Part shown: in pieces, positions 1-40,787 of the stretch | Numbering within the stretch: the stretch's first letter is position 1 | Layout: the number at the start of each line of letters is the position of its first letter | DNA from: an uncultured Candidatus Saccharibacteria bacterium | GTDB lineage: Bacteria > Patescibacteriota > Minisyncoccia > Phycocordibacterales > XYD1-FULL-46-19 | Assembly (NCBI GenBank): GCA_964355855.1 | Contig: CAYHFD010000004.1 | Coordinates: 1 to 40,787, forward strand | Reading direction: 5' to 3' | Length of the DNA stretch: 40,787 bases | Notes under the pieces: generated by a model | Database searches by the model: none | What the model was told of the DNA's origin: nothing | Seen by the model: only the letters and a program-made list of their open reading frames with translations | Translations under genes and position numbers: made by a program

Positions 1-18
1 TATAACACCCCAACTTGT

Positions 19-46
19 ATTATATCATATCTATATATAAAGTCAA
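19..46 (-). promoter_or_regulatory. sigma70-type promoter firing leftwards out of the window
   Basis: The minus strand reads TTGACT-16 nt-TATAAT with an extended TG (TGaTATAAT). Confidence 0.6.
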
Positions 47-89
47 GTACAAGAAAAGCCTTATATAGCTTAAAATAGAGGCTTACTTG

Positions 90-208
90 TCCTGTTAGAG
101 ACCGCGGACATAGGTGGTTGATGGGTGGGTAATATTTAAAACTTTTTACTAAAAATTTAATTACGGCAGTGGTGTGGGCTATTGGTCCGCTACCTGTCTC
201 TAATGGGA
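90..208 (+). repeat. Structured palindromic element, copy 1 (GTTAGA...TCTAA family), in the gpmI leader
   Basis: TCCTGTTAGAGAC (90-102) pairs with GTCTCTAATGGGA (196-208). Inner stem GCGGAC/GTCCGC and 3' bulge (T)ACCT. Same architecture as 11252-11367. Confidence 0.75.
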
Positions 209-1716
209 TGAATACTACTAATAAACAAGCAGTCCTAATTGTTTTAGATGGCTGGGGCTATTGCGAGGATGTGGAACACAATGCGGTGGCGGTGGCAAAG
301 ACTCCGGTGTTTGATAAATTGTGGGCGGAATACCCGCCCCTTTTAGAGGCCTCGGGGCTCGCGGTGGGGCTACCGGCAGGGCAGATGGGCAACTCGGAGA
401 TTGGGCACACCACTATTGGCGCGGGCAAGATTATTGATACCGACTTGGTGCGGATTGAAAAAGCGATCAGAAATGGCGAGTTGCCGATAAATATCGCGCT
501 GTGCTCGGTGTTTGAACACGTGCGGAAAAATAATTCCACGCTCCACCTAATGGGTCTGCTTTCGGACGGTGGCGTGCACAGTCACGAAGACCATTTGCAT
601 GCGGTGTTAAAAACCGCCAAAGAGGCAGGCGTAAAGAAAATTGCCTTGCATATTTTTACCGATGGTCGCGACACGGCCCCGCAAAGCGCTGGTGGCTATT
701 TGAAAAAACTGGAAAATGTTTTGGAAGAAATTGGTATTGGTCAGATTGCGACCGTTTCTGGTCGCTTTTACGCCATGGACCGTGATAATAATTGGGACCG
801 GATGGTGAGGGCCGAGCGAGCGATGTTTGATTGTGTCGGTAAAACTTGCCAGCTTAAAAAACCATCGGAGCTCGTCGCTGAACTGCATGCCGAGGGACTG
901 CTGGACGAACATTTAGAGCCGATTGTTTTTCTAGACGAAAGTGGTCAGGGTTACAAGGTGGAAAACGGAGATGGTATTTTTCTGTTTAATTTCCGCTCGG
1001 ACCGAATGAAGATGCTGATGAAGTGCCTTTTGGAGAAAAAAGAAGCGCTGAATTTGAAAATTACCACCATGACTGAATATGACAATAGTTTTGCTTGTGC
1101 GGTAGTCTTTCCGCCGATACCAATAGAAACGACGCTCGCGGCGGAAGTGGCGAAGGCTGGTCTCACCCAAGCCCATATTGCGGAGACGGAAAAATTCCCC
1201 CACGCCACTTACTTTTTAAATGGCGGCCGGAAGGAACCACACGCGGGCGAGGCACACATTTTACTTGATAGTCGCAAAGATGTGCCGACGCACGACTTGG
1301 CCCCGAAAATGCGCGCCGCCAGTATTGCCGACAAGGCGGTTGAGGAAATAGAGAAGGGAACCAACTTTATTTTTATTAACTTCGCGAACCCTGATATGGT
1401 GGGGCATACCGCCAATGTGCCGGCCATTGTGGAAGCGCTAGAGGAAGTAGACACTCAACTCGGGCGGGTCTATGAAGCAACCGAGCGTATCGGCGCTGTA
1501 TTATTTATAACCGCCGATCATGGCAATGCCGAGGTAAATGTGGACCAAAAAACAAGGGAAAAGCATACTGCTCATACGACAAATCCGGTACCAGCGATTG
1601 TGACTGATAAAAACTTAAAAATAAAAGAAGGGACACTGGCTGATATTGCGCCGACAATATTAACCTTACTCGACCTTCCTCAACCCGCTAGTATGACTGG
1701 GCAGAAACTAATTTAG
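208..1716 (+). CDS. gpmI: 2,3-bisphosphoglycerate-independent phosphoglycerate mutase
   Basis: Motifs LIVLDGWG, GQMGNSEIGH, SDGGVHSH, DGRDT, GRFYAMDRD, AETEKFPHATYF, NPDMVGHT, TADHGNAE. Start moved from GTG169 to ATG208 because the upstream codons lie inside the palindromic element. Confidence 0.97.
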   Translation: MNTTNKQAVLIVLDGWGYCEDVEHNAVAVAKTPVFDKLWAEYPPLLEASGLAVGLPAGQMGNSEIGHTTIGAGKIIDTDLVRIEKAIRNGELPINIALCSVFEHVRKNNSTLHLMGLLSDGGVHSHEDHLHAVLKTAKEAGVKKIALHIFTDGRDTAPQSAGGYLKKLENVLEEIGIGQIATVSGRFYAMDRDNNWDRMVRAERAMFDCVGKTCQLKKPSELVAELHAEGLLDEHLEPIVFLDESGQGYKVENGDGIFLFNFRSDRMKMLMKCLLEKKEALNLKITTMTEYDNSFACAVVFPPIPIETTLAAEVAKAGLTQAHIAETEKFPHATYFLNGGRKEPHAGEAHILLDSRKDVPTHDLAPKMRAASIADKAVEEIEKGTNFIFINFANPDMVGHTANVPAIVEALEEVDTQLGRVYEATERIGAVLFITADHGNAEVNVDQKTREKHTAHTTNPVPAIVTDKNLKIKEGTLADIAPTILTLLDLPQPASMTGQKLI

Positions 1717-1754
1717 TTGTGGTGATAATTTTACTAGGCTACAATTTGATTTAA

Positions 1755-2306
1755 ATGTTCGACCGACCTTATACACAAGGGTTTTCCATCATACTGGCCA
1801 TTTCTATTTTGGCCTTAGTTTTGGTTATTGGAGCGACATTTTTTAACTATCAAAAAAATACGGATATTGCTTATGACCTTGATATATTAAATGGCCAGTT
1901 GCAGATAAATAATAATTTAATAAATACCACTAAAAAAAATATACCAATAGTTGCCAGTTCCACCGCGTCAACGACAGAGGATTTGGTTAATAAGGTCACT
2001 GGTCGCTACGAGGAATATAACCCCGACCGATTTCCCTTTGAATTTGGAATAAAACCGATTATGTTCTTTTTTGCCGGTTGGGATGAAAAATCACGAGAAC
2101 TTGATATTAATATCACCACCAATAGTGACCAAATACCATTGGGCGTTGTTATCCTTAAAACTGATTATGACCGTCGGGTGTCATTAAAGAGTAAATACAA
2201 AGTAATCGAGCCTAATACTTTTGTTCAGACCGATCGGAGTGGAAAAATAATTAACAGTTGGTCGGGGTCTATAACCCTAGAAGAGATTGTCAAAGAAATA
2301 AAATAG
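1755..2306 (+). CDS. Membrane-anchored thioredoxin-fold protein lacking the CxxC cysteines
   Basis: N-terminal hydrophobic helix after QG|F. The C-terminal pattern MFFFAGWDEKSR...VVILKTDYD...LKSKYKV...TFVQTD.SGKII..WSG resembles a thioredoxin fold. The protein has no Cys. Confidence 0.6.
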   Translation: MFDRPYTQGFSIILAISILALVLVIGATFFNYQKNTDIAYDLDILNGQLQINNNLINTTKKNIPIVASSTASTTEDLVNKVTGRYEEYNPDRFPFEFGIKPIMFFFAGWDEKSRELDINITTNSDQIPLGVVILKTDYDRRVSLKSKYKVIEPNTFVQTDRSGKIINSWSGSITLEEIVKEIK

Positions 2307-2345
2307 CTGACTAGGAGCGATTATTGTTTCCTATTTGGCAAGTAT

Positions 2346-2915
2346 TTAAGCTAAAAGCTCTTTAATATTTCCAGCTAGTCCAGTGACATCGCCCTCGGTA
2401 CCAGTAGTGTCTCCGGTTATATTTGACACATTGCCCAAAATATTAGTGACATTGCCTGAAATTTTACTGATATTGCCAATTAGGTGGGTCACATTGCCCG
2501 AAATGTTAGTCACATTGCCTATAATATTAGACACATCACCAACCAAGTCCGACACAGTACCACTAATGTTGGTGGTATTACCCCTGATATTAGATACATC
2601 ACCCTGAAGGCCAGTAACTTTGCCAACTAAGCCTGATATATCACCAGAAATTTTAGACACATCGCCAAATACATTGGAAACATCGCCACGGATATTGGAA
2701 ATATCACCCATAATATTAGACACATCGCCAATAACACCAGAAATATCACCCCGAATTTTAGAGGGGTCACCAATTATACGATGAAGGTCAATATCACCAG
2801 AAATATTAGACACATCGCCACGCAAATCAATAAAATCTCCCCAGATGGCGTAATGTATACCCCGAACATTTTTAGTGTTGCGATTAGGACGATGATTTAT
2901 TTCTTCAAGACTCAT
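2346..2915 (-). CDS. Heptapeptide-repeat protein ([ILV]xG[DN][VI][ST]x)n, probable solenoid
   Basis: Twenty uninterrupted 7-residue units from IIGDPSK to LAGNIKE, plus two more upstream. TATAAT lies upstream on the minus strand. Confidence 0.8.
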   Translation of the reverse strand: MSLEEINHRPNRNTKNVRGIHYAIWGDFIDLRGDVSNISGDIDLHRIIGDPSKIRGDISGVIGDVSNIMGDISNIRGDVSNVFGDVSKISGDISGLVGKVTGLQGDVSNIRGNTTNISGTVSDLVGDVSNIIGNVTNISGNVTHLIGNISKISGNVTNILGNVSNITGDTTGTEGDVTGLAGNIKELLA

Positions 2916-2976
2916 AATTTAGGGGAGCTATAAAATAATAATTAAATTATAGCGCAATCAATTTATCTGAACCACC

Positions 2977-2999
2977 AAAAAATCCCCCGCAGGGGATTT
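2977..2999 (-). terminator. Intrinsic terminator of the small acidic ORF
   Basis: Minus strand AAATCCCC-TGCG-GGGGATTT followed by a T run. Confidence 0.7.
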
Positions 3000-3020
3000 A
3001 GAGGAGTAGTCAAGCAGTGA

Positions 3021-3149
3021 CTATTCGGCTGGTGTTTCAGGGGCCTCTTTGCTATCCATCGCTTCATCCTCTGAAGGGGTAGCGGTCGGTGCGGGTACGT
3101 CCACTACCGGTGCGTTTGCATCAGCCTGCGGATCCTGTGTTTCGTCCAT
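3021..3149 (-). CDS. Small acidic, Pro/Ala-rich 42-aa protein (not in the ORF track)
   Basis: Translated by hand: MDETQDPQADANAPVVDVPAPTATPSEDEAMDSKEAPETPAE*. It is GC-richer than its flanks, has an A-rich pre-ATG context and is followed by a terminator. Confidence 0.65.
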   Translation of the reverse strand: MDETQDPQADANAPVVDVPAPTATPSEDEAMDSKEAPETPAE

Positions 3150-3293
3150 AGTTTTGTTTCCGTTAGACTAGCCCCTTTAGAGTAAAAGGCTAGAAATCTA
3201 GTAATAGGGTTCAGTCTAGCAGTTTAGTCTAGATAAAACAATGAAAATGCTATTAAGGAAGACATTTTAGCTAATATTCGTTAGACTTATAGA

Positions 3294-3716
3294 ATGGAAG
3301 AAAAAATTATTATTGGTCGCTCTACCCATATTGACCTACCAAACTTTAATATGTATGATATCCCCGCTAAAGTGGATACCGGGGCCTATCGGGGGGCTTT
3401 ACACTGTCGAGATATACGGTTAAGTGCCGACGGTAAAACTTTGTATTTTAAGTTGCTTGATGAACGACATCCGGAATATAGTGCCCACGATCAAGCGGTG
3501 ACTGATTTTGGTCTTGTTAAAATAAAAAATACTGGTATTGATTGGCAAGAGCGTTATAAAATTAAAACCGAAATTATTATTGCTGGGCAAAGTATTGTGA
3601 CCGAAATGACACTGGCCGATCGGGCCGATATGCGTTTTCCAGTTTTGATTGGACGCAAGGCTCTTAAAAAAAAGTTTTTAGTAAATGTGTCTAAAAAAGT
3701 TAATTTAAATAAATAA
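3294..3716 (+). CDS. RimK-associated retropepsin-like peptidase (RimB/'ATP-dependent zinc protease' family)
   Basis: AKVDTGA motif and C-terminal TLADR.DMRFPVLIGR. Lies directly upstream of rimK. Confidence 0.88.
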   Translation: MEEKIIIGRSTHIDLPNFNMYDIPAKVDTGAYRGALHCRDIRLSADGKTLYFKLLDERHPEYSAHDQAVTDFGLVKIKNTGIDWQERYKIKTEIIIAGQSIVTEMTLADRADMRFPVLIGRKALKKKFLVNVSKKVNLNK

Positions 3717-3719
3717 TTT

Positions 3720-4643
3720 ATGAATATTGCAGTCTTATCGACTAATCCTGACCTCTATTCAACCAAAAGGTTATTGGAAGCGGCGGAAAAAAGGGGACAT
3801 AAAGTTGTTATTATAAACCACACCAAGTGTAACCTTATTATGGAAAAAGGTCGGCCATCAATTCAGGCTGACGGTAAAACTATTTCCGATATCGAGGCTA
3901 TTATTCCTCGTATCGGCGCCTCGGTTAGTTTTTTTGGCGCCGCGGTGATTAGGCAGTTTGAAATGCTTAAAGTTTTTTCATCGTTGTCGTCTATTGCCCT
4001 GGTGCGTTCGCGCGACAAATTGCGTAGTTTACAATTGATGTCTAAATTTGGTCTAGGTATTCCTAAATCAGTCTTTGCTAAGTTTCCCAAAGATAAAGAT
4101 GTGGAGGATTTAATTGAACAAGTTGGTGGAGCACCGGTGATTATCAAAGTTTTGCAAGGGACGCAGGGTTTGGGGATAGTTTTGGCGGATACGACCAATT
4201 CGGCCAAGTCGATGGTGGAAGCTTTTTCAGGTCTAAAGCAAAACATTTTAATTCAGGAATTTATTGCCGAAGCACATGGGGCAGATATTAGGGCTTTTGT
4301 GGTTGGTAATAAGGTAGTAGCGGCGATGAAGCGCACGGGCAAGACCGGTGAGTTTCGGTCTAATATTCACCGGGGTGGAGTGGCCGAGCCAATTGAATTA
4401 TCAAAAAAAGAAAAAGTTTTGGCGGTTGAGGCGGCCCGGTCTTTGGGTCTATCAATTGCTGGTGTTGATATGCTTTTGTCTGAACGGGGAATGTTGATTA
4501 TCGAGGTTAATTCATCACCTGGTCTTCAGGGTATAGAAAGGGCAACTGGGGTAGATGTGGCTGGTCAGATTATTGAATTTGTCGAGGCTGGCGTGCAAAA
4601 GAAAAAACAAACTAAAAAGAAAAAACAAAAAGATATATTGTAA
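3720..4643 (+). CDS. rimK: RimK-family alpha-L-glutamate ligase (ATP-grasp)
   Basis: Motifs LYSTKRL, IPRIGAS, SRDKLRSLQL, GTQGLG, QEFIAE..GADIR, FRSNIHRGG, EVNSSPGL. Confidence 0.95.
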   Translation: MNIAVLSTNPDLYSTKRLLEAAEKRGHKVVIINHTKCNLIMEKGRPSIQADGKTISDIEAIIPRIGASVSFFGAAVIRQFEMLKVFSSLSSIALVRSRDKLRSLQLMSKFGLGIPKSVFAKFPKDKDVEDLIEQVGGAPVIIKVLQGTQGLGIVLADTTNSAKSMVEAFSGLKQNILIQEFIAEAHGADIRAFVVGNKVVAAMKRTGKTGEFRSNIHRGGVAEPIELSKKEKVLAVEAARSLGLSIAGVDMLLSERGMLIIEVNSSPGLQGIERATGVDVAGQIIEFVEAGVQKKKQTKKKKQKDIL

Positions 4644-4683
4644 ACCCAAAAAAACAGCAAATCGGTTGCTGTTTTTTTGGGTT
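4643..4683. terminator. Bidirectional intrinsic terminator
   Basis: AACCCAAAAAAACAGCAA-ATCGG-TTGCTGTTTTTTTGGGTT between convergent genes. Confidence 0.85.
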
Positions 4684-5224
4684 ACACTGTTTCTGTTTTG
4701 ACTATTTCGCTGTCAGTAGTGGCCTGATGAGCTAACTGTAGAATAATTTTTTTCACCCCCTCGGGATCGTTGGCATAATTTAAAGAGAAGTAATGTCCAT
4801 CAACGGCGGTATGAATATGAAGGCGACCAAATTTAAGCATGGTGGATATAAATCCAGGCATTTCGATAGTTACATCTTGAATTTTTTCTAGGTCAAAACT
4901 TGAAATCTCTCGATGAAATAAACCATTTTGTTTTAGATCAACAATTTTTTTATTGGTAATAATCCAGACATCTAAATAGTAGTCGGTCCAAGCTAGAAAG
5001 AAATAGGTCCAGACAAAAACTAACCAAAGTAAATATACAAACAAACCAGCATAAAAAACCAGTAAACTAAAGCGAGCTTCGGTGATATATAAAAATAAAT
5101 AAATAAATACCAGGGGGGCAAGGACCGCTAAGGTTGAAATGCCGGCTTCGGCCAGAAAAATAAACCAGTGATTTCTAACTTCCTTTATAATACTTTCTCC
5201 TGGGTTTAGGTAGACTGATGTCAT
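4682..5224 (-). CDS. Membrane protein with a bacterial PH (bPH_2-like) domain
   Basis: L.PGE.II..VR.HW start, two TM helices, then WIITNKKIVD..Q.GLF...IQDVT...FGRLHIHTA. Confidence 0.8.
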   Translation of the reverse strand: MTSVYLNPGESIIKEVRNHWFIFLAEAGISTLAVLAPLVFIYLFLYITEARFSLLVFYAGLFVYLLWLVFVWTYFFLAWTDYYLDVWIITNKKIVDLKQNGLFHREISSFDLEKIQDVTIEMPGFISTMLKFGRLHIHTAVDGHYFSLNYANDPEGVKKIILQLAHQATTDSEIVKTETV

Positions 5225-5457
5225 ATGATACTAGAAAACAAACTTATAGTTATGGTTATGGCGACCAATAAAAAACCTATTACCAATAGATAGATTGTTT
5301 CGGCTAAAATGATAGTGCGCGAATTAGTGCCATAATTTTTCCAATGAAATATTAACATAAAACTAAAAGGTATGGCATAAATTAAGGTTAACGCAAAAAT
5401 CAGCCACAGGTGAAATGGTCTAATGAGAGAGACAAAGGATTCTATATTTTCCAGCAT
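5221..5457 (-). CDS. Small two-TM hypothetical membrane protein
   Basis: Two hydrophobic helices. ATGA overlap with the next gene. A -10-like TATATT lies 6 nt before the ATG. Confidence 0.7.
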   Translation of the reverse strand: MLENIESFVSLIRPFHLWLIFALTLIYAIPFSFMLIFHWKNYGTNSRTIILAETIYLLVIGFLLVAITITISLFSSII

Positions 5458-5523
5458 ATATTAATAATATAACACATCATAGCTGGTTTGATGAGACTAA
5501 AAATACGGAGTATAATTGTTGTT

Positions 5524-5979
5524 ATGCTTAGAAAGAAAAGCCTAGTTATCATTTCTGGGGTTATTGTACTGGTAATTTTTGTTTTAGGGGTAAATATTTA
5601 CCTATTAAAAGCTAAAGAAAAAGATGATCTTAATATTGATAAAAAAGTTGCATATATTAGATCTGTTTTTAAGACAACTGATGGTTATAAGTTAGTTGTT
5701 GATTTTTTGCCGTCTATTTCCTCGACCACATGCGTCAATTTAGACCAGTGTTCTAAAAATGGTAATACTGACAACAGCTTGGTATCATATAAAATTAACT
5801 GGGGTTTAAGAGTCCAGCAAATAACAGATGACGGTAAATTAGAAAGTCAACGCTATTCACCGTGGGCCTTACGGCGACTTTTAGATAATAAGGCGGAAAT
5901 TCAAAATATACCGTTTGTGGTAAATATTTATAATGATGAAGTAATAAGTTTGGAAGAGGTATATGATTCAGAAATTTAA
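5524..5979 (+). CDS. Hypothetical exported or membrane-anchored protein
   Basis: Basic N-terminus plus TM helix and a Cys pair. Start moved to ATG5524, 7 nt after TATAAT. Confidence 0.7.
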   Translation: MLRKKSLVIISGVIVLVIFVLGVNIYLLKAKEKDDLNIDKKVAYIRSVFKTTDGYKLVVDFLPSISSTTCVNLDQCSKNGNTDNSLVSYKINWGLRVQQITDDGKLESQRYSPWALRRLLDNKAEIQNIPFVVNIYNDEVISLEEVYDSEI

Positions 5980-5996
5980 TTGTTATATCAATTAGT

Positions 5997-6944
5997 ATGT
6001 TTAAAAATATTACTTTCGGTGTCTTCTTGGTTCTAGCGGTGGCCGGTTTTTTAATTGTTATAATTTTTAATCTAAATAAAGAAGAAAATAAATTAGCGAC
6101 CAATGAAGCTCTATCGGCTCCACCTGAGTCAAATCAAAGCACATCGACTTTAGCTGAAATTAAGGACGCTCTAGTTAAGGTTAGTGATTTTGTTTTTTCA
6201 CCACTAGAGGAGGCGGTGAACAGGGTTATTACTCCGGGACCATTGAATCTTTTGGCGGGGGCGGGCGGGGCCAATTACGAAGTTAATTTGACCCGGGCGG
6301 GTGTTATAGCTAAAACCAATGAAGAAAGAATTCGGGAAAATTTGCCCGCTTTGGCTGAAAATCCCAAACTAAACGAAGCTGCTCGTTATCGTCTCGAGGA
6401 CATCTTTAAAAAGCAGTATTTTGCCCACGAGTCACCATCTGGTCAGGGGGTAGCCGAAGCGGTCGGGTCGACTAATTATGGCTACATTGTGGTTGGAGAA
6501 AATCTGGCTTTGGGTGGTTTTAAAAATGATGAAGCGGTGGTGCGGGCTTGGCTTTTAAGTCCTGGTCATAAGGCCAATATGTTGGCCCGGCGCTATTTTG
6601 ATATTGGAGTGGCGGTTGGTGAGGGCAATTTCAAGGGAACCAGAGCGCGTTTGGCCGTCCAGGTTTTTGGTACGCCTTTAACTGTTTGCCCGACTCCTAA
6701 CGAGTCACTTAAAACTAAAATTTATAGTAATAAAGCTCGGATTGATAAATTAGAACCGGAATTGGCCAGCTTAAAATTGTTTATAGATAAACAGGGGCCA
6801 TTTTCGACCGGTCTTAGTGTAAAAATAAAAGAGTACAATGGTAAGGCTTCAGAATTTAATAACTTGATTCAGGTAACACAAGTGTCTATTGCTGAATATA
6901 ATAATCAGGTCAAGCGCTTTAACAGTTGCGCTGAAACAAAATAG
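5997..6944 (+). CDS. CAP (SCP/Tpx-1/Ag5) domain protein with N-terminal anchor and C-terminal coiled coil
   Basis: TNEER...L..AA...YFAHESPSG...VGENLA...WLLSPGHKANM...IGVAV...VQVFG. Confidence 0.9.
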   Translation: MFKNITFGVFLVLAVAGFLIVIIFNLNKEENKLATNEALSAPPESNQSTSTLAEIKDALVKVSDFVFSPLEEAVNRVITPGPLNLLAGAGGANYEVNLTRAGVIAKTNEERIRENLPALAENPKLNEAARYRLEDIFKKQYFAHESPSGQGVAEAVGSTNYGYIVVGENLALGGFKNDEAVVRAWLLSPGHKANMLARRYFDIGVAVGEGNFKGTRARLAVQVFGTPLTVCPTPNESLKTKIYSNKARIDKLEPELASLKLFIDKQGPFSTGLSVKIKEYNGKASEFNNLIQVTQVSIAEYNNQVKRFNSCAETK

Positions 6945-6949
6945 AAATT

Positions 6950-7453
6950 ATGACTTTAACAGCGCATGGGACGGTGGGGGCAGTGGTGGTGGCAGTTATG
7001 CCAACCAATCCGGTTTTAGGTTTAGGTCTAGCTTTTGGTAGTCATTTTATTTTAGATTTGATACCCCATTATGATTATCGGATATTGTCGCTTGACCATG
7101 AGGCGGAAAAAGGTGGCGTAGTAAAGATGACTTTTAGTAAAAATTTCATTTTTGATTTGGGTCGAATTGGATTGGATGCTGTGGTTGGGCTAGCTATTGC
7201 CATGGGGATAGTTTATTTTTTTGAATTATCAAATTTTACCCTTTTAATTTTAGGCGGTGCTATATTGGGCATGCTTCCCGATTTTTTGCAATTTGTAAAT
7301 GGTAAAGTAAATAATTATTTTTTGTCTTCTCTTCAAAAATTCCATAATTTTTTTCATACCAAGCATAAGCTGGTGGGTTGGCCGGTTGTCGGTTTTATTT
7401 CCCAGACAACCTTTGTTTTACTGATAGTTTTGTTATTTTTCTTATCTCAATAA
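6950..7453 (+). CDS. Membrane protein with conserved His/Asp motifs (putative metal-dependent hydrolase-like)
   Basis: HxxxG, SHFILDLIPH, LPD and FHNFFH motifs within TM segments. Confidence 0.6.
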   Translation: MTLTAHGTVGAVVVAVMPTNPVLGLGLAFGSHFILDLIPHYDYRILSLDHEAEKGGVVKMTFSKNFIFDLGRIGLDAVVGLAIAMGIVYFFELSNFTLLILGGAILGMLPDFLQFVNGKVNNYFLSSLQKFHNFFHTKHKLVGWPVVGFISQTTFVLLIVLLFFLSQ

Positions 7454-7455
7454 AT

Positions 7456-8232
7456 ATGTCTAGTTTTGATGTAATTATACTCAGTATTATTGAAGGCCTG
7501 ACAGAGTTTTTGCCTATTTCTTCGACGGCTCATCTTATAATCGGGGCCCGCCTACTTGGTCTACCCAACTCGGATTTTATAAAGTCTTTCGAAATATTTA
7601 TCCAATTAGGAGCAATTTTGGCCGTGGTGATGGTCTATTGGCGTCGCTTGGTGTCTAATTTTGGTTTAATTAAAAAAGTCATTTTAGCATTTATTCCGAC
7701 TGCCCTGATTGGTTTTTTGGCGTACCCAATTGTTAAAGATATTTTGTTGGAAAGCTTATTAACAGTCGCTTGGACTTTATTTATTGGTGGGTTAATTTTA
7801 ATTTTGTTTGAATATTGGTATGAAAAAACTCAAAATAAAGAAATTAAACGCGATCTAGATAGCTTAACTTATGGGGAATGCTTGGTTCTTGGTTTAGTCC
7901 AATCTTTGGCCATAATTCCCGGTGTTTCTAGGGCGGGAGCGACTATTGTAGGGGGCTTGGGTTTGGGTTTTTCTCGTCAAGCAATAGTTGAGTTTTCTTT
8001 TTTGTTGGCTCTACCAACTATGTTGGCGGCGACGGGTTATGATTTGTTGAAAAGTGGGGTGAATTTTAGTGGCGATAATATAATTATACTTTTTTCAGGT
8101 TTTTGGTTATCGTTTTTGTTTGCGTGGGTGGCTGTTAGGTGGCTGATAGGTTTTATTAAAAACCATAACTTTATTTGGTTTGGTGTTTATCGGATAGTAG
8201 TGGCAATTTTGATTGGTCTGCTTATTTTGTAG
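7456..8232 (+). CDS. uppP: Undecaprenyl-diphosphate phosphatase
   Basis: IEGLTEFLPISSTAHL, IQLGAILAV, PGVSRAGATI, EFSFLLALP. Start moved to ATG7456. Confidence 0.96.
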   Translation: MSSFDVIILSIIEGLTEFLPISSTAHLIIGARLLGLPNSDFIKSFEIFIQLGAILAVVMVYWRRLVSNFGLIKKVILAFIPTALIGFLAYPIVKDILLESLLTVAWTLFIGGLILILFEYWYEKTQNKEIKRDLDSLTYGECLVLGLVQSLAIIPGVSRAGATIVGGLGLGFSRQAIVEFSFLLALPTMLAATGYDLLKSGVNFSGDNIIILFSGFWLSFLFAWVAVRWLIGFIKNHNFIWFGVYRIVVAILIGLLIL

Positions 8233-8364
8233 GAGATTAACAAAAAGGCGAGTTTGTGCTATTGTGTAAGTATACAAGGGTAACCAAATAGTACCTTTGT
8301 TTTCTGGGTTGTCTAAACCATAGGTGATTTTAAACAAAATTAATAAGTAAATTATAAAAATTTT

Positions 8365-9138
8365 ATGGACACACAAATTAAAAATATTTTAGGAATTGTA
8401 ATTATTGTTGTGTTGGTGGTAGGGGCAGGGTCGGCCATTGTTTTTACTAGGGCTTTTTCTAAATCGGTAAATCCGGCGTCGACCAGAAGCTTTACGGTGA
8501 CAGGAGAGGGGGAAATTATGGCGACACCAGATATTGCTGATTTTTCCTTTAGCGTTGTTTCTCAAAGGGGGGCTGATTTAACCGCTCTTCAGGCTGATAA
8601 TACGACTAAAGTTAATAAGGTAATTGAATATCTTAAAGCTCAAGGGATAGAGGCTAAAGATATTAAAACTTCTGGTTATAATGTTAGCCCGCAATACGAA
8701 TACTATCAGTGTAAGCCAAACGGTGTTTGTCCACCGGCCCGTATCACTGGCTATGAAGTAAATCAAACAGTAGCGGTCAAGGTTCGTGATTTTGCTAAGG
8801 TTGGACCACTGCTTTCGGGGGTAGTAAAAAATGGAGCCAACTCTGTTTCTAGCTTGGAATTTAGACTAGAAGATCCAACTGGGGCACAAAATGATGCTCG
8901 AACCGAGGCTATTGCTAAGGCTAAAGCTCAAGCGAAAGAAGTGGCCAAGGCTGGTGGATTTCGTTTAGGTAAACTTCTGTCTATTGAAGAAGTAAATGGT
9001 TATATGCCATTTGCTTATGGCCGAGGTGGTAGCGTAATGATGGCTGAACAGGATAGTAAGCAGGCCATAACTCCAACAGTAGAACCGGGTAGTAATTCGG
9101 TCAAAATACAAGTAATTTTACATTACGAAATTAAGTAA
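8365..9138 (+). CDS. SIMPL (DUF541) domain protein
   Basis: TVTGEGEI.ATPDIA, DIKTSGYNVSPQY, ARTEAIAKAKAQA, LGKLLSIEE, PG. Confidence 0.92.
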   Translation: MDTQIKNILGIVIIVVLVVGAGSAIVFTRAFSKSVNPASTRSFTVTGEGEIMATPDIADFSFSVVSQRGADLTALQADNTTKVNKVIEYLKAQGIEAKDIKTSGYNVSPQYEYYQCKPNGVCPPARITGYEVNQTVAVKVRDFAKVGPLLSGVVKNGANSVSSLEFRLEDPTGAQNDARTEAIAKAKAQAKEVAKAGGFRLGKLLSIEEVNGYMPFAYGRGGSVMMAEQDSKQAITPTVEPGSNSVKIQVILHYEIK

Positions 9139-9146
9139 TGTCTGAC

Positions 9147-9186
9147 AAAAAACCGGCCGGCGCCTTTGGGCGCCGGCCGGTTTTTT
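9147..9186 (+). terminator. Intrinsic terminator (bidirectional form)
   Basis: A6-CCGGCCGGCGCC-TTTG-GGCGCCGGCCGG-T6. Confidence 0.9.
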
Positions 9187-9188
9187 GA

Positions 9189-9216
9189 TTGAAAAAAAAT
9201 TTAGAAATGCTATACT
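9189..9216 (+). promoter_or_regulatory. Probable pyk promoter
   Basis: TTGAAA-16 nt-TATACT with an extended TGc. Confidence 0.6.
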
Positions 9217-9226
9217 AACACCAAAT

Positions 9227-9400
9227 GAATTACCCACGCCCTAACGGGACGGGGTATCTTCATTTTTGAGAACCCACAGTTCTCAACACTCGCTTCGCTC
9301 GCTGCTTTCCTTCACGGGAAACCCGCAGGGTTTCCCGTCCCCATCCGGCATTCCCGAATTCATCCCGCGAGCTGACGCTCGGGGAATTCTTCGGGAATTA
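9227..9400 (+). mobile_element. Non-autonomous miniature element with IS200/IS605-like subterminal hairpins
   Basis: GC-rich island of four tandem hairpins (9231-9256, 9266-9286, 9314-9338, 9350-9398). GAATTA occurs at both ends. No transposase is present. Confidence 0.55.
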
Positions 9401-9429
9401 TTAAAAATGTTTAAAAATATCGAGTATTT

Positions 9430-9455
9430 GACTCGGAAGCCCAGCTTTCCGAGTC
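9430..9455. repeat. REP-like palindrome upstream of pyk
   Basis: GACTCGGAA-GCCCAGCT-TTCCGAGTC. Confidence 0.5.
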
Positions 9456-9477
9456 TCTGTAATTTTAGCTAAACCAT

Positions 9478-10908
9478 ATGTATAGAAAGAAAACCAAGAT
9501 CGTGGCCACTATCGGCCCAGTGACTTCCTCGGAGGAAATGCTAACGAAGCTCCTCAAAGCTGGGCTTAATATTGTTCGTCTCAATTTTTCGCACGGTGAT
9601 TTTGCCGAGCACCAAACCAAGATTGATAATCTTAAAAAAGCGATGTTTAAAACTGGCATACCAGCGGCTGTTATGCAGGACCTAGGTGGACCAAAAATTC
9701 GTACTGGTGATTTTTCAACCGAAACGGTCACACTTAAACCTGGTCAAATATTTACTATTACCACCGATAAGATTATTGGTGATGAAACTAGGGTGTCGGT
9801 AAACTATGCCCCTTTGCCCAAAGAGGTAAAAAAAGGGAGTTTTATTTTACTTCATGATGGTAAGAAAAAATTGGAGATTATTGAAATAAAAGGCAATAAT
9901 GTTATTTGTAAAGTGATTGTTGGTGGTGAAATGAAGGGCCGGCGGGGTATAAATTTGCCAGGGGCTCATCTCTCGATTAGCTCCCTTACCGACAAAGATA
10001 AAAAAGATTTAATTTTTGGTATAAAAAATAAAGTTGATTTTGTGGCTTTTTCCTTTGTTCGCCGGGCCGAAGATATTCGGGAATTGCGTCGGTTATTAGA
10101 AAAAGCCAAATCAAAAGCGAAAATTATTGCTAAATTAGAAGATGTTGAAGGTTTAGAGAATATTGATCAAATTATTGAATTGGTAGACGGGGTGATGGTG
10201 GCTCGAGGTGATATGGCGATTGAGATAGGGGCCGAAAACGTGCCGATGGTCCAAAAAATGATTATCAAAAAATGCAATGAGCTGGGTAAACTGGTTATAA
10301 CAGCTACCCACATGTTGGAATCAATGATCAAAAATCCAGTTCCAACTCGCGCCGAAGTTTCTGATATTGCTAATGCAATTTTTGATGGTACCGATGCCAT
10401 TATGTTGTCGGAAGAAACTACGCTTGGTGAACACCCGGTGGAAGCGGTTGAGGTGATGACCAAGGTGGCCGAAAAAACCGAAAAACATGAAATGTATCAG
10501 CATATGGTGGCCGATATGCAAAAATTAAAACATGAGAGTATTGGCGAGCGCGTTTCTGATGCTGTTACCAATGAAGCGGTGGATATTGCCAATGCGGTTA
10601 AAGCTAAAGCCATTATTGCTCTGACTAATTCTGGTTTTACGGCCCGGATGATTTCTCGCTACAAACCATTTCAACCGATTATAGGTTTTACTCCTAATGA
10701 AGTAACGGCGCGCCAACTTCTTTTGTCTTTTGGGGTAGTGCCAGTAGCCATTAAAAAATTTAAAAATTTTCATGAAGTTTTACCACTCATTCGCAGTCAT
10801 TGTTTAAAGGAAAAATTAGTTAAAAAGGGTGATAAGGTGGTGGTTTCGGTTGGCTATCCTTTTGGTCAGTCGATTGATACGAATATGATAATGGTGGAAA
10901 CGATTTAG
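9478..10908 (+). CDS. pyk: Pyruvate kinase
   Basis: TKIVATIGP, RLNFSHG, DLGGPKIR, VMVARGDM, PTRAEVSDIANAIFDGTDAIMLSEET. Confidence 0.98.
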   Translation: MYRKKTKIVATIGPVTSSEEMLTKLLKAGLNIVRLNFSHGDFAEHQTKIDNLKKAMFKTGIPAAVMQDLGGPKIRTGDFSTETVTLKPGQIFTITTDKIIGDETRVSVNYAPLPKEVKKGSFILLHDGKKKLEIIEIKGNNVICKVIVGGEMKGRRGINLPGAHLSISSLTDKDKKDLIFGIKNKVDFVAFSFVRRAEDIRELRRLLEKAKSKAKIIAKLEDVEGLENIDQIIELVDGVMVARGDMAIEIGAENVPMVQKMIIKKCNELGKLVITATHMLESMIKNPVPTRAEVSDIANAIFDGTDAIMLSEETTLGEHPVEAVEVMTKVAEKTEKHEMYQHMVADMQKLKHESIGERVSDAVTNEAVDIANAVKAKAIIALTNSGFTARMISRYKPFQPIIGFTPNEVTARQLLLSFGVVPVAIKKFKNFHEVLPLIRSHCLKEKLVKKGDKVVVSVGYPFGQSIDTNMIMVETI

Positions 10909-10952
10909 GGTAACTGGATTTGCGCTAGGGTATACGGTAACATGCTAATTAC

Positions 10953-11174
10953 ATGTATATCTATGTGAAAGTAAAAGCTAAAGCTAAAACCGAAGAGTTG
11001 TCTGAAGTTGGACCTAACCGCTTTACAATATGTGTTCGCGAGGCGGCCCAAAGAGGAGAGGCAAATAAAAGGGTTTTAGAAATAGTGGCCACTCATTTGG
11101 GACGGCCCCTTTCGGCGGTACGGATATTTAGTGGACACACAACACCAAATAAACTCCTGTCAATTAAAGACTAA
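10953..11174 (+). CDS. DUF167 (YggU/UPF0235) family protein
   Basis: VKVKAKAK...V.EAAQRGEAN...V.IFSG.T..NK. Confidence 0.85.
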   Translation: MYIYVKVKAKAKTEELSEVGPNRFTICVREAAQRGEANKRVLEIVATHLGRPLSAVRIFSGHTTPNKLLSIKD

Positions 11175-11251
11175 TTTTTTGTTTTTAGCTAGGGAGTAGT
11201 ATAATTAATAGTAGAATTGAATATTAATTAATCTTAACTTTTTCTTATGAA

Positions 11252-11367
11252 TCCCGTTAGAAGCCGCGGTCGACAAATCTTAATATACAATATAATATGA
11301 AAGTCTGGTTGAATATTTATCAATCTAATTATAAACAGGCGCGTACCGCGACCTGCTTCTAACGAGA
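11252..11367 (+). repeat. Structured palindromic element, copy 2 (GTTAGA...TCTAA family), in the hpf leader
   Basis: TCCCGTTAGAAGC pairs with GCTTCTAACGAGA (one mismatch). Inner stem CGCGGT/ACCGCG and 3' bulge ACCT. Confidence 0.75.
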
Positions 11368-11735
11368 TGAAAACCAATGTTAAGACGACAAATATGGTAA
11401 TGACTCCAGCCATTGAGCAGTATCTGAGCTTTAAGATTGCCAAGGTCGGGAAATATATAGATGAGTCAAATGGGGAAGCTATGGTAGACATTGAAGTAGG
11501 TAAAACAACTGAACATCATCGTCGCGGCCAGTTATTTAAGGCCGAGATCAATCTAGTGGTACCCGGGCAATCACTTCGTCGAGCCAATGTTGAGGGCTAT
11601 GATCTTTATACGGCTATCGTGGAAGCCCGCGATGAAATTGTAAGACAAATTACGATGACTCATGATAAAAAAACCGCTCTGTTTCGGCGGGGGGCGCGGA
11701 AAATTAAAAATATGATGAGAAAGTCTAATAATTAA
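11367..11735 (+). CDS. raiA: Ribosome hibernation factor / ribosome-associated inhibitor (short HPF/RaiA)
   Basis: N+K..NM.MTPAIEQY...KI.K, FKAEINL.VPG, DLYTAI pattern of the sigma54-modulation/S30EA family. Confidence 0.88.
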   Translation: MKTNVKTTNMVMTPAIEQYLSFKIAKVGKYIDESNGEAMVDIEVGKTTEHHRRGQLFKAEINLVVPGQSLRRANVEGYDLYTAIVEARDEIVRQITMTHDKKTALFRRGARKIKNMMRKSNN

Positions 11736-11759
11736 GCTTAAAATTAAATAAATTAAAAT

Positions 11760-12410
11760 ATGAATTTGAAATTGCTTTGGGCAATCATTGTGGTGGCAGT
11801 AGTGGGGGCAATGATACTAATGGGTTTTCTTAATAAAAAAAATAATATAAATATAATGAGTGAGGAAAATAGTAATGCAACAACCACAGTCGATGCTTAT
11901 GGAATAAATCCCGTGGCGGTATTTGAGACCAATCAAGGTAATTTCGAAATTGAGTTACAGCTCGACAAAATGCCGATTACGGCCGGTAATTTTGTGAAGC
12001 TGGCCAAAGCTGGTTTTTACGATGGGACTCGTTTTCACCGCGTAATTAAAGATTTTATGATCCAGGGTGGGGATCCATTAACCAAAAGTCAGCCGGAAAA
12101 TGTCGCGATTCATGGCACTGGCGGGCCGGGTTATGCGATAGAAGACGAGTTTGTGGCGGGGCAGTCTAATGGGCGTGGGACAATTTCGATGGCTAATTCC
12201 GGGCCAAACTCGGGCGGTAGCCAGTTTTTTATCAACCTGGTGGACAATACTTTTCTTGATTTTGACAACCCAATAAGCCAAGGCAAGCACCCGGTTTTTG
12301 GCAAGGTGGTGAGTGGGATGGACGTGGTGGACAAAATCGGTTTGTTACCAACGGTACCAGGCGACCGGCCGGTGGAAGCGGTGATTGTAAATAAAGTGAC
12401 AATCCGATAA
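11760..12410 (+). CDS. Cyclophilin-type peptidyl-prolyl cis-trans isomerase with N-terminal membrane anchor
   Basis: P.TAGNFV.LA..GFYDGTRFHRVIKDFMIQGGDP, ISMANSGPNSGGSQFFIN, HPVFGKV. Confidence 0.95.
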   Translation: MNLKLLWAIIVVAVVGAMILMGFLNKKNNINIMSEENSNATTTVDAYGINPVAVFETNQGNFEIELQLDKMPITAGNFVKLAKAGFYDGTRFHRVIKDFMIQGGDPLTKSQPENVAIHGTGGPGYAIEDEFVAGQSNGRGTISMANSGPNSGGSQFFINLVDNTFLDFDNPISQGKHPVFGKVVSGMDVVDKIGLLPTVPGDRPVEAVIVNKVTIR

Positions 12411-12502
12411 AGTTTTCAACAGCCACTATTAAATGTTTAACGATAATTGATTTATACTAAGATAGTATTGGTAAAAATTTATAAATCTAAACTAAAATAT
12501 TT

Positions 12503-12565
12503 ATGGCTAAAAGTGGCGATCGACAAAAGAGGGAGATAAAGAAACCAAAGAAGAATAAAAAATAA
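12503..12565 (+). CDS. Lys-rich 20-aa micropeptide (not in the ORF track)
   Basis: MAKSGDRQKREIKKPKKNKK*. TATACT lies upstream and a strong terminator overlaps the stop. Confidence 0.55.
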   Translation: MAKSGDRQKREIKKPKKNKK

Positions 12566-12603
12566 CCTAAAAATCCCGCCCCTGCGGGATTTTTAGGTTA
12601 TTT
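12560..12603 (+). terminator. Intrinsic terminator
   Basis: AAATAACCTAAAAATCCCGC-CCCT-GCGGGATTTTTAGGTTATTT. Confidence 0.85.
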
Positions 12604-12669
12604 GTTTTTATTTATGTTTTTAACTATAAAGACCAAAATAACGATAAAATTGGCCATTTTTTGATCAAC

Positions 12670-12699
12670 TTGACTAAATACATTTTAGTATGCTATAAT
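12670..12699 (+). promoter_or_regulatory. Strong sigma70-type promoter of the orphan membrane gene
   Basis: TTGACT-18 nt-TATAAT with an extended TGc. Confidence 0.7.
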
Positions 12700-12767
12700 G
12701 TTAGGTAGGACCAGTGAAATGTAAGTAACTGGTATTTTGAAAATGACGATCAAGATCGGAGGTCGCA

Positions 12768-13400
12768 GTGTACGAAGCAACAGTTATTTTGACGGCATTT
12801 TTCATGATGCTGTCGGCGGTGTACTATGTACGCTGCGCTCTCGCCGGTAAATCGAATCCGGTGCCCGCGACCTGGATTCTAATGTTGGTGGTGATGGGCT
12901 TGTCCTTCTGGATGTACTTTGAAAGTCCACACCGGTCGTGGACGGCGAATATTGCCGTTACCGCCGGGGTGTTTAATGTTTGGTACATCTTGTGCGGAGT
13001 GGTCTTGGCTAACCACAAACATGGTACTTTGCGGATCGCTTTTGATCGACCACAGATTTTCTGCTCGGTGGCCGGTGGAGTAGTGGTTGGATTCTGGTTT
13101 TTGACCGACCGACCGCTCATCGCTTACACTTTGGTTCAGATAATTGCTCTCATCGCCTATGTGGCGACAATCCGTCGCTTACTCAAGGTGACCAAGAGTA
13201 CCGAGCCGATGTTCCAGTGGGTGGCGGTGCTTATAGCCACGATATTTGCTATCTACCCCGCTTGGGAAAGGATGGATCCGTTCTCGTGGATTTATCTGGC
13301 TCGGGCTCTTCCCTCGACCGCCCTGATGGTCTTCTTGATTGGAAGGATCAAGTGGCGGACCTGGTTGCAGGGGTGTGAGCTAGCCGACATGATGGCATAG
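12768..13400 (+). CDS. Multi-pass membrane protein (about 6-7 TM; PQ-loop/SWEET-like repeat pattern)
   Basis: Two repeats of the 'helix-K-S/T-x-P-x-x-x-W' pattern (KSNPVPATW; KSTEPMFQW). GGAGG lies before the GTG start. Confidence 0.7.
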   Translation: MYEATVILTAFFMMLSAVYYVRCALAGKSNPVPATWILMLVVMGLSFWMYFESPHRSWTANIAVTAGVFNVWYILCGVVLANHKHGTLRIAFDRPQIFCSVAGGVVVGFWFLTDRPLIAYTLVQIIALIAYVATIRRLLKVTKSTEPMFQWVAVLIATIFAIYPAWERMDPFSWIYLARALPSTALMVFLIGRIKWRTWLQGCELADMMA

Positions 13401-13421
13401 GGCTAGCAATCAGTTTTGTGG

Positions 13422-13456
13422 GCCGTAGATGGTGTTTTTCACTACTTACGGCTTTT
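13422..13456 (+). terminator. Intrinsic terminator
   Basis: GCCGTAGATGGTG-TTTTT-CACTACTTACGGC-TTTT. Confidence 0.6.
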
Positions 13457-13463
13457 ATTATCT

Positions 13464-14387
13464 TTATTTAAAGAATTTTCCATCCATCTCTTTTTTTCCT
13501 TCGGGGAGGACGCGATCGATGATAAGTTGGTTATTTTCTAAATGAGCTTTTTTGATAAGGATGCGGGTTGGTTGGCCATTGTGTTCGGTAAAAAAGTAGG
13601 TGCCAGGCCAGTCGCTAAAGGCCTTGATTTTCCGATAGTTTTGGCTGGGATCAGCAGTTAAATCAATTTCACCATCAGCCTTGGTAATCTTTTTGGTATA
13701 GGTCGCGGCGGTGTGATTCTGCTCGGTGCCCCGGATTTTGCCGGCGACGAAGTCGGGCAAAATCCGGGCAAACATCTGCGCGCCAAGTTTAGCAGTCTCG
13801 TCACGTAGGGTAAAATAATTTTGATCGGTCAGGGTAATTTTTTCTTGGGCCAAAATTAGGCCGTGATCCATTTCCTCATCTACTTGCAAAAGGGTAACAC
13901 CAGTTTCAGTGTCGCCCGATAAAATTGAGGCCTCGAGGGGGGTAGCCCCGCGGTATTTGGGGATAAGTGAGGGATGGATATTTATAAAACCGAGACGGGG
14001 GATGTCCAAAAGGGCTGGTGGTAAAATTTTGCCATAAGAGGCGACTAGGGCTAGGTCGAAAGCGGGAACCGGAGCGGGCAACTCCACCGCGGAGCCTTGC
14101 GCAGACTGGCGAGGCGAGCAGAGCAATTTTTCAGTAGAAAAATATGTGTGCTCCGCGGTGGAGCTTGCGAGCGGAGGTTTTAAACTAAGTGGTTGTATTA
14201 CCTCGATATTTTTTTCATCGGCCCAGACTTTTACTGGCGAGGGAGTGAGCAACATTTTTCGGCCCTGCGGTTTATCGGGCGTAGTCACAATTAAGCTTGG
14301 TTTTAGACCAAGTAAAACCAGTTCGTCTAAAACAGTGGTGGCAAAATAGTCGGTCCCAAAAAAGGCAAAATTAGTGTTTTTCACCAT
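13464..14387 (-). CDS. fmt: Methionyl-tRNA formyltransferase with an internal insertion
   Basis: FFGT..FA, VTTPDKPQGR, VASYGKILP, INIHPSLIPKYRGATP, TGVT...DEEMDHG. Lies next to def. Confidence 0.95.
   Translation of the reverse strand: MVKNTNFAFFGTDYFATTVLDELVLLGLKPSLIVTTPDKPQGRKMLLTPSPVKVWADEKNIEVIQPLSLKPPLASSTAEHTYFSTEKLLCSPRQSAQGSAVELPAPVPAFDLALVASYGKILPPALLDIPRLGFINIHPSLIPKYRGATPLEASILSGDTETGVTLLQVDEEMDHGLILAQEKITLTDQNYFTLRDETAKLGAQMFARILPDFVAGKIRGTEQNHTAATYTKKITKADGEIDLTADPSQNYRKIKAFSDWPGTYFFTEHNGQPTRILIKKAHLENNQLIIDRVLPEGKKEMDGKFFK
14078..14168. repeat. Palindromic element translated in frame within fmt
   Basis: GCAACTCCACCGCGGAGC (14078-14095) and GCTCCGCGGTGGAGCTTGC (14150-14168) form an inverted repeat, with an internal ATTTTTC-AGTA-GAAAAAT hairpin. 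Confidence 0.75.
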
Positions 14388-14874
14388 CGTTTATTTTATG
14401 TTCGTATAAACCGACGGCATGATCGATAAACAAAATGCCGTCCAGATGGTCAATTTCATGTTGAAAAATTTGGGCCATTAGACCAGTCCCATTCCAATTA
14501 AACCGATTGCCATTTTCGTCATAGGCCTGAACGGTCGCTTTATCGGCGCGTTTGGTTTGACCATAAATATGGCGGACTGATAGACAGCCTTCGTCTAGAG
14601 TCACTTTTTTCTTAGATAGTTTTATTATTTCAGGATTTATAAATACTGCATCACTGTCACTGTCAGAAAAAAGTTTTTTAGACACTAAAAATATTCTAAG
14701 TGATACCCCAATTTGGGGCGCGGCGATGGCCACACCGTCTGGACAACTAGCTAGAGCTGTCGACATATTAGAAATAATTTTACTTATTTTAGTCGTCTCA
14801 ATATCCGACAACAAAACTATTGCGGAGTTTTTTCTTAGGGTAGGGTTGTCTTTCTGAATAATACTTTTAGCCAT
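14371..14874 (-). CDS. def: Peptide deformylase
   Basis: GVAIAAPQIG, EGCLS, QHEIDHLDG. Confidence 0.97.
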   Translation of the reverse strand: MAKSIIQKDNPTLRKNSAIVLLSDIETTKISKIISNMSTALASCPDGVAIAAPQIGVSLRIFLVSKKLFSDSDSDAVFINPEIIKLSKKKVTLDEGCLSVRHIYGQTKRADKATVQAYDENGNRFNWNGTGLMAQIFQHEIDHLDGILFIDHAVGLYEHKINDGEKH

Positions 14875-14895
14875 AGATTAACTATAACACAACTT

Positions 14896-16815
14896 TTATA
14901 TTATGTCAGCTGGTGCAATATTGATGATGAAAGAGGGGGGGAGGGCCCGTAGAACAGCCAATAACTCCTCGTTTACCCACTGTTTAGGCTCAAGCTTAAT
15001 AAGTAAGTTGGCATTATATTTACCCTTATTGGTTAGCGAGTCGGGTGAAGGATATATAATTGGTTCAAATTTTTCCAACAACTTGGCTAGTTTAGCTAAA
15101 TCGCGTTCGACTAGGTCTTTAAAACCCTGGCGGGAAATTTTAATTAGTATGGAAAATGGAGGATATTTTGACTCACTTCTGGCTTTAATTTCATCACGAT
15201 AAAATTCTAGGATGTTGCTATTGCTAAAATATTGCCAAACACCCTCATCAATTAATCGAGTTTGGATGATTAGTTCTTCTTTGGTTATTTCTTTTAGTTC
15301 GAATAAAAGGCGCATAATATTTTCTTGGGTGCGGTAGCCGGGTAAAGCGAACATGTGGTCAATAGTTACAACAGCAGAAAAATTAATCGGTTCAACAAAA
15401 TATCGGATAGCCATTTCTGTTCCGATTAGAACCGACCCTGGTGTAGCTAAATATTCAGCCATTATCTTTATAGCTTTAGCGGGGGTGGGAGCATAATCGG
15501 AATCTAGAATAAAAACTGGCCAGTCGGGGTTGGTAGCAAGCAATGATTCCCTTACTGTTTCGGTGCCCACTCCCAGTAAAGAAAGTCTCCAACCACCACA
15601 AATTGCACAGCGGTCGGTAATTTTATCACTATGGCCACAGTGATGACAGTGATAAGTCCTGGTGCTATTTTTTTGATTGTGTAGGGTGAGCGGTTGCTGA
15701 CAAGATTGGCAAGCAACCAGATTTTCACAGTCGTTGCAGACTAAAATTGGTGCCAACCCGCGCCGACCAACTAGCAAAAAAACCTTTTGTCTTTTGTGGG
15801 TATTGCGGCTGATGGTGGTTAGGATTTCAGGGTTAATAACTGTAAATTCTTTATCCTTTTCTTCACCCTTGTTTATTTTCATGTCAAAAATAGCCACTTT
15901 TGTTGCCGGTAGTAGACGATATTTTATGGTTGAAGCCGGTAAAATTTCTTTTTGTTCAAGGCGATAAATAGTTTCGGTGCGTAGGGTGGTATCGCCCAGA
16001 ATAAATTTTTGCTTACCGCTTTCGGCATAAAACTCGGCCGTTTTTCGGGGATCAATAAACGGTCGACTGATAGGAAGATAACTGTCATCGCCTTCTTTTT
16101 CAATCACAATGGCCCCTAAATTTTGTTTAGGGTAGGAAAGATATAAGGGAGTAGTAATAATGAGTTGGGGATGGCTCGCTCCCCGGGCTTTTTGCCAGTG
16201 ATTTAGGATTGTTGGAGTTGGAATTTTAGAGTGCAAGACAACGGTGTGTTGCTCAATTCCTTTACCAAGTAAAGGAAAAATTTTTTCAGCATCGATGGCG
16301 GTGGGTACCAATACTAATACCGACTGATTTTTAGCAAAAGTTTCTCTAACCAGACTACGATAAAAAGATATTCGCTCCTCAACCGAATCTTGAATAGCCA
16401 ATTTATCAATCAGGGTTCCACTGGCAAGACTATTTTTAGGATTTTCGGTTTTATTGTTTTCCGGCCAATTTGTTTTTTCGATTGATTCTAGAATTGACCT
16501 GGGAGTTGTTGTTTTTATTACTTGACCCAAGGAAGAAGCAAAATATTCGGCCGAGCGTTGGCAGGCATTTAAAAAATCAGTCTGAAAAAAATTCGAACAG
16601 CTAATCCGAGTTATTTTTTTTAAACTAAAGGAAGATGACTTAAGGCTAGATTTTTGGGTGTTGGCGGGCACACATTCAAGTACCAGAGCTGAAACATTAC
16701 GGTTTTTAACTGGCACTTTAACCACACTCCCTGGGGGGATTTCATTTTTAGAAAAATAGGTGAGCTGGTCTTTGAATATACCTTTCTCGATTGGGGCAAC
16801 AGTAACAATATTCAT
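14896..16815 (-). CDS. priA: Primosomal protein N' (PriA) with degenerate helicase motifs
   Basis: N-terminal LTY...G.VVKVP, four CxxC pairs (CNDC, CQSC, CHHC, CAIC), GVGTE, IIQTR, YPPF. Start set at ATG16815. Confidence 0.9.
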   Translation of the reverse strand: MNIVTVAPIEKGIFKDQLTYFSKNEIPPGSVVKVPVKNRNVSALVLECVPANTQKSSLKSSSFSLKKITRISCSNFFQTDFLNACQRSAEYFASSLGQVIKTTTPRSILESIEKTNWPENNKTENPKNSLASGTLIDKLAIQDSVEERISFYRSLVRETFAKNQSVLVLVPTAIDAEKIFPLLGKGIEQHTVVLHSKIPTPTILNHWQKARGASHPQLIITTPLYLSYPKQNLGAIVIEKEGDDSYLPISRPFIDPRKTAEFYAESGKQKFILGDTTLRTETIYRLEQKEILPASTIKYRLLPATKVAIFDMKINKGEEKDKEFTVINPEILTTISRNTHKRQKVFLLVGRRGLAPILVCNDCENLVACQSCQQPLTLHNQKNSTRTYHCHHCGHSDKITDRCAICGGWRLSLLGVGTETVRESLLATNPDWPVFILDSDYAPTPAKAIKIMAEYLATPGSVLIGTEMAIRYFVEPINFSAVVTIDHMFALPGYRTQENIMRLLFELKEITKEELIIQTRLIDEGVWQYFSNSNILEFYRDEIKARSESKYPPFSILIKISRQGFKDLVERDLAKLAKLLEKFEPIIYPSPDSLTNKGKYNANLLIKLEPKQWVNEELLAVLRALPPSFIINIAPADII

Positions 16816-16951
16816 AGTCTTTTTGCTATTGGATTTAGTATACACCGGCAGGCTAACTTATCCACTAAAAGGGCTATTTATAATGAAATTTAAGGTACAA
16901 ATAGACAGACAAATAGAATATAATATGTAGTGAGCCATAGCGTCTGCCCTT

Positions 16952-18589
16952 ATGGATTTTTTACCTTACCAAAGAAAAATAACGCCTGAAAAACAAACAC
17001 TCAACTCTGACGATGTGAATCAGACTGACCTGCCAAATCCGGTGCCTAGCCGTAGTCTAGCGGAAATGGGCCGGTTCTCTTTGGTGGTTTTATCTGAAGC
17101 TCAAAAAAAACAGTCCACTCTAGTGCCGGTGTTGGGCTTGCTTTTGGCCCTGGCCTTACTAAGTGCGGGAGAAAAAATATCAGATAAATTAGCCGTGGCT
17201 AGTTTAAGTAATAATAAAATGAATTTTTCTAGGCTAACTATGCCAAGTCTGGCCTGGCCCGAAATTTCTTTTCGTCATGCCGATATGTTGGCGGTAGCTT
17301 TGCGTGGTTATGGTCACAGCCGAACCGAAATCCAAAAAATAGAAGCTAGTGTTCTGGCGATTACGACTAGAAAAGTTGTGACCTCAAAGGATATTGTTTC
17401 TAGTGATTTGCGTAATGCTCGGGACGAGATTGCATTTTACACTAATCAAAAAAATCAGCAGATTGATGTTTGGGCTCGCCAGCTTGGTGGACAAAAAGAA
17501 AATTTGACGGCTAACCTTAGGGTCGCTGCTCAAAATTTAAACCAACAGGTAGTGGTTGGTGAAAAAAAGTTTGAAAAAATTATGTCTTTAACTGATATGC
17601 CGGATGGGCAGGTGGCTATGTCTGGTCGTTTATCTAAAAATATTTTAACGGAAACAAAATTAGTTATTATCGATAGTCGACAACGAGCCAGAAGTACCGT
17701 CGCTAGGGGAGATGCCTTACTTTATCAACCGGTGGCTATTTTGAGTAGTGGCTTAAAGGTGGCCGGTGATACTCTTTTTGCTTGGCACCAGAGTGGTCAA
17801 AAACTTGCGACGGTGATTGGTGAAAGTGTTGAAAAGAAATCAGCTTTGGTCCAGAGTGAATTTATCAAACTTGGCCAGCAGACCAACCTAATATTAGCCA
17901 ATACTCAAGTGGTAGCTGGGTCAATCGAAGAATTGGCAATTAGTTCATCCCAACAGGTTCATAAAGGTGCTCAAAATATTGAAACTAGTTTTAACGAGGG
18001 GTTGGCTCTCGCGACCATGTCTGATCGGGCTATATTTGCGGTGGCCGAATACAGTGTCGCTAGTGTTGATACCGCGATGAGTAAAACCATTTCTTTAACC
18101 ACTCGTTTGTGGTATGCCGTACCGACGGCGGTCATAGATAGTTTGGCGGCAATTGGTCGCGAATTGATTAATTTTTCGGTAAATATCAAAAATCGTTGGC
18201 AAGAATTTGTTTTGGGGTCGAAATCAAGCCTGGTTAATTCGAGTCTGGCTGGTGATCAAACAGCCGGGACGGCTTTACTAAGAGAACAAATAAGACAAGA
18301 GTTGTTAAATGAGCTAGAGGGTGAATTTGGCTCGGTTTTTGAGCGTTTGCGGGCTGGTTACCCAATGGTGGTTCAAGAACCAAAAAATGGTGAAAGGGGA
18401 GTGGTTATAGTTCCCGAGGGCAAGACTCCGGAAAGTAACGCGGTGGTGCGGGGACGACTAAAACAAATGTTCTCTGATCCAATAAATGTGAAATTTGATG
18501 TCGATGGTCAGTCGGGGGTCGTCACACCAGAATTTCGGAGCCGGACTGGTGAAAATTATATTTTCCTTTTAACGCCGATTAAAAAATAA
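16952..18589 (+). CDS. Large membrane-anchored helical/coiled-coil hypothetical protein
   Basis: Hydrophobic segment near residue 60, long amphipathic helical body and a small C-terminal beta domain (FSDPINV...SGVVTPEF). First gene of a tightly packed four-gene operon. Confidence 0.75.
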   Translation: MDFLPYQRKITPEKQTLNSDDVNQTDLPNPVPSRSLAEMGRFSLVVLSEAQKKQSTLVPVLGLLLALALLSAGEKISDKLAVASLSNNKMNFSRLTMPSLAWPEISFRHADMLAVALRGYGHSRTEIQKIEASVLAITTRKVVTSKDIVSSDLRNARDEIAFYTNQKNQQIDVWARQLGGQKENLTANLRVAAQNLNQQVVVGEKKFEKIMSLTDMPDGQVAMSGRLSKNILTETKLVIIDSRQRARSTVARGDALLYQPVAILSSGLKVAGDTLFAWHQSGQKLATVIGESVEKKSALVQSEFIKLGQQTNLILANTQVVAGSIEELAISSSQQVHKGAQNIETSFNEGLALATMSDRAIFAVAEYSVASVDTAMSKTISLTTRLWYAVPTAVIDSLAAIGRELINFSVNIKNRWQEFVLGSKSSLVNSSLAGDQTAGTALLREQIRQELLNELEGEFGSVFERLRAGYPMVVQEPKNGERGVVIVPEGKTPESNAVVRGRLKQMFSDPINVKFDVDGQSGVVTPEFRSRTGENYIFLLTPIKK

Positions 18590-18590
18590 T

Positions 18591-19478
18591 ATGACTAAGT
18601 ATCTTTGGCTGATAATAATTATAGTTGGGCTAAGCGCTCAAAGCGTTCAAGCCCAAAGCCGGCCTTTTTTTGGGGTGGCTCCGACTAAATTAGAAATATC
18701 AGTCAAGCCAGGTCAAGCCGAAACTAAAAGCGTCAAAGTGGTCAATCATTTAGGGGGCCCCGCGCAATTTAATCTGGCTTTAGAAAGTTTTGCGCCGGAA
18801 AATAATGGGCGCGGAGTGATTATCTCCGATAAAGATTTATACTATGTGGAAAAATATATCTCTACCCCGTATCAGCAATTTACTTTAGCGGAGGGGGAAG
18901 CGGTGAATATTCCGGTCACAGTGACGGCTCCGGCTGGCGGGGGGCCTAGTAGTATTTTTGGAGTGCTCGCGATTGAGGGCCAGGTTATAGGCGAAGTCCA
19001 AGCGGCGACGCGCTTAAGCTCCCGGTTGGGGGTTTTAATATTTATTAAGACGGCTGGCCAGCAACAAGAGCAAGGTCAACTAACGGCTTTGGGGCTGGTG
19101 GGGGGGCCGATTAATTTTATGGCCGGCCAGCCGAGAGCTGTCTATATTTCCTACAAAAATACTGGCAATGTTCATCTTAATCCTTATGGTTATATTGACG
19201 CCAAATATTTTGGGGTTTTGGGAACACAAAAAATTGCGGTTAACCCGTGGTTTGTTTTACCGGATTCGACTAGGACCAATGAGATTGTTTACCCTCGCCG
19301 TTTGGCCTACGGTCCTTATTTATTTACGCTGAAACAAAACCGGGGGTATGGTGATATTATTGATAAGCAGTCTTTTTTCGGGTTGCTTTTACCTTCCCGC
19401 TTGGTCACCCTCTTATCTGGGCTGGGTTTAGTCCTATTTTTTATCCTGATTAGAAAAATGTTAAAACGACCAGAATAA
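18591..19478 (+). CDS. Secreted, C-terminally anchored beta-sandwich protein (DUF916/WxL-interacting-like)
   Basis: Signal peptide, GVAPTKLEI...PG...VKVVN, IPVTVTAP, YKNTGNVHLNPYG, VLPDSTR, and a C-terminal TM helix with basic tail. Confidence 0.6.
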   Translation: MTKYLWLIIIIVGLSAQSVQAQSRPFFGVAPTKLEISVKPGQAETKSVKVVNHLGGPAQFNLALESFAPENNGRGVIISDKDLYYVEKYISTPYQQFTLAEGEAVNIPVTVTAPAGGGPSSIFGVLAIEGQVIGEVQAATRLSSRLGVLIFIKTAGQQQEQGQLTALGLVGGPINFMAGQPRAVYISYKNTGNVHLNPYGYIDAKYFGVLGTQKIAVNPWFVLPDSTRTNEIVYPRRLAYGPYLFTLKQNRGYGDIIDKQSFFGLLLPSRLVTLLSGLGLVLFFILIRKMLKRPE

Positions 19479-19479
19479 G

Positions 19480-20241
19480 ATGAAAATTTTTTTAACCATT
19501 GCTATTAGTAGTTGCCTCTCCTTTGCTTTCGCGGGGGTGGGGCTTGCTTATGTGGCGGAAAGTACCAGTTATAAAATTGAAAGTGATAGTCTAAACTTTG
19601 GCGGGACGGAAAATTCAACCTCGACTTCCTTTAATTTAAGCGATACTTTTGGTGAACTGGCGACTGGGACCTCGACCAGTGCCTCATTTAATTTGCATGC
19701 TGGTTACCGGGCAGTAGAAAATGCCACAGTGATTTTAACTCTCACCGCGCCAGCTGATGTGGCTTTGGGCGCTCTCGACCAAGGGGAAGAAACTTCCGGC
19801 CAGGCGGTGTGGAATGTGGCCACCAATAATCCCGCTGGCTATCGTTTGTCGGTAAAATCCAGCACCGAGCCGGCCCTAAAAAAATCGACCACGGATAGCT
19901 TTACTGACTATAGCCCAACGGATGGGGTTAGTACTCCAGCCCATGATTGGTCCCTGGGGGCCAGTAGCGCTTTGTTTGGGTTTACTCCCGAGGGGACCGA
20001 TGTCGTCGCGCGCTTTAAGGACAATGGTTCCACCTGCGCGACTGGTAGTGGTAATATTACCAATAGTTGCTGGGCAGGTCTCTCCACCACCAATCAAACT
20101 ATTGCCGAAAAAACATCAGCCAATGCTGGTGTCGGTGGTACCGATACCACCGTTCGCTTGCGGGCTGGCCTTGGTCGTGATTCGCAAATTGGTAGTGGCG
20201 ATTATACCGCCAATATTATAGTCACGGCGATTACTTTATAA
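19480..20241 (+). CDS. Secreted Ser/Thr/Gly-rich beta protein (WxL-like/fimbrial-subunit-like)
   Basis: Signal peptide, VATNNPAGYRLSV, a Cys pair, and a C-terminal GDYTANIIVTA strand. Confidence 0.6.
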   Translation: MKIFLTIAISSCLSFAFAGVGLAYVAESTSYKIESDSLNFGGTENSTSTSFNLSDTFGELATGTSTSASFNLHAGYRAVENATVILTLTAPADVALGALDQGEETSGQAVWNVATNNPAGYRLSVKSSTEPALKKSTTDSFTDYSPTDGVSTPAHDWSLGASSALFGFTPEGTDVVARFKDNGSTCATGSGNITNSCWAGLSTTNQTIAEKTSANAGVGGTDTTVRLRAGLGRDSQIGSGDYTANIIVTAITL

Positions 20242-20243
20242 AT

Positions 20244-22214
20244 ATGTTCAGAACCAAATTATTATTACTGGCCAATATCATCCTTGGGTTAGCTTTGGCT
20301 GGTGTGGTCTGGGCCGAGTCTACCGATGGGGTGGGCGTAACTTTGTCGGTACCCCCACCTCCTCCTGATTGTACTGATTGTACCACTTATGGCTGTAAGG
20401 ACCCGACCGCCAAAAATTATAGTCCCAATGCTAATGTCGCCGATAACTCTTTATGTAAATATTATATTTTAGGTTGTACCGACCCCGGGGCGGAAAATTA
20501 TAATAGTCTGGCCGAGCGCGATGATTTGTCTTGTACCTATGTGCCGATGGCGACCGATTTTGAGGCCACTTATGAGGTCGTTGGTAAAAAGGGATTATTA
20601 TCGTGGAATAATCCGACCGGTTTTGCCAATCTAGCCGGTGTGCGGCTGGTCCGTAAAACTGGTTCTATTCCCACGACTATTACCGATGGCACTGTTGTAT
20701 ATGACGGGTTGGGTGAAGAAGCCCAAGACGCCAGTGTTCAATTAGATATTCGTTATTATTATGCTTTATTTGTGCGTTCTACCACTGGGCATTATTCAGC
20801 ACCGGCCGTGGCCGTGCTTACGCCCGGGCAAGATGATGATGACCCCTTTGAAGAATTTCCCACGGCCATTAGTGATGATCCCTTGATCTCGGCGCTCAAT
20901 TTAGGTGATTTTATTTTTACTCAAGTTGGTGAAAGGCCCCAATATTTTGGCCGTAATGGTTTGGTCACCATTAAAGGTGATAAAAATTTCACCGTGACTT
21001 TACCTTATGAAAAAGTACCGGAAGTTCTAAAGACCATTGGTATTACTCTTCATGATCCGATCGACCAGTCTAAAACATTTTCTTTTACCCTCCGCTTAAA
21101 TCGAGCTAAAACCGCTTACACCGCTACGGTCGCTCCGCTTGGACGCACTGGTACTTATCGGGTGAGTATCTATGTTTTAAATTTTGCCGATCAGACGATC
21201 AAAAAAATCACGGGCAATTTGATGGTGGCTACTCCGGGGTTTTTACCGTCGGGAACTTTGCGAGCCGCGGGGCAAATCGGCCAAAAATTGGCAGTCGGGG
21301 TGGGTATTGGGGCTATTTTGTTTCAAACTTTAGGTTTGACTTCTCACTTGAACTCCATCGCTGATTTATATTTAATATTGATGCGTTTACTGGGGTGGCT
21401 CTTAGGGTTGGTTGGCTTTAAGAAAAAAAGTAAGCCGTGGGGGACGGTTTATGACGCGGTGACCAAACGTCCCATTGACCCGGCCTATGTAACTGTCGAG
21501 TCGGGACCAGTTGGAACACAAACATCCTCGGCGATTACTGATATTGATGGTCGCTATGGCTTCTTATTACCAGCGGGAACTTATATATTAAAGGCGGGAA
21601 AAACCCACTATTCATTTCCGTCACGTACTTTGTACGGCAAAAATCGGGATGAACTGTATAATAATTTATACTTTGGCGAGCCGGTGCGGGTTGAGGGTGA
21701 AGAGATAATAAATAAAAATATTCCTCTTGACCCGATTGGTTTTGACTGGAACGAGTTTGCTAAATCAAAATCAGAATTTTTCAAAATTTATTCTCTAAAA
21801 GAAATTAGACGAAATCGTGTTTTTTCGGTTTTTTACTTAGCGGGTTTAATTATTTCAGTGGCCAGTTTAATAATTACACCCAGCTGGCTCGATATTATTG
21901 TTTTATTGTTTTACGGTCTATTATTTATTTTCCAAAAATATTGGCTGGCGCGACACAAGCCAGTCCAAATTAAGAGTAAAACAACTGGTGAACCACTACC
22001 TTTTGCTATCGTTCGCTTTTATTTAGCCGGTATTGACACCGAAATAAAGTCAGTGGTGGCCGATGAACTGGGACGTTTTTATGTTTTATTGCGACCAGAA
22101 ACATATTATTACACGATTGAAGAGAAAGAGGTGAGTGGCACTTACCACAAGGTTTATACTTCGGAACCGGTAAATTTGTCTCGTGGGGTAATTACGGCTG
22201 ATGTAATTTTATAA
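20244..22214 (+). CDS. Multidomain surface protein with GCxDPxAxNY repeats, beta-sandwich domains and carboxypeptidase-regulatory-like domains
   Basis: Signal peptide, two GC.DP.A.NY...A..D...C.Y repeats, internal TM helices, WGTVYDAVTKRPIDPAYV...TDIDGRYGFLLPAGTY, and a second TGEPLPFAIVR...ADELGRFY unit. Confidence 0.7.
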   Translation: MFRTKLLLLANIILGLALAGVVWAESTDGVGVTLSVPPPPPDCTDCTTYGCKDPTAKNYSPNANVADNSLCKYYILGCTDPGAENYNSLAERDDLSCTYVPMATDFEATYEVVGKKGLLSWNNPTGFANLAGVRLVRKTGSIPTTITDGTVVYDGLGEEAQDASVQLDIRYYYALFVRSTTGHYSAPAVAVLTPGQDDDDPFEEFPTAISDDPLISALNLGDFIFTQVGERPQYFGRNGLVTIKGDKNFTVTLPYEKVPEVLKTIGITLHDPIDQSKTFSFTLRLNRAKTAYTATVAPLGRTGTYRVSIYVLNFADQTIKKITGNLMVATPGFLPSGTLRAAGQIGQKLAVGVGIGAILFQTLGLTSHLNSIADLYLILMRLLGWLLGLVGFKKKSKPWGTVYDAVTKRPIDPAYVTVESGPVGTQTSSAITDIDGRYGFLLPAGTYILKAGKTHYSFPSRTLYGKNRDELYNNLYFGEPVRVEGEEIINKNIPLDPIGFDWNEFAKSKSEFFKIYSLKEIRRNRVFSVFYLAGLIISVASLIITPSWLDIIVLLFYGLLFIFQKYWLARHKPVQIKSKTTGEPLPFAIVRFYLAGIDTEIKSVVADELGRFYVLLRPETYYYTIEEKEVSGTYHKVYTSEPVNLSRGVITADVIL

Positions 22215-23732
22215 ACCACCAATAACTTTAATATCAGCCCCAATGGCATTTAAACGGCTGGCTATTTCTTCATAACCACGATTTATTGAGTAAATATTTC
22301 GTAAAATAGAGGTGCCCGGAGCAGCCAACATGGCAATAAAGATAATCATGGCTGGTCGAAGAGCGGGGGGACAGACCACCTGGGCTACTTTCAGTGGTGT
22401 TTTGCCGGTGACAAATACTCGATGGGGGTCGGCCAGAGTAACCTGGGCGCCGAGGCGGTTTAGCTCGGTAAAATAAACAGCTCGGTTTTCCCACATCCAA
22501 TCATGAATTAAGGTTGTGCCGGTAGCCTGGGTAGCAATCGGCACAAAAAATGGCAGGTTGTCCGAATTTATTCCTGGATAAGGTAGGGCGTGGATTTTAT
22601 CGGCCGGGGCTTTTAATGAGGAAGGAAAAACATCAATATCTACTAAATCGGTTCGGCCATTATACGATTTATAACGTTTAGAAGTTTTAAATTTTAGGCC
22701 CATTTTTTCTAGCTTTAGAAGTTCAACAGCCAAAAAATCGATGGGACATCTTTTGATATTAAGTTTAGAACCGGTGGTGGCGGCAATGGCAATAAACATC
22801 ATCGACTCAATCGGGTCTTCGCTGTTGTAGTATTCTAGGGGGATATCTAATTTATTTAGACCCTCGACAACTAGATTGGTGGTACCAATACCTTCGATTT
22901 TAACACCCGCTGATTGTAAGAAAAAACAAAGTTCTTGAACCTGATAATTAGGGGGCGCAAAACGGATAGTAGTTTTTCCGGGTACAAGGGCTGATCCCAT
23001 TAAGATATTATTGGTCGCCGTGTCGCTGGCTTCGTACATTACAATATCGGCTGGTTTACATTTGCCAGTCTTAATTTCGTAGTCATTTTCTTTAGTGGTA
23101 ATTTTTATACCCAGTTGTTCAAGACCAAAACGGTGGGCGGCAATAGTGCGATTACCCATTTTACAGCCACCAGCGTGGGGAAGGTGAAATGATTTTAAAT
23201 AATGAGCCAGGGGCCCAATAAGCATTAGACTGGAGCGTATTTTAGCGGCTGATTCTTTGTTTAATGACATTAAATTAAATTGCCGGGGCGGGAGTATTTC
23301 GACAGTATTTTTAGCGGTCCAGCGAACAACAACACCGAGGCTTTCCATAATCTCAATTAAACGAAAAACTTCTTCAATGCGCGATATGCCGTGCAAAATG
23401 GTCTTGCTTTTGTTTAAAAGTGAGGCACATAAAAGTACGACTGAACCATTTTTAGAAAAATTAGTGATAATAGTACCAGATACTTTTTTACCACCCTTAA
23501 TTTCAAAGTCTAAGGATTGGGAAATCGAGACAATACTTCGATTTAAAACCCGACTAATTTTTTGCAGTTTTTGGGTGCTAAAATTTTGTTGGCCAGCCTC
23601 CATGCGGGCGACGGCCGATTGGGAAGTTTGCAGGGCCTTGGCAAAAGTCGCTTGAGTTAAATTTTTTTCTTCCCGTAATTGTTTAATAAAAAAGCCAATC
23701 TTTTGTTGGGGGTTGTTTGTTGATTTAGACAT
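22209..23732 (-). CDS. murA: XRE-type HTH fused to UDP-N-acetylglucosamine 1-carboxyvinyltransferase
   Basis: N-terminal IKQLREEKNLTQATFAKAL.TSQSAVARMEAGQQN is an XRE HTH. MurA motifs: SKN, GGCKMGNR (catalytic Cys), PYPG..SD, ENR, LR, INRGYE. Confidence 0.93.
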   Translation of the reverse strand: MSKSTNNPQQKIGFFIKQLREEKNLTQATFAKALQTSQSAVARMEAGQQNFSTQKLQKISRVLNRSIVSISQSLDFEIKGGKKVSGTIITNFSKNGSVVLLCASLLNKSKTILHGISRIEEVFRLIEIMESLGVVVRWTAKNTVEILPPRQFNLMSLNKESAAKIRSSLMLIGPLAHYLKSFHLPHAGGCKMGNRTIAAHRFGLEQLGIKITTKENDYEIKTGKCKPADIVMYEASDTATNNILMGSALVPGKTTIRFAPPNYQVQELCFFLQSAGVKIEGIGTTNLVVEGLNKLDIPLEYYNSEDPIESMMFIAIAATTGSKLNIKRCPIDFLAVELLKLEKMGLKFKTSKRYKSYNGRTDLVDIDVFPSSLKAPADKIHALPYPGINSDNLPFFVPIATQATGTTLIHDWMWENRAVYFTELNRLGAQVTLADPHRVFVTGKTPLKVAQVVCPPALRPAMIIFIAMLAAPGTSILRNIYSINRGYEEIASRLNAIGADIKVIGGL

Positions 23733-23752
23733 ATATCATATATGATATATGT
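23729..23752. promoter_or_regulatory. Perfect 24-bp palindrome, candidate operator over the murA -10 and start codon
   Basis: ACATATATCATATATGATATATGT is its own reverse complement and includes the start codon (23730-23732). Confidence 0.6.
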
Positions 23753-23829
23753 TTTAAAAAAGTGGGCAAGGTGGCGAGTGGTGGATATTGTTGCAGAGGA
23801 GTCTAGTCTAGTCCATAATTAGCTTAAAT

Positions 23830-24843
23830 ATGGCGTTTTTTACTAAAAAACTAGGTATAGATTTAGGTACGGCCAACACCCTGGTTTTTGTTCCAGGCGA
23901 GGGGATTGTTCTCAATGAACCCTCGGTAGTGGCCGTGTCGGAGTATGACAATAAAGTGGTGGCGGTGGGCAATGAAGCCAAGGATATGATTGGTAAAACC
24001 CCAGACAATATTCGGGCTTATCGACCAATGAAAGACGGCGTGATTGCCGATTATCGCGTCACCGAGGCCATGCTTAAATATTATATTGCCAAAGCCCTAG
24101 GCCCGTGGCACTTTTGGAAACCTGATGTCATGGTATCGGTGCCAGCTGGTGTAACTTCGACCGAGCGCCGAGCGGTGATTGAGGCGGCCATGAAAGCGGG
24201 GGCCAAAAATGCCTATGTCGTGAAAGAGCCGATTTTGGCCGCCATCGGGGCCGGAATTCCCATTTACGAGGCCAAAGGTCACATGGTGGTGGATATTGGT
24301 GGTGGTACGACCGATGTGGCGGTTATTTCTTTGGGTGGTATTGTAGCTTCAACTTCAGTTAAATACGCGGGAAATAAAATTGATCAGGCCATTGCTGATT
24401 ATATTAAAAAAACCTTTAACCTAGCTATCGGCGATAAAACTGCCGAAGAAGTAAAAATTGCCATTGGTTCAGCGGTGCCAGTCGAGGAAGAGACGGCCTA
24501 TCCTATAAAAGGTCGTGATTTTATGACTGGTTTACCACGTACGGCTGAAATAAAAACTAATGAAATAGTACGGGCGATTGATAATGAATTACGAGAAATT
24601 ATTAAAGCCATCAAACATGTTTTTCAGGAAACCCCCCCAGAACTTTCTCGGGATATTATTGAGTCGGGAATAATTATGACCGGCGGATCATCGCAACTTA
24701 AAAATTTACCGGAATTGGTTTTTCGTCGAACCGGAGTGAAGGCGGTTTTAGCCGAAGAGTCTTTATATTGTGTGGCGCGGGGAACAGGCGTGGCTTTAGA
24801 GCATCTTGATACTTATAAAAAAAGTGTTATTAGTAAAAAATAA
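23830..24843 (+). CDS. mreB: Rod shape-determining actin-like ATPase, MreB/Mbl paralogue 1
   Basis: GIDLGTANT, NEPSVVA, VDIGGGTTDVAVISLGG, TGG. Confidence 0.95.
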   Translation: MAFFTKKLGIDLGTANTLVFVPGEGIVLNEPSVVAVSEYDNKVVAVGNEAKDMIGKTPDNIRAYRPMKDGVIADYRVTEAMLKYYIAKALGPWHFWKPDVMVSVPAGVTSTERRAVIEAAMKAGAKNAYVVKEPILAAIGAGIPIYEAKGHMVVDIGGGTTDVAVISLGGIVASTSVKYAGNKIDQAIADYIKKTFNLAIGDKTAEEVKIAIGSAVPVEEETAYPIKGRDFMTGLPRTAEIKTNEIVRAIDNELREIIKAIKHVFQETPPELSRDIIESGIIMTGGSSQLKNLPELVFRRTGVKAVLAEESLYCVARGTGVALEHLDTYKKSVISKK

Positions 24844-24847
24844 TCAT

Positions 24848-25522
24848 TTGCTTCCCCCTTCATTTAATCACCATTCATATTTAGTAATAGGCGATCAAGC
24901 AGTCGCTCTTTTAAAATTACGCGAGCGATTAGAGCTAGAAATGGGACACAGTTTAGAATCAGATCCCGATTCGTTAGTGTTAAAGTATAAAAATTTTGGG
25001 GTAGATGATAGTCGTGAGCTTAAAGGTCGGATATTGGGCCGACCACTGGCTGGACAAAATAAAAATATAATAGTGACAGTGGGTAATATGACCAATGCTG
25101 CTCAAAATGCCTTACTGAAGGTCCTAGAGGAACCAACCACTAGCACTCGTATTTTTATTATTGCTCGTTCAATTAAACTTTTTTTAGCTACTATAATTTC
25201 TCGTTCGGAAATAATAATACTAAATGAGGATAGTGATTGGCCAGAAAATTATTACTATAAATTAGCTTCTGATTTCATTTGCGCTTCTCCGGCCGGTCGA
25301 CTTGGCACCTTGTTTTTGTGGCAAAAAGAGGAAAAAATTACCAAAGATTTTCTAGTTGGTTTTTTAGACTGCCTGGAAAATATTAATACTCAAAAGTTTG
25401 GTATGTCTTCAGACTGGAAAAAACCAGTTGTATTGGCCCGCAAATATATTTATGACCAAGCGCTTTTACCACGGTTGGTACTTGAATATCTAGCCGTGGC
25501 TTTGCCGGTGGCTCGGGTTTAG
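24848..25522 (+). CDS. holB: DNA polymerase III delta'-like clamp-loader subunit (short form)
   Basis: MTNAAQNALLKVLEEP, L.TIISR. The start is uncertain; TTG24848 was chosen. Confidence 0.72.
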   Translation: MLPPSFNHHSYLVIGDQAVALLKLRERLELEMGHSLESDPDSLVLKYKNFGVDDSRELKGRILGRPLAGQNKNIIVTVGNMTNAAQNALLKVLEEPTTSTRIFIIARSIKLFLATIISRSEIIILNEDSDWPENYYYKLASDFICASPAGRLGTLFLWQKEEKITKDFLVGFLDCLENINTQKFGMSSDWKKPVVLARKYIYDQALLPRLVLEYLAVALPVARV

Positions 25523-25543
25523 TCCAGATGTTATAATAACGCC

Positions 25544-26095
25544 ATGTCGTATAATTTTTCACAATTTAGCACCCGCACTAATGAAATAGAGGATTGGCTT
25601 AAAAAGGAATTTGCGGCAGTTAGGACTGGCAAGGCTTCGCCTCTTTTTTTAGATAATGTTTTGGTTGAATCATATGGAACAAAAACACCAATCAAACATA
25701 TTGCCGCTATTTCTATTGAAGATGCCAAAACTCTACGAGTAAGCCCTTGGGACCGCAATCATGTTAAAGATATAGAAAGTGCGATTGCGGCCGCTAACTT
25801 GGGGGTTTCCACGGCCCCAGATTCGGTTGGAATTAGAATAATTTTTCCGGATCTTTCTAGTGAACGGCGCCTAGTCCTAGCTAAAATTTTAAAAGAAAAA
25901 TTTGAGGAGGCCAAAGTCTCTATCCGCAAGGAAAGAGAAAAAGTCATCGCTGATATTGAAGTTAAGGCTAAAGACAAAGAGATAAGTGAAGACGATAAAT
26001 TTAAATTTAAGGAAGATTTGCAAAAACTAGTTGATGAATCGGTGGTCAAGTTGGAAATTATTACTACCGCCAAAGAAGAAGAAATTAATAAATAA
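25544..26095 (+). CDS. frr: Ribosome recycling factor
   Basis: VRTGKASP, V.SYG, P.LS.ERR, E.AKVSIR, ISEDD. Confidence 0.96.
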   Translation: MSYNFSQFSTRTNEIEDWLKKEFAAVRTGKASPLFLDNVLVESYGTKTPIKHIAAISIEDAKTLRVSPWDRNHVKDIESAIAAANLGVSTAPDSVGIRIIFPDLSSERRLVLAKILKEKFEEAKVSIRKEREKVIADIEVKAKDKEISEDDKFKFKEDLQKLVDESVVKLEIITTAKEEEINK

Positions 26096-26113
26096 TTTAC
26101 TATTGTAAAATTT

Positions 26114-27211
26114 ATGACCGCTATCCTTTTTATTTTAATTATTGCTGTTTTGGTTTTTGTGCATGAACTAGGACATTTTTTAGCGGCCAAATTTTTTGGG
26201 GTGCGAGTCGATGAATTTGGCCTTGGTTTCCCTCCGCGGGCCATAGCGTGGAAAAAAGGGGAAACTACTTATTCTTTGAACTTTGTGCCATTTGGTGGTT
26301 TTGTCAAAATATTTGGGGAAACCCCCAACGAAGAGACTGAACAAGGACCAGATCGACCCCACAGTCTTACTTTTAAACCCAAATGGCAACAAGCATTAAT
26401 TTTGTTTGGCGGAGTATTTTTTAATTGGCTTTTTGCCTGGTTGCTTATTTCGATTGGTTTTATGTCTGGTTTACCAATGTCGACCGAAAGTGCCAAAGGT
26501 GGAGGCTTTAATTTAGAAAATACTCAAACTGCTATTATTCAAATAATGCCCGGCTCACCCGCTGAAAAAGCCGGACTTACAGCCGGAGATAAAATTATTT
26601 ATATTGCGACCGCTAAAACTAAAGTTGATAAGCCAAACGTAGCCCAGTTTCAACAAGCTATTAAAACTGCTCCCAACCTAGTGACGGTCGGATATGAAAG
26701 AAGGGGTAGTTTGAAGCAAACTAGTTTAACGCCGATAAATGGTTTAACTGCTGGTGGTCTAGCGATTGGGGTTGCCTTAGACGAAATTGGCAGTCTTAAA
26801 TTACCAGTTCATTTAGCGGTATGGCATGGTTTTGATTACACTTTTAAAATGACTGGCAGTCTATTGTCGGGATTAAAAGAAGTGGTTACTGGTTTGTTGG
26901 CGGGTAATTCAGTCAAGGAGGCCGTGGTTGGTCCAATCGGGATTGCCGGATTGGTTGGCGACGCGCGAGCTTTGGGTTTCATTTACGTTCTAACTTTTGC
27001 CGCCTTTATTTCACTAGATTTAGCGATTATTAACCTTATTCCTTTCCCCGCCTTAGATGGTGGCCGCTTGTTTTTTCTTCTTATTGAGGCTATTAAAGGT
27101 TCACCAATTAAGCCTAAAATTGCCAACATCTTTAATTTGGTTGGATTTTTGTTGCTTATTTGTCTAATGGTATTTATTACTATCATTGACATCATCCGTT
27201 CTTTTAATTGA
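26114..27211 (+). CDS. rseP: Site-2 (M50) intramembrane zinc metalloprotease with PDZ domain
   Basis: HELGH, PFGGFV, SPAEKAGL.AGD, NLIPFPALDGG. Confidence 0.95.
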   Translation: MTAILFILIIAVLVFVHELGHFLAAKFFGVRVDEFGLGFPPRAIAWKKGETTYSLNFVPFGGFVKIFGETPNEETEQGPDRPHSLTFKPKWQQALILFGGVFFNWLFAWLLISIGFMSGLPMSTESAKGGGFNLENTQTAIIQIMPGSPAEKAGLTAGDKIIYIATAKTKVDKPNVAQFQQAIKTAPNLVTVGYERRGSLKQTSLTPINGLTAGGLAIGVALDEIGSLKLPVHLAVWHGFDYTFKMTGSLLSGLKEVVTGLLAGNSVKEAVVGPIGIAGLVGDARALGFIYVLTFAAFISLDLAIINLIPFPALDGGRLFFLLIEAIKGSPIKPKIANIFNLVGFLLLICLMVFITIIDIIRSFN

Positions 27212-27280
27212 TAAAAAAACATAAAAACTAATAATCTGGGTCGTTTTGACCCCCCTTCATTTTTAGTCTATTATTAGTCA

Positions 27281-28531
27281 ATGCAACAAACAAAACTCTT
27301 TACTAAGACTAGACGAGAGGACCCAACTGATGAAACCTCTCAAAATGCCAAATTACTCATTAGGGCTGGTTTTGTTCACAAAGAAATGGCTGGTGTTTAT
27401 TCTTTTTTACCTTTAGGCCTTAAGGTTTTAGAAAAAATAAAGGCGATTGTCAGAGAGGAAATGAATAATATTGGGGCGGAAGAATTAGTCCTGACTGCTC
27501 TACAAGATAAGGAGTTGTGGCAGAAAACTGACCGTTGGGACGACGCCAAAGTTGATATTTGGTTTAAAACAAAATTAAAAAATGGTACCGAGCTAGGTTT
27601 AGGTATGAGTCACGAGGAACCATTGGTGCAGATTATGAAAGACCACATTAAGTCGTATCGTGACCTGCCGGTTTTTGCTTACCAATTTCAAACAAAGTTT
27701 CGCAACGAATTGCGACCCAAATCGGGGATTATGCGCGGACGAGAATTTTTAATGAAGGACATGTATTCTTTTCACACCAGCGAAGACGATTTAGATGACT
27801 TTTACTCCAAAGTTGAAAAGGCCTACGAGCGGGTTTATGAGCGGGTGGGTCTGGGGGATAGGACCTTTAAAACTTTTGCCTCGGGTGGTATTTTTGCCAA
27901 GTATAGTCATGAATACCAAACCTTAAGTGAAGCTGGTGAGGACACCATTTATGTTTCGCGGGCCAAAAACATTGCAATTAATGAAGAGGTTTATACCGAT
28001 GAAGTGCTAAATGATATTGGTCTTGAGCGAAGTGAACTTGAAATAGCCAAGGCTATTGAAGTGGGTAATATTTTTAAACTTGGTACGCGTTTTTCCGAAC
28101 CATTAGGGTTACAATATTTAGATGAAACTGGCAAAGCTCACCCGGTGGTTATGGGTTGTTTTGGACTTGGTATATCCAGACTAATGGGGACTATTGTCGA
28201 AACCTGGTCTGACCAGGGTGGAATGGTTTGGCCCAAAGCCGTTGCCCCTTTCGCGGTACATCTGGTTTCTCTTGGTAATACTAATGACGTAGTGACCACC
28301 GCTTTTGATTTATACGCTAAACTTAAATCTAACAACATCGAAGTTCTTTACGATGACCGCGAATTATCCGCGGGTGAAAAATTATCTGACGCCGATCTTT
28401 TGGGTATACCCAAGCGGGTGGTGGTGAGCGAAAAAACTATTGCCGGTGGTAAATTAGAAGTTAAAGATCGGCGGACCGGAGTGGTTGATTTTCAAACAGT
28501 CGAAGAGTTGATTTCTAATTTACGCCAATAA
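27281..28531 (+). CDS. proS: Prolyl-tRNA synthetase (short form without the INS editing domain)
   Basis: LLIRAGF, HEE, QTKFRNELRP.SG.MRGREFLMKDMYSF, IEVGNIFKLG, MGCFGLGISR and a C-terminal anticodon-binding domain. Confidence 0.95.
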   Translation: MQQTKLFTKTRREDPTDETSQNAKLLIRAGFVHKEMAGVYSFLPLGLKVLEKIKAIVREEMNNIGAEELVLTALQDKELWQKTDRWDDAKVDIWFKTKLKNGTELGLGMSHEEPLVQIMKDHIKSYRDLPVFAYQFQTKFRNELRPKSGIMRGREFLMKDMYSFHTSEDDLDDFYSKVEKAYERVYERVGLGDRTFKTFASGGIFAKYSHEYQTLSEAGEDTIYVSRAKNIAINEEVYTDEVLNDIGLERSELEIAKAIEVGNIFKLGTRFSEPLGLQYLDETGKAHPVVMGCFGLGISRLMGTIVETWSDQGGMVWPKAVAPFAVHLVSLGNTNDVVTTAFDLYAKLKSNNIEVLYDDRELSAGEKLSDADLLGIPKRVVVSEKTIAGGKLEVKDRRTGVVDFQTVEELISNLRQ

Positions 28532-28546
28532 TATAAATTTTCTACC

Positions 28547-29599
28547 ATGATTGAACGTTTTCGTGAAATGATGTCATATGATATTGGTATCGACCTCGGT
28601 ACCGCTAATACTTTAGTGTATGTTAAAGGTAGTGGAATTGTCATGGCTGAACCGTCAATTGTCGCTTTAAACCAAAAAACTGGTCGAGTGGTGGCGGTTG
28701 GAGAAGATGCCAGCCAAATGATTGGCCGTACACCAGCTCATATTACAGCGGTTAGGCCACTAGAAAATGGCGTTATTTCTAATTTTGAGGTAGCTGAAGA
28801 AATGTTGGCCTATTTTTTACGCAAAGCGACTGCCGATTTACCTAAAAAATTTTTTCGTCCACGGGTGGTAATTGGTGTGCCATCAGGTATTACTAATGTG
28901 GAAAGACGAGCCGTGCGTGATGCGGTAAAAAACGCCGGCGCGGGAGAAGTACATATTATTGAGGAACCAATGGCGGCGGCTTTAGGTATTCGGTTGCCTG
29001 TCCATGACCCGGTCGGGACGATGATTATTGACATGGGGGGTGGGACGACTGATATCGCCGTCATTTCTCTTGGTGGAGTAGTTAATGCAAAAAATCTTCA
29101 TATTGCTGGTGAAAAATTAAATCAAGATATTATTGGCTATGTCCGCGATGAATTTAAAATTTTATTAGGTGAACGAACGGCGGAAGAAGTAAAAGTAGCC
29201 ATTGGTTCAGTGCAAAAATTAGACGAACCACTCGAAGCTGCTATTCGCGGGCGTGATTTAGTTACTGGCCTACCGCGCGAGGTTATTATTACTGATTCTG
29301 ATATTAGAGAGGCTATTCAGTCTTCTATTATGCAGTTGGTAGAGGCAATTAAAGAAGTGCTTGAGTCTACGCCACCAGAAGTTATCTCTGATATAATGCA
29401 TCGTGGTATTGTTTTGGTTGGTGGCGCCGCCCAGTTGTCGGGTATGAAAAAACTACTAGAGCACGAATTGCATATCCCTATTCATTTAGTCGATGAACCA
29501 TATACGGCTGTCGTCAGGGGGACTGGTATTATTCTAGAAGACATAGATTTACATCGCGAAATATTAATTGACAATGAAGACGAATTACCTCCTCGATAA
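28547..29599 (+). CDS. mreB: Rod shape-determining protein MreB (operonic copy)
   Basis: GIDLGTANT, IEEPMAAA, DMGGGTTDIAVISLGG. Followed by mreC. Confidence 0.96.
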   Translation: MIERFREMMSYDIGIDLGTANTLVYVKGSGIVMAEPSIVALNQKTGRVVAVGEDASQMIGRTPAHITAVRPLENGVISNFEVAEEMLAYFLRKATADLPKKFFRPRVVIGVPSGITNVERRAVRDAVKNAGAGEVHIIEEPMAAALGIRLPVHDPVGTMIIDMGGGTTDIAVISLGGVVNAKNLHIAGEKLNQDIIGYVRDEFKILLGERTAEEVKVAIGSVQKLDEPLEAAIRGRDLVTGLPREVIITDSDIREAIQSSIMQLVEAIKEVLESTPPEVISDIMHRGIVLVGGAAQLSGMKKLLEHELHIPIHLVDEPYTAVVRGTGIILEDIDLHREILIDNEDELPPR

Positions 29600-30413
29600 A
29601 AAAACTATTTTTAGTAACCGCCCCCGCCGGGGCGGGGGCGGTCCTTGGACTTTCTTAATTATTCTAATAATTGTGTTTACCCTTGGTGGGTTTTTTGTTT
29701 ATCAGTTATTTTCTGGACCAGCGACCAAAATTGTGACACCAATGAAGGCTGGTGGTAGCGCCCTAGTCTTTTCCTTGGGGAATAGCTTGCCATACTTTCG
29801 GGCCAAAGAATCCTTAGTGAGAGAAAATTTAGAATTGAAATCAAAATTAAACATAGCCCGTCGGCAGGTGACCGGAATGTCTATCAAACTTGATGAATTG
29901 TCGACTTTGGCTCAATCGGTTGGTCGTGATTATAATAATCACTCAAACATTACCATAGCCAAAGTGTTAGCACCCACGGGTTTTTTGACCTACGATCTAT
30001 TATTGATTGATCGGGGAAATAAAACTTTGGGCAAAATTAATAGTATCAAGCGTGGCGATTTGGCTTTAAGTGAAAATAATTTACTCTTGGGTGAAGTGGT
30101 CGAGGTCGGTGCTTTTGTTAGTAAAGTCAGACTTTATTCTTCGGCTGGCCGAAAAACCGCTATTGCCATTGGTCATGAAAATATTTCAGCTTTAGCTGTT
30201 GGTCGGGGCGGTGGCAACTATCTAGCCACTCTACCAGTAGCCAGCAAGATTGTTCACAATGATTTGGTCAGAGTAACAAGAAATAATCGAGAATATATTT
30301 TAGGGGTAGTGGGGGCAATTGAAAAAAGCGAGGAAGCGCCATATCAGCGAATTTATATCAAACCAACAGTCAATATTTATGAACTACGATTCATCGGTCT
30401 TGGTCAGCGCTAG
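29574..30413 (+). CDS. mreC: Rod shape-determining protein MreC
   Basis: TM helix, LVRENLELK coiled coil, LLIDRG, LLGEVVEV, GRGGG. Synteny with mreB. Confidence 0.85.
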   Translation: MKTNYLLDKKTIFSNRPRRGGGGPWTFLIILIIVFTLGGFFVYQLFSGPATKIVTPMKAGGSALVFSLGNSLPYFRAKESLVRENLELKSKLNIARRQVTGMSIKLDELSTLAQSVGRDYNNHSNITIAKVLAPTGFLTYDLLLIDRGNKTLGKINSIKRGDLALSENNLLLGEVVEVGAFVSKVRLYSSAGRKTAIAIGHENISALAVGRGGGNYLATLPVASKIVHNDLVRVTRNNREYILGVVGAIEKSEEAPYQRIYIKPTVNIYELRFIGLGQR

Positions 30414-30660
30414 GGTTATTTGGGGGTTGGCCGTACTTTTTTCGCTGATATTTTTACCCGGGATATGGTTAGTGGTTTTGGCAGTTTTGGGTGCTCTAAT
30501 TTTCCCGTTTTATTTTGAGGGGGTTTTGGTTGTACTTTTGTTTGAGTTGACCGTAAAACCAGATTATATTGGGGTCTGGTTTCTTCACTTGTGGGCTACC
30601 GTGTTAATTATTTTAATGATTGGATTGGGCCAATTTTTGCGTTCGCGACTTATGGTATAA
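30379..30660 (+). CDS. Small membrane protein in the MreD position
   Basis: About 3 TM helices between mreC and mrdA. The call rests on synteny only. Confidence 0.55.
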   Translation: MNYDSSVLVSARVIWGLAVLFSLIFLPGIWLVVLAVLGALIFPFYFEGVLVVLLFELTVKPDYIGVWFLHLWATVLIILMIGLGQFLRSRLMV

Positions 30661-30668
30661 TCGGGCAG

Positions 30669-32345
30669 ATGCTCTCAATTTTAAGAAGGATATTAAAACT
30701 AAAATCTAGTCGCAAAATTCTTGATCCCGATGAAATTTTTTTGGATTCTCGTAATTTGCCGTCATTCAATACCCAGCAGTTTGAGGGGATAATAGAAAAG
30801 CCGATTGATAAAAATTCGCTGATTCTCGCTGGGCTAGTTTTTTTATTAATTGGTCTAATTTTTATCTTTCGGATTGGTTTTTTGCAAGTAATTCAAGGTG
30901 ATGGTTTTGCGTTGCGTAGTAATCAAAATCGTCTTCGTCACACTTTGGTTTTTGCTGATCGTGGAATAATTTATGATCGTAACGGAGTGTCTCTGGCCTG
31001 GAATGACCCTAATCGAAAGTACATAAACAAAGAGGGCTTTGCCCATATTTTAGGCTATATTGGTTTTCCTAATAAGTTAGAGCTAAAAGAAAAGGATTTC
31101 GATCCTAAAGAATATATGGGTAAATCTGGGGTAGAAAACACCTTCAATGATATTTTGATGGGTGAAAAGGGAGTCAAAATCGAGGAATTGAATGCTCTTG
31201 GTAAAATCGAATCTGACCATGTGCTTAAGGTGGCTCGGCCTGGCGAAAGTGTCACTATTTCAATTGACTCACGAGTGCAGGCCGAAGCCTATCGGATTAT
31301 CAAAGAAATTGCCTCCGAGCACGGTTTTACTGGCGCAGCTGCCGCTATTATGGATATTAAAACTGGCGAAATGCTAGCTTTGGTTTCATACCCAGAATTT
31401 GATTCTAACATTATGGCTTCGGGAAAAAATCGCCAAGCGATTAATAAATTTTTGACAGACAAAGGAAATCTTTTTCTCAATCGACCAGTGTCTGGTTTGT
31501 ATACCCCAGGTTCGACCATTAAGCCATATATTGGTTTAGCCGCCTTAGCCGAAAATTTAATTTCTCCTAGTAAGATCATTGTCTCGACCGGTCGCTTGGT
31601 GGTACCAAATCCCTATTTTCCTGATAAGCCAAGTATTTTTCTAGATAACAAAGTTCATGGAGCGGTCGACATGCGTCGAGCGCTGGCCGTTTCATCTAAT
31701 GTTTATTTTTATACTATTGGTGGTGGTTTTGGTGATCAGCCTGGTTTAGGTATAAAACTAATTGATAAATATAGTGGTTTGTTTGGTTTTGGGGTGCCAA
31801 CTGGTATTGAATTAAATAATGAAGGGGCAGGAGTAGTGCCCAGTCCCGATTGGAAGAAGAAAGTTTTTTCCGATGAGCCTTGGCGACTAGGCGATACATA
31901 TCACACCGCCATTGGTCAGTATGGCTATTTAGTAACTCCGCTACAGATTGCCCGAGCGGTAGCGACAATCGCGAGCGATGGTCAAGTGTTGCGTCCAACC
32001 TTGGTGGCTCGGCCTAAAACTCCTAAAATTTTACGCGCAATGGATGTTCCGGCTGAAGATTTCGAGGTTATTAAAGAGGGAATGAGGCAGACCGTTACTG
32101 GTGGTACAGGTATTGTGCTTAATACCCCAAATGTAAATGTGGCCGCCAAATCTGGTACGGCTCAAGTGGCATCAAAAAGCCGAATAAATGCTTGGATTAG
32201 CGGTTTTTTTCCATATGAGAACCCCCGTTATGCCTTTGTGGTCGTTATGGAAAGTGGACCTCTTACGACCAATGCTGGTGGCGGTATGGTCATGCGTCGC
32301 CTTGTTGACTGGATGGCAATTTATACCCCAGAATATTTACGCTAA
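30669..32345 (+). CDS. mrdA: Penicillin-binding protein 2 (class B transpeptidase)
   Basis: RGIIYDRNG, SxxK (STIK), SxN (SSN), KSGTAQ. Lies in the mre operon. Confidence 0.92.
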   Translation: MLSILRRILKLKSSRKILDPDEIFLDSRNLPSFNTQQFEGIIEKPIDKNSLILAGLVFLLIGLIFIFRIGFLQVIQGDGFALRSNQNRLRHTLVFADRGIIYDRNGVSLAWNDPNRKYINKEGFAHILGYIGFPNKLELKEKDFDPKEYMGKSGVENTFNDILMGEKGVKIEELNALGKIESDHVLKVARPGESVTISIDSRVQAEAYRIIKEIASEHGFTGAAAAIMDIKTGEMLALVSYPEFDSNIMASGKNRQAINKFLTDKGNLFLNRPVSGLYTPGSTIKPYIGLAALAENLISPSKIIVSTGRLVVPNPYFPDKPSIFLDNKVHGAVDMRRALAVSSNVYFYTIGGGFGDQPGLGIKLIDKYSGLFGFGVPTGIELNNEGAGVVPSPDWKKKVFSDEPWRLGDTYHTAIGQYGYLVTPLQIARAVATIASDGQVLRPTLVARPKTPKILRAMDVPAEDFEVIKEGMRQTVTGGTGIVLNTPNVNVAAKSGTAQVASKSRINAWISGFFPYENPRYAFVVVMESGPLTTNAGGGMVMRRLVDWMAIYTPEYLR

Positions 32346-32352
32346 GTTGGTT

Positions 32353-32381
32353 TTGACGGGAGGAGCAAAATAATATATACT
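32353..32381 (+). promoter_or_regulatory. greA-lysS promoter
   Basis: TTGACG-17 nt-TATACT. Confidence 0.7.
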
Positions 32382-32435
32382 ACAGCGGTACTTTTTTGAA
32401 CACTGTTGGTATTATCAAGGTAATATTATCTTTAC

Positions 32436-32906
32436 ATGATGAATACGGCTCCAGCATATCTTAGTGAAGAAAAACACAAGGAATTAGCTGATGAATTGCA
32501 GAATCTAAAAATGGTTGAGCGCAAGAATATTGCCGAACAACTTGAATATGCGAAGTCTCTTGGCGATTTGTCAGAAAATGCGGAATATCATGAAGCTCGT
32601 GATAAACAAGCGGATATTGAAGACCGGATTGGAGAATTAGAATCCATCTTAAAGACAGCGATTATTATTTCTGGCTCGGGTGGTAAAAGCAAAGTAAATA
32701 TTGGTTCACGGGTGTCAATTGAAAAAAAGGGCGGCGGAAAATCCGATTATGTGATTGTTGGTTCAGAAGAAGCCGATGCTCTAGCGGGTAAAATTTCTCA
32801 TCATTCGCCGCTTGGCTCGGTGCTTATCGATAAGAAGAAAGGAGATCAGGTGATAGTTTCTACACCGAAGGGTGATGTTCAATATACAATCGTTGATATA
32901 AAATAG
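32436..32906 (+). CDS. greA: Transcription elongation factor GreA
   Basis: GDLSENAEY, IVGSEEAD...GKIS..SPLG. Confidence 0.97.
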   Translation: MMNTAPAYLSEEKHKELADELQNLKMVERKNIAEQLEYAKSLGDLSENAEYHEARDKQADIEDRIGELESILKTAIIISGSGGKSKVNIGSRVSIEKKGGGKSDYVIVGSEEADALAGKISHHSPLGSVLIDKKKGDQVIVSTPKGDVQYTIVDIK

Positions 32907-32910
32907 AGAC

Positions 32911-34377
32911 ATGGCTTCTATTGAGGAAATAAGAAATGAGCGTCTCAAAAAACTGGAAATATTAAAAAAATCGGGTGTAGATTCATACCCCGGGAATACT
33001 TCTCGTACGGCTGATATAAAGTCAGTGGTCGATAATTTTTCCAGTCTTAGTGAAAAAGCGGAGGTTGTAACTCTGGCTGGGCGAGTGATGGCCATACGAG
33101 GCCAGGGGGCGATTATCTTTATAAATATTTTTGATGGCACAGGCCAGATTCAAGGCTTATTAAAGGAAGGTGACTTAGAACAGACGATTTTTGATTTTTT
33201 TGTTCAAACGGTTGATATTGCTGATTTTATTGAAGTCACTGGAACTTTGTTTCTAACCAATCGGGGCGAAAAAACGGTGGCAATTACTAGCTGGAAAATG
33301 CTTAGCAAAAGTTTGTTGCCGTTGCCAGAAAAGTGGCACGGTTTAGCCGATGAAGAAACTCGTTTTCGGAAGCGGTATTTGGATATTTTAATGAATAAAG
33401 AAGTTCGCGAAACGATAGAGCTTAAAGCTAAGTTTTGGCAGTTTACTCGCAATTATTTGATTAAAAAGGGTTTTATTGAAGTTGAGACGCCAACTTTAGA
33501 ATTGACCACGGGTGGGGCTGAAGCTAATCCGTTTAAAACTCATCACGCTGATTATGATCTGGATGTTTATTTGCGAATTTCCGTGGGGGAATTGTGGCAG
33601 AAAAAACTTCTGGCGGCCGGCTTGCCGCGGACTTTTGAAATTGGACGGGTCTATCGCAACGAGGGGACCAGTCCCGATCACGCTCAAGAATTTACTAATC
33701 TTGAGTTTTACGTTGCCTATATGGGTTTGGAAGAAGGTATTAGCTTGACCGAGGATTTGTTGCGCGGGTTGGTGCGAGAAGTTTTTGGTCGAACTACTTT
33801 TACCACTCGTGGGTTTACTATCGAGTTTCCGTCTGGCCCTTGGCCTCAAATTGAATATATCGATAAAATAAGAGAAATGACCGGTATTAATGTGCTTACG
33901 GCGACCGAAGACGAGATGAAGCTAAAACTTGATCAACTTCGGGTCAAATATACTGGCGACAATCGCGAGCGTCTTACCGACACTCTGTGGAAATATTGTC
34001 GCAAACAGATCGCGGGGCCAGCTTGGCTCGTCGGTCATCCGAAATTAGTTTCGCCTTTGGCTAAAGCGCGTTCTGATAATCCCGAGCTAACCAACCGGGC
34101 GCAACTGATTTTAGCGGGGGCGGAAGTGACCAATGGTTTTTCCGAATTAAATAATCCGCTCGACCAACGCGAGCGGTTTGAACTCCAACAGCAACTCATT
34201 GACCGCGGGGACAAAGAAGCGATGATGCCCGATTGGGAATTTGTGGAAATGCTAGAACACGGTATGCCCCCAGCCTTTGGACAGGCTTACGGGGACCGCT
34301 TGTTTGCCATGTTGGTTGACAAGCCTCTACGCGAGACCCATATTTTCCCCTTAATGCGCCCCAAAGATCTTAATTAA
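32911..34377 (+). CDS. lysS: Lysyl-tRNA synthetase (class II)
   Basis: LAGRVMAIRGQG, PLPEKWHGL, FIEVETP, GGAEANPF, YRNEG, NGFSELN, LEHGMPP, FPLMRP. Confidence 0.97.
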   Translation: MASIEEIRNERLKKLEILKKSGVDSYPGNTSRTADIKSVVDNFSSLSEKAEVVTLAGRVMAIRGQGAIIFINIFDGTGQIQGLLKEGDLEQTIFDFFVQTVDIADFIEVTGTLFLTNRGEKTVAITSWKMLSKSLLPLPEKWHGLADEETRFRKRYLDILMNKEVRETIELKAKFWQFTRNYLIKKGFIEVETPTLELTTGGAEANPFKTHHADYDLDVYLRISVGELWQKKLLAAGLPRTFEIGRVYRNEGTSPDHAQEFTNLEFYVAYMGLEEGISLTEDLLRGLVREVFGRTTFTTRGFTIEFPSGPWPQIEYIDKIREMTGINVLTATEDEMKLKLDQLRVKYTGDNRERLTDTLWKYCRKQIAGPAWLVGHPKLVSPLAKARSDNPELTNRAQLILAGAEVTNGFSELNNPLDQRERFELQQQLIDRGDKEAMMPDWEFVEMLEHGMPPAFGQAYGDRLFAMLVDKPLRETHIFPLMRPKDLN

Positions 34378-34390
34378 AAATAAATTCTTT

Positions 34391-34777
34391 ATGGTAAACA
34401 AAGACTATCTTATAATTTCTAATCTTGCTTATTTTGTAATTTTTTTATATTTTTCCTTTTTATTTTTATTTATTATTAGTTTTGCTAATATAAATTCGGT
34501 ACCGCTACGCTTTTTCTTGTGGGTAGGTGTTTTTATTCTTTTGCTTGCAAATAGAATTTACATATCAATATGTATTTTTAAAAAATTAAATATCGCTCTA
34601 GTGCCTTATTTATTGAACATTTTATTTATTATTGATTTAATTTGGCTTATTTATCTACTTTTAACTGATTTTGTATATTATATATTATGGATGCCATACA
34701 TTATTCTGCCCATAGCTTTATCTTTATTTGAGATAATATTTCAGTTTAACCTAAAATCTAAGGTGGCTAAATATTAG
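34391..34777 (+). CDS. Very AT-rich four-TM hypothetical membrane protein
   Basis: The ORF fills the gap between lysS and its terminator and is Ile/Leu/Phe/Tyr-rich. Confidence 0.55.
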   Translation: MVNKDYLIISNLAYFVIFLYFSFLFLFIISFANINSVPLRFFLWVGVFILLLANRIYISICIFKKLNIALVPYLLNILFIIDLIWLIYLLLTDFVYYILWMPYIILPIALSLFEIIFQFNLKSKVAKY

Positions 34778-34795
34778 TAGAAAAAATATCATTGA

Positions 34796-34836
34796 CCACA
34801 AAAAAGGGTTGGCCTCGGGCCAACCCTTTTTTGTGG
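34796..34836 (+). terminator. Intrinsic terminator (bidirectional form)
   Basis: CCACAAAAAAGGGTTGGCC-TCG-GGCCAACCCTTTTTTGTGG. Confidence 0.88.
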
Positions 34837-34854
34837 ATAACTTGATTTGGTAAA

Positions 34855-34901
34855 GTGGAGTGGGGTGGGATATAATATCTATGTAGTGGGAAGAAGTGGG
34901 T
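34855..34901 (+). promoter_or_regulatory. MraZ-binding GTGG repeats flanking the dcw -10 box
   Basis: GTGG at 34855, 34865, 34886 and 34896 (10-nt period), with TATAAT at 34871-34876. This matches the known MraZ box arrangement. Confidence 0.8.
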
Positions 34902-34922
34902 AATTATTAATCGAAAACTATT

Positions 34923-35357
34923 ATGCTAATTGGCGAACACCGACACACAATTGATGCCAAAAATCGGTTATCTTTACCCGCTAAGTTTCGGAAGGAGATA
35001 GGCAAAAAGGTGGTAGTTACTTATGGGCTAGATAACTGTCTCTTTGTCTATCCGTTAAAGGAGTGGGAGAAAGCGGCGACGAGCCTCGCTGCTCTCTCCA
35101 TTGGTCAAGCCAGCACCCGCGACTTCAACCGTTTTATACTTGGAGGCGCAGTGGAAACAGACGTCGATGCCATGGGACGTATTCTGTTACCGGACTTCCA
35201 ACGAGAGTTTGCAGGACTCTCGACCAAAGTAGTGGTCGCGGGTATTCATACTAGGCTCGAAATATGGGACGAGGATCGGTGGAAAAAATATACCGGCCGA
35301 GTCAAAAAACAGGCCGATATGTTGGCCGAAAAATTGGGTGAGATTGGGGCAATTTAG
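34923..35357 (+). CDS. mraZ: Division/cell-wall cluster transcriptional regulator MraZ
   Basis: HTIDAKNRLSLPAKFR, GLDNCLFVYP, DAMGRILLP, RLEIWD. Confidence 0.97.
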   Translation: MLIGEHRHTIDAKNRLSLPAKFRKEIGKKVVVTYGLDNCLFVYPLKEWEKAATSLAALSIGQASTRDFNRFILGGAVETDVDAMGRILLPDFQREFAGLSTKVVVAGIHTRLEIWDEDRWKKYTGRVKKQADMLAEKLGEIGAI

Positions 35358-35360
35358 TTT

Positions 35361-36263
35361 ATGGAAAACCGGCCCCATACCCCTGTTCTTTTACACGAGG
35401 TCATAGAAAATCTTGATCTAAAAGAAGGTCAGGTGGTGGTCGATGGGACAGTCGGTTTTGGTGGCCATGCTGGTGAAATATGTGAAATTATTGGTGACAC
35501 CGGAACCCTGTTTGCTCTTGATGCCGATGCGCGAGCTTTGCGTTCGGCCGAAGAACACCTTCAGTCATATCCAGCCACCAAAATTTTTATTCAAGGCAAT
35601 TTCCGCGAAATTAAAGAACTGGTAGCGGAAAAGGGGTTGTCCCAAGTCGATCGGGTTTTGTTTGATTTGGGGGTCAATTCAGCTCAACTAGATGAAGTTG
35701 GTCGAGGTTTCTCTTTTCGACGCGACGAGCCGTTGCTTATGACCCTATCAGACGTACCCGGTGATAGGCTGACCGCTAAGGATTTGCTAAATACCCTGTC
35801 GGCGGAAGAGCTAGCGGGCATTATTTATGCCTATGGCGAAGAACAGTTTTCGCGACGGATTGCCACGGCGGTGGTCGAAGCGAGGGATATTAAACCCATC
35901 GAAACCACTGGTGAGTTGGTCAAGATTATCGAATCGGCTGTACCAGTCTTTTATACCAAAAGAAAGATTCATCCCGCCACTAAAACTTTTCAGGCTTTGC
36001 GCATTGCGGTCAATGACGAGCTAGAGGCGCTGAAAGAAGGTTTGGTTGGAGCCTGGGACATCCTAAGTCCCAGTGGGCGACTGGCCGTAATTTCTTTTCA
36101 CAGCCTAGAAGCCAGAATCGTCAAAAATTTTAACAATAGTCACAAAGTCGATGGCACTGGGCGACTAATCAAAAAGCACGCGGTGAAGCCAACTCAAGGT
36201 GAAAAAAAAATAAATTCCCGCAGTCGTAGTGCTGAATTAAGAGTAATCGAAAAAATAATATGA
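35361..36263 (+). CDS. rsmH: 16S rRNA m4C1402 methyltransferase
   Basis: HTPVLL.E, DGTVGFGGH, DLGVNS.QLD..GRGFSF, HPATKTFQALRIAVN.EL, ISFHSLE, RSRSA.LR. Confidence 0.97.
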   Translation: MENRPHTPVLLHEVIENLDLKEGQVVVDGTVGFGGHAGEICEIIGDTGTLFALDADARALRSAEEHLQSYPATKIFIQGNFREIKELVAEKGLSQVDRVLFDLGVNSAQLDEVGRGFSFRRDEPLLMTLSDVPGDRLTAKDLLNTLSAEELAGIIYAYGEEQFSRRIATAVVEARDIKPIETTGELVKIIESAVPVFYTKRKIHPATKTFQALRIAVNDELEALKEGLVGAWDILSPSGRLAVISFHSLEARIVKNFNNSHKVDGTGRLIKKHAVKPTQGEKKINSRSRSAELRVIEKII

Positions 36264-36583
36264 ACACCAAAGCTATTGCCATTCAAAATATCGAACAAAA
36301 AATCATTCTAGTTTTGGGTTCACTTTTACTTATGCAGGCGTTAATGTATGTCTATTTTGTTAATAGTACTATTTTCAATGTCGTCGCCCGCAAAGAATCA
36401 GAAGAAATAATTTCAACCACGGAAACTGAAATTACTGGCCTAGTATCTGAATATATGGCTTTGTCTGAAAAAATAAATTTAGATTTAGCCTATACTCGGG
36501 GCTTTGTAGATGCCCCGGCCAATGGTATTTTTGTGGTGGCGAAACCTGAAGCGGTGGCCCTGTCTTTTGATAATGGCCGCTAA
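36260..36583 (+). CDS. FtsL-like bitopic cell division protein
   Basis: Single TM helix plus coiled coil, ending A...GF. Position between rsmH and ftsI. Confidence 0.6.
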   Translation: MNTKAIAIQNIEQKIILVLGSLLLMQALMYVYFVNSTIFNVVARKESEEIISTTETEITGLVSEYMALSEKINLDLAYTRGFVDAPANGIFVVAKPEAVALSFDNGR

Positions 36584-38282
36584 AGGTAACAACCGGATTC
36601 GTTTACTGGGGTTATTAATTTTGTTGATTGTTGCGGTATTTGGTATCCGTCTTTTTTATTTACAAATTGTAAATGGTTCAGAATATAATGAATTGGCCGA
36701 CCGCCAATATTTGCGTTCGGCCCGAACTTTTTTTGACCGCGGGTCAATTTATTTTAGTAGTAAAGATGGTAATTTAGTACCCGCTGCTAGTTTACGAGAA
36801 CAATTTTTGGTTACTATAAATCCCCAGCTAATTGAAGATCCAGAACAAGTTTACAATTTATTAAAAAAACAATTACCAGAGTTGGACCAGCAAGAGTTTA
36901 GTGACAAGGCGTCGGACAAAGATCGATTATACCAAGAGGTGGCCACTGGTCTAAGCAGTAAAACCGCCAAAATAATTCGGGAATTGGAAATAAGAGGGGT
37001 ATATGTCTACAAGGAAAAAAGACGTTTTTATCCCGCGGGTCGTACCGCCTCGCACGTTTTGGGTTTTATGGCTTATCGGGGTGACGAATATACGGGTATT
37101 TATGGCCTCGAGCGTGAATATGACCGTGTTTTAACTCAATCTGGCAGCGGCTCATTTGCTAGTTTTTTTGCGGAAATATTTTTGGGGGTAAAGGAAGAAT
37201 TATCGGACGAGGTCGAGGGTGGGGCGGGTGATATTATTTTAACAATTGAACCAATTGTTCAAACCCATTTAGAGAAAACTTTAGCCGAGACGGTGGAAAA
37301 ATATGCGGCCGATGCCGGTGGGATAGTGGTAATGGATCCCAATACTGGTGCCATTATTGCTATGGCGGCGGTGCCTAATTTTAACCCAGGTGAGCGTCAG
37401 CGAGATATTTTAGCTTTGCCAAATCCACTTATTGAGCGAGTTTTTGAAATGGGTAGTGTGGTTAAACCACTAACCCTGGCCGCCGGTATAGACGCGGGGG
37501 TGATCAATGCCCACACTACTTACAATGACACTGGTTCGGTGGTTTTAAATAATCGCACCATTATGAATCACGATAAAAAGGCGAGAGGGGTGGTGGATAT
37601 GCAGGAGGTTATAAATAATTCACTTAACACTGGCGCTGTTTTTGTGATGCAAAAAATGGGTAAAACTAATTTTAAGAAGTATATGTTGTCTTATGGTTTG
37701 GGCGAAAAAACGGGTATCGATTTACCGGGTGAGGTAGCTGGATTGGTGTCTAATCTAAAAAGTCCCCGCGAGATTGAATATGCCACGGCGGCTTTTGGTC
37801 AAGGTATTGCTCTGACCCCAATTGGCATTACCCGGGCCTTCGCGGTCCTCGCTAATGGTGGCAAATTGGTTCAACCACACGTGGTAAAAGAAGTTCGCTA
37901 TGAATTGGGTACTAAAAAAATAATAAAGCCCAAAATTATTAAATCGGGTATTTTAAAACGAGAAAGTACCGAAGAAATAACTAAAATTTTAATCAAAGCG
38001 GTTGACGAGGCGTTACTGGGGGGAACGGTTAGTTTGCCTAACTACAGTGTGGCCGCCAAGACTGGGACGGCCCAAATGTCCGATGGCCGGGGGCACTATT
38101 TTGAAGACCAATATTTACATTCTTTTTTTGGCTATTATCCGGCCTATCACCCCCGGTTTATTACTTTTATGTATATGGTAAATCCTAAAGGGGCTGGTTT
38201 TTCCTCCGACACTCTAACTCACCCATTTATGGATACCGCTAAATTTCTGTTAAACTATTATGAGGTACCACCCGACCGCTAG
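36573..38282 (+). CDS. ftsI: Peptidoglycan transpeptidase FtsI (PBP3)
   Basis: RGSIY, RFYP.G, GLE..YD, SxxK (SVVK), SLN, KTGTAQ. dcw synteny. Start at ATG36573. Confidence 0.9.
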   Translation: MAAKGNNRIRLLGLLILLIVAVFGIRLFYLQIVNGSEYNELADRQYLRSARTFFDRGSIYFSSKDGNLVPAASLREQFLVTINPQLIEDPEQVYNLLKKQLPELDQQEFSDKASDKDRLYQEVATGLSSKTAKIIRELEIRGVYVYKEKRRFYPAGRTASHVLGFMAYRGDEYTGIYGLEREYDRVLTQSGSGSFASFFAEIFLGVKEELSDEVEGGAGDIILTIEPIVQTHLEKTLAETVEKYAADAGGIVVMDPNTGAIIAMAAVPNFNPGERQRDILALPNPLIERVFEMGSVVKPLTLAAGIDAGVINAHTTYNDTGSVVLNNRTIMNHDKKARGVVDMQEVINNSLNTGAVFVMQKMGKTNFKKYMLSYGLGEKTGIDLPGEVAGLVSNLKSPREIEYATAAFGQGIALTPIGITRAFAVLANGGKLVQPHVVKEVRYELGTKKIIKPKIIKSGILKRESTEEITKILIKAVDEALLGGTVSLPNYSVAAKTGTAQMSDGRGHYFEDQYLHSFFGYYPAYHPRFITFMYMVNPKGAGFSSDTLTHPFMDTAKFLLNYYEVPPDR

Positions 38283-38304
38283 AGCTCAAAATTCATAATA
38301 AAAC

Positions 38305-39618
38305 ATGCAAACAGTCAAGGAATTGTTTAAATATATCGTTAGTAATCTCCTTATTTGTGAGGCTAATTTGGTTTTAAAAAAATATAAGCCTAAAGTTATA
38401 GCGGTCACCGGTAGTGTGGGCAAGACTTCGACCAAAGACGCCATTTATAATGTTTTAGTACCTCATTTTCGAATTCGCAAAAGTGAAAAAAGTTACAACA
38501 GCGAGTTTGGTTTACCCCTAACTATTTTGGGGCAAAAATCGGCTTGGATGAGCCCGCTTGGTTGGGCCCACATCCTGTTTATTGGGGCCACGGAAATTTT
38601 TTTTAAATCTAAATATCCAGAGTGGCTGGTTTTAGAAGTGGGGGCCAACCGGCCGGGTGATATTAGAAAAATTAGCAAATGGTTAAAACCGGATATTGGG
38701 GTTTTGACCCGTTTACCCGAGATACCTGTTCATATTGAATTTTTTCCAGACCGTGAAGCTATTGTTAATGAAAAAATGTCCCTTGCTCAAGATGTTAAAA
38801 AAAATGGGCTGATTGTTTATAACATCGATGATGAGACCTTGCGCGAAAAAGTGAAAGATTTATCACAAGAAAAAATTAGTTATGGCTTTTCTGATTTAGC
38901 GCAAGTTAAAGCCTCTAACGCTCAAGTTTTGTACGAAAAAAATGGCGATAATAATTTACCCGTTGGCATTTCCTTTAAGCTAGATCATGAGGGGCAAATT
39001 ATACCAATTAGAATAAAAGGGGTATTAGGTGAACATCAGGTTTATTCGGCCTTGGCCGCAATCGCGGTGGCGCTGGCTTCGGGACTAAATATTGTGGCGG
39101 TGGCTGAAACTATTCAAAATTTTTACGCCACCCCGCCGGGTCGACTGAAACTAATTTCAGGTATCAAGGGTTCCATTATTTTAGATGACACCTACAATTC
39201 GTCCCCAGCGGCCCTAGAGGCTGCTATTGTGGCCCTGGGGGGCTTAGAAACTAGTGGACGAAAGATTGCCCTGCTTGGTGATATGCTAGAGCTGGGTGAG
39301 CATACTATCGAGGCTCATCGTTTAGCTGGACAACTAGTCGCCCAAAATTGTGACCTGTTGCTAACGGTCGGGTTACGTTCCAAATTTTTTGAAGAGGGGG
39401 CCAAGGAGAAGGGAATGAAAGAAGAAAATATCAGGCATTTTGAAGATTCACTAGAGGCGGGACAGGCCTTAGATAAAATTATTAAAACCGGGGATGCTAT
39501 TTTAATTAAGGGTTCACAAGGGATGCGGATGGAAAAAGCGGTGGTAGAAGTGATGGCCGAGCCCCTACGGGCGGGGGAGTTGTTGTGTCGGCAAGAAGAG
39601 GAGTGGTTGAAGCGCTAA
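38305..39618 (+). CDS. murF: UDP-N-acetylmuramoyl-tripeptide--D-Ala-D-Ala ligase
   Basis: AVTGSVGKTSTK, N.EFGLPLT, LDDTYNSSP, LGDMLELG, IKGSQGMRME. Confidence 0.94.
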   Translation: MQTVKELFKYIVSNLLICEANLVLKKYKPKVIAVTGSVGKTSTKDAIYNVLVPHFRIRKSEKSYNSEFGLPLTILGQKSAWMSPLGWAHILFIGATEIFFKSKYPEWLVLEVGANRPGDIRKISKWLKPDIGVLTRLPEIPVHIEFFPDREAIVNEKMSLAQDVKKNGLIVYNIDDETLREKVKDLSQEKISYGFSDLAQVKASNAQVLYEKNGDNNLPVGISFKLDHEGQIIPIRIKGVLGEHQVYSALAAIAVALASGLNIVAVAETIQNFYATPPGRLKLISGIKGSIILDDTYNSSPAALEAAIVALGGLETSGRKIALLGDMLELGEHTIEAHRLAGQLVAQNCDLLLTVGLRSKFFEEGAKEKGMKEENIRHFEDSLEAGQALDKIIKTGDAILIKGSQGMRMEKAVVEVMAEPLRAGELLCRQEEEWLKR

Positions 39619-39667
39619 TTTTTCAAATTAGCGTTCGCCTGAACAAATTTGTAAAATTTGTTTTAGG
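39611..39667 (+). terminator. Tandem AT-rich hairpins after murF
   Basis: AGCGCTAATTT/AAATTAGCGTT and CCTGAACAAATTT/AAATTTGTTTTAGG. Confidence 0.45.
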
Positions 39668-39673
39668 GCTGAA

Positions 39674-39856
39674 AAGATAAATACATCCTTTTCCTCCTAC
39701 CGTGCTTCGTGTCAGGAAAATCATGGTCGCTTTCGCAACGAAAAATGGAAAACTCCTCGCTGTATTCTCGACTCGTCAAACAGTTCCATTTTTCTGCTCC
39801 AGCTCTCTGATTTTCTCTGCCCCTACGCAATAGTCGGAAAAAGATGTATTTATCTT
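39674..39856. mobile_element. 183-bp nested-palindrome (MITE/REP-like) element
   Basis: Terminal inverted repeats AAGATAAATACATCCTTTTCC / GGAAAAAGATGTATTTATCTT (20/21 match), with nested GAAAATCA/TGATTTTC and GAAAAATGGAA/TTCCATTTTTC. Confidence 0.6.
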
Positions 39857-39887
39857 AAAATAGGAAGAGTTAATAAAAATTTAATAT

Positions 39888-39926
39888 AAAAAATTCAGCC
39901 CGCGACTCTTGGTAGAGCGCGGGCTG
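39888..39926 (-). terminator. Intrinsic terminator of the minus-strand orphan gene
   Basis: Minus strand CAGCCCGCGCTCT-ACCA-AGAGTCGCGGGCTG-AATTTTT. Confidence 0.65.
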
Positions 39927-39987
39927 GTATGTGGGAAAGAACACTTACATAAAGTTTACCTCCGGGTTACGATTTGAATGATGTCGA

Positions 39988-40554
39988 CTAATTCCGCGGG
40001 TCCTTGGCCAAAACTCTGGCCGTCTGTAAACCTTTTTCCAGGGTGGACGCCCTGACTGTCAGTTGTTGGCTAACTGCCTGTTTATCCAGGATGTCCACCA
40101 TCTCTGACTTTAAGATATCGCCAGTACCCGCTCTTTTTTTGTCCATCATCGTAAACAGTCTCTGTCTCTGCTTACGTGTTGGGTAGCGTGTGAGCACCGT
40201 CGTAGCGATGCTCCTCATATCTACCTTTTCAGAATGAACAAAGGAAGACAGAGTCAGGGCCATGTTGTTCACACCGAGCAGGTGGCCCCGACGACCCAGG
40301 AGGGGCGACAATGATTTCAGATAGAGGACCCCATCCGAGTCGAGCTCAAACTCACCGGTTGTCTTGTAGGCCAGGACATCAGCCTTGACCATCCATTCCA
40401 ACATCCCCTCCATGGATTCCTGTCGAAGTGCTCGGAGGGCTTGGCTCAAAATTTCTCGTTGGCCCTGTCGTCCCAAAAAATGAACGCAGTAGACCGCTCC
40501 AACTGAAAGAGTTGCAAGGCCGGTTATCATTATCACAGTAAATGCTAATTCCAT
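39988..40554 (-). CDS. Hypothetical protein with N-terminal TM anchor (orphan, GC-richer)
   Basis: 188-aa ORF with AAGGAG SD, its own promoter and its own terminator. Confidence 0.75.
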   Translation of the reverse strand: MELAFTVIMITGLATLSVGAVYCVHFLGRQGQREILSQALRALRQESMEGMLEWMVKADVLAYKTTGEFELDSDGVLYLKSLSPLLGRRGHLLGVNNMALTLSSFVHSEKVDMRSIATTVLTRYPTRKQRQRLFTMMDKKRAGTGDILKSEMVDILDKQAVSQQLTVRASTLEKGLQTARVLAKDPRN

Positions 40555-40692
40555 TTTACTTCTCCTTGCGTCCGGAGACGCATCTTGTACTTGTATAGCC
40601 GACCGGAGTCGGACCGAAGGCGAGCGGACTCGCTACAAGCACTCTTTTCAACGGGCAAGCGAGGGCAGATAATCCCCAGCTATCTACCTAAC

Positions 40693-40722
40693 AGTATAGC
40701 ATAGCTAGTGGTAATATGTCAA
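40693..40722 (-). promoter_or_regulatory. Strong sigma70-type promoter of the orphan gene
   Basis: Minus strand TTGACA-18 nt-TATACT with an extended TGc. Confidence 0.72.
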
Positions 40723-40787
40723 GTTCTTAAAGGGTACATTCAACCTTGAAGTGCAACACTCGCATTAAAAACTTCTAATGGTGTTTT

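Follow-up and report, generated by a model that had tools for sequence, protein, structure and literature searches.

Hairpins on start codons in a Patescibacteria genome as probable gene-less derivatives of a small GIY-YIG element

Two hairpins that close on the start codons of gpmI and hpf

The window (the whole 40,787-nt stretch of DNA analysed, which is contig C4 of a genome of 760,546 bp in 42 contigs, here called G000) carries gpmI (208-1716, + strand), which encodes a cofactor-independent phosphoglycerate mutase (Pfam iPGM_N, 3.3e-71; Metalloenzyme, 5e-70), and hpf (11367-11735, + strand), which encodes a ribosome hibernation factor of the S30AE family (Pfam Ribosomal_S30AE, 2.7e-12). 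Each of these genes hosts, on the same strand, a gene-less hairpin that ends on its ATG. Copy 1 (90-207, + strand; 118 nt, T...G) has a 13-bp outer stem when the sequence is read directly, in which the 5′ arm, T90-C102, is the terminal inverted repeat and pairs with the 3′ arm, G196-A208, including the wobbles T93.G205 and G94.T204; pairing ends at A208, the first base of the gpmI ATG. The inner stem GCGGAC/GTCCGC is formed by G104-C109 and G185-C190, with a 3′ bulge, TACCT, at 191-195. In copy 2 (11252-11366, + strand; 115 nt) the outer stem joins T11252-C11264 to G11355-A11367, leaving 12 of 13 positions paired and a single C.A mismatch; CGCGGT/ACCGCG forms the inner stem and ACCT the bulge, and the outer stem closes with A11367, the first base of the hpf ATG. 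The stems, the bulge, the wobbles and the closure on the A of the start codon, which a sequence-only reading had described, were thus confirmed by direct reading and by folding: copy 1 folds at -44.0 kcal/mol (z -4.06) and copy 2 at -31.6 kcal/mol (z -3.53), and in each case 0 of 200 shuffles was as good.

Copy 2 is a young, intact example, 90% identical to its nearest relative (C10:8620) and scored at 92.8 bits by the covariance model described below. Copy 1 (70.2 bits) lacks the mini-ORF found in most copies, and because of this and of its best identity to any other copy, which is 63%, it is an old, decayed, MITE-like insertion. Its left ATG is no longer recognisable, and its two G.U pairs are decay of an old copy, not a trait of the family. 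A GTG-started frame (169-207, + strand) is open through the 3′ arm into gpmI and is a putative 13-codon N-terminal extension of the mutase.

No Rfam family matched the window at the gathering score and nothing overlapped either copy at E <= 1, which bears out the earlier statement that the element is not a named Rfam family. A terminator scan around the copies gave no terminator-like site. One weak promoter-like match (9/12) lies inside copy 2, at 11270-11298; 1.4 such matches are expected by chance in the region, and hence it is not evidence of a promoter. An integron attC identity was tried and rejected, since the element has a GTTAGA box at the 5′ side and a TCTAAC box at the 3′ side on both strands, whereas attC sites have the reverse arrangement.

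Insertion with duplication of the start codon

The hpf and gpmI loci served as queries against four congeneric genomes (G001 to G004). The comparison of orthologous hpf loci, which the sequence-only reading had suggested as a check, revealed an exact empty site in G004, where ...ttttttcctATGAA runs directly into aactaatg... and the two alignment pieces overlap by five bases. At this point G004 reads ...cctATGAA followed by aact..., and G000 reads ...cttATGAA[TCCCG...115 nt...CGAG]ATGAAaacc. At hpf, 115 nt have thus been inserted and 5 bp, ATGAA, duplicated. Of the two ATGAA copies, the left one (11247-11251, + strand) is the former hpf start codon, as the G004 site tells, and the right one (11367-11371, + strand) is the current working start. 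Conservation had also been described as running from the stem into the gene; ATGAA is indeed present after the stem, but it is the target-site duplication and not element sequence. Copy 2 was absent at hpf from G001, G002, G003 and G004, and copy 1 was absent at gpmI from G002, G003 and G004. The congeners start gpmI with ATGGAAACAAATAAAAATACT... and G000 reads the element followed by ATGAATACT..., the N-terminus of gpmI in G000 being 3 codons shorter.

The duplication was surveyed over 57 distinct oriented copies from G000 and other genomes, 12 of whose loci had been chosen with ATG in the pattern. A T precedes CCCG in 56 of the 57. A direct repeat of 5 nt flanks 41 of them, and one of at least 4 nt flanks 48. 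The repeat varies with the host: ATGAA (30), ATGGA (5), ATGA (3) and ATGAG (2) were followed by ATGTA, ATGCG, ATGGAG, ATGAGTAA and two non-ATG cases. The family therefore has the target-site duplication and the empty site by which a MITE is known.

The stretch is contained in twelve DNA runs from five studies and in none of the listed RNA runs, and the contigs of four of them (X3, X5, X7 and X8) were compared over positions 1-12000 of the window. Copy 1 was spanned with 0 differences by the contigs of all four, which come from three studies. At copy 2 the contigs break, and the joints at 11272-11345 bear different loop sequences, which are therefore other family members. The contigs of these four runs, which drop rare variants, contained no insertion polymorphism, no excision junction and no joint that skips a whole element.

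An oriented family at unrelated genes

G000 was scanned with the 9-base termini only, allowing one mismatch and with no ATG in the pattern, which gave 51 strand-rows corresponding to 25 loci. We retained 23 oriented copies; C2:53736 was left out, because its termini are weak and the model did not recover it, and a nested pair (C5:9640-9900) was handled apart. In 21 of the 23 copies the base that follows ...CGGG is the A of an ATG opening an ORF of 38-711 aa. One of the remaining two adjoins the next element in tandem, and the other (C2:60491) adjoins neither an ATG nor an element. In the reverse orientation 0 copies were followed by a start codon, the reverse side of C2:60491 entering a 377-aa open frame without one. 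The same held in other genomes, whose loci were found by the termini only and oriented solely by the 3′ CCT bulge: 14 of 15 long and 16 of 19 short forward elements adjoin a start codon with an ORF of at least 50 aa, and 0 of 33 reverse ones do. Both the proposal of a mobile family, made earlier from two copies, and the proposed tie to start codons thus hold, the first with 23 oriented copies and the duplicated empty site at hpf, the second with 21 of 23 copies in a fixed orientation.

Pfam families could be named for 17 of the 20 host proteins scanned, namely iPGM, S30AE/hpf, a class I aaRS, L3, L22, L35, L36, SecY, GAPDH, PGK, MurD, MurG, GltX, RecR, RmuC, RNase_T and PrgI. These functions (glycolysis, ribosome, cell wall, secretion, repair and aminoacylation) are unrelated. 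The host proteins begin at the right-hand ATG, and their family matches run from residue 1-10 onward. In 10 of 22 copies an upstream ORF on the same strand ends within 16 nt of the element, which therefore lies inside an operon transcript.

The family comprises three subfamilies, one of about 114 nt with GAAGC arms, another of about 113 nt with GAGGT arms and a third of 241 nt; the arms of copy 1 read GAGAC. The lengths in G000 (112-118 nt, including 113, 114 and 117, and 241 nt) are mostly not multiples of three, so that the spacing in multiples of three that had been pointed out is true of the two window copies (117 and 114) but not of the family. Two copies of 241 nt, at pgk and gltX, are 100% identical, and movement has therefore been recent. 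As in a MITE family, copies are many and dispersed (23 plus the nested pair in 760 kb) and too short to encode a mobilising enzyme.

A covariance model and a genome scan had been proposed as a further check. The model rests on 45 copies. It recovered the 20 of them that come from G000 (68-101 bits in the sense and 27-50 bits in the antisense direction) and added the nested pair and a 47-nt mini-hairpin (C24:7589-7635); among the 150 of 670 candidates that were scored it found no further diverged copies.

Covariation and the strand that folds

Over the 45 copies, 91.6% of the cells are paired in arms of 13 + 7 bp, i.e., the inverted repeats that a MITE would have. Double-change cells numbered 106, as against 38.3 +/- 8.0 in shuffles (0 of 500 reached 106) and 14-22 in slid controls, so that the compensatory changes first seen between the arms of two copies extend to 45 members. 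The variable outer pairs were GC in 25 and AU in 20 copies, GC in 27 and AU in 15, and CG in 21 and UA in 20; the loop is not conserved across the family. This covariation shows that pairing matters, without telling in which molecule. When 49 copies were folded, the sense strand was the more stable in only 15, with means of -39.4 kcal/mol for the sense and -40.4 kcal/mol for the antisense strand (Wilcoxon p = 0.034, favouring antisense), and hence the transcribed strand does not have the better structure that a riboswitch would have. A bias to sense-strand G.U pairs was considered as a family feature and rejected, as it was not found among the 49 copies. Since the sense strand is not favoured, the G.U argument is limited to copy 1, and a hairpin or cruciform at the DNA level is at least as likely as an RNA structure.

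The same ends on a GIY-YIG nuclease gene

The sample comprised 201 genomes of the order. The short form with exact termini was present in 50 of them, with up to 18 copies each, and a reversed-pattern control gave 0. A long form of 263-293 nt with the same termini was represented by 15 elements in 11 of the 201 genomes. Thirteen of these consist of one intact ORF each (86-95 residues), and the remaining two are short copies, tandem or composite. Twelve of the intact ORFs were aligned with a protein from contig C5 of G000 (alignment A1; the L073 ORF was left out), and all 13 sequences matched the GIY-YIG family of Pfam (PF01541). The nearest solved structures were UPF0213 BH0048 (E 1.1e-10), EF2693 and then SLX1, and the invariant columns of A1 include what we take to be the GIY-YIG core (two Tyr motifs, Arg and Glu).

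In 7 of 13 elements the duplicated host ATG opens the ORF (M-N-P-V-R-D...), and in the other 6 the start is an internal ATG, 16-23 nt in. The ORF ends in ...RFLSLTG-stop, with a TGA that shares bases with the host ATG (ATGA) in 12 of 13 elements. It fills the element, and thus the inverted repeats are the coding ends of the nuclease gene itself, with nothing else between. The short copies retain roughly 35 nt from the 5′ end and roughly 75 nt from the 3′ end, and the loop motif TTATCAAnCTAAT matches, by eye, the stretch coding for ...ELYLKSG... in the nuclease. Because the same termini bound whole GIY-YIG ORFs, the P-V-R-x-R-G reading frame previously noticed at the 5′ side, which is real, is explained as the remnant N-terminus of the nuclease, and the short copies are, as far as their sequences tell, internally deleted, MITE-like derivatives of the nuclease element. 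A MITE should also have a longer, enzyme-encoding relative with the same ends, and the 13 intact elements are such relatives, none of them in G000.

No full element bounded by exactly these termini was found in G000 itself, but an intact nuclease gene of the family is present there (C5:21194-21457); it lacks the 5′ repeat, and its GGATGA end adjoins two short copies in tandem. A nuclease of the family (E <= 1e-20) was found in 39 of the 50 genomes with short copies and in 40 of the 151 without them (odds ratio 9.8; Fisher p 2.7e-10, which is overstated because kin are not independent). At the same threshold 11 of the 50 short-copy genomes, including G052 with 17 copies, were without one.

Choice of the start codon

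The sequence ATGAA occurs at 2216 sites in G000, of which 192 are crude ORF starts, 346 lie outside ORFs and 1678 inside ORFs. It opens 21% of the ORFs, but makes up 30 of the 48 duplications. With 346 sites outside ORFs against 192 starts, the purging of intragenic hits alone would leave most copies off starts, unlike what is observed. The specificity for start codons goes beyond the 5-mer. As an extended target motif there was only an enrichment of G at positions -3 to -1 (19, 20 and 17 of 41), much of which stems from relic 3′ arms of earlier copies, which at least 8 of the 41 left flanks resemble. Occupied sites therefore seem to be hit again.

A small ORF that may open the hairpin

Most short copies contain a mini-ORF of at least 10 codons that begins at an ATG in the AU-rich loop and has as its stop the TAA within TCTAACGGG, which precedes the host ATG by 4 nt. 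It is present in 20 of the 23 G000 copies and in 34 of the 45 aligned short copies, and the other two frames have such an ORF in 2 and 2 of the 45. After 1000 shuffles of the loop, 4.8 +/- 2.1 of 45 copies had one, with a maximum of 14. Twenty-nine of the 34 mini-ORFs have 21-24 codons, and their peptides differ almost completely. The remaining 11 of the 45 short copies, copy 1 among them, are without it. The mini-ORF is partly a relic of the nuclease C-terminus, so that common descent explains some of its openness. In elements away from start codons it was found in 3 of 7, in some orientation, although these elements are few. SD-like cores occur in 8.5% of the 20-nt regions upstream of 272 long ORFs and in 11.8% of internal 20-mers; this test, a crude one made in G000, finds no SD enrichment and agrees with the earlier remark that the genome lacks SD sites.

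The conserved mini-ORF suggests translational coupling with the host ATG. A hairpin of -30 to -45 kcal/mol that closes on the ATG should block initiation unless it is opened. An ORF inside the element that is translated through the 3′ arm would melt the hairpin and expose the host ATG, and ribosomes could then be passed on by termination-reinitiation, as the ORF ends at or 4 nt before that ATG. The relay ORF would be the nuclease gene, through the ATGA overlap, in full elements, and the mini-ORF of 21-24 codons in short copies. At copy 2 the putative relay would run from uORF1, which starts at the displaced start codon (11247-11300, + strand; MNPVRSRGRQILIYNII, then stop) and whose TGA overlaps the next ATG (ATGA), to the mini-ORF opened by that ATG (11297-11362, + strand; MKVWLNIYQSNYKQARTATCF, then stop), whose TAA lies within the 3′ inverted repeat 4 nt before the ATG of hpf, and from there to hpf.

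Interpretation and alternatives

We consider it highly probable that the hairpins descend, by internal deletion, from a tiny selfish GIY-YIG element located at start codons, and that they are non-autonomous. What was observed carries this explanation: a multi-copy family with a fixed orientation, the position at start codons, the duplication, the empty site, and termini that also bound whole nuclease genes. The full element measures about 280 bp (270-280 nt) and consists of one gene for a GIY-YIG protein of about 90 residues, the last 13-20 coding bases or so at either end being mutually inverted. The family inserts at a host start codon in one orientation and duplicates 5 bp (the ATG and two more bases, mostly ATGAA); the left ATG, with the upstream signals of the host, then reads into the element, and the right ATG restarts the host gene. 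The nuclease, or a homolog such as that at C5:21194-21457 of G000, would mobilise the hairpins by recognising their folded ends. Copy 1 has since lost its left ATG and its mini-ORF and gained two G.T wobbles.

A broader proposal, about which we are more doubtful than confident, is that these elements form a new class of prokaryotic transposon, whose sole gene would be a GIY-YIG nuclease of about 90 residues that uses folded inverted ends; such an element would dock on start codons, take over the start and the initiation signals of the host, and repay the host through stop/start coupling, and its miniatures would be selected to keep the relay ORF of 21-24 codons. To our knowledge no GIY-YIG enzyme acts as a transposase, and a literature search, supplementary files aside, found no published description of GIY-YIG elements that dock on start codons.

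Among the alternatives, exaptation survives best, although it is unlikely: the element could be kept as a portable module for translation initiation, which would bring an AU-rich loop start and coupling to an SD-less genome. The mini-ORF, whose length and stop position are fixed in the 34 of 45 copies that keep it open, would then have been retained for its use, and the lack of SD enrichment, the location of copies at starts when most ATGAA sites outside ORFs are not starts, and the identity of copy 1 in contigs of four runs from three studies all fit with it. However, congeners express the same genes without the element, its distribution is patchy (50 of 201 genomes), the tandem and nested copies and the relic arms upstream of 8 or more of the 41 sites look like repeated selfish hits, and the purging of harmful insertions would explain the same pattern.

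A second possibility, which we rate lower still, is that another enzyme, i.e., a transposase of the Y1/RAYT or DDE type, moves the hairpins, and that the GIY-YIG protein is a passenger or a colonising homing nuclease. DNA hairpins are substrates of Y1 enzymes, five Y1_Tnp ORFs (about 225 aa) and a single DDE_Tnp_1 ORF are present in G000 (no rve integrase was), and 11 of the 50 short-copy genomes are without a family nuclease. Nevertheless, the palindromes on either side of a Y1 gene differ from one such gene to the next and none is like CCCGTTAGA, and on this ground a link to the Y1 transposases was rejected. We also know of no target duplication made by Y1 elements, as opposed to the 5 bp duplicated here. 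The full element, whose repeats coincide with the coding ends of the nuclease gene with nothing else between, and the co-occurrence with the nuclease (odds ratio 9.8) also speak against this possibility.

That the hairpins are primarily a structured RNA, such as a switch, a thermosensor or a riboswitch evolved to control access to the start codon, is very improbable; a translational switch was among the possibilities named by the sequence-only reading. The same element stands on at least 20 unrelated genes and is missing from both orthologous loci in congeners, where a cis-regulatory RNA would occupy a conserved locus in one pathway; a target duplication is present, the termini are common to nuclease genes, the loop is not conserved and Rfam has no match. 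The stem that closes on the A of the ATG with a strong fold, the covarying arms, the G.U pairs of copy 1, which work on the sense strand only, and the missing SD enrichment (in the crude test of G000) are what speaks for such an RNA, but of the 49 copies only 15 fold more stably as the sense strand. A dedicated riboswitch or intron is thus not supported: the antisense strand folds at least as well as the sense strand, Rfam yields nothing and the functions of the host genes are unrelated. Two further readings, a mini-intron that is excised and a translational bypass (hop) element, to which the flanking direct repeats, resembling take-off and landing sites, and the spacing in multiples of three of the two window copies might point, can practically be dismissed. 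Most family lengths (112-118 and 241 nt) are not divisible by three, the host proteins start at the ATG to the right of the element, with family matches from residue 1-10 onward, and no Rfam intron family matched.

The hairpins have consequences for the annotation of these genomes. They stand on the starts of essential genes (ribosomal proteins, SecY, glycolysis and aminoacyl-tRNA synthetases) in 50 of the 201 genomes of the order, where they will be taken in error for leaders, riboswitches or misplaced starts. If the explanation is true, a one-ORF element of about 280 bp that duplicates its target and is specific for start codons would rank with the smallest autonomous mobile elements; its enzyme would belong to a family for which transposition is not known, and it provides a link to the Ssn hairpin-cutting nucleases. 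Under the broader proposal, a selfish element would have come to take part in the translation of dozens of essential genes in these ultra-small, SD-less groundwater bacteria. The relay ORF offers a testable model for how a strong hairpin on the ATG is tolerated in SD-less genomes.

Comparison with known systems

The proposed relay resembles textbook translational coupling, in which an upstream ORF ends on or near the next ATG (ATGA or TAAnnnnATG) and the translating ribosome opens a masking structure; here, too, the upstream ORF ends on the host ATG or a few bases before it, but unlike in the textbook case a mobile element would supply both the upstream ORF and the masking structure. The Correia/NEMIS elements of Neisseria, RUP and ERIC are MITEs that derive from DDE-type IS elements, are co-transcribed with their neighbours and duplicate TA or a similar target. 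The hairpins share with them the absence of a gene, a length of 100-150 bp, terminal inverted repeats, a duplication, many copies and hairpins in mRNA. We know of no case in which Correia, RUP or ERIC elements dock on start codons in one orientation, and the parent here, unlike theirs, would be a nuclease ORF of 90 residues that fills the whole element.

Elements of the IS200/IS605 and REP/RAYT groups have a Y1 transposase and a subterminal hairpin at each end, and make no duplication. They are similar in their hairpin-dependent, orientation-specific insertion at a short target and in having gene-less derivatives, but differ from the elements described here, which pair from end to end and duplicate their target; the Y1 genes of G000, moreover, are associated with other palindromes. 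The palindromic elements of Rickettsia lie in frame inside coding sequences and are translated as a part of the host protein. Both are small palindromic selfish DNA in essential gene regions of reduced genomes, but those described here are at the start codon and would be read as separate small ORFs.

Free-standing GIY-YIG homing genes of the T4 seg/mob type are copied from one site into the empty allele. In the available part of a study of the CPR, GIY-YIG ORFs are located in non-intron inserts of rRNA genes and spread in a way unlike homing (PMC11270868). Like the T4 genes and these inserts (PMC11270868, as far as its accessible text goes), the full elements would be selfish GIY-YIG genes of small size that lodge between host genes or inside them; CPR GIY-YIG proteins are otherwise mentioned only in passing in the accessible portions of PMC12455944 and PMC11270868. 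Unlike in homing, where there is one cognate site, one family occupies 21 different host genes in one genome, which share only ATG and 2 nt, and it has inverted repeats and a duplication.

The closest relatives in layout are the Ssn nucleases (Chenal et al. 2025; PMC11893778), small GIY-YIG enzymes flanked by NTS/SRM hairpin repeats, an arrangement that the authors call IS-like in the part of the article available. As with Ssn, so far as described there, a single-domain GIY-YIG protein of about 90 residues (in our case 86-95 aa, with PF01541 in 13 of the 13 sequences of A1) is tied to a multi-copy hairpin repeat on both sides (PMC11893778). The published SRM motif matched G000 twice (shuffles, 0-5), with 0 matches in the 23 elements and 0 within 500 nt of the 13 full elements. 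According to the available text, the SRM are separate local hairpins of 20-50 nt outside the gene, whereas here the ends of the gene pair across the whole element (PMC11893778). The accessible main text makes no mention of start codons or of Patescibacteria (PMC11893778), and the duplication and the docking on start codons are features of the elements described here that lie outside that part of the Ssn description (PMC11893778).

Effects on neighbouring genes

Only one copy of the element in the source genome of the window (G000; contigs C1, C2 and so on) was found off a start codon, at C2:60491-60607. On the opposite strand of this copy, a 377-aa glycosyltransferase-like frame (TKILYLITKSNFGG...) exits the element directly, without an ATG, and hence the start of this frame may have been destroyed or displaced. 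With the gltX copy (C8:19439), a TAG within its 5′ repeat (CCCGTTAG) is the present stop of the upstream 392-codon ORF; therefore, the C-terminus of the upstream gene was rewritten by the insertion. When 272 long ORFs of this genome were analyzed, Shine-Dalgarno-like cores were not enriched upstream (8.5%, against 11.8% in internal controls). This test was crude, and the start of each ORF was set at its first ATG.

Nested and tandem copies, and an inner palindrome

The 241-nt copies (C2:47335, C6:8246 and C8:19199) carry an inner palindrome, CCTGCC(T)GCCGG(C/T)AGGCAGG, which recurs within this subfamily and was also observed in elements of other genomes (locus L010 and genomes G094, G037 and G152). 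This palindrome resembles a further small palindromic unit, a second one, that sits inside the start-codon element. In addition, at C5:9640-9900 (- strand), a copy of ~114 nt holds a 101-nt family member nested in its 3′ arm, and a tandem pair of copies (C5:21454-21686) directly follows the family nuclease gene.

Other small GIY-YIG genes

A small GIY-YIG gene (95 aa; C1:38549-38803, - strand) has as its ends a perfect 21-bp inverted repeat, CCCACACACTAACTTTTGTTT, which differs from the repeat of the main family; together, gene and repeat look like a second family, an element of the same kind. Another GIY-YIG gene (97 aa; C17:10360-10593) is adjoined by the palindrome CCTGCCTGCCGGCAGGCAGG, and is flanked by a tRNA 5′ fragment on one side and by a complete tRNA on the other, the two having D-arm and anticodon-arm sequence in common.

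A probable conserved or repeated segment in the window

In four metagenome runs, contig depth was sharply higher at window positions 10001-10400 (up to 149, vs about 5-10 elsewhere), and several variants among the contigs were grouped at 9278-9356. A 37-nt stretch that ends at window position 9248 is identical to one that ends at C3:30964. The signal over 9201-10400 is probably that of a conserved or repeated gene segment.

Y1_Tnp genes and their palindromes

In the same genome, five ORFs (221-230 aa) are of the Y1_Tnp type (IS200/RAYT-like); they lie at C17:1570-2241, C6:11297-11518, C2:43400-44065 and C5:12316-12996, and on C32. As read in the 150-nt flanks, a short palindrome lies near four of the five, and the ORFs on C17, C6 and C2 have a similar palindrome on each side, a two-sided arrangement that resembles the layout of a REPtron.
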